IMG/VR virus record: IMGVR_UViG_3300044693_000229
Span: 3,963-67,962 of that record
Reading direction: 5' to 3' (one strand)
Origin: a virus
Taxonomy: Duplodnaviria > Caudoviricetes
Length of the DNA: 64,000 nt
Position 1 is the stretch's first letter; every line of letters starts with the position of its first letter. Below are positions 1 to 64,000 of the stretch, piece after piece. The translations under genes were made by a program, and so were the position numbers. The notes under the pieces were generated by a model that was given only the letters and a program-made list of their open reading frames with translations, did not search any database and had not been told where the DNA came from.

Positions 1-218
1 GTCAGTGGCGCGGGCGGTTCATGGGCCGGGGCTTCCTTATGGATCGCGTGGCGCTCGGCGCCATGAGTAGCATGGGGATGTTCGGTGGGGTGGTCGTGGT
101 GATGGACGTGGGCCGATTCCCCCTGATGGGAATCGTGATGCGCATGCGCGTTCTGATTCATATCGGTGTTCTCGTCGGTAGCATGCCGTGGGCGGCGAAT
201 CAAAGATAGGATTTTCAT
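1..218 (-). CDS. Protein with His-rich low-complexity N-terminus (partial, runs off window start)
   Basis: Hand translation MKILSLIRRPRHATDENTDMNQNAHAHHDSHQGESAHVHHHDHPTEHPHATHG...; ATG overlaps the helicase stop (ATGA). Not in the ORF track because truncated. Confidence 0.7.
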   Translation of the reverse strand, partial: MKILSLIRRPRHATDENTDMNQNAHAHHDSHQGESAHVHHHDHPTEHPHATHGAERHAIHKEAPAHEPPAPL

Positions 219-1387
219 GGTGAGCGGTAAATCGTCAAATGGGATTGGGCGCGGGTGACGGCCGTATACATCAACTGGTTGTAGGGCACGCCGCGCATGT
301 CTTCTTCAATGACCAGGACGCGAGGCCATTCGCTGCCCTGGGCACTATGAACCGTCATGGCGTATCCAAAATCGAATCCACCGGGCTTTTTCTGCGCCTC
401 ACGGCGGATTTCCGGGTCAGGGTCGAAAGCCTCTTTTCGGAATCGAACACGATAATCTTTGCCATCCGTCAAGGATCGAATCCACACCCGGTCGCCGTTA
501 TCATCTTCGTCATCGCGTATGCTTTCGCGGTCTTCTTTGCGCACATCGACATTTTCATAGCGAAGAACAATGCCCTGTTCGCCGTTCATAATGCCGAAGC
601 CGTGTTGGTTGAATTTGCAGACGATCTTTTCGCCGATCATAGGCAGTTGATCGGTATATCCTAGCGCGCGGCGCACCGAAGCATTCACACTTTCACGCGT
701 CTTGTTAAAACTGCAAAGCACCTGAGCGTCTTCGCCAGCATGGTCAAGCAACTGTTCCAGCGGAACCGTTCCCTTGCGCACCTTGACGTCTTCGTATTCG
801 CGGCAGGGCAAACGATGTCCTTGGCGCACGAACATGGAGGCCTTGATGATATTGGACTCCCCACCTTGGCGCTCAATCTTATCGAGCAAAACATCAACGT
901 GTTCCGGCGTGAAAATGGCAACCGCCTTGACCGGTGGGAGCTGGCCAATATCGCCCAAAGCGAGAATGGGCACGCCATGCTTGATCAGATTGTTGTAGTC
1001 GTACTCGCTCACCATTGACGCTTCATCGCAGATAATCAGCTCCGGCCGCGAATCGATGGTGAGCTTTGGCCCGAAGATCGGTTCGCCCGTCTCCGGATCT
1101 TCGCCGCGAAGGTTGTAGGTAAACTGATGCATGGTACGGGCATGGTGGCATCCCTTTTGCCGGAGCCGTGAGGCGGCCTTACCGGTCGGGGCGATGAATT
1201 CCACCCGTTGGATGGAGCCGCAGCATTGCTCGGCAATGGTGAAAGCAACGGTTGTTTTTCCCGTGCCGGCGTAACCGGCTAAAAAGAATACTTGCTTTTG
1301 ATGTTTGTGTTGGCGCCAGTCTTGATGCCAGGTCGTGGCTTGTGTAATGGCGTTTTGCTGCTGATCGTTAAACACGATTTGTGTCAT
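215..1387 (-). CDS. RecD/Dda-like superfamily 1 DNA helicase
   Basis: Walker A GYAGTGKTT, DEASMV, GDIGQLPPV and YAMTVHSAQGSEW motifs. Start moved to MTQIV after AGGAA. Confidence 0.9.
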   Translation of the reverse strand: MTQIVFNDQQQNAITQATTWHQDWRQHKHQKQVFFLAGYAGTGKTTVAFTIAEQCCGSIQRVEFIAPTGKAASRLRQKGCHHARTMHQFTYNLRGEDPETGEPIFGPKLTIDSRPELIICDEASMVSEYDYNNLIKHGVPILALGDIGQLPPVKAVAIFTPEHVDVLLDKIERQGGESNIIKASMFVRQGHRLPCREYEDVKVRKGTVPLEQLLDHAGEDAQVLCSFNKTRESVNASVRRALGYTDQLPMIGEKIVCKFNQHGFGIMNGEQGIVLRYENVDVRKEDRESIRDDEDDNGDRVWIRSLTDGKDYRVRFRKEAFDPDPEIRREAQKKPGGFDFGYAMTVHSAQGSEWPRVLVIEEDMRGVPYNQLMYTAVTRAQSHLTIYRSP

Positions 1388-1498
1388 TTCCTGGCGTCCT
1401 TTGGAGCGGGAAAGATTGAATGGCTCGGTTCTGGGAGATTCTGGGCGTGAAGCCCGTGCCATCGATTCTATGACGCGGGCTTCACGAGTTCAAGCGTT

Positions 1499-2275
1499 TC
1501 ATGCAGGAATTTTGATCGGCCCATCAATGACCATTGAAGGTGGCGTGGCATTCGCAAACATCTGCAGCTTCTTCACCACGGCATCAATATCGTGGTCAGC
1601 AAAGTTCATGCCGCCGGGCCATTCGCTGGGCTCGATCCATTCAAACCAGCTTGTTTCCTTGAGCCACAGGTGCGGGATCGGCGGCCGGACCATCTCATGG
1701 TCGATCCAGGGCCATGCCGCCCACCCATCGGCGCCATTGAGCGTGCATACCAGGTTGGGCATGGCGGTCATGTATTTGGCGAAATAATTGGCATCGGCGA
1801 ACTTGGGCGCCTCGAACGAATAGAGATTGCCGATATGCTGCGTCGCCACGAACAAGGGCGTGAGCTGCGTACGCGCACCACCGAGACTATGGCCGTCAAC
1901 ATGGATCACGGTTGAGGCTGACATCGCGGCATGGATTTGGAGAAGCACCCATGCCCACAAATCAACCAAATCAGCATGAACGCCGCAGGTGACTCGGGAA
2001 TTTGACGCCGCATCAACGACCATAGGAGTCAAATCGACATCCAGGAAGATATCTTCCAGCTTCCATGCTGATGCGCGGGTGCCAGCGATCGACACATAGA
2101 TTTGACCGTCCTTCATGGACAATACGGCCTGACTACTTCCGTTTTGCCAGAGGCCTATCCAGGTATAGCCAAGATGTTCAAATACCGCTTTGGATTGGTC
2201 AGGATGAGTAAAGTAAGCGGCCGACGAGCGTTGCGCCGCCTCCACGATATCAGCCGTGATAAGTTTGAGGGACAT
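1499..2275 (-). CDS. Class 3 lipase-like alpha/beta hydrolase
   Basis: Nucleophile elbow GHSLGG; IAGT...DIFLD; YSFEAPKFAD (compare YTFGxPRVG); candidate Asp (NGADG) and His (DHDI). Confidence 0.8.
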   Translation of the reverse strand: MSLKLITADIVEAAQRSSAAYFTHPDQSKAVFEHLGYTWIGLWQNGSSQAVLSMKDGQIYVSIAGTRASAWKLEDIFLDVDLTPMVVDAASNSRVTCGVHADLVDLWAWVLLQIHAAMSASTVIHVDGHSLGGARTQLTPLFVATQHIGNLYSFEAPKFADANYFAKYMTAMPNLVCTLNGADGWAAWPWIDHEMVRPPIPHLWLKETSWFEWIEPSEWPGGMNFADHDIDAVVKKLQMFANATPPSMVIDGPIKIPA

Positions 2276-2381
2276 ATGGTGTGCATCCTTGAGAAGTCAT
2301 GATAGAACCCGCCACGATGGCGCCTATGGCGACGCCAATTACAAAGGCGAGGGCTATGGCAATACGTTGCGTCGATGGCAT
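2250..2381 (-). CDS. Small membrane or lipopeptide-like protein (43 aa)
   Basis: Hand translation MPSTQRIAIALAFVIGVAIGAIVAGSIMTSQGCTPYVPQTYHG: one hydrophobic helix then SQGC; overlaps the lipase start. Confidence 0.5.
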   Translation of the reverse strand: MPSTQRIAIALAFVIGVAIGAIVAGSIMTSQGCTPYVPQTYHG

Positions 2382-2437
2382 GATGCGGTTCCCTTGATGA
2401 GTGTGGCCGCATCATGCCACGAATTTTTCGCGCGTGC

Positions 2438-2857
2438 TTAAGCGGATACTGCAGTGCCTTGAAGGATAGCGATGACCTCTTTCAGGTCTTCATCCAGCGA
2501 GCCGCCATCATTGCTAATCAAGGACGACAGCTTTTCGACGGCTTGTTGCCGCTTAAGCGCATCGCTTTCGATGATTTCGCCACGATCAGTGTTGATCTGA
2601 GCAAGACGATTGAATTGCGCCACCGAATGGTCATGTGCGTTCAGTTCGGCGGTTAGCTTCGCCTGCGCGTTAATCAGTGCGGCTTCCGCCTCCGCACGTT
2701 TGGCTTCGGCGAGCATCACTATATTATGCTGGTGATAGACCAATCCATGGATGAGCGCCCAATCGTGTTGGAGGCTGCCCGGTGTGTTGACCGTAGGTTC
2801 CTTGAAGAAGCAATCAAGGTGATACAAAGCGAGAGTGTAGTATTGTTCCAATTGCAT
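2438..2857 (-). CDS. Hypothetical protein, coiled-coil
   Basis: ORF with GGAG RBS before MQLEQ. Confidence 0.6.
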   Translation of the reverse strand: MQLEQYYTLALYHLDCFFKEPTVNTPGSLQHDWALIHGLVYHQHNIVMLAEAKRAEAEAALINAQAKLTAELNAHDHSVAQFNRLAQINTDRGEIIESDALKRQQAVEKLSSLISNDGGSLDEDLKEVIAILQGTAVSA

Positions 2858-2861
2858 AGTG

Positions 2862-3080
2862 CTATCTCCGAATGTCGTTTTTAATTTTAGAAAAAGCGTC
2901 TTTAAGCTTTTCATATTCTTTATCTGTTAAAGCAGATCCATGCTTATGAACAATTCCCCGTCCTTTGCATGTGGAGCAACGCGAACAATCGAAATACATA
3001 TCGGGCGCAAACCAGCCTTTCCCGAAACAAGACGGACATTCTTTCAAATTGTTTTCTTCTAAAATAGTCATGACGATCAT
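2862..3080 (-). CDS. Small DnaJ-type zinc-finger protein
   Basis: CPSCFGKG and CSTCKGRG (CxxCxGxG twice). Confidence 0.65.
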   Translation of the reverse strand: MIVMTILEENNLKECPSCFGKGWFAPDMYFDCSRCSTCKGRGIVHKHGSALTDKEYEKLKDAFSKIKNDIRR

Positions 3081-3267
3081 TGTAAATTCTTTCCATTGAT
3101 TCGGTAATCAACCAAAATCGGCCAGTTCATTAAGAAATATCGGTGCATCGACCATGGGGTAGGCATGCTCGCGCGCTTCAAGCATCGTCATGGGGATAAT
3201 TTCTCCCGCGTTCAGCGGCCATGCATTTAAATGATCGTCTTCGACCGACACAGGGAAATTAGGTGCC

Positions 3268-3417
3268 ATGGTTTATTTATCGTTGATGATTCTGGCCGTG
3301 GTTCTGTTCGCATGCGCCGCTTTCAATGTCCGGTCGTCCATCCAGCTAGGATGGCTCGGGCTCATGATCCTGGCGATTGCGCTGTACCTGGGGATCGGGC
3401 ATGGGATCGCTGACTAA
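3268..3417 (+). CDS. Small two-TM membrane protein (49 aa), holin-like topology
   Basis: Hand translation MVYLSLMILAVVLFACAAFNVRSSIQLGWLGLMILAIALYLGIGHGIAD; AGGT upstream; opposite strand to its neighbours. Confidence 0.45.
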   Translation: MVYLSLMILAVVLFACAAFNVRSSIQLGWLGLMILAIALYLGIGHGIAD

Positions 3418-3813
3418 ACGCCAGCGCTCCGATGTCACCTGAGCGACGATATCACATAAGCGGGCCTGCTTCGCCGCGCCAGCGCCATTCAGCGCAACAT
3501 CCAACTGTCGCACAAGCGTATCAATATCATCCCCATTGATCCAACGGCCGCCCTCACTTAGCTGTACCAGTTGATCAAGAGCCGATAGCTGACGCTGCAT
3601 GGCATACACAAATTCCGTATGCTCGTGCAAACACTTCAACGCGTCATCAAGATCCCGTTGAGTCTTTTCGCCGCGGGCGATCTTCAAGCCGACTTCTTCG
3701 GCAATCGTGTGCCAGATGCGAGCTCGGCGAACGTGATAGACAAGTAGCTCATGCGCCGATTCGTGCTCGGGCGTGTTGTAGCGCGGCGGCTCAATCGTCA
3801 AGGGGATGTTCAT
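3346..3813 (-). CDS. Hypothetical protein
   Basis: ORF with ATGA overlap to the upstream gene. Confidence 0.6.
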   Translation of the reverse strand: MNIPLTIEPPRYNTPEHESAHELLVYHVRRARIWHTIAEEVGLKIARGEKTQRDLDDALKCLHEHTEFVYAMQRQLSALDQLVQLSEGGRWINGDDIDTLVRQLDVALNGAGAAKQARLCDIVAQVTSERWRLVSDPMPDPQVQRNRQDHEPEPS

Positions 3814-4235
3814 GATTCCAATGTCCAATCGATATCGCCAGTGGCGATAAAATGGCGGATGGTTCGCGCGGCGATTTCGGGCGTGATGGAATTAAGCCCT
3901 CCACGGAAAGAACCTTTAACGCTGGATATTGATCCATCTATATAACCATTGCCAAAAAATAATCCATGCGCTTCTGAGAAATTAATGCCGAGAATTCGAA
4001 TTGCATCTAGATGAATATCCCCCATGCATCGGCGCGATTTAATGGGACTTTCGCCTCTATGAGACCGTTCAAATTGAATTGCCGCGCCAGCAATGCAACA
4101 AGCGGTTTTACAGGCCCAATCTATGGAACGAACAGGCTCTATGGCATCTCTCATATTAAATTCAACGATGCCAGCGCGTTCAGGCGCTCCAGCTTCCAGC
4201 CATTCAGCTATTTCGATTAAGCGTTCGATATTCAT
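3810..4235 (-). CDS. Hypothetical protein
   Basis: MNIERL start overlaps the upstream stop (ATGA); the longer ORF start overlaps another gene. Confidence 0.6.
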   Translation of the reverse strand: MNIERLIEIAEWLEAGAPERAGIVEFNMRDAIEPVRSIDWACKTACCIAGAAIQFERSHRGESPIKSRRCMGDIHLDAIRILGINFSEAHGLFFGNGYIDGSISSVKGSFRGGLNSITPEIAARTIRHFIATGDIDWTLES

Positions 4236-4666
4236 GCCGAGGACTCCTTGTCTGTTATCGTCGTTACAATATAGGTATACGGCCGATCCTTGATCGGCGT
4301 TAGTCCGGCCTCCACCTTCTTTGCGAATTCCGTTATGCCTTCGCATATTTTGCGCGCTTGCAGTTGATGCGGATTTTCGGCGGGGTAAAAAAGCAACGCG
4401 TTTTCGTAAGCAACAATGCGTCGTGACAGCGCATCGATATGATCGTTGACGAGCTGCCGCTTTTCCCGCACGCGCTGTTCGCGCGCCTGGTCCGCTTGCA
4501 AAAGCGCAGCGGCCATGACGCCAAGCTGACGCGCCCACGCGTTCGCATTGATCTGATCGACGGATAGGTTCTGCCTTGCGGATGTTTCCATGGAGACATG
4601 CCTGTCCACATCAATTCGCAACGATGCAGCGGCAATGGTCAATGCTTCTTTGTAGGTCAGCGCCAT
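4232..4666 (-). CDS. Hypothetical protein
   Basis: ORF with GAGA RBS, coupled to the next gene. Confidence 0.6.
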   Translation of the reverse strand: MALTYKEALTIAAASLRIDVDRHVSMETSARQNLSVDQINANAWARQLGVMAAALLQADQAREQRVREKRQLVNDHIDALSRRIVAYENALLFYPAENPHQLQARKICEGITEFAKKVEAGLTPIKDRPYTYIVTTITDKESSA

Positions 4667-4747
4667 CTCAAATTCTCGTCAATTCTGATAGGTGGGTTGA
4701 AACGTTCATGGCAAGCCTAACAGGCGGCCACGGCTGTGCGCAAGAGG

Positions 4748-4939
4748 TTACGGAATGATGTAGGGCTGCGCGGTCGGCGACAGCAAAGAAAACACGTAGA
4801 TAACGCCAGACAGAACCGTACGCGATACCTCATACCGGCCCAGGGATAAAAGCGTGCTGGCCACATAGGAGGCTTCCGGGAAGGTGCCCAGCACTTCATA
4901 GCTGTTCGCATCGGCGATCCGGTAAAGCATAACCACCAC
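4748..4939 (-). CDS. Hypothetical protein
   Basis: First ORF of the leftward operon; no competing ORF. Confidence 0.5.
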   Translation of the reverse strand: MVVMLYRIADANSYEVLGTFPEASYVASTLLSLGRYEVSRTVLSGVIYVFSLLSPTAQPYIIP

Positions 4940-5090
4940 CTTTTGTGTGCATAGGTTCTATAAAGACCTAGGGCTAGTATGGCATGAAAAGCTAGTCGAC
5001 TCTTCGTGAAAGCCGCGATACAGTGGCGTCCCCGCCGCGTGAAGCTACCGCCCTGGGACTGTTCCAACCGCCCAACAGAACGAGACAAGA

Positions 5091-6260
5091 ATGTCAATAA
5101 CGCCCTCTTTCAAAGAGTCGATACTTAATGCTGAAAAGTTCCTCAAAGAGCTAGCCCGCGGCATCCCCGACGACCAGCGCGTCATGGTCGGGTATGCCGA
5201 AGAGGCCACCGTGCAGACCGATGAACACGGCAAAAAGAAGAACGGCGGATGGTTCCCGTTGGCCTGGAAGATCGGAAAACCGATCCAATGGCGCAAAAAT
5301 TGCTATGTGTGCATCTCCAGCTCCATCAAGACGCCGAACTCGCGCGGTGAAATGCGCTATTGGCGCGGGGAGGCATCCTTCGGCGCCGGCCTCGCCCTCA
5401 TGGTTGACGACATCGGCACCGGCCGCGGCAGCAAGGGCCAATTATCGGTCGGCGATCTCATTTCGACATTGCCGCCCACAGCTATCATCGAAACCAGCCC
5501 CGGCAATCATCAGGTGTGGTATTTCCTGGATCAGCCGGAATTCTCCATGCCACGCTTTAAGGCCTTCCTACGATGCTTCGTCGATACGGTTTTGAAGAAG
5601 GGCGGGGATGCGACCATACGCGATGTCTCACGTTATGGGCGTATGCCGTGCGGAATCAACAACAAGCGCGTGTCTCCGGACGGCCCCTACAAATACCCCA
5701 AGGACGGCGGCGAACCTCGCGACGGTCTCACCGACGATAACGTATTTCGCGTTTCCTTGAAGTGGTGGAAACGCAAGAACCGTTACAGCATCGATGACAT
5801 CGCCAAAGCGTTTCAATTCGATGTTGTCATTCCTCCTCCCATCAAGCGCCGCGAACTGGAAGACCCTGGTGACGGGCAATTCGATCGGTACTATCTTGCT
5901 TTAGCCGAACGTATTTGCTCGCGCCTGCAGATGGGCGAAGGCGGCGGCGGCGTAGTCAGTCAGAACATGTCAGGGAAATATCGCATTCAATGCCCATGGG
6001 GACATCTGCATACGAATGGCGACCCGTTCGGCGCGTATTTCCGTGGCCCCATCCCCGGCGCCGAACATGACTATGTGTTTGGGTGTGCGCATGATACCTG
6101 CCGCCGCGAGCACAAACGAACATGGTCGACGTTTATCGACGACTTTTTGATGCCGCACATTTACGCGCGCATTGATCACATCAATCGGGCTAGCGCCAAC
6201 TCTGACGATTCACTGGAACAGTGGATTGCATCTATCCATAAACAACAAGCAGCGGCGTAA
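5091..6260 (+). CDS. DNA primase, RepB-primase (AEP) type, with C-terminal Cys/His zinc motif
   Basis: MVDDIG, IETSPGNHQVWY, DATIRDVSRYGRMP motifs; CPWGHLH...GCAHDTC; adjacent to the helicase. Confidence 0.85.
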   Translation: MSITPSFKESILNAEKFLKELARGIPDDQRVMVGYAEEATVQTDEHGKKKNGGWFPLAWKIGKPIQWRKNCYVCISSSIKTPNSRGEMRYWRGEASFGAGLALMVDDIGTGRGSKGQLSVGDLISTLPPTAIIETSPGNHQVWYFLDQPEFSMPRFKAFLRCFVDTVLKKGGDATIRDVSRYGRMPCGINNKRVSPDGPYKYPKDGGEPRDGLTDDNVFRVSLKWWKRKNRYSIDDIAKAFQFDVVIPPPIKRRELEDPGDGQFDRYYLALAERICSRLQMGEGGGGVVSQNMSGKYRIQCPWGHLHTNGDPFGAYFRGPIPGAEHDYVFGCAHDTCRREHKRTWSTFIDDFLMPHIYARIDHINRASANSDDSLEQWIASIHKQQAAA

Positions 6261-6275
6261 CAGGGCGGCGCACGT

Positions 6276-7991
6276 ATGTCAACCATCCATGAAGATGAAT
6301 CCGAAGAAGGCGCACCACATAATGAAAAACCACAAGAAGAAACCGTTCAAAATGACATAGACGATTTTATTGCGCCCGATCTGCAGCATCAGCTATGGGA
6401 AAAAGCCGGCAAGGACGAAGCCGCCTACCAATCGCTGGTAGCGACGGATATCCATGCCAAGCGCAAACGCATCGAAGATGGGCGCCAACAACTACGTGAT
6501 GAACTGCCCGATCTTGTTGCGCGCGCTAAAGCGATTCAACGAACGTTTCCGCCTGACTTCCGTGATCTGAAAGTCATCAATGGTAATGGGCAGCAACAAA
6601 TGACAGCGCCATTAGCCAGCGATCTCAACATCATGGATGCGTTTGACGTGTTGTTTGGGAATGGAAATGGACGTCCATACTTCGATACGTTTAAAGGTCT
6701 AAACGTTGGATGGAATGGGCACGTTATCGATGACGACTTCGATCTCACGCCGCTAGTCGAAGCAATACACGCGTTTAAGATCCCTTTACCAACATTCGAG
6801 CGCGTCGAAAAGCTGTTCAAACGCTATACGCGCCGCGTCAAGATCAATTCGTTGATCGAGCGTATGAAAGTGATGGTGCCGGAATGGGACCGCATCCCGC
6901 GCATGGAAAGTCTGATGATCAGACTATTCCAGTCGTTCGATACCGAATTGAATCGCCAGTTCGGCCGCTACTTCTGGCTATCGGTTTACAACCGCGCCAT
7001 GTATCCAGGATGCAATGCACCGATGGTACTAGCATTGTTCGGCACGCAAGGCACCGGCAAAAGCTATTTCGGAAAACTCATCTGCGAGGAGATGGTAGGA
7101 AGTCCCGAAGCGGATTCCACGCCGCTGGATTGGACCAAGGACTTTAACGATTTTCTGCGGCAGATCACTGGGCAATCGGTCGTGGCGAACGTGGCCGAAA
7201 TGGCGGGCTTCACGCGCGCAGAACTGACCAAGATCAAGGCCATGACAACGCGCACCATGGACATCATGAATTACAAGTGGGAGCGCGATGTCAAGCAAAT
7301 GCGGCAGTGGATCATGCTCATGGATGGCAACGAATACGCGGGCCTGCAGCGCGATGAAACCGGCAATCGAAGGTTTTATCCCATGTTCGTCGGGCAATTG
7401 CCATTCGATGCGCAGGGCCAAGTGCAGTGGCGCGAGGATTTTTATATCGATTATTCGGACTTCCGCCGCGACTTCTGGCAAGTCATGGCAGAGGCCGCCC
7501 AATGGATGGAAAAGGAAGGCATGGCGGGGTATCAGCGCCTCGTAGCCGATACGGAAAGGAAAGTCAAGGCTTTCAGCGCCGAAGAAATGCGCAACGACCG
7601 CGGCACTATTCGCGATGATGACCTGGACATGTATATCCCGGCCGCCATGGCGATTGTGCAGCCGTTGTTTCCAAAGGAGTTGCGGGAAGAAAGCGCCAAT
7701 CATGCGGGCCGTGTCACGAACAAAAGAGGAACGATTTTGCTGTTCAGTGAAGTGCGTGATGCCGTCATTCGTGCGGCCGGTCGAAATCTTCGTGTCGTGC
7801 CATCGCATTTGCGACCAAAACTGACGGCGATGGGGGCGACGATTGAACGGTATGCGGATCAACGCGCATTCGTCTTTGAATCGATCAAGTCACAAAATGA
7901 TTGGGATCGATACATGATTTCGATGTATGCAGATATCTATACTTTTTACAAGAAAAAGTATGCGAATGGAGGCGATCCGGAGGCGTTCTAG
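6276..7991 (+). CDS. VirE/VapE-family replicative helicase
   Basis: Walker A GTQGTGKS, VAEMAG, RQWIMLMDGN, DETGNRRFYP. Confidence 0.85.
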   Translation: MSTIHEDESEEGAPHNEKPQEETVQNDIDDFIAPDLQHQLWEKAGKDEAAYQSLVATDIHAKRKRIEDGRQQLRDELPDLVARAKAIQRTFPPDFRDLKVINGNGQQQMTAPLASDLNIMDAFDVLFGNGNGRPYFDTFKGLNVGWNGHVIDDDFDLTPLVEAIHAFKIPLPTFERVEKLFKRYTRRVKINSLIERMKVMVPEWDRIPRMESLMIRLFQSFDTELNRQFGRYFWLSVYNRAMYPGCNAPMVLALFGTQGTGKSYFGKLICEEMVGSPEADSTPLDWTKDFNDFLRQITGQSVVANVAEMAGFTRAELTKIKAMTTRTMDIMNYKWERDVKQMRQWIMLMDGNEYAGLQRDETGNRRFYPMFVGQLPFDAQGQVQWREDFYIDYSDFRRDFWQVMAEAAQWMEKEGMAGYQRLVADTERKVKAFSAEEMRNDRGTIRDDDLDMYIPAAMAIVQPLFPKELREESANHAGRVTNKRGTILLFSEVRDAVIRAAGRNLRVVPSHLRPKLTAMGATIERYADQRAFVFESIKSQNDWDRYMISMYADIYTFYKKKYANGGDPEAF

Positions 7992-7995
7992 GGGG

Positions 7996-8359
7996 AATTG
8001 ACGTATGAAATTTGATTGACGTACGAGATTTAGGGGGGGCAAAGCGGCCCATACGTCAATTGCATACGTCAATTATTTCGTTTTGAATCAAATGGTTAAT
8101 TCTAATTGACGTACGGATGCACGACTTTTTTAAATTTCTAGAGTTGCGTGCGTGCGCCCGTCCGCGGGATGTGCGCGATCACAGGGGAAAATTTTCATAC
8201 GTTAATTGTTTTCATACGTCAATTAGACTTAAGAATTTGATTTAATTGAAAAATAATTGACGTACGGAATTAACGCATGGCTTGTGGATAACTTTTTCTT
8301 CGTACGTTAAACCATCTTAAATTCATGATTTTTATGAAGAAACCTGTCATACGTCAATT
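7996..8359. repeat. Probable replication origin: about 11 copies of AATTGACGTAYG in both orientations in AT-rich DNA
   Basis: Copies at 7996, 8014, 8050, 8063, 8104, 8196, 8213, 8255, 8268, 8301 and 8348 (some degenerate); non-coding; directly after the primase-helicase genes. Confidence 0.75.
8283..8291 (-). promoter_or_regulatory. Perfect DnaA box (TTATCCACA)
   Basis: Plus strand TGTGGATAA inside the repeat cluster; function inferred. Confidence 0.45.
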
Positions 8360-8618
8360 ATCCAGCCTCGCGGCAGTCGCCTATGGCCGGCGCGGCCTCC
8401 GCTCTGGCCATCACCGCGGCAATACGAACCGCCCAGAACGCGCCAGGAGGGGCGCGGAGGCCGTCACCCCGCTACCCACGTACGTCTGACTCGCCAGAGC
8501 GCGCCTGTAGGCCCAACCACGCGGCCTCAGCCCCATTCCAAACCGTCACCTGACCATGCCAGAATCACCACGCGGCGATAATGACCGCTCAGAACCCACC
8601 GAGAACCAGGAGAACGCA

Positions 8619-9092
8619 ATGGCCACATCACGCAAGATTAGTGCAGCTCAAAAATCGCCTAAAATTGATGTGAAAGAAATTCCCGAATTCTACGAATGCT
8701 TGCCAGATCAATTTGCAGGAACAATCCGGGTCTTCCCATCCGAAACGAGATGGAACGGAAGAAGAAGTTCGAGTCTTCGTTTTTGTCGAGTCGAGCCATT
8801 AACGCAATCCGGTGTTAATTACGTTCCAAATATTTATATCCTCGCGAAAGGTTTTGTTCGCGAATTACGCTATTTTACTATCAAAGAACGCAAAGCATTA
8901 GCCAATGCATTAGGCGTTGATTTGAAAACGGTTGAATCTAAATATCTCGCCGTTAAAGCGAAAGACGAAAAAGAAGATCTCGAATATAAAATCCATGAAT
9001 TGCGTCGCCAAGCTGAGCGACTCGGTTATAACATTCGCAAACTAAATCTGAAAGAAAAAGCAGCCATTGCGAATAAAAAGGACGGTCGATGA
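8619..9092 (+). CDS. Hypothetical basic protein
   Basis: GGAG RBS before MATSRK. Confidence 0.65.
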   Translation: MATSRKISAAQKSPKIDVKEIPEFYECLPDQFAGTIRVFPSETRWNGRRSSSLRFCRVEPLTQSGVNYVPNIYILAKGFVRELRYFTIKERKALANALGVDLKTVESKYLAVKAKDEKEDLEYKIHELRRQAERLGYNIRKLNLKEKAAIANKKDGR

Positions 9093-9093
9093 T

Positions 9094-9252
9094 ATGCCAC
9101 GCCCTTATCAAAGCAAGAAACAAGGGCGAAATAGTCCAAAAGTAAAACGCGAGCGCTATAAACGTCGGATGAAACGCCGACGTGAGCGCATGACCGAAGA
9201 AGGATTTTATGATCATCATCGAAAAGAGGTAGGTTATGACGAAGAAGCATAA
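9094..9252 (+). CDS. Small Arg/Lys-rich protein
   Basis: MPRPYQSKKQGRNSPKVKRERYKRRMKRRRER...; fills the gap between flanking genes. Confidence 0.5.
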   Translation: MPRPYQSKKQGRNSPKVKRERYKRRMKRRRERMTEEGFYDHHRKEVGYDEEA

Positions 9253-9682
9253 AAACAGGAAGGAATACGCCAAGCAAAAACGACTTGCGTGTCAAGCGCG
9301 TAATCGTGCCGAAATTCAACGAGCTGCCAAAGCGCGCGAGGACTATCTCGCTAGGCAGGCATTCGAACAGATCAAGCGAATGTACGACGAAAATCCGGTA
9401 AACGTACAAATGCTGTGCGATAACGGTATCGTTTCTAAAGAAATATGTGATCAATTGCAGATCGTTCGATCAGCAGAAACGTTCGCGGCGAGCGCTACAG
9501 ACAAATCGCCTGAAGACATCATCGACGGCATCAAAACAACGATCAATGCGATGAAGCAGGCTGGTATACCGATCAATGACGAGCTTAAGGCGGATATCGA
9601 AAGGATTCGCGATGAGCATGGCATTGATGTGCTTAATACCGATATGGTTTGGATTGACGAAATGAAAGACTTGAACTTTTAA
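9236..9682 (+). CDS. Hypothetical protein
   Basis: GAGGT RBS; in operon. Confidence 0.65.
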   Translation: MTKKHKNRKEYAKQKRLACQARNRAEIQRAAKAREDYLARQAFEQIKRMYDENPVNVQMLCDNGIVSKEICDQLQIVRSAETFAASATDKSPEDIIDGIKTTINAMKQAGIPINDELKADIERIRDEHGIDVLNTDMVWIDEMKDLNF

Positions 9683-9702
9683 TCAAGCAGAGGTGAATAA
9701 CC

Positions 9703-10131
9703 ATGTTCAAACAAAATCCATTAGCTCAACAGATCGGCTACAGCATCAGCATGCAACAGCCATCGCAATCGCGCACGATCCATTTCGACAATGCCGGCAT
9801 CAACATCGATCGCAGTGAAAAAGCGATTAAGGCGGTCCGCGTCCTGACTTATGACGTCTTCAGCGGCGATGTCTATCTCTGCACCTTCCAGGGCGCCGAA
9901 TCGACCGTGACCGGGCCGATGGAAGGCGCGGCGAAGTTCCACATGCACCAAGCCATGCTGGCCGAGCATCGAAAGTTGAATGCCGATCAGTTATCGGCGC
10001 ACGCCTCGCGCGGCAATCCCTATGCAATCCATGAGCAATCGGTGCGTGCCAACGATGGTGACTTGCTCAAGGCCGAACCGCCGCCGCATTACGAAGACAT
10101 TCGCTTTGTCCTGAAGGGAGCCGCATCATGA
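9703..10131 (+). CDS. Hypothetical protein
   Basis: GAGGTG RBS. Confidence 0.65.
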   Translation: MFKQNPLAQQIGYSISMQQPSQSRTIHFDNAGINIDRSEKAIKAVRVLTYDVFSGDVYLCTFQGAESTVTGPMEGAAKFHMHQAMLAEHRKLNADQLSAHASRGNPYAIHEQSVRANDGDLLKAEPPPHYEDIRFVLKGAAS

Positions 10132-10370
10132 AACTGTCTGATTTTGAAAATCTTAATAAATTGGTATTAATTAGAAATGGGTTGAAAGAGAAAATCGACA
10201 TCGTTTCAAATAATGGAAAGTACCCCAATGGACTCGGTGTGACAATTCAGGGAAGTTATCAAGACAGTTATATATTGGACGTGGTTCGTCCTGTTGTTCT
10301 CGATCAGTTGAACGAACGACTTAGATTAGTTGATGAACAAATCATTGCACTGGGGGTAAACGTGTCATGA
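10128..10370 (+). CDS. Hypothetical protein
   Basis: ATGA overlap; GGAG RBS. Confidence 0.6.
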   Translation: MKLSDFENLNKLVLIRNGLKEKIDIVSNNGKYPNGLGVTIQGSYQDSYILDVVRPVVLDQLNERLRLVDEQIIALGVNVS

Positions 10371-10654
10371 GATTTCAGTTAGGCGAACTGGCAATACTTG
10401 TGAGCGCGCGAAATAAAATACAAGCAAATCATTTAAACATGATTTGTAAAGTTTCTCTTTTAGGGCCGATTATCCCAGTCAAAGGATTTGTCGATGTAAG
10501 TGGAAATGAATTAATTTTTGATCGTCATGGGGATTATCTCGTTTGGTTTCCTCACGACCATATGGGAGATGTTGTTTTTGATTATCAGCTGAAAAAGATC
10601 GGAGACCCTGACCGACCCGAAGACATTCAACAAAGCGAGGAAATGACGGTATGA
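10367..10654 (+). CDS. Hypothetical protein
   Basis: ATGA overlap. Confidence 0.6.
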   Translation: MRFQLGELAILVSARNKIQANHLNMICKVSLLGPIIPVKGFVDVSGNELIFDRHGDYLVWFPHDHMGDVVFDYQLKKIGDPDRPEDIQQSEEMTV

Positions 10655-10998
10655 ACAAAATGTTCGAATTAATTACGCCAGCCACCGACTTGGACGATTA
10701 TCCGGTGTATATCGTCGGCCAAATCCGTGCGATTGCTGACCCTATTGAAGGATGGGAAACGCCGTCAGAAATTTGGGAATTCGTCGGTGTTTTCGGTTCG
10801 AAAGAACAAGCTGAAAATGCGTGTCGCGATTACACCTATTTCGTGATGGGGCCGATGGGCATTGGCCGCGCGTTTCCGCATGAAACGATGAGTCTTGATA
10901 CGGTGCCGGCTTGGTATCCAATCACTCGTAAACCGTCCGATCCGCTATTGCCTGGCGAATCGAAATGGAGTGTCGAGCCCATCACGGCCAATACGTAA
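10651..10998 (+). CDS. Hypothetical protein
   Basis: ATGA overlap. Confidence 0.6.
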   Translation: MNKMFELITPATDLDDYPVYIVGQIRAIADPIEGWETPSEIWEFVGVFGSKEQAENACRDYTYFVMGPMGIGRAFPHETMSLDTVPAWYPITRKPSDPLLPGESKWSVEPITANT

Positions 10999-11069
10999 AT
11001 TCGACAAAATAACAAGGCGGCCTTATGATCGCGCTGACGCCCATTAAGCGACCCTGATCGATTTAACGC

Positions 11070-11606
11070 ATGGCCGAAGAATACGACGCGCTGCCGCCTT
11101 CCGAATTCGGTCGATACGAATTTGCGGTCGATAACCGGCCGCATTATGACAATTATGTCGAATACCGGTTGCATGGCGTGGATAAGACGACTGCGTTTCG
11201 CAAGTCGTTTCCGCGAATGTATTGGGATGACTATCGAAAAACGCCGACTTATGCTGATGAGGTTGAGTTCAATCTCTATACCGTTCGTCGGCTCGCTCAG
11301 CGTGTATCGGAAATCGAACCATCGCAGCTTTGGAATCCGAAAATCGCTATGCACGAAATGCTTTCTGTTGTGCGCGACCCGACTGCGCAGACGTCCGCTA
11401 AAGTGCGGGCCATGGAAAGCTTGAACCTGTTGTCTGGCATTACCTTCGTCGACGATAAGGGCAAAACACGTCTTGGCTCGTCGCTGGACGACTTCTATCG
11501 CGATCAGCGTGAGCAGGATCAGTTACGGGAGGCGGACCAGGGCACCGACTCCGATGACGTACCTTCGGCCCCAACCACTGAAACGAACGAGGAAACTACC
11601 TCATGA
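11070..11606 (+). CDS. terS: Terminase small subunit, Pbunavirus E217 type
   Basis: LWNPKIAMHEMLSVVRDP...LNLLSGITFVDDKGKTRLGSSLDDFY closely parallels the E217 TerS sequence as recalled; acidic tail. Confidence 0.8.
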   Translation: MAEEYDALPPSEFGRYEFAVDNRPHYDNYVEYRLHGVDKTTAFRKSFPRMYWDDYRKTPTYADEVEFNLYTVRRLAQRVSEIEPSQLWNPKIAMHEMLSVVRDPTAQTSAKVRAMESLNLLSGITFVDDKGKTRLGSSLDDFYRDQREQDQLREADQGTDSDDVPSAPTTETNEETTS

Positions 11607-12193
11607 AACACATGCGAATGTTGTTGACCTTTCTGACGGTCGCTTGTTTGTGTATCGCCTGCTTCGGGCTGGACGGGTGTGCCACGTCGCAGCCAAAAGG
11701 CAATCAGCCATCCGCCACTGCGCCGGCAACCTCTGGAGTTGGCAGCGCACAAAATCTGTCGGTGCAGCAGATCGTCAAGATTGCATGCCCGCCCATGCAA
11801 GCCGCCTCGCAACAGTTCGCGGCAATCGCCGGCACTATGGCTTTGACCAATCCCAGCTATGCCAAAGTGCAGCGGGATCTTTTGAAGTCGCAGCCGGTCA
11901 TCGCGGCAGTCTGCGCGGCGAATGCCACCCTTTCCTTTGCCAATCTGCAGAACTTGGCCGCCACCGCATTGCCAGCGCTTGCTGACATCGCCGGCACCGT
12001 GAACCTGGCTCCTGCGCAAATGCAAGCCGTCCAAGCGGGATTGCTGGCAGCACAGGTAGCGCTAGGCGTGGCGGATGTCGTGGAGGCCAACATCGCGGCA
12101 GCCAAGGACGGTCAGCAAGCGCCGCCCCCTCCTGTTCCGTCTGTGCCGGCTAGTGCGTCAACCGTTGTGGCGCCGGCAACCGCGGCTAAGTAA
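11603..12193 (+). CDS. Ala-rich lipoprotein
   Basis: Basic N-terminus, hydrophobic stretch, near-canonical lipobox LDG-C26; hydrophobic helix near the C-terminus. Confidence 0.65.
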   Translation: MKHMRMLLTFLTVACLCIACFGLDGCATSQPKGNQPSATAPATSGVGSAQNLSVQQIVKIACPPMQAASQQFAAIAGTMALTNPSYAKVQRDLLKSQPVIAAVCAANATLSFANLQNLAATALPALADIAGTVNLAPAQMQAVQAGLLAAQVALGVADVVEANIAAAKDGQQAPPPPVPSVPASASTVVAPATAAK

Positions 12194-12212
12194 CAATTCC
12201 CGTTTCCCCTTT

Positions 12213-12252
12213 GGCGTCGGTTTGGTAACGGGCCAATCCGGCGCCCTTTTTT
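12213..12252 (+). terminator. Rho-independent terminator
   Basis: GGCGTCGGTTTGG/CCAATCCGGCGCC stem followed by T6. Confidence 0.7.
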
Positions 12253-12271
12253 GCGCGCTGCATAAGCAAGT

Positions 12272-12348
12272 TGGCAGGGCCGCCAGGATTCGAACCTGGG
12301 AATGTCGCAGTCAAAGTGCGATGCGTTAAGCCTCTTCGCCACAGCCCC
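12272..12348 (-). tRNA. tRNA-Gln (anticodon UUG)
   Basis: Cloverleaf: GGGGCTG/CGGCCCT acceptor, anticodon arm TCGCA-CTTTGAC-TGCGA, T arm CCAGG-TTCGAAT-CCTGG, encoded CCA. Confidence 0.93.
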
Positions 12349-12364
12349 GCGTAAAAGTTTTAAG

Positions 12365-12790
12365 ATGACCCCGGCATCTTTCGATGGCGGTTATTATCTA
12401 GCGGGCCATCATCGCCAAGCGATGCCTCCCGTTCGACTTGGTTCCAGCTTCGGGATTCGCCTCTTTCCTCAGAATGCATTCTGAGCCGAACCGGAGCCAT
12501 CTGAAAACGATCAAGGGTCACCCCTCAGCCTGCGTACCCTCCTGGCCCACGCGCAGTTTCTACCAGGAGCTTTAGGGTAGGTCGAACCACTATTCTGGGC
12601 GAACCACTGAGGGATGACCCTTGATGATTCTCTTTAAACGGTATTCCCCATCCCAGCTATCAACGGCGCTACCCGTTATCCGCTTTTGCATGTGGCGGTA
12701 CAACTTCGCTGGGATGGGTTGCCTACGGAACCGCTTAACCGATTGTCAGTCATGCCGCAGACGCGCACCGCGACAGACTCAAGGCTAGAA
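12365..12790 (-). ncRNA. Candidate large structured non-coding RNA upstream of the tRNA
   Basis: At least four nested helical domains, including a 19-bp and an 11-bp closing stem and a possible pseudoknot; no ORF of 60 aa or more on the transcribed strand. Strand inferred from context. Confidence 0.6.
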
Positions 12791-12812
12791 GTATCTTACT
12801 TCAATTTTGCGA

Positions 12813-13097
12813 TTATGTTTTTATACCTACATCATAAATTATCATCGAAGGAATGGATTCGCGCTTGCGCTTCGTCATCTCGTCATCGCTGAGTTTATGC
12901 AGCTTCTTATCCTCTTTCATCTTTCGATAAGTGACGACTTGCCGCGGCGTGAAATCCATCGTTCCTGGCGTGACTTCGCCGTTTCGAAAATTGGTGATTG
13001 GTCCGCTGACCTGCAAGCCAAGTGATCGGATGTACTGAACCATGGCCAGGAGCCGCGTATCGCTGGGGCGTTTCATGATGGGGACCATTACCTTCAC
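12813..13097 (-). CDS. Hypothetical protein
   Basis: GGAGTG RBS; coupled to the upstream gene. Confidence 0.6.
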   Translation of the reverse strand: MKVMVPIMKRPSDTRLLAMVQYIRSLGLQVSGPITNFRNGEVTPGTMDFTPRQVVTYRKMKEDKKLHKLSDDEMTKRKRESIPSMIIYDVGIKT

Positions 13098-13351
13098 TCC
13101 TTCAATTGCTCAAGCAAATGATCGAGCGCCAACCATTCGGGATAGTCACGCAGATCGCCGGCCATCTCTTTGGTAATGATGGCTTCCAATTTGTCGTTGG
13201 ACTTTTTTGCAGCGTCGACCAGACGCGGCAACATCTCGATCGTCGCATCCAGGATCGCGGCCGTTTTGGGCGAACCATTGCGTTCCAATGGCCCTTGTGC
13301 CGATCGTAACGCTATCAGCATGAGGCTTAGAGGGATGGGGTTATCGTTCAT
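13094..13351 (-). CDS. Hypothetical protein
   Basis: Start set at MNDNP. Confidence 0.55.
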   Translation of the reverse strand: MNDNPIPLSLMLIALRSAQGPLERNGSPKTAAILDATIEMLPRLVDAAKKSNDKLEAIITKEMAGDLRDYPEWLALDHLLEQLKE

Positions 13352-13628
13352 AGCGCATAGCCCTTTCGATTTCACCAATAAGATCGGCTGACATTTCGCA
13401 CCGATAGCCAATGTCGATGGCGCTTTGCCCTTCTATGACGAGCTTGACAAGATCTTTCAAACTGAACATAAGATCCTCTCGCTGCTGCTTGAGCTTTGCA
13501 ATGTTCTCAAGCAACGCCGCTGCGAGCGACGCCGGGTCTTGGCGCTCGATGTAATCGCCGTTTTCATGCTCTGACATGGAGCCTGGATAGGCTGACCGGT
13601 GGGCGATGATGTGAATAGGGTCGCTCAC
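13341..13628 (-). CDS. Hypothetical protein
   Basis: Overlap with the upstream stop. Confidence 0.6.
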   Translation of the reverse strand: MSDPIHIIAHRSAYPGSMSEHENGDYIERQDPASLAAALLENIAKLKQQREDLMFSLKDLVKLVIEGQSAIDIGYRCEMSADLIGEIERAMRYER

Positions 13629-13825
13629 GCAACAATCCTCTTGTCAATGGTTTCGAGCATGGCCTCATAGCCATGGATGGCTGCCTTGTGGGCATCGTCG
13701 TTGGCATGATGAGCAATCAGCGTGACGTCAAGCAGATGGAGCGACAGGCCGCGTTTGGCGAACCTGGCGCCCATATCGGCGGTGTCGAAGGGGTTTTGAA
13801 AGTCCGTGGCGTGGTGAGTGCGCAT
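13625..13825 (-). CDS. Hypothetical protein
   Basis: Start set at MRTHH after GGAG. Confidence 0.55.
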   Translation of the reverse strand: MRTHHATDFQNPFDTADMGARFAKRGLSLHLLDVTLIAHHANDDAHKAAIHGYEAMLETIDKRIVA

Positions 13826-13829
13826 GGCG

Positions 13830-14207
13830 TCAGAACTCCGGGTTGCGCTCGTCGTGAATGCCACGAACAAGGCTCCACGTTCCGCCTTGACGAATCCACG
13901 AAGAAGTAAGTTTGCGGCGATAGTACTTAATGCCGCCGACTGTGATGATTTTGTAATCTTTGCCGACTTTTTCGACTTTACCGGCCGGATAATAGTCGCC
14001 ATTGAATCCATAACTGGCATCCTCACCCACAATCGGAGGTTGACAGATTCCGAACCGTGGAGACCATGCCGGTCCGAAGTCGCAGGGCAAAAAGGTATGG
14101 CCAGGATGATCTTTCATGGCTTGTTCTGCCAATGATTGAGCCTGTTTGAAAGAACAGATCTTCCAGAAATCGTATTCGCGTCGAAGGTCGATGGATGGCT
14201 TGTTCAT
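13830..14207 (-). CDS. Hypothetical protein
   Basis: First gene after the promoter at 14243-14271. Confidence 0.65.
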   Translation of the reverse strand: MNKPSIDLRREYDFWKICSFKQAQSLAEQAMKDHPGHTFLPCDFGPAWSPRFGICQPPIVGEDASYGFNGDYYPAGKVEKVGKDYKIITVGGIKYYRRKLTSSWIRQGGTWSLVRGIHDERNPEF

Positions 14208-14242
14208 GGCATTCTGGCCTGTTTCTAAGGGTTGGTGAGCGT

Positions 14243-14271
14243 ATCCTAACGGGTACGGATCAGGAATGCAA
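14243..14271 (-). promoter_or_regulatory. Sigma70-like promoter TTGCAT-N17-TAGGAT
   Basis: Exact 17-nt spacer; CGTTAGGATAC motif shared with other promoters here. Confidence 0.65.
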
Positions 14272-14280
14272 CCCCCTTTT

Positions 14281-14613
14281 TCAGGCGGAGGTTATCACTT
14301 CCGACTGCCAGACCCACAAGGCATAGGCCGCCGTGGCGATTTTGGCTTCATGGGCCGGCGCAAAGGATGACAGAAGGGCGCGCATATAGCGTTCGGCCTT
14401 GATCACATCGACGTGTTTACTGAGCCCTTCCAGACGACCGCCATTGAAAAATAGGTCTTGCACTTGTTTTTCCAAATGACTGGGAATCTTTGGCAGAGCA
14501 TGCCGATGGAAATAGTGTTTTCCTTGAAGACCGAATGCACATTCCGGATCGGATACGACAGGGATCGGCCAGAAGGTCAGGCCATTGCATACAGCTTGGG
14601 GTCGATTCGGCAC
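14281..14613 (-). CDS. Hypothetical phage protein
   Basis: GGAG then GTG start; sits between two promoters. Confidence 0.65.
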   Translation of the reverse strand: MPNRPQAVCNGLTFWPIPVVSDPECAFGLQGKHYFHRHALPKIPSHLEKQVQDLFFNGGRLEGLSKHVDVIKAERYMRALLSSFAPAHEAKIATAAYALWVWQSEVITSA

Positions 14614-14646
14614 GTCGATCTCCAGTGAGTTATGGTTGGCGAGTGT

Positions 14647-14675
14647 ATCCTAGTGTATACTGTCCGATGATGCAA
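14647..14675 (-). promoter_or_regulatory. Sigma70-like promoter TTGCAT-N17-TAGGAT
   Basis: GGGGGTTGCAT...TAGGATAC, same as the 14243 promoter. Confidence 0.65.
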
Positions 14676-14680
14676 CCCCC

Positions 14681-14950
14681 TCAATCGTCGTTCAGTTCAC
14701 CTAACGCATCCGCCGCCATGCCTGCGGCGATCTGACGATAATCGTCAGCCTCTTTGGCCTCACTTTCGGTGGTTACGAAACGGCAATCCGTGATCTCTTC
14801 GTAACCAGGGCCGCAGCCTTCGTCGTCGATCATGATACGCATATAGCGCGTACCGTCTTGTGTAATAGCACGCTTCATGGCGCGCTCCAAGGAATTATTG
14901 CGTAGATGATCTTTAGCATACAAGGGAAAGTAAACAACTTGTTGTGTCAT
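14681..14950 (-). CDS. Hypothetical protein
   Basis: MTQQVV start with ATGA overlap. Confidence 0.55.
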   Translation of the reverse strand: MTQQVVYFPLYAKDHLRNNSLERAMKRAITQDGTRYMRIMIDDEGCGPGYEEITDCRFVTTESEAKEADDYRQIAAGMAADALGELNDD

Positions 14951-15129
14951 GACCAATGCCCTATGCAGAAAACGACGGCGAGCAGTATGAAAAGCGCGCC
15001 AAACACAAATTCTGTAAAACCGCCGTCGCGCGATAAGCGACGAGTGCCAGTATTCGATGCGACCAAGAACAGAATGGCTAGAATGATGAAGACAATCGGC
15101 GTGGTGTACCATGGAAGATGGACGGTCAT
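14947..15129 (-). CDS. Small two-TM membrane protein (60 aa)
   Basis: Two hydrophobic helices joined by a basic loop (TRRLSRD). Confidence 0.6.
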   Translation of the reverse strand: MTVHLPWYTTPIVFIILAILFLVASNTGTRRLSRDGGFTEFVFGALFILLAVVFCIGHWS

Positions 15130-15515
15130 GTCTTACCCTTCGGCGACGGTGTGGCGGCGAGCATTCTGGAATAGGCGGCAATTTCCTCGGCCATCTTGCT
15201 CGGGTTTAGGTTTCGGAAATTCGTACCGCTGAAATGATTGAGCATTTCATCTGTCGGCTCAATCGGTACCAACTTCCAGCCTGCCGGCACGCTCACCTGC
15301 GCAGCCTCAGCCTTTAGTGCTCGCTCTTGCCAGTAGTTGATGGCGTTGTGCATGGTGCTGTCGCCTGCTGCGATGGCTTGTTCGGCTTCAGCCTCATTGG
15401 CAAGATCGCGTAGCATGTCGGCGCTGATCTTGTCCTCATCTTCACCGTGCCGGCGATATTTGGCTTCGAGCCAGTCAGCCATCTCCTGCATGGCTTGTGG
15501 GGTGTGTTTGGTCAT
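15126..15515 (-). CDS. Hypothetical phage protein (VPAGWKLVPIEPT module)
   Basis: Common phage accessory module; ATGA overlap. Confidence 0.6.
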   Translation of the reverse strand: MTKHTPQAMQEMADWLEAKYRRHGEDEDKISADMLRDLANEAEAEQAIAAGDSTMHNAINYWQERALKAEAAQVSVPAGWKLVPIEPTDEMLNHFSGTNFRNLNPSKMAEEIAAYSRMLAATPSPKGKT

Positions 15516-15733
15516 TTCAATCCCCCAAGCTTTTCGCATTCAGCGCAATAACGCTCCTTCAAATGGCCATTATAATGACCCCATGCTTTAATCGGGATGC
15601 TTGTAGGCATTGTCCTTCTTCCGCACAGCGATCTCTCGGAATGCTTTGCAGTCGAAAGATGATAGAAGTAAACACCGCTTATGCCCTCTGAGATCTTCAA
15701 ATTCTCGTCCAAAGCATGAATGTGCTTGTTCAT
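15512..15733 (-). CDS. Small Cys-containing hypothetical protein
   Basis: ATGA overlap; LCGR...CAEC. Confidence 0.55.
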   Translation of the reverse strand: MNKHIHALDENLKISEGISGVYFYHLSTAKHSERSLCGRRTMPTSIPIKAWGHYNGHLKERYCAECEKLGGLK

Positions 15734-15918
15734 TTCGGCGGCTCCGGTATGGGCATCCAGTGGGTAAGGTTATGCACATGCCATCCCTCTTCTTGTACCT
15801 CCCACTCGCCATAAAAAGAATCGAACCGAACAAACTTTGGAATCGATCCGTATTTCCGCCATGCGAGTATGACAGTACCATCCTTCGGCGCCGTCTCGAT
15901 GGGTTGCCATTCACTCAT
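15730..15918 (-). CDS. DUF551-like phage protein
   Basis: MSEWQPIETAPKDGT...THWMPIPEPPK. Confidence 0.75.
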   Translation of the reverse strand: MSEWQPIETAPKDGTVILAWRKYGSIPKFVRFDSFYGEWEVQEEGWHVHNLTHWMPIPEPPK

Positions 15919-16501
15919 GACCTTTCTCAGATATCGCTGCTTCGAGGGCGGCGCGCAGTTGCCCGCGTTGGATTTCTTTGTGTCTGTTCTGATACTGAGA
16001 CCATTTCCATCCGCGTGAGATTGCATACGCTTCACACGCGCGTTCCACCATCTCGTCCGTCACATCCACGCGGGGATGGGGTGGGGCGGTGTAGAGCGGT
16101 ACAAGGTGATACATGCCAGGATGAAGCTGATCATTGATCCACTGATTCATTTCAGTGCGCGCTGCTTCTCCGCCATTGCCGTCATCGCATGAATAGGCGC
16201 GCTGAATGTCGCCTTCCTCATCGATGGCGGCCCAATGAGATGGCTTCACCACCGCCTCACCCTCGCGCTGCGCCGAATGGCTCAGATTGTCGACGTGTAG
16301 GAACTCGATGCCTTCCACCGGCGGGATGTGATCGGCGTTTCCAATTGGCAGTGACTTGCGCTGCGCGGATAGGTGGGCGTCGATGGAAGCCGCCAGCTTG
16401 CGCAACGGGATGCCATCCATAAGGATGTATCCGTCGCTGAACTTTTGTAGTGAATCCCGTACCTGTTCTAACGTCATCGTCTTTTTCGTCGTGTCAGTCA
16501 T
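15911..16501 (-). CDS. Hypothetical mosaic phage protein
   Basis: Start set at MTDTT; contains PLYTAPP and VTDEMVERA modules. Confidence 0.6.
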   Translation of the reverse strand: MTDTTKKTMTLEQVRDSLQKFSDGYILMDGIPLRKLAASIDAHLSAQRKSLPIGNADHIPPVEGIEFLHVDNLSHSAQREGEAVVKPSHWAAIDEEGDIQRAYSCDDGNGGEAARTEMNQWINDQLHPGMYHLVPLYTAPPHPRVDVTDEMVERACEAYAISRGWKWSQYQNRHKEIQRGQLRAALEAAISEKGHE

Positions 16502-16715
16502 GGCTAGCCTCTGTGATTTTCTTTCCGCAGTAAGGACAATAGTCGAAGTGATTTTCTGAAGGCGTGCCAGACACGAACTGGAATAGGTTGGAGCAACCGG
16601 TTTCCCACCAGCCGTTTTCGTTTTCGAACCACCAACAAGCATCGGCGCTCATGTTTTCCTCAAGTCGATCATCTGTAATATCGCACTCGACGAATGCGCT
16701 ATGGCCGATAATCAC
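16494..16715 (-). CDS. Small zinc-ribbon protein
   Basis: CWW...ETGC...CPYCGKKI. Confidence 0.6.
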   Translation of the reverse strand: MIIGHSAFVECDITDDRLEENMSADACWWFENENGWWETGCSNLFQFVSGTPSENHFDYCPYCGKKITEASHD

Positions 16716-16882
16716 TTTACTTCGGGGATCTCCATATCTTCGTCACCAGTGATCCATTTCCCCGTTTCGGTATCTATCACGTACCATTCGTCTCCTATGG
16801 CGAAATCTCGCGCCGTCTTTTCGTCATTCGTTCCTTTTACGCAGCCGTCAAAAAGATCAACGATATAATAGCGGTATTTCAT
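16712..16882 (-). CDS. Hypothetical protein
   Basis: GAGG RBS before MKYRY. Confidence 0.55.
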   Translation of the reverse strand: MKYRYYIVDLFDGCVKGTNDEKTARDFAIGDEWYVIDTETGKWITGDEDMEIPEVK

Positions 16883-16951
16883 ATATTCCTCTCGTTGTTG
16901 GTCGGACCGCCCGTGCATGCCCTCGAGGATGGCAAAGGCATGCACGGGCGG

Positions 16952-17158
16952 TCAGGCTTCGATCATTACGCCATCGCCCGTAACGCTGAGCATTGAGCCA
17001 TCATCGAAGCGATAGAGCGTTCCGCCATGCGCGAGCTTCCACGAATGCGAACATTGTTCCCGAGCTTCTTTGCGGGCAAGGTTGGACGTCCGGCTATCGC
17101 GGAAGATGCGAGCGGCCAGTGAGATATAGTCGTCGGAATCCATATGATTCATCTTCAT
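16952..17158 (-). CDS. Small cassette-array protein
   Basis: Preceded by the repeated CATTGAGGAAATGAAGATG element. Confidence 0.6.
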   Translation of the reverse strand: MKMNHMDSDDYISLAARIFRDSRTSNLARKEAREQCSHSWKLAHGGTLYRFDDGSMLSVTGDGVMIEA

Positions 17159-17182
17159 TTCCTCAATGAACGAGGGCGAGTT

Positions 17183-17380
17183 TCACGGCCGGTACCCATA
17201 TTTGGATGCGATGGCAACCTCACCTGGCGTTAATTTTCGCTGCTTCGCCCAACGTTCCGCACATTTCCGTATCTCCATTCCACTGATGGCCTTGACCATG
17301 ATGCGTTCATGCTGAGTATGGCAAGCCTCCAAGTCTTCTTTCATACGGTCTTCAAGCTGATGGATTTTCCAGGGTGTCAT
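17183..17380 (-). CDS. Small cassette-array protein
   Basis: TGAGGAAATGAAATG start context. Confidence 0.6.
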   Translation of the reverse strand: MTPWKIHQLEDRMKEDLEACHTQHERIMVKAISGMEIRKCAERWAKQRKLTPGEVAIASKYGYRP

Positions 17381-17408
17381 TTCATTTCCTCAGTAGGTGG
17401 GCTGGCGG

Positions 17409-17582
17409 TCAGATTGCGTCACGTTTGGCTTTCACCGCAGCGATATATTCAGGCTTGTTTTGCGGAGTCTCGCGCAAGTGAAAATCGTCAGTGCACAGCT
17501 CTATTTCGCCTTCAAACTGCATTGCTGGGTGCCTATGAGGCGCATCGCTTCCGCAGGTTTTGCATTTATAGATCATCTTCAT
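17409..17582 (-). CDS. Small cassette-array protein, Cys/His-rich
   Basis: MKMIYKCKTCGSDAPHRHP...CTDDFH; repeat-associated start. Confidence 0.6.
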   Translation of the reverse strand: MKMIYKCKTCGSDAPHRHPAMQFEGEIELCTDDFHLRETPQNKPEYIAAVKAKRDAI

Positions 17583-17610
17583 TTCCTCAATGTTGGCCGT
17601 GGAGGGTTTG

Positions 17611-17820
17611 TCACATCTCAATCGGTTTCTTGCGAACTTGGTTACGCCAAAATGCCAGCTCACCGCGCAGCATTTGGCCTACTTCCGAATTAGCCTTGAA
17701 GCGTTTGATTGTCGCTTGCAAATTTTCGATGTAAGCGCGAGCGTACGCAGTGCCCTCGCGCTTGAATACTTCGCGGCCTTCGCGGATTCCCTCAAGATAA
17801 GCTTGCGTAACTTCGTTCAT
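17611..17820 (-). CDS. Small cassette-array protein
   Basis: MNEVTQAY start after a repeat copy. Confidence 0.6.
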   Translation of the reverse strand: MNEVTQAYLEGIREGREVFKREGTAYARAYIENLQATIKRFKANSEVGQMLRGELAFWRNQVRKKPIEM

Positions 17821-17841
17821 GGGCTTCAGTCTCAATGCTGG

Positions 17842-18048
17842 CTATCTGTGGCCGTTGAATTCATCAGTAAAGGCGGCTTCGACGCCAAGGAGCCTGACGA
17901 GATTGAGCACGGTTTTCTCGCACTTTTCGCGCGTGGTTTCCTTGCTCCATCGCTGTTCAAAGCCTCTGCCGTCTATCCATACCCATCCTCCCCAAACTTG
18001 GGCGGCATAGCCGGGGACGTCGTCGATTGATTCGATTTTGATAGTCAT
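17842..18048 (-). CDS. Small cassette-array protein
   Basis: ORF between two repeat copies. Confidence 0.6.
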   Translation of the reverse strand: MTIKIESIDDVPGYAAQVWGGWVWIDGRGFEQRWSKETTREKCEKTVLNLVRLLGVEAAFTDEFNGHR

Positions 18049-18087
18049 GGTATTGACTCGATAGAGGCCGTCCGTGGCCGTGGGTGA

Positions 18088-18294
18088 TTAGACTTCCTCG
18101 GCGAACCGTACGAATCGCCCGTGAGCATCGAACTCGCCGTCGATCATCAGATCAAATAGTTCAGCTTCAGCTTCGGCCAAGCATTCGAGCTCTACTTCGT
18201 GGCTCATGCGACCATTCGGATAACGGCGATTATCCTCGGCCAGATGGCGCTTGCAGTTGTCGATGCGGTCTTTCAGGAATTCGGAGCGTGTCAT
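18088..18294 (-). CDS. Small acidic cassette-array protein
   Basis: ORF between two repeat copies. Confidence 0.6.
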   Translation of the reverse strand: MTRSEFLKDRIDNCKRHLAEDNRRYPNGRMSHEVELECLAEAEAELFDLMIDGEFDAHGRFVRFAEEV

Positions 18295-18342
18295 GGGTTT
18301 GGTCTCAATGCTGGCCGTCCGTGGCCGTAGATAATAGTCAGA

Positions 18343-18516
18343 TTAGACCGCGATTTTGATCGGTGCGGCTATCACATCGCGGCCTGCACGCTTCAGGCGC
18401 TTGACGATGCGCATTGCGCGAGCACGATCAATTACCCGTCCGCCAAAAATCACTTTGCTGTAACAACTACCATTGATGCCATATTCGCGGATGCTGTAGA
18501 GCGTCTTGGTCTTCAT
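18343..18516 (-). CDS. Small basic cassette-array protein (57 aa)
   Basis: Hand translation MKTKTLYSIREYGINGSCYSKVIFGGRVIDRARAMRIVKRLKRAGRDVIAAPIKIAV; between two repeat copies. Confidence 0.6.
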   Translation of the reverse strand: MKTKTLYSIREYGINGSCYSKVIFGGRVIDRARAMRIVKRLKRAGRDVIAAPIKIAV

Positions 18517-18545
18517 GTCTGCGTCTACCGTGGCCGTGGGTGGAT

Positions 18546-18755
18546 TTATTTGATGTAGTACCGCTCGATGCCCATGTCGTCAGTGAGCACGCGGACAAAG
18601 CCGCTCATCGCGCCCCATCCGATGACGACGGTGCGACGGTCGCCTACGTACAGCTCGCGGCCGCATTTGTCGGCGTAGGTATTGCTGCCAGGTACGCGCT
18701 CCACGCGGGCCAGCTCCAGGGTTCCATCGTCGTTAATTGCAAGTGCGTCGATCAT
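18546..18755 (-). CDS. First protein of the cassette array
   Basis: Follows a promoter; GAGA RBS. Confidence 0.6.
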   Translation of the reverse strand: MIDALAINDDGTLELARVERVPGSNTYADKCGRELYVGDRRTVVIGWGAMSGFVRVLTDDMGIERYYIK

Positions 18756-18790
18756 GGCTATTCTCTTGGGTTCTGTGTCCTAGTGGATAC

Positions 18791-18818
18791 AGGCTACCAC
18801 GGATTTCCGGTCTGTCAA
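18791..18818 (-). promoter_or_regulatory. Sigma70-like promoter TTGACA-N16-TAGCCT heading the array
   Basis: Consensus -35; weaker -10 and short spacer. Confidence 0.5.
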
Positions 18819-18821
18819 CAA

Positions 18822-19145
18822 CTATTTTGCGTCGACCGCCCGCGGCACCGTCACTGTAAATTTGTGCTTCGCATCATGCGGCTTGTCGGCCGGCGCAATG
18901 GCCTTCCCCGCGGCAGACATGGCCGCTAGGCGGACCTTGAGTCGTATGGCCTCGCCGCGCACTGTCAAATCGTGTAGGACGAGGCCGCGCGTGCGCTCCT
19001 TGAGCAATAGGCGTCGTTGGGCCGGGAGCAGCTCACGCGTCCAGGGGATCGGGCACAGGAGGCCAATGGCGTTTTGCACGCGGACCATTTGCCGCATGAA
19101 ATCAGCGTTTTTGGCGTGATCGGGGGCGAGTGCGGTCATGATCAT
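18822..19145 (-). CDS. Hypothetical basic protein
   Basis: ATGA overlap. Confidence 0.55.
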   Translation of the reverse strand: MIMTALAPDHAKNADFMRQMVRVQNAIGLLCPIPWTRELLPAQRRLLLKERTRGLVLHDLTVRGEAIRLKVRLAAMSAAGKAIAPADKPHDAKHKFTVTVPRAVDAK

Positions 19146-19297
19146 TCTTCCTCGTCATGACGCGTATCGCGCTCGGTCAATAGCACATCATCGCCAGGCT
19201 TGTAATGTGAGCTTGCCTGGCGCATGGCATCGGCAAATCCTTTGGCCTTGATAAACGCTCTGAACTGTCCGTTGACACGAAGGGTATAGGTTCTCAT
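19142..19297 (-). CDS. Hypothetical protein
   Basis: MRTYTL start just after the upstream stop. Confidence 0.5.
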   Translation of the reverse strand: MRTYTLRVNGQFRAFIKAKGFADAMRQASSHYKPGDDVLLTERDTRHDEEE

Positions 19298-19310
19298 CGC
19301 TTGCAATGTC

Positions 19311-19658
19311 CTATATAAAAGTTTCGGACTTGGCCAGTCGGTCACGAAGACGGAAACCAAGCAGTGGCCAAATTTTGGCGATGGCGTTCTGCCGAGCAAT
19401 TTTCTGACCAAGTTCAAAATTGAAATTTTCGGAACTGGCACAGGCCGATTCACCGGAAACAGTGAACCCGTTTTTCAAAACTAGTAAACAGAAAATAATA
19501 CGGTTGAACGATTCGAATTGCGGACATCCAGCTGTCGCTTTAGCCGCAGTGAAGAAATATTCGCCAACGATTTCGGCTTCGATATCGGTCGAAGTAATGC
19601 GCGGCGCAGTAAGACCTTTGTCTTGGATTTCTTGCTCGATTGTTTGATCGTTGTTCAT
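19311..19658 (-). CDS. N4 gp49/Sf6 gp66-family protein, candidate nucleotide-signal sponge
   Basis: APRIT..DIEA, FCLLVLKNGFTVSGESACAS.ENFN.ELG.KIARQNA..KIWPLLGF family signature. Confidence 0.8.
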   Translation of the reverse strand: MNNDQTIEQEIQDKGLTAPRITSTDIEAEIVGEYFFTAAKATAGCPQFESFNRIIFCLLVLKNGFTVSGESACASSENFNFELGQKIARQNAIAKIWPLLGFRLRDRLAKSETFI

Positions 19659-19698
19659 TTCGAATCCTTCATTGATAGTTTAAGTAAGGGACGGAAAC

Positions 19699-20025
19699 TC
19701 ATCGCTTGCAATGTCCAATGTCGAAGGCGTCCCACGACCCAACGAAATCCGTCAGCGCGGCGGCCTTGTGAGGATTGTCCCCGTATTTGGGTGGATACTT
19801 GACGGAAGAATACAACCAATCGGGGCGGTTGGTGATGGGGTTGTGGAAAAACTGCCGATGGATCTTGTTGGATTTTCGAAGTTCGTCTAGATGCCGGCGA
19901 AGGTCGGAACGATTGACGAACAGTTCGTTAGATAGCTGCTGCGTTGTCTTTTCAACGTGTCGCAATGACGAAAGAATGCGTTCAGAGCAAATTGGTTTCA
20001 TTGGTGTCAAGCGTTTCTTTTCCAT
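19699..20025 (-). CDS. Winged helix-turn-helix DNA-binding protein
   Basis: ILSSL...TTQQLSNELFVNRSDLRRHLDEL. Confidence 0.6.
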   Translation of the reverse strand: MEKKRLTPMKPICSERILSSLRHVEKTTQQLSNELFVNRSDLRRHLDELRKSNKIHRQFFHNPITNRPDWLYSSVKYPPKYGDNPHKAAALTDFVGSWDAFDIGHCKR

Positions 20026-20188
20026 AGGGGTTATAGCCCCAAATCAAACGGAAAATGACAATGACCAGGAAAAACACAAGTGCTCCTAGAAAGAACCCGA
20101 AGGCGCCAAGCAATAAAATAAAAACGCGCGGCGCAAAGAAAATCAACGAGAACATCATGGCGCACAGCACATAGACGAGAATCTTCAC
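19982..20188 (-). CDS. Small membrane protein
   Basis: Continuous hydrophobic stretch of about 45 residues (two TM). Confidence 0.6.
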   Translation of the reverse strand: MKILVYVLCAMMFSLIFFAPRVFILLLGAFGFFLGALVFFLVIVIFRLIWGYNPYGKETLDTNETNLL

Positions 20189-20832
20189 GATTGTTGCTCC
20201 GGATTTCCAGGAGGTGGCGAATCAAAATGAAGTGCGCTTTTTGCCGCCTGTTTGGCACGTATCTTTTCCATGTTTTCGGGGCGCATGATGCGCTCCAGTT
20301 CACGATTTCCTTCGTCATGCATGGATAGGCCGGCCACATGACAAAACCCGGCAAGTGTGATCATGACACCACCAACCTCTTGCGCGGGCTCACCTATAGG
20401 ACGGTTGTAAACATAATCCACTAACGTGGCCACGCGAGACGGATCGTAACCATGTGCTTGCAGGAGTTCCAACACTTCTTCAAGCAGGCGATCGCCGCGT
20501 TCGGTAATGTTTTGATACAGCTTTGGGCGAAAGCATTCGCTCATCCATGCCGCGACGGCTTCTTGGAAGCAGCTGTCGCGCAAGCCTTTCGCATAGCCTT
20601 GCTCTTCCGCTCGGCGCAGTTCAGTTTGGTGTTTCGACTGAAGGCCATAGATTTCGCGGTGCAGATCAGAGTCTTCATCGCGATAACGTTGGTTTTCGGA
20701 TTCAGCGCGACGATATTCGACGATATCAATTTGGCATGCCGGCTTGTGATGAATGGCAGTGCCGAAATGCAGTGCCGCTTGATCGGTGTCCGTAAACACT
20801 TCACCACAAAGAAAACAACGCCATTCGATCAC
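20185..20832 (-). CDS. Zinc finger and coiled coil fused to a MazG-like all-alpha NTP pyrophosphohydrolase domain
   Basis: CFLC...HFG at the N-terminus; RLLEEVLELLQA and QEVGGVMITL acidic helices; GTG start overlapping the upstream TGA. Confidence 0.55.
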   Translation of the reverse strand: MIEWRCFLCGEVFTDTDQAALHFGTAIHHKPACQIDIVEYRRAESENQRYRDEDSDLHREIYGLQSKHQTELRRAEEQGYAKGLRDSCFQEAVAAWMSECFRPKLYQNITERGDRLLEEVLELLQAHGYDPSRVATLVDYVYNRPIGEPAQEVGGVMITLAGFCHVAGLSMHDEGNRELERIMRPENMEKIRAKQAAKSALHFDSPPPGNPEQQS

Positions 20833-21035
20833 GGCAGCAGCTCCTTGACAACGTGTTGGACGATCGAACCGGACACAATGGTCACCGATATTTCTTTGTC
20901 GGTGCGAGCCAAAAATGTTTCGGCAAGATCGCGTTGATGTTGCATGAACTTGCGTGCCTCGGCAATGGCTTCGGCGCGAGTTTTGCGGCCATTGCAAAGG
21001 TATACGTCATCGACTCTTGTAAAGATGTCAGCCAT
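20829..21035 (-). CDS. Hypothetical protein
   Basis: GAGA RBS. Confidence 0.55.
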   Translation of the reverse strand: MADIFTRVDDVYLCNGRKTRAEAIAEARKFMQHQRDLAETFLARTDKEISVTIVSGSIVQHVVKELLP

Positions 21036-21046
21036 GGTTTTCTCTA

Positions 21047-21238
21047 CTAGGATTTTTCGTAAACGCGATTAACAATCCATCCGAATTTGTCGGAGATTTC
21101 TTCTGCCGCGCTGCAAGCCTGTGAATAACGCATCGACAAGATCGGAATGGAGATTATCGCTTCACTTTTTGGCAAAATAAATTCGGCCAAAAATTCACTT
21201 GGCATAACGTTTTCGCTTGTCTTGACATTAACCATCAC
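21047..21238 (-). CDS. Hypothetical protein
   Basis: GTGA overlap. Confidence 0.5.
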   Translation of the reverse strand: MMVNVKTSENVMPSEFLAEFILPKSEAIISIPILSMRYSQACSAAEEISDKFGWIVNRVYEKS

Positions 21239-21501
21239 TTCGGCTCCGACACGCGCACGCCCTTATTTTCCAGCAACGTCACAATGGCCTGCCGGCGTTG
21301 TTTCAGGATATCGAGAACTTCACTCCATTCGATAGCAATGCCGTCATGGCAAGTAATGGTGACGCGTTCGGTTTCGTCGATGCCGGAAAAGGCTTGGATA
21401 TCGATTTGTGCCTTGACATATTTCTCGCACAAATCGCGCAACTCGGCGACGGCTTCAACGCTGCGGACCATGATGCCGGTAGTGGGTTGTTCGACGTTCA
21501 T
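21235..21501 (-). CDS. Hypothetical protein
   Basis: GAGA RBS. Confidence 0.55.
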   Translation of the reverse strand: MNVEQPTTGIMVRSVEAVAELRDLCEKYVKAQIDIQAFSGIDETERVTITCHDGIAIEWSEVLDILKQRRQAIVTLLENKGVRVSEPK

Positions 21502-21575
21502 AATACATTCTCGTTGGTTCTTGAGTGATGGGCCGAGCGTCGGCCGCCCGGCCGTCCTTGGTCAGTCTAAGCTCA

Positions 21576-22148
21576 TCAGTGCGCGGCGCGCAACTCCGAT
21601 GCCGTGGGTGTGTGCTCGGTAGCCCAGGCGTCGCATTGCGCATCCGACAGTCGGCGTTCCGCACGGCAAACATCCACATTCATCTCGTGGATTTCGGCAA
21701 GCTCGCCGTTGATGGCTTGTCCCTCAAATCCAGGATGGTTTTTCGCCAGCGCCTCCAGGGCGAACGCCAGGCGATCACGGTAATCAGCTGATCGCAGGTT
21801 GTAACACTGCTGATCGCCATGGCCATGGCCGGCTACGATGGCAGCGCCAAAGGCCGCGGCACCGACTTGGGACGTCGAATCGCAATTGTCCTGGGCCGCG
21901 CTGGAAGCGTAGCCGCCGACCATCAAATCCGGCGATACGCCGCTGACGTGTTGGCTGGAATGGGTATTCGCTGGGACGTTGGTAACGGGCGCATAGGTGA
22001 GCGCTGATTGCGCGCCGGCCGTCTGCGACTGGTGCGGGGATGCGTTGGCCATGCTGCTGGATTGACTGCCGGAAATGGCGCCAGTCTGCTGCGCCTGGGC
22101 AATGCCGGAAAGGAGGAAAAGCCCTACAGCGAAAAGAACGGTCTTCAT
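21576..22148 (-). CDS. Secreted protein, Ser/Gln-rich N-terminal half and four Cys
   Basis: Signal peptide MKTVLFAVGLFLLSGIAQA; DNC...GAAAFGAAIVAG...CYNLR...C...C. Confidence 0.7.
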   Translation of the reverse strand: MKTVLFAVGLFLLSGIAQAQQTGAISGSQSSSMANASPHQSQTAGAQSALTYAPVTNVPANTHSSQHVSGVSPDLMVGGYASSAAQDNCDSTSQVGAAAFGAAIVAGHGHGDQQCYNLRSADYRDRLAFALEALAKNHPGFEGQAINGELAEIHEMNVDVCRAERRLSDAQCDAWATEHTPTASELRAAH

Positions 22149-22188
22149 GGTAGTATTACCCCTGGTTGGGTAGGTGAGTGGTCCTGCC

Positions 22189-22222
22189 AAAAGGGGCGCC
22201 GGTCATCTGGCGCCCCTTTTTC
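22189..22222. terminator. Bidirectional terminator hairpin between the two secreted-protein genes
   Basis: AAAAGGGGCGCC-N8-GGCGCCCCTTTTTT. Confidence 0.8.
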
Positions 22223-22245
22223 ATGGGTGCTGCGTTACGAGATCC

Positions 22246-22668
22246 TTACAGACCGCCCCAGCCGCTAAGGGTGCCGAAGCCGCCTGTGGACCCGGACAAA
22301 CCCCAGCTGCCCGCCGATGCGCCACCCGACGCCTTACCGCCGCCGGTCTGCCGCGATACCACCGATGCGCCGGATTGGCTCTGAAAGCCCGATTGCTGAT
22401 CGACACCCCCATGGCCGAACGTACCGCCGGCAACGGCTTCGCCGGTCGTGATGGATTGACTCATGACGCTTGCGGACCCGTTGCCGGTGCTGCTGACGCT
22501 GGCGCTGCTGGAGCCCTGGGAAAACGTGGCCGCGCCGGACAGTTGACCGCCTACGGAAACGCCGGAACCGCCGCCGGAATGGTCGTGGGCGGCGGCGGGC
22601 GTGGAGACGAGGAAGGAAACGAGCATGGCCACGATCAAGGCCAACAGCAAATGAAAACGCGACTTCAT
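22246..22668 (-). CDS. Secreted Gly/Ser/Gln-rich low-complexity protein
   Basis: Signal peptide ending PAAA; mature part almost without charged residues; GAGG RBS. Confidence 0.7.
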   Translation of the reverse strand: MKSRFHLLLALIVAMLVSFLVSTPAAAHDHSGGGSGVSVGGQLSGAATFSQGSSSASVSSTGNGSASVMSQSITTGEAVAGGTFGHGGVDQQSGFQSQSGASVVSRQTGGGKASGGASAGSWGLSGSTGGFGTLSGWGGL

Positions 22669-22794
22669 GATAAACACCTCACTGTGATTGGGAGAAAGCC
22701 GCTTACGGATACGGCGATCCAGACGGCATGCCTGGACCCGAAAACATGAAACCGATGGAGCAATTATTCTGGAGTGATTCTGAACGTAGGGCGT

Positions 22795-22823
22795 ATCCTA
22801 ACGTTTACTTTCGGCCGACGCAA
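22795..22823 (-). promoter_or_regulatory. Sigma70-like promoter TTGCGT-N17-TAGGAT
   Basis: CGTTAGGATAC motif; would drive the secreted pair. Confidence 0.6.
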
Positions 22824-23052
22824 TAGCAAATTTCAAATCAAGTGCGGTCACTATTTTGGCGATGGTTTCAAAGCGCGGTTGGGCGCCAGGTCGAAAAGGC
22901 TTGTAAAGCGCCTCGCGCTGCAATCCGGTGCGTCGCGCAATCTCGCTCATGCCGACCTTGCGGCATTCGTCTGAAAGAATCTGAAGAAAGGCCGACTGAT
23001 CGTCATTCATCAGGGCTTTGTTGATATCGCGGATTTGCATTGCGGTGGTCAT
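22798..23052 (-). CDS. Xre-family HTH protein resembling HI1420-type addiction-module antitoxins
   Basis: GMSEIARRTGLQREALYK...PRFETIAKIVTALDLKF. Confidence 0.75.
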   Translation of the reverse strand: MTTAMQIRDINKALMNDDQSAFLQILSDECRKVGMSEIARRTGLQREALYKPFRPGAQPRFETIAKIVTALDLKFAIASAESKR

Positions 23053-23055
23053 AGT

Positions 23056-23223
23056 CTAATTGTCCAGATCAATAATGCGAGTACACCAACCAACCTTAGC
23101 ATTTTCTTGTAGCCAAGAATCGGCCTTCTCCACCGACTCAAAAACTCGATTGTCGCCGTACTCATCGACAAGAATGCTCGCTAATTCTTCGTCATCAACA
23201 TTCATCAAGATAATTGCGCTCAT
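23056..23223 (-). CDS. Small acidic hypothetical protein (55 aa)
   Basis: Hand translation MSAIILMNVDDEELASILVDEYGDNRVFES...; ATGA overlap. Confidence 0.55.
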   Translation of the reverse strand: MSAIILMNVDDEELASILVDEYGDNRVFESVEKADSWLQENAKVGWCTRIIDLDN

Positions 23224-23471
23224 ATCGTTTGCCCTGTAAGGAAATGCTGCGTTTCGATGTACTTTAGCAGCTTATTCAAGGCTGCTGTTTCCATATCCCA
23301 TGCTTTGCGCGATCCAACACCGGTCTTTTGACTGATTGCGGCATAGCTGTAACCCTGCGCACGCAATTGGATGATTTCCGTTTCCTTCTGCGTTAACGTT
23401 GGCAATGCGAAGGCCGCATTGTGACGTTTGCGCTGGCGATAGGTGGGCGCGACGGTCACGAAACGACCCAT
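23220..23471 (-). CDS. LuxR/sigma region 4-like HTH protein
   Basis: LTQKETEIIQLRAQGYSYAAISQKTG. Confidence 0.7.
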   Translation of the reverse strand: MGRFVTVAPTYRQRKRHNAAFALPTLTQKETEIIQLRAQGYSYAAISQKTGVGSRKAWDMETAALNKLLKYIETQHFLTGQTI

Positions 23472-24520
23472 CCTTTTGATTGTTCAATTAGCGCATGAAA
23501 CGTCTTGATCGTCCGCGGCAGCATGGATTTTTCGTTGTCCTTGAGCCACGTCTCAAGCACTTCATGCGGCGGGATTTTTCGTGGCGGCGCATAACTTGTT
23601 TTGTACGATGATGACGCGCTGACGTTGGCGTAATACGCGCTGCCGCCGAGATAGACGGTCATGCCTCGCTTTACCAGCGCATTCAATTCGTCCTGAGTCT
23701 TTGCGATGACTTTTCCTTTGTAATGTGCCTGGAAATGGCGATAGCATGCCTCTTTGATCACGTCTTCAGACGAATATTCCGCCCAACTCAAATCGGCAAT
23801 ATTGTCGTGAATGAGTTGGGCAATTTTGTCGTGCTGACCGGTGGCGAACCAAATATCCTTGGTTGCAATTTTCAAGTCCCAATTGTTCACCGTCTTACGA
23901 TCACGCTCCAATTGAATGTAACGCGGATCGAAGTTGTAACCATACTTCATTTCAGTATCGCAGATGAACAAACCACCGACGTAAAGTTTGCCAGGGCGCG
24001 AAGGCAAGATTTCGCCTCGTGACGTTTTGATTTTGTCAGTCTGATCCGGCTGCATGAATAGACACGAATCGATCACGGCCTGTTGCTCTTCTTCCGTCAT
24101 ATCGCCGATGGCGAATTCGAGCGCATCAGTCTGATCGATCTCATCTTCGAGGATGTGTAGGGTTTCAGTGCCGAACATGGGCGACATGCGGAAGATCGGC
24201 GACCAGCATTTGTCGCCGTTGTAGATCGACAACGTCTTGCCTTCACGCGCGAGCACCAGCATGGCGAGCTTGTAGCCTTCGCCGAATTGTCCGATTTGAT
24301 CATCATCGTCCGCCTTGCTGGTTCGCCCCAAAACCAAAGTGGATGCGTCCAGGCGCACGCCACGGCTGATGATGCGCAGAGTCGATCCGTTAAACGAGTA
24401 TTCGAAAGGAGCTGGCGAATCGATACCGTTTTGGATCAATTCGCGCACGGCTTCCACGACACCCCACGCTTGCACGTAGTTCCGGCACAGCGCGAGTTCA
24501 TAGGTTTTCTTGGCAAGCAT
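23456..24520 (-). CDS. GHKL (HSP90/MORC-like) ATPase-domain protein
   Basis: N-box VRELIQNGID; G-box LGRTSK...IGQFGEGYK. Confidence 0.75.
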   Translation of the reverse strand: MLAKKTYELALCRNYVQAWGVVEAVRELIQNGIDSPAPFEYSFNGSTLRIISRGVRLDASTLVLGRTSKADDDDQIGQFGEGYKLAMLVLAREGKTLSIYNGDKCWSPIFRMSPMFGTETLHILEDEIDQTDALEFAIGDMTEEEQQAVIDSCLFMQPDQTDKIKTSRGEILPSRPGKLYVGGLFICDTEMKYGYNFDPRYIQLERDRKTVNNWDLKIATKDIWFATGQHDKIAQLIHDNIADLSWAEYSSEDVIKEACYRHFQAHYKGKVIAKTQDELNALVKRGMTVYLGGSAYYANVSASSSYKTSYAPPRKIPPHEVLETWLKDNEKSMLPRTIKTFHALIEQSKGWVVS

Positions 24521-24545
24521 GGACGGGCTCCGGTTCTGTAAAATT

Positions 24546-24845
24546 CTAGGGGTTCTGGCGAATCAACTGTAATCGTACAGGCACGCCATGCCGGATTGCA
24601 AGTCGGGAGATATGCCAGCGGATGAAATAGGCGTTTCCGGCCACGATATGGCGCTCTTCATGCCATCCTGGTCCTTGCATGATTCCTCCACGGTAATAGG
24701 CACGTACAACTACGAAACAAGAAATATTGCTGCGATGATCGACGCGTACGATCTCTTCAACTGGGATGGAAATTCGTTTGCTATAGGCATATCGATGCGA
24801 TCTTGTTCGATAGCGTGATTCATGAAGATATAGCGTGACGTTCAT
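24546..24845 (-). CDS. Hypothetical protein
   Basis: MNVTL start with ATGA overlap. Confidence 0.55.
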   Translation of the reverse strand: MNVTLYLHESRYRTRSHRYAYSKRISIPVEEIVRVDHRSNISCFVVVRAYYRGGIMQGPGWHEERHIVAGNAYFIRWHISRLAIRHGVPVRLQLIRQNP

Positions 24846-25171
24846 GCCCAAGCCTCGCGGCGTTCTGCCTCTTCGGCCGTCCAATGGGGATTGTTGACGC
24901 ACCAGCCCGAGCCCCGACGGTGAGGGAACCCATAGTTTTCGCATTGACAAACTCTTTTCTTAGGATGTTCTCTTCGACTGTCGCGATACAAATCAACGCG
25001 CCATGTTTGCGGGGGAGACTTTCCTTCTCGATAAGCTTTCCTGAGCGCTTTTTTCTCGCCGCGACAATGGCAACGAGGAATGCGAATCAAACGGGTAGGA
25101 TGCATGGAAATACGTCGGCGCGCACCACAGAAACGGCAACGACAAGGATAGGAGCGATCACGAATGATCAT
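24842..25171 (-). CDS. Cys/Arg-rich zinc-binding protein
   Basis: CRCRFC, CHC, CQC...HR...WC. Confidence 0.6.
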   Translation of the reverse strand: MIIRDRSYPCRCRFCGARRRISMHPTRLIRIPRCHCRGEKKALRKAYREGKSPPQTWRVDLYRDSRREHPKKRVCQCENYGFPHRRGSGWCVNNPHWTAEEAERREAWA

Positions 25172-25583
25172 TTGGCGAGTGCCTATTTCTCCACCAATTA
25201 CCAAATTGTTTTAATCGATTGGAAAATGGCATACGTTCGTATTTTACGACACGCACCGTTCGTGGAAGATCCTTGGTAAGATCCATACCTTGCCATGTCT
25301 TGACCATGGCATTATCAAGTGCCATGTGAAGCTGATCGAGTGCCGGAAAATGCTTGCGTGCTTCGATTAGTTCAGGACGGATCGAGTCTTCTACCGGAAC
25401 ATCCGCCATCATAAGCCGAAGCTTGGAAAACACCTTGCGCGGGTTTCCAGATGGAACGTCGATGATGGCGCACAACTTGCGCCAATCGGCTTCTTTATTA
25501 GCCAACTCCAACGCCAATCGATCAACTTTGTTTTGCAGCGCCGTCATGGCGGCCTTTTCTTCGTTGGTCATCATGATGGTCAC
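25158..25583 (-). CDS. Hypothetical protein
   Basis: GTGA overlap; coiled-coil N-terminus. Confidence 0.6.
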   Translation of the reverse strand: MTIMMTNEEKAAMTALQNKVDRLALELANKEADWRKLCAIIDVPSGNPRKVFSKLRLMMADVPVEDSIRPELIEARKHFPALDQLHMALDNAMVKTWQGMDLTKDLPRTVRVVKYERMPFSNRLKQFGNWWRNRHSPNDHS

Positions 25584-25951
25584 ACCGGCCGAATGCCGGT
25601 CGCTTCCAGCAATGCATCAATGAAATCTTCCTTGATAAAGGCTTCGCCGGCATAACTGGGATCGCTAGGATCTGCAACGATATGAAACGTCAACAGATCG
25701 CCATCACGCTCGCGAGGCAGCCCGGTATCCAGGCGCATATGTGTCAAGGCCTCAACATCTCTGCGTGAAAGGTTTTCGAGTTGACGCTGTTGCGCGGTGG
25801 TCAGGTTGCCGATGAAGATGGACGCCTTGACGACTATCGTTGATTCTTTCATGGGGTAGGGTGACGCTTCGAAGAAGAAGGACATAGCATGAACCATGCT
25901 CCGAATTCTGGCACTACGTTTTAGGGAGTGTGCGGGCAAGCGCATCGACAT
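25580..25951 (-). CDS. Hypothetical protein
   Basis: ORF in operon. Confidence 0.55.
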   Translation of the reverse strand: MSMRLPAHSLKRSARIRSMVHAMSFFFEASPYPMKESTIVVKASIFIGNLTTAQQRQLENLSRRDVEALTHMRLDTGLPRERDGDLLTFHIVADPSDPSYAGEAFIKEDFIDALLEATGIRPV

Positions 25952-25965
25952 ACAAGCGCAAAGAT

Positions 25966-26481
25966 TTATCCGACGCCGTCATCCAAGCCTTCCGGCCCGT
26001 TTTCCGACGGTAGCCGCATATCACTGATCCCAACGACACGCCGGCTATCTGGCAGCATTGGCGCGCCAAGGGCATCGATAGGGTCAGCAGCGGGTATGTT
26101 TCGGAGGTAGTAGCGAGTTTCACGTACGATCCCCAGGCGCTTCATTACATAATCCGGCGGCTGCCATGGATGGCCGCTTAACATGCGAGCAAAAGACGTT
26201 TGATCGCATGCCGCCTTTTTCGCTGCAAGGCGCAATGAACGATTGTGTTTTTCTAAAAATCGTTGCGCTGCTTCGCGCAAGCTGATTTCTTCCAGCATAT
26301 GCGGCACAGAAACATAAACCGCTTCGAATTGCCGGATAAATTCGGCAATCGCTTCGGCTTCGGTCCACGACCGCTCGGGAAAATTGCGGCGCATGATAAC
26401 CGCCGCATAATTCTCATCGATCGTAGTAAATTCTTCATGCTGTGCGCAATCTACCAATAGGCGATATTTGAGATAGCGCAT
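25966..26481 (-). CDS. Protein with a Cro-like HTH segment
   Basis: SLRLAAKKAACDQTSFARMLSG; TAATG overlap. Confidence 0.55.
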   Translation of the reverse strand: MRYLKYRLLVDCAQHEEFTTIDENYAAVIMRRNFPERSWTEAEAIAEFIRQFEAVYVSVPHMLEEISLREAAQRFLEKHNRSLRLAAKKAACDQTSFARMLSGHPWQPPDYVMKRLGIVRETRYYLRNIPAADPIDALGAPMLPDSRRVVGISDMRLPSENGPEGLDDGVG

Positions 26482-27041
26482 TACGCAAACGCCTTATCGG
26501 GATTGGTAAGTACGCGCGCGACAAAATCGGTCAACTGTTCATCGCGAAATGACCAGCCTTCGATCGGCCCGAAATTCGGGACATCGCTGCGATAACGCAT
26601 GGCGCCGCAAGCGTCCGCCAGGGCATCCACGTCGATAAGAGGATGGGCGCTGACCAGGTTCTCGGCCCTCGGCGCTGGCGGCGGCGGAGTGGGCTGTAGG
26701 GGCGGCAGCGTGTCGCCGGTCGCCAATGTCGTTTCTACGCCGCTCATGGCCTTTTTGAGACGCTGAGTCGCGGCCAGAAACCGTTTCATGTCGGGGTCGT
26801 TGGCCAATTCGGGGTCTGCGGCTTGAGCTTCGCAAAATCCTTTTTCAGCGTCCAACTCATTGATGACCGTTGCTGCAATAGCAAGATCGTTGAAGATATC
26901 GCGGATCTTCAGGAGGCGTGTTGACCAGGGTGAATCGGGCACCAGGGCCGCGAAAAGCTCGAAGGTTTCGTCGGTAGTGATGCGCTTGCCGGCTGGCGTG
27001 GGCTCTTTGGTGACACGGTTGACGGCTTGTTCGTGGTTCAT
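26481..27041 (-). CDS. Hypothetical protein with Pro-rich linker
   Basis: GAGGGG RBS; first gene of the leftward operon. Confidence 0.65.
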   Translation of the reverse strand: MNHEQAVNRVTKEPTPAGKRITTDETFELFAALVPDSPWSTRLLKIRDIFNDLAIAATVINELDAEKGFCEAQAADPELANDPDMKRFLAATQRLKKAMSGVETTLATGDTLPPLQPTPPPPAPRAENLVSAHPLIDVDALADACGAMRYRSDVPNFGPIEGWSFRDEQLTDFVARVLTNPDKAFA

Positions 27042-27075
27042 TGGCTCCCCTCGGGTTCTGTGTCGTTCTGATGTA

Positions 27076-27105
27076 AGCGTAAGGGTACAGATTAGGAGAT
27101 GTCAA
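27076..27105 (-). promoter_or_regulatory. Leftward sigma70-like promoter TTGACA-N18-TACGCT
   Basis: Consensus -35 in a divergent intergenic region. Confidence 0.5.
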
Positions 27106-27138
27106 TGGGGCGTTGAGATAGGGAACGCTGATGCTGGC

Positions 27139-27167
27139 GTGACGATGTCATCAAGGCGGCTTATACT
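27139..27167 (+). promoter_or_regulatory. Rightward promoter GTGACG-N17-TATACT for terL
   Basis: Near-consensus boxes with a 17-nt spacer. Confidence 0.5.
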
Positions 27168-27197
27168 GCCGGCAAGCCCGTTGACTCCCTGGCATGC

Positions 27198-28610
27198 ATG
27201 TATCAGCTCAATCCTTTCTTACGGGGTTTCTGGACGACTCCGGCGCGCACCAAAGTATTGGAGGGCGGACGTGCCTCAAGCAAGAGCCATGACGCAGCAG
27301 GGTTTGCCGTTTATTTGGCTGCAAACTACACACTGAAGTTCATGTGTGCGCGCCAATTCCAGAACAGGATCAGCGAGTCGGTATACGTTCTACTTAAGAA
27401 CAAAATCGAAGAGAGTGAATACCGCGATGAATTTGAAATTCTGAAAAACACCATCAGGCACAAGCGAACGGGGAGTTCTTTTGTGTTTTATGGGATTGCG
27501 AGAAATTTGGCTGAAATAAAATCGGCAGAAGGAATTGATATTCTTTGGTTGGAGGAAGCGCAATACCTAACTGAAGATCAATGGATGACGATCGAACCGA
27601 CGATTCGTAAACAAGGGTCGCAAATTTGGATCATTTTCAATCCTGACGAATATCTTGATTTCGTATATCAAAAATTCGTAGTAAATACGCCAGACGATTG
27701 TCTGCACAAAACGATCAATTGGGATAACAATCCATTTTTAAGTGAAACGTCATTAAAGATTATTCGCGCCATGTATCGGGACGATCCCGAAATGGCCGAA
27801 CATGTTTACGGCGGCAAGCCGAAAATGGGCCAGGACAAGTCAGTTATTCCTTTGCTTTATGTGCTTGCCGCAGTGGATGCTCATAAAGTCCATAACGAAC
27901 GCGAGAAATTGAAGCCAGAAGGAGATCGAAAGTTATGGCTACCTGGAGGAAAGAAGCGAATTGGATTTGACATCGCCGACGATGGCGATGATCTTTGTGC
28001 GACGATCGAATACGATAACAATATTGCGATTGGCAGTGATGAATGGCAAGGGCTGGAAGACGAATTATTAAAATCGTCACAGCGTGTTTATGAGCGAGCG
28101 TTGATTTTGAACGCAGACATCACTTTTGATTCAATTGGCGTTGGCGCAAATGCCGGTCCGAAATTCAAAGAGATGAATGAGGCGCGTGGCTTGCATGTGA
28201 ATTATGACCCATTTAATGCTGGGTCAGGCGTTGACGATCCTGACGGCATATATATGAAATTGCCGCACATGGCAATTACGAACAAGCAACAATTCGCAAA
28301 TATTAAAGCTCAGAAATGGCGGGATGTTTCTAACCGTTTTCGAAAAACGTACGAATATATTGTCAAAGGTGTTAATCATCCAATCGAAGAAATGATTTCC
28401 ATCGATTCGTCCGGATTTAATCACAAACGATTGCAAAAGCTTCAAAAAGAATTAAGTGCGCCTCGCAAAGACAAGGATCATCGCGGACTTGAGAAAGTAG
28501 AGTCAAAAGAAGACATGCGCAAGCGCGGCATTAAATCGCCAAACTTGGCAGACGCCTTCATCATGGCCTTCATCAAACCCAAACGCAATCCGAAAGGATT
28601 CTTTACTTGA
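27198..28610 (+). CDS. terL: Terminase large subunit
   Basis: Walker A GGRASSKSH, Walker B LWLEEA, nuclease GFDIADDGDD and SPNLADA. Confidence 0.95.
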   Translation: MYQLNPFLRGFWTTPARTKVLEGGRASSKSHDAAGFAVYLAANYTLKFMCARQFQNRISESVYVLLKNKIEESEYRDEFEILKNTIRHKRTGSSFVFYGIARNLAEIKSAEGIDILWLEEAQYLTEDQWMTIEPTIRKQGSQIWIIFNPDEYLDFVYQKFVVNTPDDCLHKTINWDNNPFLSETSLKIIRAMYRDDPEMAEHVYGGKPKMGQDKSVIPLLYVLAAVDAHKVHNEREKLKPEGDRKLWLPGGKKRIGFDIADDGDDLCATIEYDNNIAIGSDEWQGLEDELLKSSQRVYERALILNADITFDSIGVGANAGPKFKEMNEARGLHVNYDPFNAGSGVDDPDGIYMKLPHMAITNKQQFANIKAQKWRDVSNRFRKTYEYIVKGVNHPIEEMISIDSSGFNHKRLQKLQKELSAPRKDKDHRGLEKVESKEDMRKRGIKSPNLADAFIMAFIKPKRNPKGFFT

Positions 28611-28758
28611 TCAAACGCGCAAGCGCCACGCCAATGGCCACGCCGAACGTAAAGACTGCGAAAAGAGCGCCATGCCTCAGATAGTCGTCGCGCTTGTGCT
28701 TGGCTTCGGGAGTGTCCACGAAGCCTTTTGCATGAAATTTAATCGGTTGCTCGTTCAT
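28603..28758 (-). CDS. Small C-terminally anchored membrane protein (51 aa)
   Basis: Hand translation MNEQPIKF...GALFAVFTFGVAIGVALARLIK; TGATG coupling to the upstream gene. Confidence 0.55.
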   Translation of the reverse strand: MNEQPIKFHAKGFVDTPEAKHKRDDYLRHGALFAVFTFGVAIGVALARLIK

Positions 28759-29645
28759 CAGAAAAATTTCCCACGGCAGATAGGGCCGATGCCTAGTTTA
28801 ATGGAAAGCGCGTTAGTGAGTTCCCGACCACAACACGAACAGATCCCAAATCGGCGACCATAGGCCACAGCAGCTTGCTCAGGATCGGCGCAGGCTGCGA
28901 CGATTTCCGCTTCAATCACTTCGCTGCAATCGCGTGAGCGGATAAATTTTCCACCAAGGATTTTGCCGTAATAATCGTCCGTCTCTTTGTCTTTGACATA
29001 GATCGCGCCGGCATTCTTTCCGTTTGGCGATGCCAACATGAGAACGAAAGACCGATTGGCGCCGGCAAGACGCAGTTTGGGAGCGCGAATGCCTTTTTCC
29101 TTGGCGCGTGCCAGTGCATCGGCAACGGCATTAATACGGATGACAGGCGCAGCCTCCGTCTTCTTGCCAAATTCTATTTGGCGCTGAACAAAAGTCGCCT
29201 GACGCTTTTCGGCAGCCTCTAGGCAACGTTGCACAGCCGCTAACTGGCGTTCGGTCAAATCGCCATAGCGCCGAACGGCCTCTTTCATGGCCAAGGCAAA
29301 TTCGAAGTCGGTGTTATTCCACCAAGCAGCGATGGCCGGATACTTCGCCTCGAAGGCCAAGAAAGCATTCGCTGCAATGGCAGTCTTGCGCGCCGCGGCA
29401 GCCGCCCTATTCTTGGTGCGGGTGGTGGCGTCCGTCTTGAATGATAGTTTGCCCGTGCCTTTGCATTTGAAGCACTCCCGGCCATAGAGAGACCAGCCGC
29501 CGCGCCAGTGACCCGTTCCGTTGCATTTGGGGCAATCTTCGACGTGGATCGAGCCGCGGGAGACTTCATTAAGGGTGGCCGGAAGGGCGGACGGCCCATT
29601 TACCGGGCCGTTGAGGGTTTCCAGGTCATCGAAACGAACTGTCAT
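28758..29645 (-). CDS. Protein with a DnaJ-type zinc finger and a C-terminal DUF6011-like zinc motif
   Basis: CPKCNGTG...CFKCKGTG; CSCCGRELT...SI..GIGPIC. Confidence 0.75.
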   Translation of the reverse strand: MTVRFDDLETLNGPVNGPSALPATLNEVSRGSIHVEDCPKCNGTGHWRGGWSLYGRECFKCKGTGKLSFKTDATTRTKNRAAAAARKTAIAANAFLAFEAKYPAIAAWWNNTDFEFALAMKEAVRRYGDLTERQLAAVQRCLEAAEKRQATFVQRQIEFGKKTEAAPVIRINAVADALARAKEKGIRAPKLRLAGANRSFVLMLASPNGKNAGAIYVKDKETDDYYGKILGGKFIRSRDCSEVIEAEIVAACADPEQAAVAYGRRFGICSCCGRELTNALSIKLGIGPICRGKFF

Positions 29646-29680
29646 GGCGCTAGCTCCATTCTTGGTGGATTCTGCGTCGT

Positions 29681-29709
29681 ATCCTAACGATTACTTTTGG
29701 AGTTGTCAA
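29681..29709 (-). promoter_or_regulatory. Sigma70-like promoter TTGACA-N17-TAGGAT
   Basis: Consensus -35; CGTTAGGATAC motif. Confidence 0.7.
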
Positions 29710-29773
29710 TAGGCCGTGGCGATCACGCGGCAGTGTCATGTATTCTACGCCCGCATCACACTAGGGATTCCCC

Positions 29774-32335
29774 ATGCTCCAGGCCATTAAGCGGTTCTTT
29801 GCGAGCCCCGCCCCTACTCCTACTGCCTCTGAGCAGGAAGAGGCCAAACTCCAGCGAATTCGCCAGGCGGACCCCTTAGACCCTTTCGCGGCGATCGCCC
29901 GGGCAGAGCATGCCCTCAAAGGGTTCGGAGGCAATCAAATGCCGAACCCGATCAAAGTCACTGCAAAAAACTTCCCGCATCTGGATCTGTTGCCCGAAAA
30001 CGTGGTAGCCAGCTTCGACGAAGACGGCATGGAAAGCTATTTGACCGATAGCGATTTGAAGCATGCCGTTATAGGAGACAATGCGTCCGCCATCAACGCA
30101 ATTGTCATGGATGACAGTTCAACCTTGCCGGCCGATATGGGCTTTGGCATGGGGAGTGGCCTTCTGGCGTCGCAGATCGCCAATCCCGCTGTGCTTTCCT
30201 GGTACATGCAGCAATCGTTTATCGGTTGGCAAGCGTGCGCGATCATCGCGCAGCATTGGTTAATCGATAAAGCCTGTACGATGCCAGGGGATGATGCGTG
30301 TCGGAACGGCTGGGTTCTTAAAACAAAGTCGGGAGATGATCTTAGCGCCGAACAGAACGAGCTTCTGACATCTCTTGATGTTGAATTTAAGGTAATGGAA
30401 AACCTTTCCGAATTCAATCGTTTCAAAAACATTTTCGGCATTCGAGTCGCCATCTTTGAAGTCGATAGCGACGATCCTAAATATTATGAAAAACCATTCA
30501 ATATCGACGGTATTAAGCCTGGCAGTTATAAAGGAATTTCTCAGGTCGACCCATATTGGATGATGCCTTTATTGACGTCACAGTCAACAACCGACCCATC
30601 CAGCCGTTTCTTTTATGAGCCGGAATATTGGGTCATTTCAGGGCGTCGTTATCATCGATCGCATTTAATCATATCGCGCGGGCCGCAACCTGCCGACATT
30701 CTCAAACCGACGTATATTTTCGGCGGCATTCCGCGCGTTCAGCAGTTGTATGAACGCGTGTACGCGGCTGAACGCACTGCCAATGAAGCGCCCTTGCTAT
30801 CTTTGTCGAAGCGAACGACTGCGATCCATGTCGATCTTGCCGAAATGGCAGCTAATCAAGAGCAATTCGAACAGAAGCTTTTGACGTGGGTTAAATATCG
30901 AGACAATCATGCGGTAAAAGTTCTCGGCATCAATGAAGCGATGGAGCAGTTCGATATTTCGCTAACTGATTTTGATTCCATCATCATGAATCAATATCAG
31001 TTAGTTGCGGCAATTGCAAAAATGCCGGCCACGGAATTGTTGGGAACGTCGCCGAAGGGGTTTAATGCGACGGGCGAATTTGAAATGAAGTCCTATAACA
31101 AGGAACTTGTTTCGATCCAAGCCCATACATTCACGCCTTTATTGGATCGTCATTATCTTTTGCTGGCCAAGTCGAAACAGATCGACGTCGAACTTAAAAT
31201 TGTTTGGAATTCAACTGATACGCCAACGGCTAAAGAATTGGCCGAACTTAATGATAAAAAGGCTGATACAGATACCAAAAACGTTACCATTGGTGCTATT
31301 TCTCCAGATGATGTGCGCAATCGCCTGCGCGATGACGACCATTCGGGCTATGGCCGTCTGTCAGACGAAGAGGCGAACGCAGAGCCCGGTATGTCGCCAG
31401 AAATCTTGGCCAAACTGCAAACGGCCAATGCGCAAGAAACGCGCAGCGAAGCGCAGACGGTCACGGCTGGCGCGCATGCGGAAGCCGCTGGCACGACACC
31501 AGCCGCGGCAAGCGGTTTGGCGCAGCGCCAGGAAGGCGAAGAACAACCTACCGATGAGACCGAAACAACTCCAAGCCATGGCGGCACCATCTCTGGGCCA
31601 ACACGCGCGCCAAATGATCCATTGATTCCTGAGCTAACCCGTGAGCCCGGGATTAATCAGCCGCAAGCCGGTGAAACGGCGCGGAGTATGCTCAGCGCCC
31701 TGGCGAATCCGGCAGTCCTGGAAGGCGTGAAGGCCTTGGCCTTCATCATGGGCAAGATTGATGACCTGATGGTGCCGGAAGGTGCCGAAGTGTCCCATGT
31801 CGGCCCTGCCCGCGGTAGCGTGCGCCCATCCGTGCGCCCTAGCGTTTCCAGTCTGCATGATGTGATACCGGTAGAGACCGATCACACTAAATTGCCGAAG
31901 ACTAAGTTTCAGGGATTGAACATTGCCATCGAAAATCCGCGCGGCACGGTTCGCAAAGGCATGAATCTGGATGGCCAAACGTGGCAAGCTAAAATGCACC
32001 ACCATTATGGTTTCATCAAGGGCGTGATAGGCGCCGATGGTGACGAACTGGATTGCTTCGTTGGCTTGAATGGAATGGCCGATAAAGTGTACGTGATCAA
32101 TCAAAACGACCCGAACACAGGGGCCTTTGACGAGCATAAGGTCATGCTTGGTTTTGATGATGCAGACGCTGCGAAAAAAGGCTACGACGATAGCTTCAGC
32201 GATGGATGGACTGGATTTGATTCCATCGTGGAATTGTCGATGGATGAATTCCGGCAATGGATCGGAACCGGTCAATGTACGACTCCTTTGTCAAAGGAAT
32301 GTATTGGCACAACGCAATCGCATTCGCTGATATAA
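29774..32335 (+). CDS. Portal protein (DUF1073-like) with a C-terminal inorganic-pyrophosphatase-like domain
   Basis: Position after terL; core motifs such as RFKNIFGIR, DPYW, ATELLGTSPKGFNATGE; C-terminal IENPRG...HYGFIKG..GADGDELD...DEHKVMLGF. Confidence 0.9.
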   Translation: MLQAIKRFFASPAPTPTASEQEEAKLQRIRQADPLDPFAAIARAEHALKGFGGNQMPNPIKVTAKNFPHLDLLPENVVASFDEDGMESYLTDSDLKHAVIGDNASAINAIVMDDSSTLPADMGFGMGSGLLASQIANPAVLSWYMQQSFIGWQACAIIAQHWLIDKACTMPGDDACRNGWVLKTKSGDDLSAEQNELLTSLDVEFKVMENLSEFNRFKNIFGIRVAIFEVDSDDPKYYEKPFNIDGIKPGSYKGISQVDPYWMMPLLTSQSTTDPSSRFFYEPEYWVISGRRYHRSHLIISRGPQPADILKPTYIFGGIPRVQQLYERVYAAERTANEAPLLSLSKRTTAIHVDLAEMAANQEQFEQKLLTWVKYRDNHAVKVLGINEAMEQFDISLTDFDSIIMNQYQLVAAIAKMPATELLGTSPKGFNATGEFEMKSYNKELVSIQAHTFTPLLDRHYLLLAKSKQIDVELKIVWNSTDTPTAKELAELNDKKADTDTKNVTIGAISPDDVRNRLRDDDHSGYGRLSDEEANAEPGMSPEILAKLQTANAQETRSEAQTVTAGAHAEAAGTTPAAASGLAQRQEGEEQPTDETETTPSHGGTISGPTRAPNDPLIPELTREPGINQPQAGETARSMLSALANPAVLEGVKALAFIMGKIDDLMVPEGAEVSHVGPARGSVRPSVRPSVSSLHDVIPVETDHTKLPKTKFQGLNIAIENPRGTVRKGMNLDGQTWQAKMHHHYGFIKGVIGADGDELDCFVGLNGMADKVYVINQNDPNTGAFDEHKVMLGFDDADAAKKGYDDSFSDGWTGFDSIVELSMDEFRQWIGTGQCTTPLSKECIGTTQSHSLI

Positions 32336-32338
32336 GCA

Positions 32339-33178
32339 ATGGCATTTCGAGCCTCAAAAATTCGCAAACGCCAAGACCCGCGCCCTGTTGCGGAAGGAAC
32401 GCAGCTAATCGCATCGGCTGCCGTGCGTGCCTGGTACAAGCGCAAACTTGACGACATTTGCGCAGCAATGATCGCTGATTACCGCGAGACGCTTGGTGAT
32501 GCATTGCAATTGCGCGATGTAAAAAAACATTTCGCGCAAGACGCTAGTGCAGAAGCCGTTTTAACGGACGTCATGCATGCGTTGAATAAAAAATGGATAA
32601 CCATTTTCAAAAACTATGCAAAGATGACCGCTGCTGCGTTTGTCGAAAAAGTAGACTCGCATAGCAAAGCAACATGCTGGCATTCGCTTTCTGTGGCCGG
32701 CGTTCAACAGCCGCGCATGTCATACACGCAAAACATTCAAAACACACTAGGCGCGGCGCAAACCTTCAACAACACATTGATTACGAATGTGCAAGCGGAC
32801 ATTCACGAAAAGGTATTCAACGCTGTGATGTTGTCGCTGACATCGCCGAATCCCGAAGAACAAGGAACAAGCGGGATTGAAAGCGCACTGAAAAAGGTAA
32901 GTGAGTTTTCCAAGACGCGAACAGAACTGATCGCGCGCGACCAAAACAGCAAGCTTTACAGCTCGATCAACATGGACCGCATGCGTGATAATGGTATAGA
33001 AAAATTCAGGTGGATTCACTCCAGTGCCGGTAAAGTACCTCGTCCGTCGCATGTGGCGAAGGATGATGAAATCTTTACGATGGATGATCCAAGGCTTTGG
33101 ACTGGCCCAAAGGCGGACCAGGGGCCGCCAGGGTGGGCCATCAATTGCCGATGCCGCGCCATTCCCATCATCGACTGA
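32339..33178 (+). CDS. MuF/SPP1 gp7-like minor head protein
   Basis: FRWIHS...RPSH...PPGWAINCRC. Confidence 0.9.
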   Translation: MAFRASKIRKRQDPRPVAEGTQLIASAAVRAWYKRKLDDICAAMIADYRETLGDALQLRDVKKHFAQDASAEAVLTDVMHALNKKWITIFKNYAKMTAAAFVEKVDSHSKATCWHSLSVAGVQQPRMSYTQNIQNTLGAAQTFNNTLITNVQADIHEKVFNAVMLSLTSPNPEEQGTSGIESALKKVSEFSKTRTELIARDQNSKLYSSINMDRMRDNGIEKFRWIHSSAGKVPRPSHVAKDDEIFTMDDPRLWTGPKADQGPPGWAINCRCRAIPIID

Positions 33179-33188
33179 GGAAAGCCTG

Positions 33189-33404
33189 ATGACATTATCA
33201 ACCGGAACCAGCAATGCCGCGCGCAGTAAGAATATCGCGACAGAAATCAATGCCGGCAAAGACCCAAAGCAAGCCGAAGCCATCGCGTATTCGAAACAAC
33301 GCGAAAACCGTGCTAAACGTGCCCATAGTAGCGACGCGACAAATGGGCTTCGTGATGCGCTTCGCAATATTCGTGATTGCATGTCGAAGGTAATCAAGCC
33401 ATGA
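33189..33404 (+). CDS. Small basic head-module protein
   Basis: SKNIATEINAGKDPKQAEAIAYS motif common in phage head modules. Confidence 0.65.
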   Translation: MTLSTGTSNAARSKNIATEINAGKDPKQAEAIAYSKQRENRAKRAHSSDATNGLRDALRNIRDCMSKVIKP

Positions 33405-33538
33405 ATGCCGTCACCATTAATAAAAGAATGTGCGCATTTTGCGATTGGATCGAAAAATCTAAATTTATGAGCTGGAAACTTTCATTGATCGATATTATAT
33501 CGATAGCCGTATTCATTATGATTTATTTCAAAAAGTGA
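33401..33538 (+). CDS. Small AT-rich ORF with a hydrophobic C-terminus (45 aa)
   Basis: Hand translation MNAVTINKRMCAFCDWIEKSKFMSWKLSLIDIISIAVFIMIYFKK; ATGA overlap. Confidence 0.4.
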   Translation: MNAVTINKRMCAFCDWIEKSKFMSWKLSLIDIISIAVFIMIYFKK

Positions 33539-33671
33539 TCAGATTTCTTTAAACAGAAATCGCCAGAAAATCAGCAAAGAAACAATAAAATTATCTGATG
33601 CGTCGGTGATATTGCCGTGAACGGATTTTATGTTTAGACTTTGCCAAGCTTACGCAATGGTCTGAATTTCG

Positions 33672-35120
33672 ATGCCGGCGCAAAATCAGTCCGCCCGCAA
33701 AATTGACGCCAACGGCTTCCTTTCGGTGAAGGGTTGTCCCCTTTCTTCCTTCGGGATTTTCGATTATTCGGCTGCGCAAATAGGGTTGCCTGGCGATCCC
33801 TATCGCATCGTCAAGGTGTACCGTCCAGAGTCCGCAGTTAACGATCCAGAGTTGATCGCTAGCCTGCAGAACATGCCTTTCATCGTCGATCATGAAATGC
33901 TGTCTGGCTTTGAGAACGACACCACAACGACGGCACCCGAAGATTATGGTGTTGATGGCGTACTGACATCGAATGTGTACTACGCAAAGCCCTGGCTGCG
34001 CGGCGATCTCATGATCTACAGCCGAAAAGCGCAAAAAGAGCTGAAAAAGAAAGATAACTTGTCGCTCGGCTATTCGTGCGACTTTGAGCTGAACCCCGGC
34101 ACGTTTGAAGGACAACCCTATGAGGTCGTCCAAACGAACATGCGAGGAAACCATATCGCGCTTGTGGATGAGGGTCGTGTTCCGGGCGCGAGGGTGTTGG
34201 ATGGTCGTCGTCTTGTTTTTGACCATCTGAATTTTGATCAAGTTCGACCATCCGATGAGGATCAACACATGACAAAGCGAGCGTTGGACGCCAGCGCCGT
34301 ACTTGAACTGAAAGCTTTGTTCGAAAAGCTCAATGGTGCCTTCCAAAAGTTCCTTTCGGAAGAGTCTGCGGAGCCCGAACATCAAGCCAGCGGTGAAAGT
34401 GCGGTTGCCAGCGGCGAGGGCGGCGGCAGTTCTGAAGGGGACATGCAGCCATTGAATGCTGACGATCCGGACGGCGCCGAAGGTGCCGGGGCTGCCGGCG
34501 GCGTAGAAGGCGGCGGCGAAGAGCTTCCCGCACTCCTTAGCCAGGTCGAGCAATTGCTGGCGAGTATTCGCCAGGCGATTGGCGGCGAAGGTGCGGATGG
34601 CGAAGGCATGACCACTGGGGAGGGTCAGGTCAGCGATGAAACGCAAACGAACGTCGCCGAAGGCGAAGGGCAAGCCGTTGACGGCGAAGGCGGCGAAGGG
34701 AACCCGGAAGGCCTCACGGCCAGCGGCGCCGCCCGCGCATCCGAAGGCCCTGCCGCGGGCAAGCATCCCCATGCAGGTGATGCTGCGATTCGCCGTTTCT
34801 ATGCTGATTCTGCTGCTAAGGATCGCATCTACCACCGGCTTTCTAAGGTGGTTGGCGCCTTCGATCACTCGGCTATGGCGGCATCTGACGTCTATGCATA
34901 CGGGCTGAAGCAGTTCCAGAAACAAGGCAAATTGACGCATATCAAGGCTGCCGATGCCTCGATCGTGCGTTCCTCGATCGATGCTTATTTGGACGGCATG
35001 GAAACCGCTCAAAAGACGCATCGAACCAATGTGCAGGCAAGCATTCGCAAGACGGTCGCGGGGGATTCCGCATTGCCGTCCGATGATTCGCTGGACGCCT
35101 ACCTGGCTGGGAGCAAATAA
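33672..35120 (+). CDS. Prohead protease/scaffold (DUF2213-like)
   Basis: GIFDY, LSLGYSC, NHIALVDEGRVPGARVLD; acidic scaffold-like C-terminal half. Confidence 0.88.
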   Translation: MPAQNQSARKIDANGFLSVKGCPLSSFGIFDYSAAQIGLPGDPYRIVKVYRPESAVNDPELIASLQNMPFIVDHEMLSGFENDTTTTAPEDYGVDGVLTSNVYYAKPWLRGDLMIYSRKAQKELKKKDNLSLGYSCDFELNPGTFEGQPYEVVQTNMRGNHIALVDEGRVPGARVLDGRRLVFDHLNFDQVRPSDEDQHMTKRALDASAVLELKALFEKLNGAFQKFLSEESAEPEHQASGESAVASGEGGGSSEGDMQPLNADDPDGAEGAGAAGGVEGGGEELPALLSQVEQLLASIRQAIGGEGADGEGMTTGEGQVSDETQTNVAEGEGQAVDGEGGEGNPEGLTASGAARASEGPAAGKHPHAGDAAIRRFYADSAAKDRIYHRLSKVVGAFDHSAMAASDVYAYGLKQFQKQGKLTHIKAADASIVRSSIDAYLDGMETAQKTHRTNVQASIRKTVAGDSALPSDDSLDAYLAGSK

Positions 35121-35123
35121 GCC

Positions 35124-36095
35124 ATGTCGTTGCAATCTCAAGTCAACCGCAACTACACCGCGGGCTTCCCCGGCTCCATCGCCCTGGCCGGCCCGCATCG
35201 CGCGAAAGCGGCGCGCATCATGTCTGTGACCTTGGGCACCGACCCAGGCGCATCGACCAATCGGATCAGCCGTGCGTTTGGCTATAGCGGCGAGCAAGGC
35301 GAGTTGGGTGGAAGCACCCCGCAAACCGGCGTGATCGCGGCTGACGTGCCCGAAGTCGTGGTCGGCGGCCCGAATTTCTTCGGCATCCTGGGCAACCGTA
35401 TGCATTACGCTTTGTATGGTGATGCAAACGGCGCGCTTGACCCCGTGTTGGACTTGCCGCAGTACACCGAAGGTGAGTTCTTCGATATGGTCACGGGGTT
35501 GTTCGTTCAGCTGTTCAACGAGACCACCGGCACCAAGTCCATGACCCAGGGTGATGGTTTGGCATATGTGCCGAACAATATCGCCGTGGCGAACAACCCT
35601 CTTGCCCTGCCGTACGGTGCGTTGGTCAGCTTCCCGTCCACCGTTGCCGTTCCGACCGGGTTTGCAGCGGTCGGGTCCACCACGGGCGGCAGCTTGGCGG
35701 CGAACACCTATTACGCCAAGATCACGGCCCGCGGCGCCAGCGGTGAAACTACTCCTAGTGCCGAAGTCAGCACCACGACCACCGGCACAACGTCGTCCAT
35801 CGCATACAGCTGGACGCCCTCGCCGGGCGCTACCGGTTATGACGTGTGGATTTCGAATTCGACCGGTACCGAATCTAGCTACTTTTACGTAGCCGGCGGT
35901 AGTACCGCGACGTTTACTTACACTGGTCAATCGCTGACCGCCGGCACCATGCCGACCGCCAACACCGCTAGCGGTGCGGCCCCGACTGGTTTCATCATCA
36001 TTCCGAACGCACACATCCGTACTACCCAGTCTCTCGCGGCTTCGGCCCTGAATGCGCTGGTGGTAGGCGGTGCTGTTGTTCAGCTGACGCAATAA
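35124..36095 (+). CDS. Capsid decoration/cement protein with an inserted FN3-like domain
   Basis: Position before the major capsid gene; GFPG start motif; Thr-rich beta domain also present in the sheath. Confidence 0.75.
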   Translation: MSLQSQVNRNYTAGFPGSIALAGPHRAKAARIMSVTLGTDPGASTNRISRAFGYSGEQGELGGSTPQTGVIAADVPEVVVGGPNFFGILGNRMHYALYGDANGALDPVLDLPQYTEGEFFDMVTGLFVQLFNETTGTKSMTQGDGLAYVPNNIAVANNPLALPYGALVSFPSTVAVPTGFAAVGSTTGGSLAANTYYAKITARGASGETTPSAEVSTTTTGTTSSIAYSWTPSPGATGYDVWISNSTGTESSYFYVAGGSTATFTYTGQSLTAGTMPTANTASGAAPTGFIIIPNAHIRTTQSLAASALNALVVGGAVVQLTQ

Positions 36096-36109
36096 GGGGG
36101 CAAGACGTC

Positions 36110-37261
36110 ATGCGTAGCAATGTCGCTTTGCAAGTCTCGCCGACCCATTCGAGCCTCCGTGCTCGCCAGGTACGGCCTTACGTTCTGGACAAGAAAAAGA
36201 TTATCGATTCGGCAGTGTTCGCACTGAATCGAATCGGTATCACGATTCGTCCGGAATTCGTCGCTCAACAAGTCCACCATCTTCTGAGCGGGGCCGCGAA
36301 CGACGCGGCGTTTACCCCGGCTCAAACGGCACCCAGCGTGCCGACGCCTATTCAGTTCCTTCAGACCTGGTTGCCCGGCTTTATCCAGCTGATCACGGCT
36401 GCGCGCAAGATCGATGATCTGATCGGCATCAAGACGGTGGGTTCCTGGTCGGATGCTGAAATCGTGCAGGGCATCGTCGAGCCTGGCATGCTGCCGACCG
36501 AATACGGCGATTATACCAATCTGCCGTTGACCGATTGGAACACGAATTTCGAACGCCGTTCGGTGGTTCGTGGCCTGATCGGCATGCAGGTTGGTTTGCT
36601 AGAAGAAGATCGCGCATCGGCCATGCGTCTTTCCTCGTCCGACACCAAACGCCGCGCTGCGGCAGTCGGCTTGGAAATCATGCGCAATGCCATCGGCTTC
36701 TATGGCTGGTTGAACGGCAATAACCGCACCTTCGGTATCCTCAACGATCCGAATCTGCCGGCGTTCAATTCGTCCACGGTAACCGGTGGCTGGTCGGCGG
36801 GCACCTTTGCCCAGATCACGGCGGATCTTCGCGCCGCGGTCATCGGCCTGCGCACGCAGTCTCAAGACCTGATCGATCCCGAAAAGGTCGAGCTGACCTT
36901 GGCGCTGCCCACCAATCACGTAGATTACCTGACCGTTACCACCGATTTTGGTGTGTCGGTGCGTGATTGGCTCAAGCAGACCTATCCCAAGATCCGTGTG
37001 GTCTCGGCGCCGGAGTTGAACGCCTACAGTGGCACCAATCCGACGAACGAAGCGGTGTTCTACCTGTTCGCCGAAGAAATTCCCTCCGAAGTCGATGGAT
37101 CGACCGATGGCGGCGAAACCTTCGTCCAGTTGGTCCAGACCAAGTTCATGACCCTGGGCGTGCAAAAAGACGTCACGATGTACAAAGAAGGCTACTCCAA
37201 CGCAAGCGCGGGCGTCCTGTGCAAGCGTCCGTGGGCCGTCTACCGCGTGATGGGCATCTAA
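36110..37261 (+). CDS. Major capsid protein (DUF2184-like, HK97 fold)
   Basis: Size, position, strong codon bias; GFYG...GILNDPNL; followed by a terminator. Confidence 0.9.
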   Translation: MRSNVALQVSPTHSSLRARQVRPYVLDKKKIIDSAVFALNRIGITIRPEFVAQQVHHLLSGAANDAAFTPAQTAPSVPTPIQFLQTWLPGFIQLITAARKIDDLIGIKTVGSWSDAEIVQGIVEPGMLPTEYGDYTNLPLTDWNTNFERRSVVRGLIGMQVGLLEEDRASAMRLSSSDTKRRAAAVGLEIMRNAIGFYGWLNGNNRTFGILNDPNLPAFNSSTVTGGWSAGTFAQITADLRAAVIGLRTQSQDLIDPEKVELTLALPTNHVDYLTVTTDFGVSVRDWLKQTYPKIRVVSAPELNAYSGTNPTNEAVFYLFAEEIPSEVDGSTDGGETFVQLVQTKFMTLGVQKDVTMYKEGYSNASAGVLCKRPWAVYRVMGI

Positions 37262-37286
37262 TCGATCGGCGACGATCGATTTATCA

Positions 37287-37316
37287 AGACGGGCCGGCCA
37301 CCCCGGCCCGTCTTTC
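37287..37316 (+). terminator. Terminator after the capsid gene
   Basis: AAGACGGGCCGG-CCAC-CCCGGCCCGTCTTT hairpin. Confidence 0.75.
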
Positions 37317-37375
37317 AAAACGATGGCGCAGGCTGTAGGGGCTAAGTCGCCACGCACATAAAGAGGACTACGAAC

Positions 37376-37951
37376 ATGGCAACCGAACAGAGCAAGAAAG
37401 CCAAGGCCGCGAAAGCTGCGGCAACGGTCAAGAAAGCGAATGCAACGCCGCGTATTGGCGGTTCAGGCGATTATGTTTATATCGTCTCCACCATGGCCAA
37501 TGCGGTGAGTTATAACGCGCATATCACGATCGACGGCGTTCCGCGCATTGATCCCGAAAGGTCGATCACTATCCGCGGTGGCGCTGGTCTCCCCAGTCAG
37601 ACTAGCGGGTTCGGCGAGATTGTGCAGAACGAAGCCAATCAGATGCCGATGTGGACGCCGAAAGGCGCTGTCACGCCGATCCTTCGCGAGCGATATGCCA
37701 TTTTGAAAGACCATTGGTTGTTCAAGAAACATCTTGAAAAAGGCTATGTCACGGTTGTTGAAGACCCCAGCATCATGGGCAATCACAGCGCTGTGAAAAA
37801 GATCGTCGAAGGCATGGAAACCGACGATCCGCGCGCGCCGCTGAACGAGCAATCGTTCAAGCGCTACGCAGCAAAAGTGCAAGGAAAGAACTTAAAGATC
37901 GCCACCGATAAAAATGCGGCGTCGATGGAAAAGATAGAAAACTTCGGTTGA
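37376..37951 (+). CDS. Head-module hypothetical protein
   Basis: GAGGA RBS; synteny with PB1-like phages. Confidence 0.7.
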   Translation: MATEQSKKAKAAKAAATVKKANATPRIGGSGDYVYIVSTMANAVSYNAHITIDGVPRIDPERSITIRGGAGLPSQTSGFGEIVQNEANQMPMWTPKGAVTPILRERYAILKDHWLFKKHLEKGYVTVVEDPSIMGNHSAVKKIVEGMETDDPRAPLNEQSFKRYAAKVQGKNLKIATDKNAASMEKIENFG

Positions 37952-37972
37952 TACGCAGCGAGGCCGGACACG

Positions 37973-38428
37973 ATGGATTACAACGACGCTACGTTTCGCG
38001 CAATGTTCCCGGAATTCGTAAACGCCGCGACTTATCCGGCAGCGACGATACAGATATTTTGGGGCTTGGCGCAAAATTTTATCGTCATTCCATCGTGCCC
38101 GGCTGGCGCGTTTCTAAATGGCAACAATGCCGCCGCAGCGCTGAACTACATGACCGCGCATCTGTACGCTCTAAGCTTGGCGCAGACGTCATCCGGCCAA
38201 ACACCCGGTTCTGTTCAAGGCGGCTATGAAGTTAGCGCGACGATCGACAAGATCAGTGTACAGACCATGGCGCCGCCAGCCGATAACATGTGGAAATGGT
38301 GGCTTTCCCAAACGCCTTATGGCCAAGCCCTCGCCGCATTGCTCAGCGTTCTTTCGGTGGGTGGGACGTCAGTAGGCGGTTTGCCTGAGCGTCAGGCCTT
38401 TCGCAAAGTAGGTGGGGTGATCTGTTGA
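37973..38428 (+). CDS. Head-tail adaptor (DUF4054-like)
   Basis: FRAMFPEF...AHL...WLSQTPYGQ. Confidence 0.85.
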   Translation: MDYNDATFRAMFPEFVNAATYPAATIQIFWGLAQNFIVIPSCPAGAFLNGNNAAAALNYMTAHLYALSLAQTSSGQTPGSVQGGYEVSATIDKISVQTMAPPADNMWKWWLSQTPYGQALAALLSVLSVGGTSVGGLPERQAFRKVGGVIC

Positions 38429-38814
38429 TCCCCGGGTCGAATCTCTTCAATCGCGCGGCAAGGCTTATTCGCCTGTCGCCGATCCAGTATTACGCCATGG
38501 GGCCGCGAACACTGAACACCGTTGGCCAGTGGGTGGCGACATTCAATGCACCAACTCCATTGATGGCGAGCGTTCAAGCCGTGCCTCGGGATACTTATGT
38601 GAGAATGGGGCTTGATCTTCAACGTAATTACGTAAGCGTTTTTGCTTCCGTCGATGCGATCGATTTGGAACGCGACGCGCAAGGCGATAGATTTGTTTTT
38701 GACGGAAGCGAATACCAAATTGAAAGCGAGAATTCATGGTTTTTGCGCGATGGTTGGGCGGAATGCTTGGCGGTTGAAATAGGGGTGGGCACCACGCCTT
38801 TGACGAATCCATGA
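38425..38814 (+). CDS. Head closure/collar protein
   Basis: Position; ASVQAV...GDRFVFDGSEY. Confidence 0.7.
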   Translation: MIPGSNLFNRAARLIRLSPIQYYAMGPRTLNTVGQWVATFNAPTPLMASVQAVPRDTYVRMGLDLQRNYVSVFASVDAIDLERDAQGDRFVFDGSEYQIESENSWFLRDGWAECLAVEIGVGTTPLTNP

Positions 38815-39380
38815 ACGATAACCAGCTGCTAGGTCTTTTGGTAACGCAATTAAATGCTGCCGTAGCGCTGGCAGGATGGACGTACACCCCTCCAGGCTCA
38901 TCAACGGCAAAGCCGTATCCGGTGATCCAAAAGCAACAGCCGAATCAAGAAGGCATTCCGTATTCGCCGGCTGTGTTTTTTGAAAAGCTATTCGATGTCC
39001 CTTATGGCTATGCTGGCGTTTCGAACAGCTTCAATAGCCAAACGTCAACATTGACGCAAACGGAAACCCAAAACTACGAAACGACAATTCAGATCAGCGC
39101 ATTGGTCATTCAACAGCCATCGAATTTGTTGATTCCAACGGCATCAGACGTCGTAAATTTTTTGAAGCGGTTTATGACATCACGCGCTCAGTTGGCGACA
39201 TGGCAAGCGCAAGGCGTGAATATTCTGCGTCCAACGCATGTTGCGAATCCTTATTTCGAGGATGATCGGCATCGAAATGAAGCGTATCCAAGTTTCGATT
39301 TAGTTTTCACGCATACAAACTCGATTTCTCAACCCATCGGATATGTGACGACTGCGACAGGCGTCGATTATCCACTGTAA
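38811..39380 (+). CDS. Tail terminator/gateway protein
   Basis: Position in the neck module. Confidence 0.65.
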   Translation: MNDNQLLGLLVTQLNAAVALAGWTYTPPGSSTAKPYPVIQKQQPNQEGIPYSPAVFFEKLFDVPYGYAGVSNSFNSQTSTLTQTETQNYETTIQISALVIQQPSNLLIPTASDVVNFLKRFMTSRAQLATWQAQGVNILRPTHVANPYFEDDRHRNEAYPSFDLVFTHTNSISQPIGYVTTATGVDYPL

Positions 39381-39389
39381 TGGTGCGTC

Positions 39390-39908
39390 ATGGGCATCAA
39401 TACCGAAAAAGTGTTGAACCTGCACAAAAATGCGCTAAAAACGATCAACGGTCATATGATCGAAGCCGGTTGGTTTGAGACGGCCCGATATAGAGCCGTT
39501 GGAGGGAAAGACCAATCGAACGTGGGGCTGTCTGTCGCTCAGGTGGCACGCTGGAATGAGTACGGGACGACGCGATCCGTTACCATAACGGGAGAGGATG
39601 GGAAGCCAAAAGAAACGCGCGTGGAGCATGTTCCGGCACGCCCCTTTATGCGTTTTGCTATGGCATTATTCAACCGGGATAAAACGGACCTTCAAAGGAA
39701 AATCGCCAAGAACATCATGGATGGAAAAATTTCTCCCATGCAAGGCTTAGCGCAAATTGGTCTTGCAATGGAAGGTAAAATCGTGATGTCGATCAAAACG
39801 GGTCCGTGGTCGCGAAACGCGCCATCGACTGTTGCGGCAAAGGGATTCGACTCTCCCTTGCGCGATACAGGGCAAATGTTCAAAACGGTTTCAAGTAAAG
39901 TGAGCTGA
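39390..39908 (+). CDS. Virion morphogenesis (neck) protein
   Basis: NEYGT, PARPFMR, NAPST..KGFDSPLRDTG. Confidence 0.8.
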   Translation: MGINTEKVLNLHKNALKTINGHMIEAGWFETARYRAVGGKDQSNVGLSVAQVARWNEYGTTRSVTITGEDGKPKETRVEHVPARPFMRFAMALFNRDKTDLQRKIAKNIMDGKISPMQGLAQIGLAMEGKIVMSIKTGPWSRNAPSTVAAKGFDSPLRDTGQMFKTVSSKVS

Positions 39909-39967
39909 TGGCAGGCGCAACCGCGACGTCAACGGCGATTTCGTAAACACGCATCGGAGTAATCAAC

Positions 39968-41857
39968 GTGATCAGCCAGTCCCGATTCATAAATATCATT
40001 TCTGGCGTCGGTGCCGGCGCGGCCGTCGCTGTTCGCAATCTTGGCATGCGCATTATCACGCAAAACACTGCGTTGCCGCCCGGCGTTGTCGCCGAATTCA
40101 GCGGTTCGCAAATGGCATCGTCGGTGAGCAGCTATTTCGGCGCAACGTCCGAAGAATACAAGCGCGCATCTGCCTATGCAGGCTTTGTGTCGAAGTCGAT
40201 TTCGTCCCCGACGCTTATCAGCTTTGCGCGTTGGGTGAATACGGCCATCGCCCCTTCGGTTATCGGCGATACGACCACCAAGAATTTGGCCGCATTGCAA
40301 GCAGTAACCGCCGGAACGCTTAGCGTGCTCGATGGTACGTCGGTTATTCCCATCTCATCGATCAACCTGAGTACGGCAACCACCCTGACGCAAGTCGCCT
40401 CCCTCATTCAGACGGCCCTTCGCACGGCCCTGGTTGGCACGATCTCGGCGCCGACGCTTACCACGCCGACCACATCGACCACGGGCGGCACGTTGGCGGC
40501 GGCGACCTATTACTACAAGGCCACATGGCTGAATGCCAATGGCGAAACCAACGGCTCCAACGAAGTAAGCGTTACGACCACGGGGACTACCAGCTCCAAC
40601 ACGCTTGCCATCCCTGCGGCGCCGGCTGGCGCCACGAGCGGCAAGGTGTATCGCGGCACGTCGGCAGGCGGCGAAAGCGTTTATTTCACCATTACTACCT
40701 CTCAATCTACGTTCGTCGATACGGGCGCCGCAGGCACGGCGGGGACTGTTCCGGCTTCCAACACTACGGGCGCGGCAGACCCACAGCTGGCCAGCGCGAC
40801 CGTCACTTACAATACCAACACCAATCAATACGTACTGACCGGCAGCATTACCGGTACCGGCTCGCTGTCGGTCGTTCTTGGCGGCCAGCCGCCGGTCAGC
40901 ACGGACATTGCCGGCCTCTTGGGTTGGGGAACTACCGGTACGGTCAACGTGCCAGGCCAAGCCGCACAAACGGCCCTCCAGGCAGTCCAGGCAACGACGG
41001 CCATTTCCAACAACTTCGGGTCGTTCATTTTCGTGACGGGTTTGGCGTCAGCGCTGCAGCAGTCCGATTACACGGCCATTTCCAATTGGAACGCCACGCA
41101 AAACAATCAGTACGTATTCAGCATCCCGGTCACGATGGCCAATCTATCGGCAATGAATGCCGCAGTCGTTGGCAATGCCGGAACGTGTCTGAACTTGCTG
41201 TCTTCGACCTTGCCAAACGATTACATTGAGCAATCGCCGTGCGAGATCATCGCCGCGACGAACTATTCGCAGCGACAGGCATCGCAGAACTTCATGTTCT
41301 ATCAATTCCCGAACCGCAATGTGACGGTCACGGACGATACGACGGCGAACACGGTTGACAGTTATCGTTGCAACTACATCGGGCAAACGCAGTTCGAAGG
41401 TACGAATCTGGCTTTCTATCAGCGAGGCGTGCTGTGCGGCAATACGCAAACGGCACCCACCGACATCAATACATACGCGAATGAAATGTGGTTGAAGTCG
41501 GATATCGCTTCTGGTCTCATGACGTTCTTCTTGGCCATTCCCGAGGTTTCGGCGGATGCGGATGGCGCAGGTCAAATTAGCGGTGTGATTCAACAATCGG
41601 TCAATCGCGCGGTTCTCAATGGCACGATCGTGGCCGGTAAGACGTTGACGAACGCTCAACAAGTATTTGTAACGCAACAGTCCGGCGACCCGAATGCATG
41701 GAGACAGGTTCAAACCATTGGCTATTGGTTCACTGTTACGTTCAGCTCGCAAGTCAATTCGAATAACGGCCTGACGGAATGGTTTGCGAATTACATCCTG
41801 ATCTATGCAAAGAACGACGCCATTCGTTCGGTGCAGGGTCAAGACATTCTGATGTAA
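39968..41857 (+). CDS. Tail sheath protein (DUF3383-like) with an inserted FN3-like domain
   Basis: MISQSRFINIISG start; EMWLKS; C-terminal IYAKNDAIRSVQG. Confidence 0.9.
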   Translation: MISQSRFINIISGVGAGAAVAVRNLGMRIITQNTALPPGVVAEFSGSQMASSVSSYFGATSEEYKRASAYAGFVSKSISSPTLISFARWVNTAIAPSVIGDTTTKNLAALQAVTAGTLSVLDGTSVIPISSINLSTATTLTQVASLIQTALRTALVGTISAPTLTTPTTSTTGGTLAAATYYYKATWLNANGETNGSNEVSVTTTGTTSSNTLAIPAAPAGATSGKVYRGTSAGGESVYFTITTSQSTFVDTGAAGTAGTVPASNTTGAADPQLASATVTYNTNTNQYVLTGSITGTGSLSVVLGGQPPVSTDIAGLLGWGTTGTVNVPGQAAQTALQAVQATTAISNNFGSFIFVTGLASALQQSDYTAISNWNATQNNQYVFSIPVTMANLSAMNAAVVGNAGTCLNLLSSTLPNDYIEQSPCEIIAATNYSQRQASQNFMFYQFPNRNVTVTDDTTANTVDSYRCNYIGQTQFEGTNLAFYQRGVLCGNTQTAPTDINTYANEMWLKSDIASGLMTFFLAIPEVSADADGAGQISGVIQQSVNRAVLNGTIVAGKTLTNAQQVFVTQQSGDPNAWRQVQTIGYWFTVTFSSQVNSNNGLTEWFANYILIYAKNDAIRSVQGQDILM

Positions 41858-41865
41858 TGGATACG

Positions 41866-41900
41866 TAGACGTCTATGTGCTTAAGTACTTAGACGTCTAA
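41866..41900. promoter_or_regulatory. Tandem palindromes TAGACGTCTA, two copies
   Basis: 41866-41875 and 41890-41899 (second extends to TTAGACGTCTAA), 24 bp apart, between sheath and tube genes. Confidence 0.55.
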
Positions 41901-41928
41901 TCAACTTTCTGATTGAGGATTTAAGGTC

Positions 41929-42387
41929 ATGCAAAATATTTCCGCTTTTGGATTGAGTATCCAAATCTTCGCAAGTACCACGTACCCGAATGGAATTACG
42001 GTCCGCGAATTTGGCGACGACGCCGATCCGCTGGACATCCCTGATTTGACGATCGGCGATAGCGGCATGGGTACTAATGGAGATATGGTGGTGTGGTCGC
42101 GCCCGGAAGGGATCGAGATCGGAATCTCTGTCATTCCAGGGTCGGCCGATGACATTAACCTTTCGCAGATTCACGAAGCCAATCGCGTAGCCAAAGGAAA
42201 GGTATCGGCGCGAGATACGATTCAAAGCGTCATCAATTACCCATCTGGCGGCGTCGGTCGAATGATCAATGGCATCATGATTACCGGCCAGGTCTTGCCA
42301 GCGGTTGCAAGCTCTGGGCGGCTAAAGACCCGGACATACAAATTTCGATTCGAAACCGTTTCAAAGTCGGGATTTGTTGGAAGCTAA
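41929..42387 (+). CDS. Tail tube protein (DUF3277-like)
   Basis: Follows the sheath; FGDDADPLD, MGTNGDMVVW. Confidence 0.85.
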   Translation: MQNISAFGLSIQIFASTTYPNGITVREFGDDADPLDIPDLTIGDSGMGTNGDMVVWSRPEGIEIGISVIPGSADDINLSQIHEANRVAKGKVSARDTIQSVINYPSGGVGRMINGIMITGQVLPAVASSGRLKTRTYKFRFETVSKSGFVGS

Positions 42388-42390
42388 GCG

Positions 42391-42729
42391 GTGTTTCCGA
42401 TTCCGCTACAGCCGATTCCGGGACAAAGCGTATCGTTCAACGTTGATAACGCGTTTTGGCAACTGAAATTCTACCAATCAGTGAATTTCATGTGCTGCGA
42501 TATCACGGTGAACGGTACGGCTGTCATGAATGGCGTGCGCTGTTTTGGCGGCTTTCCTTTGCTGCCATATGGCTATATGTCAACGCCTGGATATGGCAAT
42601 CTGATCTTTGATAGCGATGGCGACTGGACGAAATTCGGTACAAGCTGCAATTTGTACTATTTGGAAGCAGCCGAATACCAACAATTTGAACTAATGATGC
42701 TGCTAGGCGTGAGTGCAAAGACGAACTAA
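42391..42729 (+). CDS. Baseplate component
   Basis: IPLQPIPGQS start; GNLIF...DWTKFG. Confidence 0.65.
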   Translation: MFPIPLQPIPGQSVSFNVDNAFWQLKFYQSVNFMCCDITVNGTAVMNGVRCFGGFPLLPYGYMSTPGYGNLIFDSDGDWTKFGTSCNLYYLEAAEYQQFELMMLLGVSAKTN

Positions 42730-43094
42730 TGGCCATTTCGACGCTACAATGCAACGCAAACGAGGATCTTTATCTTGTGGACGGTCGCAATTTGGGCGTC
42801 CTGACGGGAGTTGACGCATTGCTTCAAAGTGTGCGACAGCGCTGCAAGATGCGTTTGGGCGAGAACATTCACAACACGAAAGAGGGCGTCGATTATTTCG
42901 GCACCATTTTTTCGTCGCCGACGAATTACGATGCGGCCCGCGTTTCATTGTCGAATGCCATTTTATCAACGCCTGATGTGTCGAGCGTCGAATCACTAAC
43001 GATCACGGTCGCAAACAACCAATTTAGCTACATCGCCAACATCCAAACCGTTTACGGTCCTTTGACCGTTGATAGTGGCAATACCGCCCAATAA
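42729..43094 (+). CDS. Sheath initiator / gp25-like baseplate protein
   Basis: GENIHN..EGVDYF; IQTVYG. Confidence 0.75.
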   Translation: MAISTLQCNANEDLYLVDGRNLGVLTGVDALLQSVRQRCKMRLGENIHNTKEGVDYFGTIFSSPTNYDAARVSLSNAILSTPDVSSVESLTITVANNQFSYIANIQTVYGPLTVDSGNTAQ

Positions 43095-43108
43095 CTTAAG
43101 GATTTAAC

Positions 43109-43549
43109 ATGAACGCACCTAAGCAATATGTCCAATTTGCCGGCGGCGTACTTCACTGCAGCGATGGTACCCGCACCCAATTGACCCCCGATGGGCGCGT
43201 GCCGCAGCCGGCGCAGCCTGGAGCCGCTGCACGGCTCGTTGTAGCTCAGCCGTCCGCTGCGGACGAAGCCGCTAAACTGGCCGCCGAAGAGGCTGCCGCA
43301 GCTCAGAAGGCTGCCGAGCAGGCCGCTGCGGATGAGTTGGCCAAGGCAAATGCCCTGGCGGAAGAAGCTGCGCGCAAGGCCGAGGATGAACGTGCTGCCG
43401 AGCAGGCTGCTGCGGAAGAAGCCGCTAAACTGGCCGCCGAAGAGGCTGCCACGGCTCAGAAGGCCGCTGAGCAGGCAAAGGCCGACGAACAGGCCGGCGC
43501 GAAGGCAAAAGGCGCCAAGAGCGCCGGCGATAGCGCAGACAAGACCTAA
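43109..43549 (+). CDS. Ala/Glu/Lys-rich repetitive helical protein
   Basis: EAAKLAAEEAA(A/T)AQKAAEQA twice, with a DNA direct repeat near 43264 and 43417. Confidence 0.75.
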   Translation: MNAPKQYVQFAGGVLHCSDGTRTQLTPDGRVPQPAQPGAAARLVVAQPSAADEAAKLAAEEAAAAQKAAEQAAADELAKANALAEEAARKAEDERAAEQAAAEEAAKLAAEEAATAQKAAEQAKADEQAGAKAKGAKSAGDSADKT

Positions 43550-43571
43550 GCGCCGGCAACAGTGAGCCATC

Positions 43572-44066
43572 ATGGAAAACGTCAGCGCGTTTGGCACATC
43601 GATCAACATCCTTGCAACCCGATCTTTTCCGATCGGGTTTCAAGTGAAAAAGCTTGCTGACGATAAAGATCCGCTGGTGATTGAGGAAATCGAGCCTACT
43701 GGCCACGAATTTCTTGTTGATGGCTCATTGTTTATTTTTGACAAAGCGACCGCAATAAAAGTCAAAATTTCCGTCGTCGCCGGCAGTGATGATGATTTGA
43801 ACCTTAAAGTGATGTTGCAGGCGAGGAAAGGAACGCCATCGATTCTCAATCTTCCAGACATCACTACGATGACGATCCTTTACGGCAACAATGGTTCTGT
43901 CATGTTCACAAGTGGGTCTATCGTGAGTGGCCCTCTTGGTGATTCGATCAATCAATCAGGTCGATATCCAAGTAATACATACACGTTTGTTTTCTCTGAT
44001 TTCGCTGGCGCGCAAAGCGTCTCTGAAGTCATCAATACGGCGATTCAAGCTATTACAGGGCTCTAA
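43572..44066 (+). CDS. Tail tube paralogue (tube initiator)
   Basis: MENVSAFG...LADDKDPL...DDLNL parallels the 41929 tube protein. Confidence 0.8.
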   Translation: MENVSAFGTSINILATRSFPIGFQVKKLADDKDPLVIEEIEPTGHEFLVDGSLFIFDKATAIKVKISVVAGSDDDLNLKVMLQARKGTPSILNLPDITTMTILYGNNGSVMFTSGSIVSGPLGDSINQSGRYPSNTYTFVFSDFAGAQSVSEVINTAIQAITGL

Positions 44067-44069
44067 TCC

Positions 44070-44639
44070 ATGGCGTCGGTCATCTCGTCTGTTCTTTCGA
44101 GTTCGTCCGCGGCGCCAAGCATATCGATCATTAACGCCACGACCGGCAGCTCTGTAGCTAATGGTATAAAAGTAAAAAGCGTCAAGATCCGATTAAATTC
44201 GGCGATGCTAACACACATGCGCGAAGACGGGGCGACGATCGCCGATGCGCGAATCATTCACGCTTCTGTCATAGAGATGGATATCTATTGCCCAACTATC
44301 GACGATGTAGAGTCTGTCATTGATTTAATGAATGATCGTCAGAACATGTATACGGTGACTGCAAAAGGCATCGTATTCGAAAACATGATGGTCATGGCGA
44401 CTCAAAATAAGCAGACGCCAGAAGTCCTATCAGCAGCCCCTTTCGTGCTCGTATTCAAAGAGCAATTGCTTGAAAACGTTGCGCCTGTTATTTGCATGCA
44501 GTCCGGCGATTCGGATACTCAAGACAACGGATTGCAACTTTTAAACAATATCGGAAATAACATAAATAATTTCGTGACCACTGTAAGAAACAACGCAGTG
44601 AATGCCGTCAACCAAATAACTGGATTTTTTGGAGGTTGA
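44070..44639 (+). CDS. Baseplate hub/tube-capping protein
   Basis: Position; similar to the next gene. Confidence 0.6.
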   Translation: MASVISSVLSSSSAAPSISIINATTGSSVANGIKVKSVKIRLNSAMLTHMREDGATIADARIIHASVIEMDIYCPTIDDVESVIDLMNDRQNMYTVTAKGIVFENMMVMATQNKQTPEVLSAAPFVLVFKEQLLENVAPVICMQSGDSDTQDNGLQLLNNIGNNINNFVTTVRNNAVNAVNQITGFFGG

Positions 44640-44640
44640 C

Positions 44641-45273
44641 GTGTCATCGATCATATCTTCTATTTTGGCGTCGCCTAATGCATCGTCGAGCACTAGATTT
44701 TTCAACGAAAATTCAGGGCAAGCATGTTGGACAACGGCGAATGTAAGGCATATTGAAATAGTCAATGAATCCGAAAATTCGGAAGTACCTTTATCGACGC
44801 AACAAGTCAATGAGACGTCTGTCTATCAATCGCTTCTTGCGACGGATGTCGAAACAGTAAAAATCATTCGTCCAACGCGCATACGAGTCTCCATGATCGC
44901 CGCAGACATGTCGCTTATCGATAATGTCAAAGCGTCTTTCGCCGATCCAACGCAAACGATCCAGGTCACGTCAAAATCAATCATCGCAACCTCCATGTCA
45001 GTGGTCCATGTAGGCATTGATATGGAGCCCGGGATGTTATCGGCGAACCGCCTAACTGTCTTGATGGAACAAGTTCAGTTGGCACAGACATCGAACTACA
45101 ATCCTCTGCAGGCCGCAGACCGTCCCACGGTGAACCTTGGGGTGCAGACCTTGCAGACGGTGGGGCCATCGCTGAGTGCTACGATTGGGAACAATGCGGC
45201 GAGCTTGGTTTCAACGGCGACAACGGCGGTAGGATCTTTGTACCAACGTGTTACGGCGAACTTGGGATTGTGA
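44641..45273 (+). CDS. Baseplate hub/tube-capping protein, paralogue
   Basis: GGAGG then GTG start; shares layout with the 44070 protein. Confidence 0.6.
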   Translation: MSSIISSILASPNASSSTRFFNENSGQACWTTANVRHIEIVNESENSEVPLSTQQVNETSVYQSLLATDVETVKIIRPTRIRVSMIAADMSLIDNVKASFADPTQTIQVTSKSIIATSMSVVHVGIDMEPGMLSANRLTVLMEQVQLAQTSNYNPLQAADRPTVNLGVQTLQTVGPSLSATIGNNAASLVSTATTAVGSLYQRVTANLGL

Positions 45274-45276
45274 TCC

Positions 45277-45699
45277 ATGATAGAAATACAAACGGCCCAA
45301 GGAACAAAGCGAATTGAGATCAAACGCTTTAGCGCGTTGGATGGGTGGGATCTCCATTCTAATTTTACACGGTTCGCTGATTCAAAAGATCATAAAGAGA
45401 GAAGCCAATACGTATTTCGCGTTTTGAGCCATGCAAAAGTCGTGTTGTCTCAAGGCGTCGAGTTCCCTTTGACGACGAACGCTTTAATCGACAATCATTT
45501 GTGCACGGCTGAAAACGTAGGCAAAGTATTCGAAGCCGTTATGCGATTTAATGGCATTGATGTTTTCAAAAGCGCGCAATTAGCGGATCATAGAAACAGA
45601 ATTGCGAATGAGATCGCTACTTCATTCATGGCGCAATGCGCGTCTGCGTTAAACGCATTTGTCGATTTTGCGATTAATCAAGGAATAAATCATGACTGA
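45277..45699 (+). CDS. Tail assembly chaperone-like protein
   Basis: Precedes the tape measure; FSALDGWDL. Confidence 0.6.
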   Translation: MIEIQTAQGTKRIEIKRFSALDGWDLHSNFTRFADSKDHKERSQYVFRVLSHAKVVLSQGVEFPLTTNALIDNHLCTAENVGKVFEAVMRFNGIDVFKSAQLADHRNRIANEIATSFMAQCASALNAFVDFAINQGINHD

Positions 45700-48010
45700 C
45701 CAAGTCGTCGACAAATTCGTTTGGCAATACATTGTCGAAACCCGCGATTCTCTAAAGAAAATAGAGGATTTCCAAAAGAAGCAAAACGAAGTAGAAAAGT
45801 CATCGAAAAAGCAGTCTTCTTCCATGAAGGAACTTGGCAATTCGCTGCGGACCTTGGCAAGCGAAGCCGGCGGCGCTGGGGAGGCTGCTATAGGGCTAGG
45901 CGAGGCATTGACGACACTTGGCGCTGCCGCAGGACCTATCGCGGCAGTGATCGGCGTGGTTATGCTGTTGAAGAAAACGCTGCAGGAAACAAAGGCTACG
46001 ATGTCGGATTTGTTGAACCAGCGTGACTTAGGTGCTCGCATCGGCCTTTCTGGAGTAAGCGTCGAGAACATCACGCGTAATTTACGGCGCGTGCCTGGCA
46101 GTCAGATCGATCAACGCGGCGTAAATGACATCTTGGAAAAGATCGGCACAAAACTGCAATCGGCCTATATCGACCCTGCGCAAATGAACGCCGATGCGAT
46201 CCAGTTACGTCAAGCTGGCGTTTCTATCAATGGCAAAAACGGTGGCATCAATACGACTGTCGGCGCATTGGACGAGTTACAAGCCAAATTCAAGTCGGTC
46301 AGCGAAGAACAAGCGCGCGGCATCGGTCGGGTCCTTGGTTTGACGAACCAACAGGTTGACGCAATGCGCAATCTGGAAACCACACTAAACGATACAACGC
46401 ATATGACTGCTGCGGAAACGGCAGCACGTATTGCGGCTCAACAAAAAACAGAGGAACTTGTTTCCGCCGAAAACGATCTGTCGGATCATTGGAGAACATT
46501 AAAAGAAGATTTATTAGTCCATGTTATTCCAGCCATTGATTTGATCGTAAAAGCGCTTGATGGGCTGGTTCAGATCGGCGAAAAGGTTGGCGGGTCGATT
46601 AGTGGCGCGGCATCTCATGTATGGAGTTTTGCGAAAAATCATGTAGAAAATTTCAAAAGAACAAGCACGGAACTGCTACATGGAGATTTCAAAAGCTTCT
46701 TTGGTGACGTCGCTCGCGAATGGAACCAATCCGGCGATACGATTCATTCTTCCGCAAAAAGCATGATGAAAACGGCCGATGACCAGGCGCAAGCGACGAC
46801 GACCGCGCAAACAGAATTGCAGCGCATCATCAACATGTTTTCGCAATCGGTCACGCAATTTAGCAATAGCATCGACGAACGCCAGGCATGGGCGGCTTGG
46901 GCCGGCGAGATCGGCCGAGCTGGCGGCCTAGGGTCCAGTGGAAATAAATCGCTTGGAATGACCGGCACGGGCGGGAATACAGCCGCATTCAACGAAGCCG
47001 CGCAGACGGCTGCGCAATATGGCCTGACGGCGACAGCAGTTGGGAGTTCGGCCAAAGACGTCCATGACTACGATGCCATTTTTCAAATGGCGGCTGCGAA
47101 AACCGGCTTGCCCGCTGATCTCTTGAAGCGCGTGGCCATGGCGGAATCGAGTCTGATCCCGACAGCGAAAAGTTCAGCCGGCGCGCGCGGGCTCATGGGC
47201 ATCATGCCGTCCAATTTCAAAGCTTACGGGATTACCAATCCTGATGACCCCACACAAAGCATTATGGCCGGCGCGCAGATCCTTGCGGCGAACTATAAGC
47301 GGTATGGCAATATTGACGATGCCTTGCGCGCCTACAATGGCGGCACCGATAAATCTCGCTGGGGGAAAACAAAAGAGAACGCTGAATATGTTGGAAGGAT
47401 CGCCGCGCAGAACGCCACGATCAATGGTGAAGATTTTAGTGCGAACCCCGACCTGCAAAACAACTTACTTTCGTCGTGGGGGAAACTCGCTTATGACCCC
47501 AAGGCGACGCCATTGTTTAACTTTAATGGTTCAAGGCTAGTCGACCCTCGTAAAGGCGGCGAATCAAGAGAAAAATCGCAGCTTTTGAACCTTCAACAAC
47601 AATTGGCTGCACAATTGGGCGTTCCAGTGTCGCAGCTGCAGACAGGCAATGTCAGCCGCGGAGATGTAGATTGGGCCGCATCGAACATGATGGCGAACTT
47701 GGTCAACAGTCGTTACACATTGTTGAATCAAATGAATGTTCCTGGCTTAACGTCGATGGCAAAAGCTGGTCTTTATTCGCAGTTGAAGACGACGGATACG
47801 AATATCCAATCGATGATGCGCTATATGCCAAACATCGATCAATCAGCGATGCCCGGCGATCGAAACATAACCATTGGAACGGGAGCAGTTCAAGTCATTG
47901 TTCAAGGCGCTAATGTCACGCCAGAACAATTGGCCAAAGAGATAAATAGTACGCTTGCTGATCATCTCAATGAAGTGATCAATCATAACGCTAGTGCGGT
48001 TGCAAACTGA
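45692..48010 (+). CDS. Tape measure protein with a lytic transglycosylase (SLT) domain
   Basis: Helical repeats; AMAESS...ARGLMGIMP...AYNGG. Confidence 0.9.
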   Translation: MTDQVVDKFVWQYIVETRDSLKKIEDFQKKQNEVEKSSKKQSSSMKELGNSLRTLASEAGGAGEAAIGLGEALTTLGAAAGPIAAVIGVVMLLKKTLQETKATMSDLLNQRDLGARIGLSGVSVENITRNLRRVPGSQIDQRGVNDILEKIGTKLQSAYIDPAQMNADAIQLRQAGVSINGKNGGINTTVGALDELQAKFKSVSEEQARGIGRVLGLTNQQVDAMRNLETTLNDTTHMTAAETAARIAAQQKTEELVSAENDLSDHWRTLKEDLLVHVIPAIDLIVKALDGLVQIGEKVGGSISGAASHVWSFAKNHVENFKRTSTELLHGDFKSFFGDVAREWNQSGDTIHSSAKSMMKTADDQAQATTTAQTELQRIINMFSQSVTQFSNSIDERQAWAAWAGEIGRAGGLGSSGNKSLGMTGTGGNTAAFNEAAQTAAQYGLTATAVGSSAKDVHDYDAIFQMAAAKTGLPADLLKRVAMAESSLIPTAKSSAGARGLMGIMPSNFKAYGITNPDDPTQSIMAGAQILAANYKRYGNIDDALRAYNGGTDKSRWGKTKENAEYVGRIAAQNATINGEDFSANPDLQNNLLSSWGKLAYDPKATPLFNFNGSRLVDPRKGGESREKSQLLNLQQQLAAQLGVPVSQLQTGNVSRGDVDWAASNMMANLVNSRYTLLNQMNVPGLTSMAKAGLYSQLKTTDTNIQSMMRYMPNIDQSAMPGDRNITIGTGAVQVIVQGANVTPEQLAKEINSTLADHLNEVINHNASAVAN

Positions 48011-48543
48011 TGCGTAAGGTTCACGCTTTCGAACTGTTCGGGAATCAATACCGCGTTAAAGAATTCGCGGCGACAGAAGGTGTTGAGATCCTATGCGAAA
48101 CGGATCAGCATACTATTCATCCTATTGCAATGCTCAGGCATTGCGAGGTATGGAACGGTGATGAATGGGCACCTTTAAAAGATCGAGAAAGCATTAATGC
48201 ATTGGTGACAGATGCGGTGAAAATGTCAACGCCGATGCAAGTCTTAGAGGCAATTATTCTGAAAATTTATCATGTCAATTTTGAGTTTCTGTCGTCATGG
48301 AAACCGGTTAAGATTCCTAAGCGGTTAATGACAGGGCTGCCTACTGATATTGAACCGGCACGGGTTGACCCTGTGATTTCCTTGATCGTCATGGCCGATA
48401 AGGCCACGATGAAAGAGCTTGAAGAATACTACTCTACGGCCGATGCATTTAAAATCTATGACATGATTGCCGTGGAAAATTTGAACAAAGCCCTAGGCGC
48501 TGAAGCTGCTGCGGCTGAAGCCAAAAAATCAATTCGCCGTTAA
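48010..48543 (+). CDS. Tail assembly chaperone-like protein
   Basis: YRVKEFAATEG; ATLKELEEYYS-type C-terminus. Confidence 0.55.
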   Translation: MRKVHAFELFGNQYRVKEFAATEGVEILCETDQHTIHPIAMLRHCEVWNGDEWAPLKDRESINALVTDAVKMSTPMQVLEAIILKIYHVNFEFLSSWKPVKIPKRLMTGLPTDIEPARVDPVISLIVMADKATMKELEEYYSTADAFKIYDMIAVENLNKALGAEAAAAEAKKSIRR

Positions 48544-48555
48544 ACGAGAACCATC

Positions 48556-49053
48556 ATGACCGACGATTCTGTTTCTAAAAATATCCCGGAAACTTCCATG
48601 GAGAAGATGTCGGAGTTGACGATAAAACGCGTCGTGCATGACGATGCAACAATCAAACTCGATCATTTCAGCGCCCTGGATGGATGGGAACTAAAGCGTC
48701 AATATCGAGATTATTTGTCTTCTGACGATCCAAAATTTAGAACGGCTTACACAATGACGGTTTTGTGCTATGCGACGATCGAATCTAATGGCGATAGCAT
48801 TCGATTGAGCAACTCAATTGACATCAACGAACAGTTGGAATGTTGGCAAAATGTAGAAAAAGTTTTCTATGCTGTTTTGAAGCACAACGGCGTACAAACT
48901 GATCCGGCAGAGATTGAACGTTTGCGCTGGAAAGTTGCCGGCGAAGACCTTGCCAAAGCATTCCTTGGCGCAGTCAGCGACTTGATCGGCCCTGCCCTCA
49001 CTATTGCTGCAGGCGGCCGTTCTGAAACGGCTGACGGCCCCAATGCCTCTTAA
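48556..49053 (+). CDS. Tail assembly chaperone-like protein, paralogue of 45277
   Basis: FSALDGWEL...NVEKVFYAV..HNG. Confidence 0.6.
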   Translation: MTDDSVSKNIPETSMEKMSELTIKRVVHDDATIKLDHFSALDGWELKRQYRDYLSSDDPKFRTAYTMTVLCYATIESNGDSIRLSNSIDINEQLECWQNVEKVFYAVLKHNGVQTDPAEIERLRWKVAGEDLAKAFLGAVSDLIGPALTIAAGGRSETADGPNAS

Positions 49054-49957
49054 TCAACGCGTTCTTACCGTTACGATTGGTCTACCGTCAGGGAATGTCG
49101 TCCTGACGCAAGAGCTGAGTATGCGTGTAAGGGTTCGCAAGGCAGCATTGCAAGTTCAAAACTGCGCGACCGTCGAAATCATGGGAATGACGACGAGTTT
49201 GCGATTACAGCTTTTGTCTCAATTTACAGCCTGGCATGCTCGCCAGGTGGCTAGTGGGCAAGCGCCGCAGGATTTCATCCCCATCACGATCACTGCTGGC
49301 TATCAATCGACTGCCGCATTAGCCTCCAATCCAAGTGGCGATTTATCGGCCTCTTCAACGAATCAATCCGCAACCATCTTCGTAGGGCAAATTGTTAATG
49401 TAACGCCGACAAGCGCACCCCCGAATATTGGTGTCAGGATTGTTTGCTTTACTAGACAGCTCGATAAAACACAATTTTTGACCCAAGCAGCGCCAAATTC
49501 CGCAACGTTCTATCAATTGGTGGAATTTGCAGCCGGTCAAATGGGGCTTTCCAATTTCGTTTGCCAAACTTCGATCAACAACCAAGTATTTCATCAGGCC
49601 TTTCGAACGATTTATACCGTTGGAGGCCTATTGCCAGGGATTCAAGAAATTCAATACACCAACGTTGCCGCTTTTATCGATGATGACCAACTCATCGTCA
49701 AGGATAGAAATGCAATTCTAAGTGCTGGGAATACCGTTCAGCTCAACGAATTCATAGGAACGCCCATGTGGAACGAATGGGGCGTTGATTGGGTGACTTT
49801 GATGAACACAGACGTTAAACTGGCTACAGCCGCGGCGCTGACGTCGGTCATGAACCCAGGCGTCAATGGCACCTATGTCATCACGGAACTAGAATACGAA
49901 TTGGCAAGCCGTGAAGGGCCTTTCTATGTCAGAGCCATGGGAAGCCCACCGGCTTAA
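49043..49957 (+). CDS. Baseplate hub (gp27/gpD-like)
   Basis: ITITAGY...TIFVGQI; YVITELEYELASR.GPFY; start set at MPLNQ. Confidence 0.8.
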   Translation: MPLNQRVLTVTIGLPSGNVVLTQELSMRVRVRKAALQVQNCATVEIMGMTTSLRLQLLSQFTAWHARQVASGQAPQDFIPITITAGYQSTAALASNPSGDLSASSTNQSATIFVGQIVNVTPTSAPPNIGVRIVCFTRQLDKTQFLTQAAPNSATFYQLVEFAAGQMGLSNFVCQTSINNQVFHQAFRTIYTVGGLLPGIQEIQYTNVAAFIDDDQLIVKDRNAILSAGNTVQLNEFIGTPMWNEWGVDWVTLMNTDVKLATAAALTSVMNPGVNGTYVITELEYELASREGPFYVRAMGSPPA

Positions 49958-49977
49958 CAGAACACATCGGGGAATCC

Positions 49978-50703
49978 ATGACAAGCGCGGGTACTCCACT
50001 GATCAATACGCGGCCTGGAGATAAATCCAGGCTGATTACGGCATTGACCGCATTCATGCGTCAAATGACCATGAACGACGATAACATGATGCCTGCCAAG
50101 GTGATCAGCTATGACCGCGTAAACAATGTGGTCGAAGTGCAACCTCTCATCAAAATTGTGACGGTCCAAAATTCAACGATGTCGCGTCACCCTTTGGCCA
50201 ATATACCTGTGTTGTCAATCGGCGGCGGCGGCTATCACATCAATTTTCCATTGAAAGCGGGCGATCTTGGTTGGATCTGCGCGGCAGATCGTGATATCTC
50301 CACATTCATGGAAACCTTACAGGAATCGCCGCCGAATTCGACGCGTCTGCACGATTTTGGTGATTCGGTTTTCGTCCCTGACGTTTTTCGTCAATACACC
50401 ATAAGCAGCGAAGACTCATCCAATGCGGCCATGGTGATTCAATCAACGGATTCGACCGTACGTATTGCATTGTCAGAAAGTAATGGACAAATAAAACTCA
50501 CCGCTCCGACGTTGGTCGAAATCGCATGTCCTCAATCGACCTTTACTGGCAATGTCACGATCAATCAAAACTTGAAAGTGATAGGGAATGGCGAAGTTGA
50601 TGGAACAAGCCTTACCGTTGGCGGCGTCCAAGTCTACAATCACGATCACACCTATACACCTGGCACGGGTACACCAACCAAGACCAGCCCCATGCAGGAC
50701 TAA
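49978..50703 (+). CDS. Baseplate central spike (gp138/gpV-like)
   Basis: MPAKVISYD..VEVQPL; FPLKAGDLG; RLHDFGD; C-terminal NHDH metal site. Confidence 0.85.
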   Translation: MTSAGTPLINTRPGDKSRLITALTAFMRQMTMNDDNMMPAKVISYDRVNNVVEVQPLIKIVTVQNSTMSRHPLANIPVLSIGGGGYHINFPLKAGDLGWICAADRDISTFMETLQESPPNSTRLHDFGDSVFVPDVFRQYTISSEDSSNAAMVIQSTDSTVRIALSESNGQIKLTAPTLVEIACPQSTFTGNVTINQNLKVIGNGEVDGTSLTVGGVQVYNHDHTYTPGTGTPTKTSPMQD

Positions 50704-50706
50704 TTA

Positions 50707-51981
50707 ATGAGCGCTTCTTATCAATTCATCATCGATACGGGAACGATCGTCGCTGACACGTCAACGATTCTTAGTGACGTACAAGCGGAATATCAAGTGG
50801 CGCTTGGTAATTCCATCGATCTCGCATCGTCAACGCCGCAGGGTACGCTTATCGCAGCGGAAGTCATCGCGCGAACAAGCGTGATGAAAAACAATGCCGA
50901 CATGGCAAACTTGCTAAACCCAAATTTGTCTTATGGCGTTTTCCTTGACGCCATATGCGCTTTTCTTGGTGTGACGCGTGGCCAAAACGCATCGACACAA
51001 GGCAATGGCGTTAATCTGACAGGCGATGGGATTAACACCATAACCATTCCTGCCCTTTCGCGTGTTCAAACTTCCAACGGCGATATTTTTTACCTCGCCG
51101 CGAACGCGACGATTGTTAATGGCGGCAGTTTGCGTGCCAATTTTCTTTCACAGACCTATGGCAATATTCCTTTACCCAATGGAACGTTGACCATTATTGA
51201 TGGCACGATCGGTTGGGGGTCGGCAGTCGTTGATGGAACAACTGTTGTCATCCCTGGTACAACTCAACTTACTGACCCCCAGCTTAAGACGGCACGCAAT
51301 CAACAGCTTGCCACGCAAGGGGTCGGTGGCAGCGGCGCTATCGCTTCGGCCGTTTCTCAGGTGGCCAATGTGACGTCGGCCATGGTCATCGAGAACAACA
51401 CTGGCGCGACAGGAACGGTCAATGGAGTGACATTCACGTTGCCTAATGCGATGTGGGCTTGTGTAGCGGGCGCTGGTTCTAGCCAGGACATCGCCAACGC
51501 ACTTTATGCGGCACATCAAGGCGGTTGTCCCTGGGACTATGGAACGGCAGGGGAAGGCGTTCAGGTAGGCGCCCCTAATGGTGTGTTGGTCTATGATCCG
51601 ATTACCAATCAACCCTATTACGTGAAGTACAACACGCCGGTCATGTATGACGTCTATGTGGCCATTACCGTTGTGCAAAAACAATCGGTATCTTCGCCGG
51701 TTCCGGCCGTTCAAACGGCTATTTTGAATTATGCGAATGGCCTAGAACAAGGCGAACCAGGTTTAGTCGTAGGAGCAAATATTTCTGCGTTCGAAATGGC
51801 CGGCGCTGTGGCAAGGCAGATCCCTGGCATGTATGTACGTAGCTGTTTGGTCGCTGCGGTAACACATGGATCGCCTGCGCCAAGCTATCCCAGCGCATAC
51901 GTGTCGGAATTCGTCATGTCGCCATGGCAGCAAGGGGAACTAGCAATCAACAATATTTCAGTTACCGTAGCTACGAGTTAA
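50707..51981 (+). CDS. Baseplate J-like wedge protein
   Basis: STPQGTL, GVFLDAI..FLG, ENNTG, IANALY. Confidence 0.85.
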   Translation: MSASYQFIIDTGTIVADTSTILSDVQAEYQVALGNSIDLASSTPQGTLIAAEVIARTSVMKNNADMANLLNPNLSYGVFLDAICAFLGVTRGQNASTQGNGVNLTGDGINTITIPALSRVQTSNGDIFYLAANATIVNGGSLRANFLSQTYGNIPLPNGTLTIIDGTIGWGSAVVDGTTVVIPGTTQLTDPQLKTARNQQLATQGVGGSGAIASAVSQVANVTSAMVIENNTGATGTVNGVTFTLPNAMWACVAGAGSSQDIANALYAAHQGGCPWDYGTAGEGVQVGAPNGVLVYDPITNQPYYVKYNTPVMYDVYVAITVVQKQSVSSPVPAVQTAILNYANGLEQGEPGLVVGANISAFEMAGAVARQIPGMYVRSCLVAAVTHGSPAPSYPSAYVSEFVMSPWQQGELAINNISVTVATS

Positions 51982-51985
51982 TTCC

Positions 51986-52942
51986 ATGGCTCTAACTCCT
52001 TACAACACGAGCCTTTTACAAGCGCTGAAATGGCAGCAGAACAATGCGCCGAATATAACATCATTGATCACTCAGAAAAACAATTGGTACACCAATTATC
52101 AATGGACGTTTTGGCAAAACTTCTATAACAACATCTTCAACCTGCAAACGGCAAACAACTTTGGAATTTTGATTTGGTGCATCATTCTCGGCGTGCCGAC
52201 CCAATTGTTTGGCCTAAGTCCAACGCCGCGCGCATGGGCTTATGGCAATAGCCGTCAAAACTACATCTATAGCGGGCCATCTCCAGCTCCGGCCGGCGAG
52301 AACACGATAGGCGGTAACTTTGCAGGCGGCGGCCAGACAACCGTTCTTAATATCCAGGAAGCACGTTGGGCGCTCCAATTGCGCTATGCGTCATTGGTAG
52401 GCAATGGGCGCATAGCTTTTGTCAACAAAATGCTTAACTGGATATTCAATGCTGGGCAGCCTTGGAATTTTTCGTCCGGCAAATATTTTCATGTGGTCGA
52501 TTGCACATCGGGTCTTAGCCCGACCTCGCCAATGGTGGTCACATATCACATTGGCCCCAACATGAATTTTTCATCGCAGTTCGTCAATCTGTTGAATGCC
52601 TTGGTGTATGGCATCTTGCCGCAGTTTGCAGGCATGTCCGTCTCGGCAGTTGTCGATGTCAACGAAACTCTATCAAGCGATGGCGGCGTACTGACTATGC
52701 CGGCGCCAGGAGGGTATCCTACGTCACCGGCAGGCCTTGCGCCTGGCGCAGTGTGGTACAACGGGGGAACGATAAGCGTTGTCCCTGGCGTCACGCCTAA
52801 CCCATCCGCGCCGGCCCTTTTGCTTGCATCAACCACTTCGACGCAATTGCTGTTTTTGGGCGGCGGTAATCTGCCACTGACAAATCCAGGCGTCGGGTCA
52901 ACCAAACTTTGGAACAATGGCGGGAGCGTCGCAGTCGCATGA
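51986..52942 (+). CDS. Baseplate wedge protein (DUF2612-like) with a C-terminal extension
   Basis: LQTANNFGILIWCIILG; two WxNGG mini-modules at the C-terminus. Confidence 0.8.
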   Translation: MALTPYNTSLLQALKWQQNNAPNITSLITQKNNWYTNYQWTFWQNFYNNIFNLQTANNFGILIWCIILGVPTQLFGLSPTPRAWAYGNSRQNYIYSGPSPAPAGENTIGGNFAGGGQTTVLNIQEARWALQLRYASLVGNGRIAFVNKMLNWIFNAGQPWNFSSGKYFHVVDCTSGLSPTSPMVVTYHIGPNMNFSSQFVNLLNALVYGILPQFAGMSVSAVVDVNETLSSDGGVLTMPAPGGYPTSPAGLAPGAVWYNGGTISVVPGVTPNPSAPALLLASTTSTQLLFLGGGNLPLTNPGVGSTKLWNNGGSVAVA

Positions 52943-53619
52943 AAAAGATACTTTTCCTTCTGGCATGTCTTCTGCCGCTCGCGGCATGGGCACAAACCTA
53001 TCCCACGCCAACGTTCACCAATGTGACCTTGACGCCTGCCGCAACGGCTCCCGCAGCAAACGGGCAGATCGTGGCTAATTCGACGCAGAACGCGTTGGAG
53101 ACCCAGCATGCAAGCATGCTCGGTTATGTTCAAACCGCGATTTTCATCGGCACGGCCACGGTCACAACATCGGGAACGACAGCCGTTTCATTGATCCCGA
53201 CGGGAATCGGTTCTGTCACACTACCGGCCAATTATCTTGTGGCCGGGAAAACCATCGTTGTTCGATTCAGCGGAACGTTTACGACGGCATCAACACCGGG
53301 AACGATCGCATTTTCCTATGCATTGGGGGCTTCCACCATCGCGTCTCCGGCAGCCGTCACTCCCACGGCAAGCCTGACTACTTTTTTCGAAGGTGAAGTT
53401 TACATCACTTGTCGAACGACTGGATCTTCCGGATCGGTTGCATATTTTACCAAAGTGACCAACAACAATGGGTCAACGCTATCCGTGTTATCGGAGGCAT
53501 CAGGCACGGCGACTGTCAACACGACGGTTTCCAACACAATTGCGATCACATCGACCAATAGCGTTGCTGGCGGTACAGTGTTAGGCGTGAACGAGTTCAT
53601 TTCAAAGGTTCTTGAATAA
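52939..53619 (+). CDS. Thr/Ser-rich protein with a Sec signal peptide
   Basis: MKKILFLLACLLPLAAWA-Q; ATGA overlap. Confidence 0.7.
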   Translation: MKKILFLLACLLPLAAWAQTYPTPTFTNVTLTPAATAPAANGQIVANSTQNALETQHASMLGYVQTAIFIGTATVTTSGTTAVSLIPTGIGSVTLPANYLVAGKTIVVRFSGTFTTASTPGTIAFSYALGASTIASPAAVTPTASLTTFFEGEVYITCRTTGSSGSVAYFTKVTNNNGSTLSVLSEASGTATVNTTVSNTIAITSTNSVAGGTVLGVNEFISKVLE

Positions 53620-53640
53620 AACGTTTCGGAGATTTTAAAA

Positions 53641-55998
53641 ATGGGCGCGCTTCTTCCTACACTGACTCCTGATTTGGTCGTAACCACTTTTGCGAACGCA
53701 GGCAATAAGACTGTGCCGCCGCAGACTGATCCGAATGGCTTCGTCAATTACCACGATGGTTACGGTCCGGATTACGAAATCGATTTGACGTCGGGCAATA
53801 CTTCGGCAAAAGGCGTTGAGCGCCCGGTTCAGAATTATTTGTTCGCGGAAATGACATCCATGATGCAATGGTGGCAATCCATGGGTCTCGCCCCATGGTA
53901 TTCCAACATGGCCAATCAAGGAACAAACGGGTATAACGCCGGTTCTTTGGTGGGACGCGTCAATGCCACTTCCGGCGAATGGGTGATTTGGCGATCCCTC
54001 AATGACGCAAATACCGTCGATCCCAATACGAATGGTCAAACGGCATGGGACTATGTTCCGACAACCGCTGATCTTTCGACGATGTTCGCAATGCCAGCGG
54101 GCGGCCAAGGACAAAAGCTTTTGCCAGGTGGTATTACGACGGAACAAGTTCTTGCCGCGAAAGACTTCAACACTCTTGTTACGGGCACATTTGAGTACGT
54201 AACGGATGCAATTGCGACGGGAAGCTCTAATACACCAAGCAATTATGCCGGCCTTGTCGAATGTAAACTTTGGACTAATTCGGGGGTTACATTTGGCGTG
54301 CAACGCTATTTGGACCGCACAGGCGCCATCTGGACGCGCGGCATGCAAAACGGCACATGGACGTCATGGGCAACCTTTGCCGTGACTCGTGCGGCAGTGA
54401 TTGCGGCATTGGGTTATACGCCGGCCAATCAAGCTACCACGATCACAGGAGGCGCGGGTTTGTCCGGCGGCGGTGATCTCAGCGCGAACCGCACTATATC
54501 GCTCGCTGCCATTGCGCAATCAACAGTGCTTGCCAATCCTACGGCCTCATCTGCCGTGCCCGTAGGCTGCACATTGCTTAATGGCATCATTCTAAATTCG
54601 CCGGCAAACACACTCGGTCTTGGCACAATCACGCCCGTAAACGTGGCATCACAGGGCTATGTAAGCGGCACGACGGCTACATTTACAGGGGCAGGAAGTT
54701 TCAATGGCATAACAAATAGTGGCAATGAAACCATCACTGGCACACTGAGCGTCGGAAACGTTACGTCGGTGACGACATCGGGCTCTGCCTCGTCGTTGGT
54801 CATAACGGATACCGGTTCAAGCGGCGCAAATATCAAACTAGCCGGTAATGGATCTACTACGCCTAATAAAACTATTCGTGCCGCTGGTGGTCAGTTACAG
54901 TTTGTAAACTCAGCCTACAACTCGGTGATGGCCTATTGGGACGATGCTGGGAACTACAACGGGGCTTCAGCGGGATTCTCTGGAACAGTAACCATTTCAA
55001 CGGCCGGCACTGGAGGAGTGCAAATTAACTCAAGCTCTACCAATAGTGCATCAATTAACATCGCGAACAGCGGCGGCGGCCACAGCTGGGCGATTGCCGC
55101 AACGGGGAGTGCTGGTCCCGTGGCCGCTGGATGCTTGGTGTTTTACGACAATACGTCAGGTGGAACGCGTGGGTATTTTGATACAAATGGCGCATTCACT
55201 GTAATAACATCAGCACAGACGATGACGCTAAATGTGCAGGACACGGGTGGGAACGGAGCAAATATAAAACTTAGCGGTAACGGATCTACAACGCCTAATA
55301 AATTCATTAGAGCAACGAATGGACAGTTGCAGTTCGTCAATCATGCATATTCTTCGGTAATCGCATCTTTAGACGATTCAGGAAATCTAACGTGTAATAA
55401 TTTATCATGCCAAAATTTGTCGTGTAGTTATGTTTTCGCAAATAACCATTTGAGTTCCTATACGTCGCAAGGGAGCTATGTCGGATGGAATCAAACATCT
55501 GGCGGCGGAGAAACGGATTTCATATGCAATCAAGGCGGCGGTAGCGTTGGTGGGTTCAATTGGTATACAACGAGTGGTAGTGGTTCAACATTAACGCAAG
55601 TAATGAGTCTGACTGGATCAGGTAACTTATCGGTCGTAGGAACCGGTAATTTTAACACGTCAGACAAAACCGTAAAAACAAACTTTATAGAAATGAGCCC
55701 TGTTTCTATACATGATTGTTGGTTTGGTAGTTATGATCGCACTGACATAAAAGCGCATGGCACTGGAGTAATAGCGCAAGACATCAGATTCAAAATGCCA
55801 CATCATGTTGCATATAATGAGTTTGAGGTGGAGGGGAAAAAGAAAAAATATCTACAAATCGATACGGCTAGTGTTGCTTTGGAGCAATCTATTTGGTGCG
55901 GTCGCCAAATTGACCAATTGATCGTTGATCGTGATGATATGCGCAAGCAAATCGAAACATTACTTGATCGCATCGCTGCGTTGGAAGCTCGTGTATGA
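53641..55998 (+). CDS. Tail fibre with a C-terminal S74-type intramolecular chaperone
   Basis: N-terminal FANAG...VN.HDGYG anchor; internal duplicated module; SDKTVK...GVIAQDI...coiled coil. Confidence 0.88.
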   Translation: MGALLPTLTPDLVVTTFANAGNKTVPPQTDPNGFVNYHDGYGPDYEIDLTSGNTSAKGVERPVQNYLFAEMTSMMQWWQSMGLAPWYSNMANQGTNGYNAGSLVGRVNATSGEWVIWRSLNDANTVDPNTNGQTAWDYVPTTADLSTMFAMPAGGQGQKLLPGGITTEQVLAAKDFNTLVTGTFEYVTDAIATGSSNTPSNYAGLVECKLWTNSGVTFGVQRYLDRTGAIWTRGMQNGTWTSWATFAVTRAAVIAALGYTPANQATTITGGAGLSGGGDLSANRTISLAAIAQSTVLANPTASSAVPVGCTLLNGIILNSPANTLGLGTITPVNVASQGYVSGTTATFTGAGSFNGITNSGNETITGTLSVGNVTSVTTSGSASSLVITDTGSSGANIKLAGNGSTTPNKTIRAAGGQLQFVNSAYNSVMAYWDDAGNYNGASAGFSGTVTISTAGTGGVQINSSSTNSASINIANSGGGHSWAIAATGSAGPVAAGCLVFYDNTSGGTRGYFDTNGAFTVITSAQTMTLNVQDTGGNGANIKLSGNGSTTPNKFIRATNGQLQFVNHAYSSVIASLDDSGNLTCNNLSCQNLSCSYVFANNHLSSYTSQGSYVGWNQTSGGGETDFICNQGGGSVGGFNWYTTSGSGSTLTQVMSLTGSGNLSVVGTGNFNTSDKTVKTNFIEMSPVSIHDCWFGSYDRTDIKAHGTGVIAQDIRFKMPHHVAYNEFEVEGKKKKYLQIDTASVALEQSIWCGRQIDQLIVDRDDMRKQIETLLDRIAALEARV

Positions 55999-56597
55999 GC
56001 ACTGGCATTATGGTCAATGGGACGGATCTGGCCAACATCTTCGGCGCCAAAGGCGCCAGCACGGCCGCCGCGACCGGTATCAAGGTCAACGGCACGGATC
56101 TCAATCAACTATTGCTGGCGAAGGCTGACGGACAGGCGATCAGCTATGCCACTGGGATCAAGGTCAACGGAACCGACCTCAACGCAATCTTCGGCGCACC
56201 CATTACTTCGCTCCCCATCAACGGTCAGACTTTCACCAGTCAGCCGACTTTTGCTGGTGGCATCTCAACAAGCAATCTCTACTTCAATACCAACAACGCA
56301 ACATGGTCGGTCACTGGAAGCTATAGCAATACGTCAGGTAGCATTCCTAGCGGTGCGACGCAGTGCCGTGTCACTGTAACCTATGTTTCGGGTAATACCG
56401 GAGGCTCGGTCACGAACCCGTTTTCATCCATGACGGCGTTAAGTTCGACCACCCAATCAGCAAATGTGCATTTGACTAGTTCGCAATCGTCACCCGTCAA
56501 CGCTACCTATTCTGTCAAGATCGAATACGCCAACAGCAGTGGCACGGTCATCTCTACGACAAACTGCACCTTCTACATGAACACAGCAGCGAGCTAA
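55995..56597 (+). CDS. Tail-fibre-associated protein
   Basis: Three GI(M/K)VNGTDL repeats, then a beta-rich domain. Confidence 0.65.
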   Translation: MSTGIMVNGTDLANIFGAKGASTAAATGIKVNGTDLNQLLLAKADGQAISYATGIKVNGTDLNAIFGAPITSLPINGQTFTSQPTFAGGISTSNLYFNTNNATWSVTGSYSNTSGSIPSGATQCRVTVTYVSGNTGGSVTNPFSSMTALSSTTQSANVHLTSSQSSPVNATYSVKIEYANSSGTVISTTNCTFYMNTAAS

Positions 56598-56602
56598 TTG
56601 CC

Positions 56603-57310
56603 ATGAATCTTTCCGCGTCCATCATCAGCGCCGGCACGGGATGTCGCATGGCTACCGCTTGCGCATGGCTTACACCATTGGAAACGGCATGCGATCGCTT
56701 TGGAATAACAAGCCCTGAGGCGATCGCCGCGCTATTGGCCAATATTGGCGTGGAGTCGGCGTCCTTGACCGTTTTGGCCGAGAACATGAATTACAGCGCG
56801 CAAGGCCTGGCGGACACCTGGCCCCAACGCTTTGCGATCGATCCCAAAGCCAAGCCTTATCGGCCCAACGATCAGGCGATTGCTCTGGCCTATAAGCCGC
56901 AAACAATTGCCAACACGGTCTATGCCAATCGGATGGGAAATGGGAATTTCGCCAGCGGCGATGGCTGGACCTTCCGCGGCCAGGGGCCTATCCAGGTGTC
57001 AGGGCGCCTTCTGTTCACTCAGCTTGCCGGCGCGCTCGGGCTTCCCTTAGTTGCCCATCCTGAGCTGCTACAGCAGCCGCAGGCGGGCGCCCTATCGGCC
57101 TCCTGGTTCTTTCATAACCGGGGGTGCACGGCCGCTGCAGAGTCTGGCGATTTCGCCAAAGTGGTTAAACTGATTAATGGCGCGCCCCCTTCCGATGCGA
57201 ATCAAGGCGATTTGAGGGCCGCACGCTATCGAGCGGTCATGCCGTTGATCACTTCGGCGCTGACGAGTCCTGACCAAGCACAAACGCCCGAACTTCTGAC
57301 CACAAAATAG
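56603..57310 (+). CDS. Endolysin, glycoside hydrolase family 19
   Basis: ANIGVES...ENMNYS; GDGWTFRGQGPIQVSGR; SASWFF; INGA. Confidence 0.9.
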   Translation: MNLSASIISAGTGCRMATACAWLTPLETACDRFGITSPEAIAALLANIGVESASLTVLAENMNYSAQGLADTWPQRFAIDPKAKPYRPNDQAIALAYKPQTIANTVYANRMGNGNFASGDGWTFRGQGPIQVSGRLLFTQLAGALGLPLVAHPELLQQPQAGALSASWFFHNRGCTAAAESGDFAKVVKLINGAPPSDANQGDLRAARYRAVMPLITSALTSPDQAQTPELLTTK

Positions 57311-57497
57311 CAGGCTCACGACTTGACGATAACTGGCTAGCGGCCAGCGCGAAGCTGGTCAAAAGAACTTTCAACACGCTAGGCCGAGAAATCTCGTTGA
57401 TGATGGTCGTGCAAAAATCGATCCATCCGCGCCAAGCCTCAAGGCGCGCTGCTAGATGGCGCTTCCGATGATGTTGGTTTTTCTTCTTCATTGTCAT
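57249..57497 (-). CDS. Possible small membrane-active protein (holin candidate)
   Basis: MTMKKK double start, basic N-terminus, weakly hydrophobic helices; overlaps both neighbours. Confidence 0.25.
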   Translation of the reverse strand: MTMKKKNQHHRKRHLAARLEAWRGWIDFCTTIINEISRPSVLKVLLTSFALAASQLSSSREPAILWSEVRAFVLGQDSSAPK

Positions 57498-58329
57498 AAG
57501 TCGCTGAAATCTTTCGATCTGCTTCCGACTGCGCGGCTTCGACTCTCGCGCGGTCTTGAGCACTCAAAAGATCCTTGAATGAATCGGTCCAAAAAACAAG
57601 CTCTGTCTTCTCTGACGGTTGATCATAGCTTGGAATGAAGATATGCATGTACTGCGATGTCATGATATTTGCAAGCATCAACGGCATAACATTATCGTCG
57701 ATCACAATGCCTTCGTCGGTCGCTTCATAGCCAACCGCTTGCATATATTTATGGCCGCCGCTTGGAAGGTCAAAAACAATATGCATCATGACTGAGTTTT
57801 GGGCGTCTCCTTCCAAAAACCGATAGGTATGGAACTGGGCGCCGAAATTTCCGTGCAACGCGCCATCTTGCCAATACATGTGCAGTTCCGTTGCATGCTT
57901 CCAAGTTTGAGACGGATCGCTTAGCGGTTGTGAAATGAAAGCAAAAGCGTCATAGATTGATCGCGCAAAGTACCCGTGTTGGGGTTCTCCGGTTTCGGGG
58001 TTGACCGGGTTTACGGAATGAAACGCTGACGATTTCATTGCATATTCGAAGGCATCTTCAACATTAATGTCATCGTCGCGATGGTAATCTGATGAGAAAG
58101 CCATCTTGATTTGCTCATCGGCAGATGTTGCAGTCTTCGTGCCATGCGCAAATAATAGCAATGGTCCCGTTTGAGCAACCGGTTTATCTGCGACGGTCGT
58201 CACGTTTGCGACGGGATCTGGCCATGGTGCGGCAACGACAATCGCAATGCCGATAACGAAACAAACAAAAAGCCAAAGTCCAATATAAATACGGGTCTTG
58301 AGTGGAGCTTTTAAAGATATGTTTTGCAT
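57439..58329 (-). CDS. N-terminally anchored membrane protein, about 296 aa
   Basis: TM helix IYIGLWLFVCFVIGIAIVVAAPW; start set at MQNISL. Confidence 0.7.
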   Translation of the reverse strand: MQNISLKAPLKTRIYIGLWLFVCFVIGIAIVVAAPWPDPVANVTTVADKPVAQTGPLLLFAHGTKTATSADEQIKMAFSSDYHRDDDINVEDAFEYAMKSSAFHSVNPVNPETGEPQHGYFARSIYDAFAFISQPLSDPSQTWKHATELHMYWQDGALHGNFGAQFHTYRFLEGDAQNSVMMHIVFDLPSGGHKYMQAVGYEATDEGIVIDDNVMPLMLANIMTSQYMHIFIPSYDQPSEKTELVFWTDSFKDLLSAQDRARVEAAQSEADRKISATYDNEEEKPTSSEAPSSSAP

Positions 58330-58333
58330 GGCG

Positions 58334-58585
58334 TCATTCTCTTGGGTTCTGGTGGCATTCTGAATTTCCGTTAATCGTAATAGGCGATGGAGGTATTTGT
58401 AAACCCCCATCGCCTTGCTGTGTAGGGCTTCGGTCGCGACAAGGAATGACCATTTGCGTCACAAAAACCTGACGAATTTTGATCGTTACCGATCCATCCG
58501 GGTTTTTCATCGCATTAAAGGTTTCCCCCGCAAGAGTCCCTAAAGGGATACGGATTGGAATGGTAGGCTGGTCAACCATGGTCAT
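58334..58585 (-). CDS. Hypothetical protein
   Basis: AAGGAG RBS. Confidence 0.6.
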   Translation of the reverse strand: MTMVDQPTIPIRIPLGTLAGETFNAMKNPDGSVTIKIRQVFVTQMVIPCRDRSPTQQGDGGLQIPPSPITINGNSECHQNPRE

Positions 58586-58616
58586 CTCCTTGTTCCCACG
58601 GTCGCCAGTATGAGGA

Positions 58617-59096
58617 TTAGGATGGGGCCTTGACAGGGACCGCCGTCACTGGTTCAGCCCCCGTGTGGGAAGCCTCCGCCGCCATGGCCGCTGGAATCGC
58701 TGCAGGCGCGCCGTGGGCGCCTGCCATGGCTGCCGCCAGCCCCTGAATCAAGGTCGTTGTCTGATGCGCCAGCGCCCAAGCTACGCCGGCCTCAAACACG
58801 GCCTCCGGAGAAGGCAGAAAAAGGGCGGTTGCCCGTTTCGCACTTACCCATTCCTTGGCCGCCTCGTCCAGCTCCGCAGCTGACCAGGTTGAAAGGCCAG
58901 GGATAATAGCGTTCGCCACCGAATTGGCCACGATGGCCGGATGGGTCGCATCTGCCGCGGCCTGTACCACTGACGACACTTCGTCATGCCTTGTGCCTTC
59001 GGCAGTGACGGCCGAACCCACAAGCGCTGTGATGATATTCTGAACGACGCTTGATTTCATGGTTTCCATGAGAATATGGAAGATATTGGCCCACAT
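58617..59096 (-). CDS. Ala-rich hypothetical protein
   Basis: AAGGGGG RBS. Confidence 0.65.
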   Translation of the reverse strand: MWANIFHILMETMKSSVVQNIITALVGSAVTAEGTRHDEVSSVVQAAADATHPAIVANSVANAIIPGLSTWSAAELDEAAKEWVSAKRATALFLPSPEAVFEAGVAWALAHQTTTLIQGLAAAMAGAHGAPAAIPAAMAAEASHTGAEPVTAVPVKAPS

Positions 59097-59120
59097 AGAC
59101 GCCCCCTTGGTTGGATAGTC

Positions 59121-59146
59121 AAACGCCCTGGAGACCCAGGGCGTTT
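59121..59146. terminator. Terminator hairpin
   Basis: AAACGCCCTGG-AGAC-CCAGGGCGTTT. Confidence 0.75.
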
Positions 59147-59170
59147 GAAGTATAAGCCGAATGGTCCAGC

Positions 59171-60067
59171 TTAGAAGTTTTCCGCTTCCGAAGCGTCATC
59201 CGCAACGCCACCGGTATCCTGATTGGTATAGTCCGCCTTGGTATGGTCGGCCTTAACCTGGCCGCCGTTGACTGCCTTGTAAAACTTCTTCGCCTCGGCG
59301 TAATCGCGCGGGTCTTGCACCATTCCGTCCAATTCAAATTCGATCGCCGACCAGGAGCCTTTCGCATTTGTCTTGGATATCGTTTTAGCACGGACGATAT
59401 TGGCAAACGTCGGCGGTGTGCGCTTGCCCTGAGCCGTCTCAACAACCTTATTGCGAAGCAGCGTCATCAGCGATCGCGAAGCCTTGACCATGGTCGACGA
59501 AAGCGACAGCACCGCCATGGAAGTGGCGCCAGTCTTCGGATCGATCAGCAGCACATAATGCACGCGTGTATCAACGATATAGTTCGACTTCTTTTCGTCA
59601 ACGCGACCGTTTTCCATCGGGCGATAAGCCTTGCCGTTGAGGACGCTAACCTCCTTGCGCTCCACCATGGCATCGTATTCTTCGGGAGTATATTCGCCCT
59701 TGAAGCCGCTGCCTTCCGATCCGCGCGGCGCCCATTCAATAAACGTCCGCTTGAATGCGCAAGGGATCAGGCGGATGCCTTCCTTGCCGTCGTACATTTC
59801 CTTCGTCACGCTATTATAAAACATGCCGGCCTTGGCGCCTTCGATGTGGTTCGGTGAGTCTTCATCCACGATCGGCGACATCTTTTGAAGGATCTGCAGA
59901 AACGGAATCGAATACGATTCAGCGCCGGCACCTTCAAAGCCGGCGAGGCCGAAGTCTTCGGCATCCATGAAGTCCGGCGCAACAGTCAATGCACCGCCGT
60001 GGCCCGTACTTGGCAGGTTCTTGGTTTCTTCATCCGCAACGGGAGCGGCATCATGCTTCTTGGTCAT
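59171..60067 (-). CDS. Putative ssDNA-binding protein
   Basis: IPFLQILQKMSP motif, acidic C-terminus ending in Phe, replication-cluster position. Confidence 0.55.
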   Translation of the reverse strand: MTKKHDAAPVADEETKNLPSTGHGGALTVAPDFMDAEDFGLAGFEGAGAESYSIPFLQILQKMSPIVDEDSPNHIEGAKAGMFYNSVTKEMYDGKEGIRLIPCAFKRTFIEWAPRGSEGSGFKGEYTPEEYDAMVERKEVSVLNGKAYRPMENGRVDEKKSNYIVDTRVHYVLLIDPKTGATSMAVLSLSSTMVKASRSLMTLLRNKVVETAQGKRTPPTFANIVRAKTISKTNAKGSWSAIEFELDGMVQDPRDYAEAKKFYKAVNGGQVKADHTKADYTNQDTGGVADDASEAENF

Positions 60068-60102
60068 ACGAAATAGCCTCAAGGTTGAGTGGTGAGTGAT
60101 GA

Positions 60103-60696
60103 TCAGCCGCGCGCGCGGCGAGTCCGTGGGCGCGTGATTTTCGCCCGGTCGAATTGATGAACGCCGAAAAGCTCAAGCGGTAAATTAGTGCCGGCCCCCA
60201 ATTGCTCAACAACAAATGCTTTGAGGGTAGAAGCATGGATGTTGCGATCCATGGCCGCAGCAAAGCCGGCATCACGCAACGTTACAAGTGCCTTTTGCGC
60301 ATCTTCGATTTCATCCTTGCCAAAATCGGCATGCACGCGCGTTTTGATGATGGCTTCAAAGTTGTTTTCGGTAAGCCATTGAAATGCCGGTTCGCGATGC
60401 TCTTCGCTGATATAGGCATGGATGACGTTCTCAAGCTTGATTTCTGAGCCATCTGTCAGCGTGAACTTTTGCAAACCAAGCTCTTGCATGGCGCTTGGAA
60501 TAAAATCGCACAGGATCTTGTTCAGACGATCCGTTTTGTCTTTGACAGTGGCTGTCAACTCAGCAATTTCATTCTCGAACTTGCGGGCCTGTTCTGCCAA
60601 CTCCATGAACCGTTTAAGCGTCATCGGCTCGTCGGCTGCAGCGGGCTCGATGTCAGCGAAATAATCGTCTCCGGTCATTACATCGGAAGAGGTCAT
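60103..60696 (-). CDS. Conserved replication-cluster protein, coiled-coil N-terminus
   Basis: AFQWLTENNFEAIIKT...IHASTLKAFV; ATGA overlap. Confidence 0.65.
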   Translation of the reverse strand: MTSSDVMTGDDYFADIEPAAADEPMTLKRFMELAEQARKFENEIAELTATVKDKTDRLNKILCDFIPSAMQELGLQKFTLTDGSEIKLENVIHAYISEEHREPAFQWLTENNFEAIIKTRVHADFGKDEIEDAQKALVTLRDAGFAAAMDRNIHASTLKAFVVEQLGAGTNLPLELFGVHQFDRAKITRPRTRRARG

Positions 60697-61034
60697 GATA
60701 GGTCGATTTCCGTTTGGATATAGGTTTTGAGTTCCCGCACCCATTTAAGCATTTTGAGTGTGGGGCTGCGTCGCAGGATGACGCCTGCACAGGTGGCAAT
60801 CAGACATGGATCGCCTACGGCGATCAGATAATCCTCATGCGTGAATGTGGCAAGACGTGAACGGACTTTATGCGTCATCCGACTAATCAAGTTGGGGTCG
60901 TCGCCATCATCAAGCACAACCTCCAGTTGGCCGAATTGTTGGGCCGGCGTGAAGTCATACATTTCGACAAGGCGCCGCGTGTCTCTGTCGAAACGCTTGA
61001 TGATCTGCGGAATGAAAACGCGAGGCGTTGGCAT
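60693..61034 (-). CDS. Hypothetical replication-cluster protein
   Basis: A..FG.L; DYLIAVGDP. Confidence 0.65.
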   Translation of the reverse strand: MPTPRVFIPQIIKRFDRDTRRLVEMYDFTPAQQFGQLEVVLDDGDDPNLISRMTHKVRSRLATFTHEDYLIAVGDPCLIATCAGVILRRSPTLKMLKWVRELKTYIQTEIDLS

Positions 61035-61113
61035 CTAGGTAAAGTTCCTTGAATCTTTCTAGGCGGTTCTTACGATCCAGTATGCCTCAAAATGGCCTCC
61101 TTAACAAGTGGGG

Positions 61114-62601
61114 TTATTTGCCGTCCAAGACCACTGCGGCTGTGGCCGATTTCTGCGCCAACATGCGAAAAATGTCTTCGTCAATCGTGTCCTCCGCAAC
61201 TAGGTCGATATAAACGCAGCTTTTGGATTGCCCAATGCGGTGTGTCCGGTCTTCGGTTTGCATCCGAATTTCGTTATCGGGGCTGCATGAATAGTAGATC
61301 GATGTCAAATCGCCTTGGATGGTTTGATCGCCGATCAGCGTCAGCCCTACCCCGGCTGCCTGGCCATGAGCGACAATGGCGCGGATGCGGCCTGCCTGGA
61401 AATCGTCAATGGCGCGTTCGCGGGAATCGGACAATGTTTTGCCATAGTAATGAGCGCATGAGATATCGGCCTGGCGCAACGCAACCAAGATTTGGTTGAT
61501 TTCTTCTTCGAACATGGCCCAAACGATGAACTGGCCTTCAAGATCTTCGATCACTTCCTTGAACAGCTGCATGCGTTCACTTTCGGCCTGATCCTTTTCG
61601 ACGAGCTGCGCCACGCCATCTATGAAGATGAAGCCGCTTGTTACTTGTTTCATCTTAGTGCGCGCGGCAATCGCCTGGAAACTTTTGTCTTCAAGGTCAT
61701 GCGTTAGGTAAGCGTAATCCTCCGCTAAGCGATCATAGACTTTGCGCTGGGCTGGTGTCAGTTCAAACGTAAGCTGCTTGTAAATCTTCGGCGGCAAATC
61801 CAAGCATTCTGCTTTGGTGACGCGAAAAGAATGGGGTTGGATGAGGCGCCGCAATTTGTCGAGATTCTTATACAGCTTGTTGCCTTGTTCATCTTCAGCA
61901 ACAACTTGCGTATATCGCCCACCGTTTTTGCGCATGATGGCGATCATTTTCGGATCGTCAGGTTGAAGCAAGACCGCGAACTCAGCAAAGAATGCACGAT
62001 AGGACGTCGTGCCTAGCAAACCTGGATGAAGGAATTCAAATTGGGAATATAAGTCGCCTGGGTTTTTGGTAAGAGGGGTGCCAGTCAAAATGCGACGAGC
62101 CGCGGCCAATTTCCCAAGTTTGATGCATCGTTTGGTGCGCTCAGCTTTCAGATTCTTGATACGTTGACTTTCGTCAATCGTAATTAAACAGCGAAACGCA
62201 CGTAAAAAATCTTCAACCAATTCGTATCCATCGGCTCGGATGATGGCGTCAATGTTTATCGTAAGGACACGCAAAGTAGGCGGCGTGTTTTCAGGAAACG
62301 GTTCGAATAACGCTTCGATTTCTGCTTTCTTTGTTTTTGTCGTGGGTTTGCCGCGCCATGCGAACGTTTTGCACGGCACGCTCATATGCGTTGGAATCTC
62401 CCGACGTACCCAGTTGGTATGTACGCCTTTTGGAGCAATAACCACTAGGGCGTCAATTTTGTTTTCCATAAAAGCGCGTTCGACATCAGCAAGATCCGTC
62501 CATGTCTTGCCGCAACCTTGCTCCATAAAATAGGCGAAATTCCGCTTGCCATACGAAGCGCGCAATGCATCGACTTGATGCTTCATTCCTTTTGTTTTCA
62601 T
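61114..62601 (-). CDS. SNF2-like superfamily 2 helicase
   Basis: FMEQGCGKT, IDESQRIKN, LTGTP, QTEDRTHRIGQ. Confidence 0.9.
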   Translation of the reverse strand: MKTKGMKHQVDALRASYGKRNFAYFMEQGCGKTWTDLADVERAFMENKIDALVVIAPKGVHTNWVRREIPTHMSVPCKTFAWRGKPTTKTKKAEIEALFEPFPENTPPTLRVLTINIDAIIRADGYELVEDFLRAFRCLITIDESQRIKNLKAERTKRCIKLGKLAAARRILTGTPLTKNPGDLYSQFEFLHPGLLGTTSYRAFFAEFAVLLQPDDPKMIAIMRKNGGRYTQVVAEDEQGNKLYKNLDKLRRLIQPHSFRVTKAECLDLPPKIYKQLTFELTPAQRKVYDRLAEDYAYLTHDLEDKSFQAIAARTKMKQVTSGFIFIDGVAQLVEKDQAESERMQLFKEVIEDLEGQFIVWAMFEEEINQILVALRQADISCAHYYGKTLSDSRERAIDDFQAGRIRAIVAHGQAAGVGLTLIGDQTIQGDLTSIYYSCSPDNEIRMQTEDRTHRIGQSKSCVYIDLVAEDTIDEDIFRMLAQKSATAAVVLDGK

Positions 62602-63017
62602 TTTGTATGCGTCTCTAGAAAAGTGAGAATGGCGTCACGACCAAGACAAAGAGCTTGTTCTAGCAATTGATCCTTTGTCATGAATTCAAGAGGGTCAAGA
62701 GGGCACAAAAGCAATCGCTCAATATAACTTCCTTCTCCTACATGAAGAAAAACATAAGCGTTTCCTTGCCATTGACGCCAACTACGCAAAAAAGGCAATT
62801 GGCCAGGCTCAAATGAATCTTTTAAAGGATATGTTGATGATCGTTTTGGCCATTCCTTGAGCGCCTTGTTCTCTATCAAAATAACAGCGCCGCGGCGATT
62901 CTGTAAGATGACATCTGAAAACGCTTCGCGATTTGATTCGATGCGCTCCTTTTTAAGAATAGAAGTATCGATGTAATCGGCGAATGTCGACCATGCCTTC
63001 TTTTCTCTCTGAATCAT
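62598..63017 (-). CDS. PD-(D/E)xK nuclease, VRR-Nuc/resolvase-like
   Basis: RIES...FSDV...LIENK...GQL.FL..W. Confidence 0.7.
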   Translation of the reverse strand: MIQREKKAWSTFADYIDTSILKKERIESNREAFSDVILQNRRGAVILIENKALKEWPKRSSTYPLKDSFEPGQLPFLRSWRQWQGNAYVFLHVGEGSYIERLLLCPLDPLEFMTKDQLLEQALCLGRDAILTFLETHTK

Positions 63018-64000
63018 TAGACATCAATCCTTTTAATCTTTTTCACGATAAACATGTCAATATCTTCAAGCTTGCGTCCCATCACGAGGAACCACGACCC
63101 TATGGGCGCTTCTTCGTAAATGCGCTGCCCAACGGATGGATAAAGCTCAGGTCTGATACGCATGCGGAAAGGCGAATCCGTTGAATCGTCAGTCATATAG
63201 AAATCGGCGAAAGCCGATGGCCCACGATAAGATTCACCGTTACGGCGCTTGATGCGATCGGGGCTATTTTCGTCAAGCAATGCCTTTTTTGTAAGCTTGG
63301 CAATCACAAGCCCCGTGTCATTGTCTTTTACTTTCTTGATGTTTTTGATTGGCAGACCCGAAGTCACTCCAATAAGTTCAGGATTTTTATAATAATGACC
63401 ATAAAGCGTATGCGCTTCATTGATATCGGCATATTTTACTTTGGCATTTGCCAATGATTCGCGGTCTTTTTCTGTGAGTATTCCAGCCGTGCGCTTTTGA
63501 ACATATGACAAAGCCTTGACGGCGCCATAGCCAACCGCATTGCGAATCCCACCAATCAGTCGTCCATCAGCTGCCACCCAATTCATCTGGCTATAGTCAG
63601 GATCAAGCGCTGTATATGTAATGCCTTCCTTGGCCAATTCGCGAAGGATCGCCACAACCTGGTCGTCATCCTTTGCCGAGCGCAAGCATGCAGCAGCAAA
63701 ATGCAAGGGATGATATCGCTTTAGGTACATGGTCCAATATGTCACGATAGCGTAGCTGCAGCTATGAGCGCGGTTAAAGCCATAACCGCCGAATGTGACC
63801 ATGGCATCCCAAAGCTTCGTTGCGGCTTCCTTCTCAACACCTCGTTCGGCCGCGCCAGCTACAAAATCGGGCAGCCATTGATTGATATATTCCGCGCCCT
63901 TGGATTTGGCCATGCCTTTGCGAACGGCAGACACTTTGGCCCAATCAAAGCCTCCGATATCTTTACAAACGGCCATGACCTGTTCCTGGTACAGAAACAC
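63017..64000 (-). CDS. dnaE: DNA polymerase III alpha subunit (family C), C-terminal part; gene continues past the window end
   Basis: LYQEQVM, VRKGMAK, GYGFNRAHSCSYA...YLKRYHP..F.AACL. Confidence 0.92.
   Translation of the reverse strand: MFLYQEQVMAVCKDIGGFDWAKVSAVRKGMAKSKGAEYINQWLPDFVAGAAERGVEKEAATKLWDAMVTFGGYGFNRAHSCSYAIVTYWTMYLKRYHPLHFAAACLRSAKDDDQVVAILRELAKEGITYTALDPDYSQMNWVAADGRLIGGIRNAVGYGAVKALSYVQKRTAGILTEKDRESLANAKVKYADINEAHTLYGHYYKNPELIGVTSGLPIKNIKKVKDNDTGLVIAKLTKKALLDENSPDRIKRRNGESYRGPSAFADFYMTDDSTDSPFRMRIRPELYPSVGQRIYEEAPIGSWFLVMGRKLEDIDMFIVKKIKRIDV

What the first reader, a model, noticed from the sequence alone, without database searches (positions are those of the whole stretch)
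12365..12790. About 430 nt multi-domain structured RNA candidate fused upstream of the phage tRNA-Gln
Seen: the ORF-free stretch between the 12813 gene and the tRNA folds into consecutive closed domains. A: GGCATC 12373-78/12421-26 enclosing GATGGC 12383-88/12405-10. B: 12440-45/12493-98 and 12449-53/12486-90 enclosing an 18-bp perfect palindrome at 12468-85. C: a 19-bp stem 12510-28/12607-25 whose single mismatch is a G-U pair on the minus strand; it encloses CTCCTGG 12539-45/12563-69, crossed by CTGCG 12530-34/12552-56 (pseudoknot topology). D: an 11-bp stem 12647-57/12708-18 forming a three-way junction. Domain C carries AGTGGTTCG twice (12583-91, 12600-08), resembling the tRNA T-loop sequence. 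Known: large phage ncRNAs such as GOLLD and ROOL often lie beside tRNAs, and paired T-loops bind tRNA elbows in T-box RNAs and RNase P. Inference: this is an unrecognised ncRNA class co-transcribed with the tRNA, possibly a tRNA mimic, binder or processing element that counters tRNA-cleaving defences. I could not match it by eye to a known family.
Basis: partly seen in the sequence, partly recalled or inferred. Interest (0 to 1): 0.82.

Follow-up and report, generated by a model that had tools for sequence, protein, structure and literature searches.

The report
Orphan hairpin-rich spacer before phage tRNA-Gln
The gene-free stretch upstream of this uncultured phage's only tRNA really is non-coding and folds unusually well, but it has no relatives anywhere I could search and no tRNA-like parts. 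It is best read as a one-off structured spacer in the tRNA precursor, not yet as a new RNA class.

Summary
The stretch (window 12349-12812, read on the minus strand like tRNA-Gln 12272-12348) is non-coding. It folds better than shuffles (z -4.5). The signal comes from domain C (25-bp stem closing a 78-nt branched interior, z -5.5) and domain D (11-bp stem, three-way junction, z -3.6). Domains A, B and E are weak.

Domain C is the second most stable local fold on the minus strand of the 64-kb window. The 18-bp palindrome is the longest perfect one in the window.

No Rfam family matches. A purpose-built tRNA model finds nothing tRNA-like. No canonical T-arm exists, and the two AGUGGUUCG copies simply pair with each other.

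The only other copy is the same phage (1 SNP in 7.8 kb). A 64%-identity relative has tRNA-Gln 9 nt after the homologous gene and lacks the stretch. Covariation therefore cannot be tested.

Most likely (0.35) it is a lineage-specific structured spacer, co-transcribed between the early operon and the tRNA and acting in cis on RNA processing or stability. A trans-acting novel ncRNA (0.2), an inert insertion remnant (0.25) and DNA-level control sites (0.12) remain open. Interest is low to moderate.

The parts
12272..12348 (-). tRNA-Gln(UUG) with encoded CCA; the only tRNA of the 67,962-bp phage
   Evidence: ARAGORN; Rfam RF00005 60.2 bits; acceptor stem pair probability 0.98 in the long transcript
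12349..12364 (-). A/U-rich unpaired 5' leader directly before the tRNA (expected RNase P substrate side)
   Evidence: Sequence; unpaired in the MFE fold; the RNase P role is inferred
12365..12432 (-). Domain A: short competing hairpins, one a 4-bp stem with a GAAA loop and one a 6-bp stem with a UUG loop.
12436..12502 (-). Domain B: hairpin around the 18-bp perfect palindrome 12468-12485, the longest in the window and unique in it
   Evidence: (I7); z -1.5; hairpin pair probability 0.82
12503..12632 (-). Domain C: 19-bp stem plus a 6-bp extension (three G-U pairs that would be A-C on the plus strand), closing a 78-nt branched interior. The interior holds the 12-nt direct repeat (12580-91 and 12597-608) and the 7-bp stem with a possible pseudoknot. 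UUUU follows 2 nt after the 19-bp stem.
   Evidence: I1, D1; z -5.5, -64.2 kcal/mol; second-ranked locus on the minus strand; pair probability 1.0 and 0.98; weak terminator-like call
12640..12725 (-). Domain D: perfect 11-bp stem (12647-57 with 12708-18) closing a three-way junction with two small hairpins
   Evidence: I3; z -3.6; pair probability 0.99
12726..12812 (-). Domain E: two modest hairpins just after the ORF stop. Positions 12796-12810 keep, in another frame, the last codons and stop (AKLK*) of the longer homologue in relative L194, so homology with the relative ends at about 12796.
   Evidence: z -1.6 minus, -0.1 plus; and the sequence for the AKLK* remnant
12813..13097 (-). Last protein gene of the minus-strand (early) operon, 94 aa, no family. 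Homologues are 64-68% identical in L194 and L195.
   Evidence: coding score 0.18 bits per codon
12199..12250 (+). Hairpin plus T-run ending the convergent plus-strand operon; marks the convergence point just beyond the tRNA
   Evidence: Sequence; inverted repeats I9 and I11

Best explanation
The roughly 450 nt between the last early-operon gene and tRNA-Gln are a lineage-specific, non-coding, hairpin-rich spacer. It is transcribed on the minus strand as both the 3' tail of the operon mRNA and the 5' leader of the tRNA precursor. Two very stable modules dominate it: domain C (a 25-bp stem closing a branched interior) and domain D (a three-way junction).

I propose that it acts in cis. RNase P releases the tRNA, and the long duplex of domain C then blocks 3'-to-5' exonucleases and/or offers a double-strand (RNase III-type) cleavage site. 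This would uncouple and stabilise the mRNA and the tRNA.

Shown: it is non-coding, the helices are stable, it lies on the tRNA's strand, and it is absent from a relative. Inferred: co-transcription and the processing or stability role.
For: - Non-coding.
- No promoter-like site scoring at least 9 of 12 and no canonical terminator between the gene and the tRNA.
- The tRNA cloverleaf stays folded independently of the leader (acceptor pair probability 0.98) while the C and D stems are near-certain.
- The C stem is 19+6 bp. Its extension and one internal pair exist only as G-U on the minus strand.
- Domain C ranks second on the minus strand but about 18th on the plus strand.
- The strongest local fold in the window is another long, perfect 21-bp hairpin right after a gene stop in the same minus-strand gene block. 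This phage therefore does punctuate that block with long duplexes.
- Relative L194 places tRNA-Gln 9 nt after the homologous gene, so the stretch is an accessory add-on and is not needed for tRNA expression.
- There is no family-level conservation.
Against:
- A simple exonuclease barrier or RNase III site does not need a 78-nt branched interior, a three-way junction or 450 nt.
- Shuffle z-scores are as good on the plus strand, so DNA-level symmetry is not excluded.
- An 18-bp zero-spacer palindrome is more typical of a protein-binding DNA site than of an RNA hairpin.
- With a single independent sequence, selection on the fold cannot be shown.
Confidence: 0.35

Rival explanations
1. A stand-alone, trans-acting structured phage ncRNA of an undescribed kind. 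It would consist of domains C and D, with or without the rest, be released from the tRNA precursor, and be analogous in genomic position to ROOL, GOLLD or the small stable RNAs of the T4 tRNA cluster.
For: It is non-coding and strongly structured on the tRNA strand. It has a multi-branch interior with a possible pseudoknot (sequence). It has no Rfam match. Large phage RNAs are often found near tRNA islands (bioRxiv 10.1101/2024.12.08.627333).
Against: It is a singleton; the only other copy is the same phage. No sequence or covariance-model homologue was found in 34 related phage records, the phage database, 400 Gammaproteobacteria or the metagenome and viral pattern scans. Only one of about nine hairpins has a GNRA loop. 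Domains A, B and E are no better than many shuffles. There is no expression evidence.
Confidence: 0.2
2. A functionally inert remnant. Foreign or rearranged DNA was inserted at a recombination-prone convergent junction, and its inverted repeats are historical rather than selected.
For: The junction is a hot spot. Pluto, Carpasina and phi9_PA11 have only about 170 nt there. L194 has tRNA-Gln, tRNA-Trp and a 152-aa gene. G006 has about 1 kb plus three tRNAs in the opposite orientation. The stretch is orphan DNA. Homology with L194 stops abruptly at about 12796, and the upstream gene is truncated relative to L194.
Against: No remnant of the neighbouring genes of L194 or L195. No decayed tRNA. No extra copies or shared terminal repeats elsewhere. 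Phage genomes this densely packed rarely keep 450 nt of junk. The extreme stability of domains C and D is unexpected for random decay.
Confidence: 0.25
3. A set of DNA and transcription control sites. Domain C would act as an oversized terminator for the early operon. A weak promoter would follow, with its -10 lying inside the 18-bp palindrome, which would serve as an operator. The tRNA would then be separately regulated.
For: UUUU follows 2 nt after the 19-bp stem, and the scan flags a terminator-like site there. An 8-of-12 promoter-like match (TTTTCA, 18 nt, CAGAAT) starts at 12507 with its -10 inside the palindrome. The palindrome is the longest in the window and has zero spacer.
Against: The promoter match is at chance level, with two 8-of-12 hits on each strand and none at the tool's threshold. 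The U-tract is itself paired in the 6-bp stem extension with probability 0.98. The palindrome has no second copy or half-site elsewhere. No cognate repressor was identified.
Confidence: 0.12
4. A tRNA mimic, a tRNA-elbow binder with paired T-loops, or a decayed tRNA array.
For: GGUUCG occurs three times on the minus strand of the stretch, against about 0.2 expected from the window-wide rate. The relative L194 has a second tRNA at this locus.
Against: No T-arm. The tRNA covariance model scores at most 1.3 bits inside the stretch. Rfam tRNA, tmRNA and YrlA give no hit at E up to 10. ARAGORN finds only noise at 60-80% thresholds on both strands. The repeat copies pair with each other. The phage has no Ro/TROVE gene.
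Confidence: 0.03

Closest known systems
ROOL (RF03087) and GOLLD (RF01998) large ornate phage/prophage RNAs
   Same: A non-coding, multi-domain structured stretch in a phage, next to a tRNA gene. ROOL and GOLLD are 'often near tRNA islands' (10.1101/2024.12.08.627333).
   Different: No covariance-model match even at E 10. It is smaller (about 450 nt, of which about 220 nt are robustly folded). It has no family of homologues and no covariation support.
Small stable RNAs of the phage T4 tRNA cluster (species 1 and 2, RNA C and D) - from my own knowledge, not tested
   Same: Non-tRNA structured RNA co-transcribed with phage tRNA and released by precursor processing.
   Different: The T4 RNAs are about 120-140 nt and have tRNA-like ends. 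Here no tRNA-like module is detectable. No sequence comparison was made.
Intercistronic RNase III / stabiliser hairpins of phage early operons (e.g. T7 R sites) - established knowledge, analogy only
   Same: A long (at least 20 bp) duplex between cistrons of an early operon. A second 21-bp hairpin sits in the same gene block.
   Different: Known sites are about 50-60-nt hairpins with an internal loop, not a 130-nt domain with a branched interior followed by further domains. Cleavage was not tested.
YrlA / bacterial Y RNAs (RF02553)
   Same: A long basal stem closing a branched module of about 100-130 nt (domain C).
   Different: No covariance-model hit, no T-arm or D-loop mimic, and no Ro/TROVE protein in the phage.

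Membership tests
tRNA / tRNA-like module (RF00005 cloverleaf) | Cloverleaf or at least acceptor/T-arm coaxial module detectable by a tRNA covariance model | tested here: not met
   Rfam at E<=10 finds only the real tRNA. Own tRNA model R2 with filters off gives 80 bits on the tRNA and <=1.3 bits inside 12349-12812.
tRNA / tRNA-like module (RF00005 cloverleaf) | T-arm: 5-bp stem closing a 7-nt UUCRANN loop | tested here: not met
   An explicit scan of both strands, allowing one mismatch, found none.
Paired (interdigitated) T-loop elbow-binding module (T-box stem I, RNase P) | Two T-loop motifs in distinct loops that interlock in 3D | tested here: inconclusive
   The two AGUGGUUCG copies are predicted to base-pair with each other in one hairpin. 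The 3D motif itself is not testable with these tools.
ROOL / GOLLD | Match to the family covariance model (conserved core helices and pseudoknots) | tested here: not met
   No hit at gathering score or at E<=10.
ROOL / GOLLD | Phage/prophage location beside tRNA genes | tested here: met
   The stretch directly abuts tRNA-Gln in a complete direct-terminal-repeat phage genome.
tmRNA or tmRNA-mimicking phage RNA | Tag reading frame with pseudoknots, or a tmRNA model match | tested here: not met
   ARAGORN default finds no tmRNA. Its low-threshold 'permuted tmRNA' calls only reuse the real tRNA. No Rfam tmRNA-clan hit.
YrlA / Y RNA | Model match plus an associated Ro (TROVE) protein | tested here: not met
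   No RF02553 hit. PF05731 is absent from the whole phage genome.
Intrinsic terminator | GC-rich stem immediately followed by a U-tract | tested here: inconclusive
   Only a weak site is called at 12527-12512. There are 4 U, located 2 nt after the 19-bp stem, and they are paired in the stem extension.
MITE / IS-derived miniature element | Terminal inverted repeats shared by multiple copies in phage or host genomes | tested here: not met
   Single copy in the window. The arm pattern is absent from IMG/VR. No match in 400 Gammaproteobacteria.
Protein-coding gene or pseudogene | Open frame, codon bias or homologues | tested here: not met
   Stops in all frames, non-coding codon scores, no homologue of the 53-aa ORF, and no remnant of relatives' neighbouring genes.

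The most novel reading that the evidence does not exclude
Domains C and D (with or without the rest) form a stable RNA of about 220-450 nt, processed from the tRNA-Gln precursor. It would be the first sampled member of an undescribed class of phage structured RNAs that travel with tRNA genes, and it would act in trans on a host or phage target.
Probability: 0.17. Interest if true: 0.6.

Novelty: new member of a known kind. Interest (0 to 1): 0.27.

Why it matters
If the cis-acting spacer reading is right, this is an ordinary if unusually elaborate example of how phages package a tRNA at the end of an operon. It would matter mainly for annotation.

If it proved to be a discrete trans-acting RNA, it would add to the growing set of unexplained structured RNAs beside phage tRNA genes. 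As a singleton from an uncultured phage it cannot currently be tested by comparison. Any bench work would need synthetic constructs or the unknown host; the tRNA's 3' half hints at Thiothrix or Ketobacter-like Gammaproteobacteria.

Tried and rejected
**Homologue searches, all empty**
- blastn against 50,697 phage records.
- blastn and more sensitive blastn/nhmmer against 34 related IMG/VR records found through the capsid protein.
- Covariance model of domain C against the same records and nearby loci.
- 400 Gammaproteobacterial genomes and five genomes carrying the most similar tRNA-Gln.
- Metagenome pattern scans with a domain C 21-mer and a tRNA 23-mer.
- IMG/VR pattern scans. The double AGTGGTTCG pattern hit more than 119 contigs, but none resembled the stretch beyond the pattern itself. 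The tRNA anticodon-arm pattern and the domain C arm pattern gave 0 hits.
- Neighbour-protein searches. The 94-aa protein has only 3 relatives. The 196-aa protein matches only itself. The search for related loci with single proteins and with an alignment found nothing.
- The scan's own index.

**Ideas considered and rejected**
- Decayed tRNA array.
- Decayed copy of relatives' genes.
- Small protein gene in domains A and B.
- Ro/Y-RNA system.
- MITE.
- A -1 frameshift extension of the 94-aa gene into the conserved AKLK* codons. There are only five A's, no proper slippery heptamer, and it would add about 7 residues.

Strand asymmetry from G-U counts was inconclusive once base composition is considered.

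Full report
**Context.** The window is bases 3963-67962 of a complete 67,962-bp IMG/VR phage genome with direct terminal repeats. The phage is a distant PB1-like myovirus. A neighbouring protein (11070-11606, phrog_4783) is 35-43% identical to proteins of Pbunavirus, Carpasinavirus and Luteibacter phage Pluto. The capsid protein is at most 80% identical to IMG/VR relatives. The phage has a single tRNA, tRNA-Gln(UUG), at 12272-12348 on the minus strand.

The flagged stretch lies on that strand between the last gene of a minus-strand operon (12813-13097, 94 aa) and the tRNA. Just beyond the tRNA, the plus-strand replication-module operon ends in a hairpin with a T-run (12199-12250). The locus therefore sits at a convergent junction.

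**Observation.** The 464 nt fold far better than dinucleotide shuffles on both strands: z -4.5 on minus and -5.1 on plus.

Split by domain, the signal is concentrated in two places:
- Domain C (12503-12632): -64.2 kcal/mol, z -5.5 on minus and -4.3 on plus.
- Domain D (12640-12725): z -3.6 on minus and -4.7 on plus.

Domains A, B and E are weak on the minus strand (z -1.5 to -1.8).

In the ensemble of a 640-nt minus-strand transcript, the near-certain elements are:
- the C stem (19 bp) and its 6-bp extension;
- the 11-bp D stem;
- the tRNA acceptor stem.

The palindrome hairpin has probability 0.82. The 7-bp CUCCUGG stem is only one of two comparable alternatives (0.3).

In a scan of the whole window with 130-nt windows, regressed on GC and G+U content, domain C is the second most stable locus on the minus strand (z -4.1) and about 18th on the plus strand. 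A coarser 464-nt scan of the first 42 kb ranks the region second and third on minus, and outside the top 12 on plus. The 18-bp palindrome at 12468-12485 is the longest perfect palindrome in the window and has no second copy.

**Non-coding status.**
- All six frames carry stops.
- A codon-usage log-odds score trained on the phage's long ORFs gives 0.12-0.19 bits per codon for five neighbouring small genes, but -0.19 to +0.05 for every ORF of at least 30 aa in the stretch.
- The longest same-strand ORF (53 aa) has no hit among 1.84 billion representative proteins.
- Proteins encoded next to the homologous gene in relatives leave no trace in the stretch.

**Known families.**
- Rfam 15 gives only the tRNA, both at gathering score over the window and at E<=10 over 12150-12900. 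This excludes ROOL, GOLLD, YrlA, tmRNA, group I/II introns, the self-cleaving ribozymes and the riboswitches at that sensitivity.
- The T-loop idea fails at the secondary-structure level. No 5-bp stem with a UUCRANN loop occurs on either strand.
- ARAGORN at 60-80% thresholds yields equally poor cloverleaves on both strands.
- The two AGUGGUUCG copies are the only two in the window. They are a 12-nt direct repeat 17 nt apart, and in the MFE fold they form the two strands of one hairpin, because GGUUCG and CGACC are near-complementary.
- The phage has no Ro/TROVE gene.

**Comparative evidence.** This is where the finding cannot be advanced. The 94-aa neighbour has only three relatives among 5.8 billion protein clusters.
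- One lies on a 7.8-kb JGI contig (L193) that differs from the window by a single SNP and is identical across the stretch. It is the same phage.
- The 64%-identity relative L194 has tRNA-Gln starting 9 nt after the homologous gene, followed by tRNA-Trp and a 152-aa gene, with no counterpart of the stretch.
- L195 and L196 have protein genes there.

Cultured relatives (Pluto, Carpasina, phi9_PA11) have only about 170 nt at the same convergent junction. Among 34 IMG/VR relatives only one, G006, has tRNAs.

The last codons and stop of the L194 gene (AKLK*) survive in another frame at 12796-12810. Homology with the relative therefore ends at about 12796, and roughly 447 nt are specific to this phage.

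All sequence, pattern and covariance-model searches for a diverged copy were empty. They covered the phage database, related viral records, viral and metagenome collections, 400 Gammaproteobacteria and the scan's own index. Covariation therefore cannot be tested. Read data were not available for this window.

**Interpretation.** No sigma-70-like promoter reaches 9 of 12 matches, and there is no canonical terminator between the gene and the tRNA. The simplest reading is that the stretch is co-transcribed as the operon's 3' tail and the tRNA's 5' leader.

Several points fit a cis-acting structured spacer that gives a double-strand cleavage site and/or an exonuclease barrier once RNase P has released the tRNA:
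- The tRNA folds independently of the leader.
- Domain C offers a 25-bp duplex whose extension and one internal pair are G-U only on the minus strand.
- The single strongest local fold in the window is another perfect 21-bp hairpin, immediately after a gene stop in the same minus-strand block.

I put this at 0.35. It does not explain why the interior of C, domain D and 450 nt would be needed. A trans-acting RNA (0.2) therefore stays open, as does an inert insertion remnant at a visibly recombination-prone junction (0.25). So does a DNA-level reading (0.12): an oversized terminator, then a weak promoter whose -10 lies in the palindromic 'operator'. The tRNA-mimic reading is essentially excluded at the secondary-structure level (0.03).

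**Novelty and interest.** The feature is real, but it is a singleton without homologues, expression data or a recognisable motif. It belongs to the known broad kind 'structured non-coding RNA regions adjoining phage tRNA genes'. It is not a member of any named family. The scan has repeatedly reported conserved tRNA-adjacent phage RNAs on other DNA (e1-517609, e1-122108, e1-295977; further tRNA-elbow mimics). The features I could test for, a tRNA-elbow module and a tmRNA-like part, were not found here. Interest is low to moderate (0.27).

Noticed in passing
window 16823-17030 (hairpin core about 16905-16955, minus strand): The most stable local fold in the whole window on both strands (z -5.1 minus, -4.2 plus). 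It is a perfect 21-bp hairpin with a 7-nt loop right after a gene stop, followed by an RBS and start codon. There is no U-tract, so it is probably an intercistronic processing or stability hairpin rather than a classical terminator.
   Followed up: partly
L071:1750-2750 (minus strand) = G006:C1 about 44990-45990: The only tRNA-bearing relative among 34 (64% capsid identity) has about 1 kb of ORF-poor sequence between its phrog_4783 gene and a tRNA-Gly/Arg/Met cluster, plus a 260-nt gap between tRNA-Arg and tRNA-Met. The stretch is rich in UUCG and GNRA-capped hairpins and contains a 24-bp stem. It has no Rfam hit, no blastn hit in the phage database, and no hit in the other 33 relatives. It looks like a better candidate for a large tRNA-linked phage RNA than the flagged stretch, but it is also an orphan.
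   Followed up: partly
L071:1243-1303 (minus strand): Weak sub-threshold YrlA (RF02553) match (20.2 bits, E 0.61) directly upstream of tRNA-Met in G006.
   Followed up: no
L194:5349-5508: The 64%-identity relative carries tRNA-Gln(UUG) and tRNA-Trp(CCA) back to back, starting 9 nt after the homologue of the 94-aa gene. Its tRNA-Gln has different acceptor, D and anticodon stems from the window's tRNA-Gln (the two share little beyond the T arm and 3' end), which suggests replacement rather than simple descent.
   Followed up: partly
window 12272-12298 (tRNA 3' part): The 27-nt T-arm and acceptor 3' strand are identical to tRNA-Gln of Thiothrix, Ketobacter and other Pseudomonadales-like Gammaproteobacteria. 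The whole tRNA is only about 80% identical to theirs. This is a weak hint at the host group.
   Followed up: partly
window 12796-12830: The 94-aa gene ends (IKT*) just after a run of five A's. The last codons and stop of the longer L194 homologue (AKLK*) follow in the -1 frame. This looks like a deletion or frameshift scar at the gene's 3' end rather than programmed frameshifting.
   Followed up: partly
   Followed up: no
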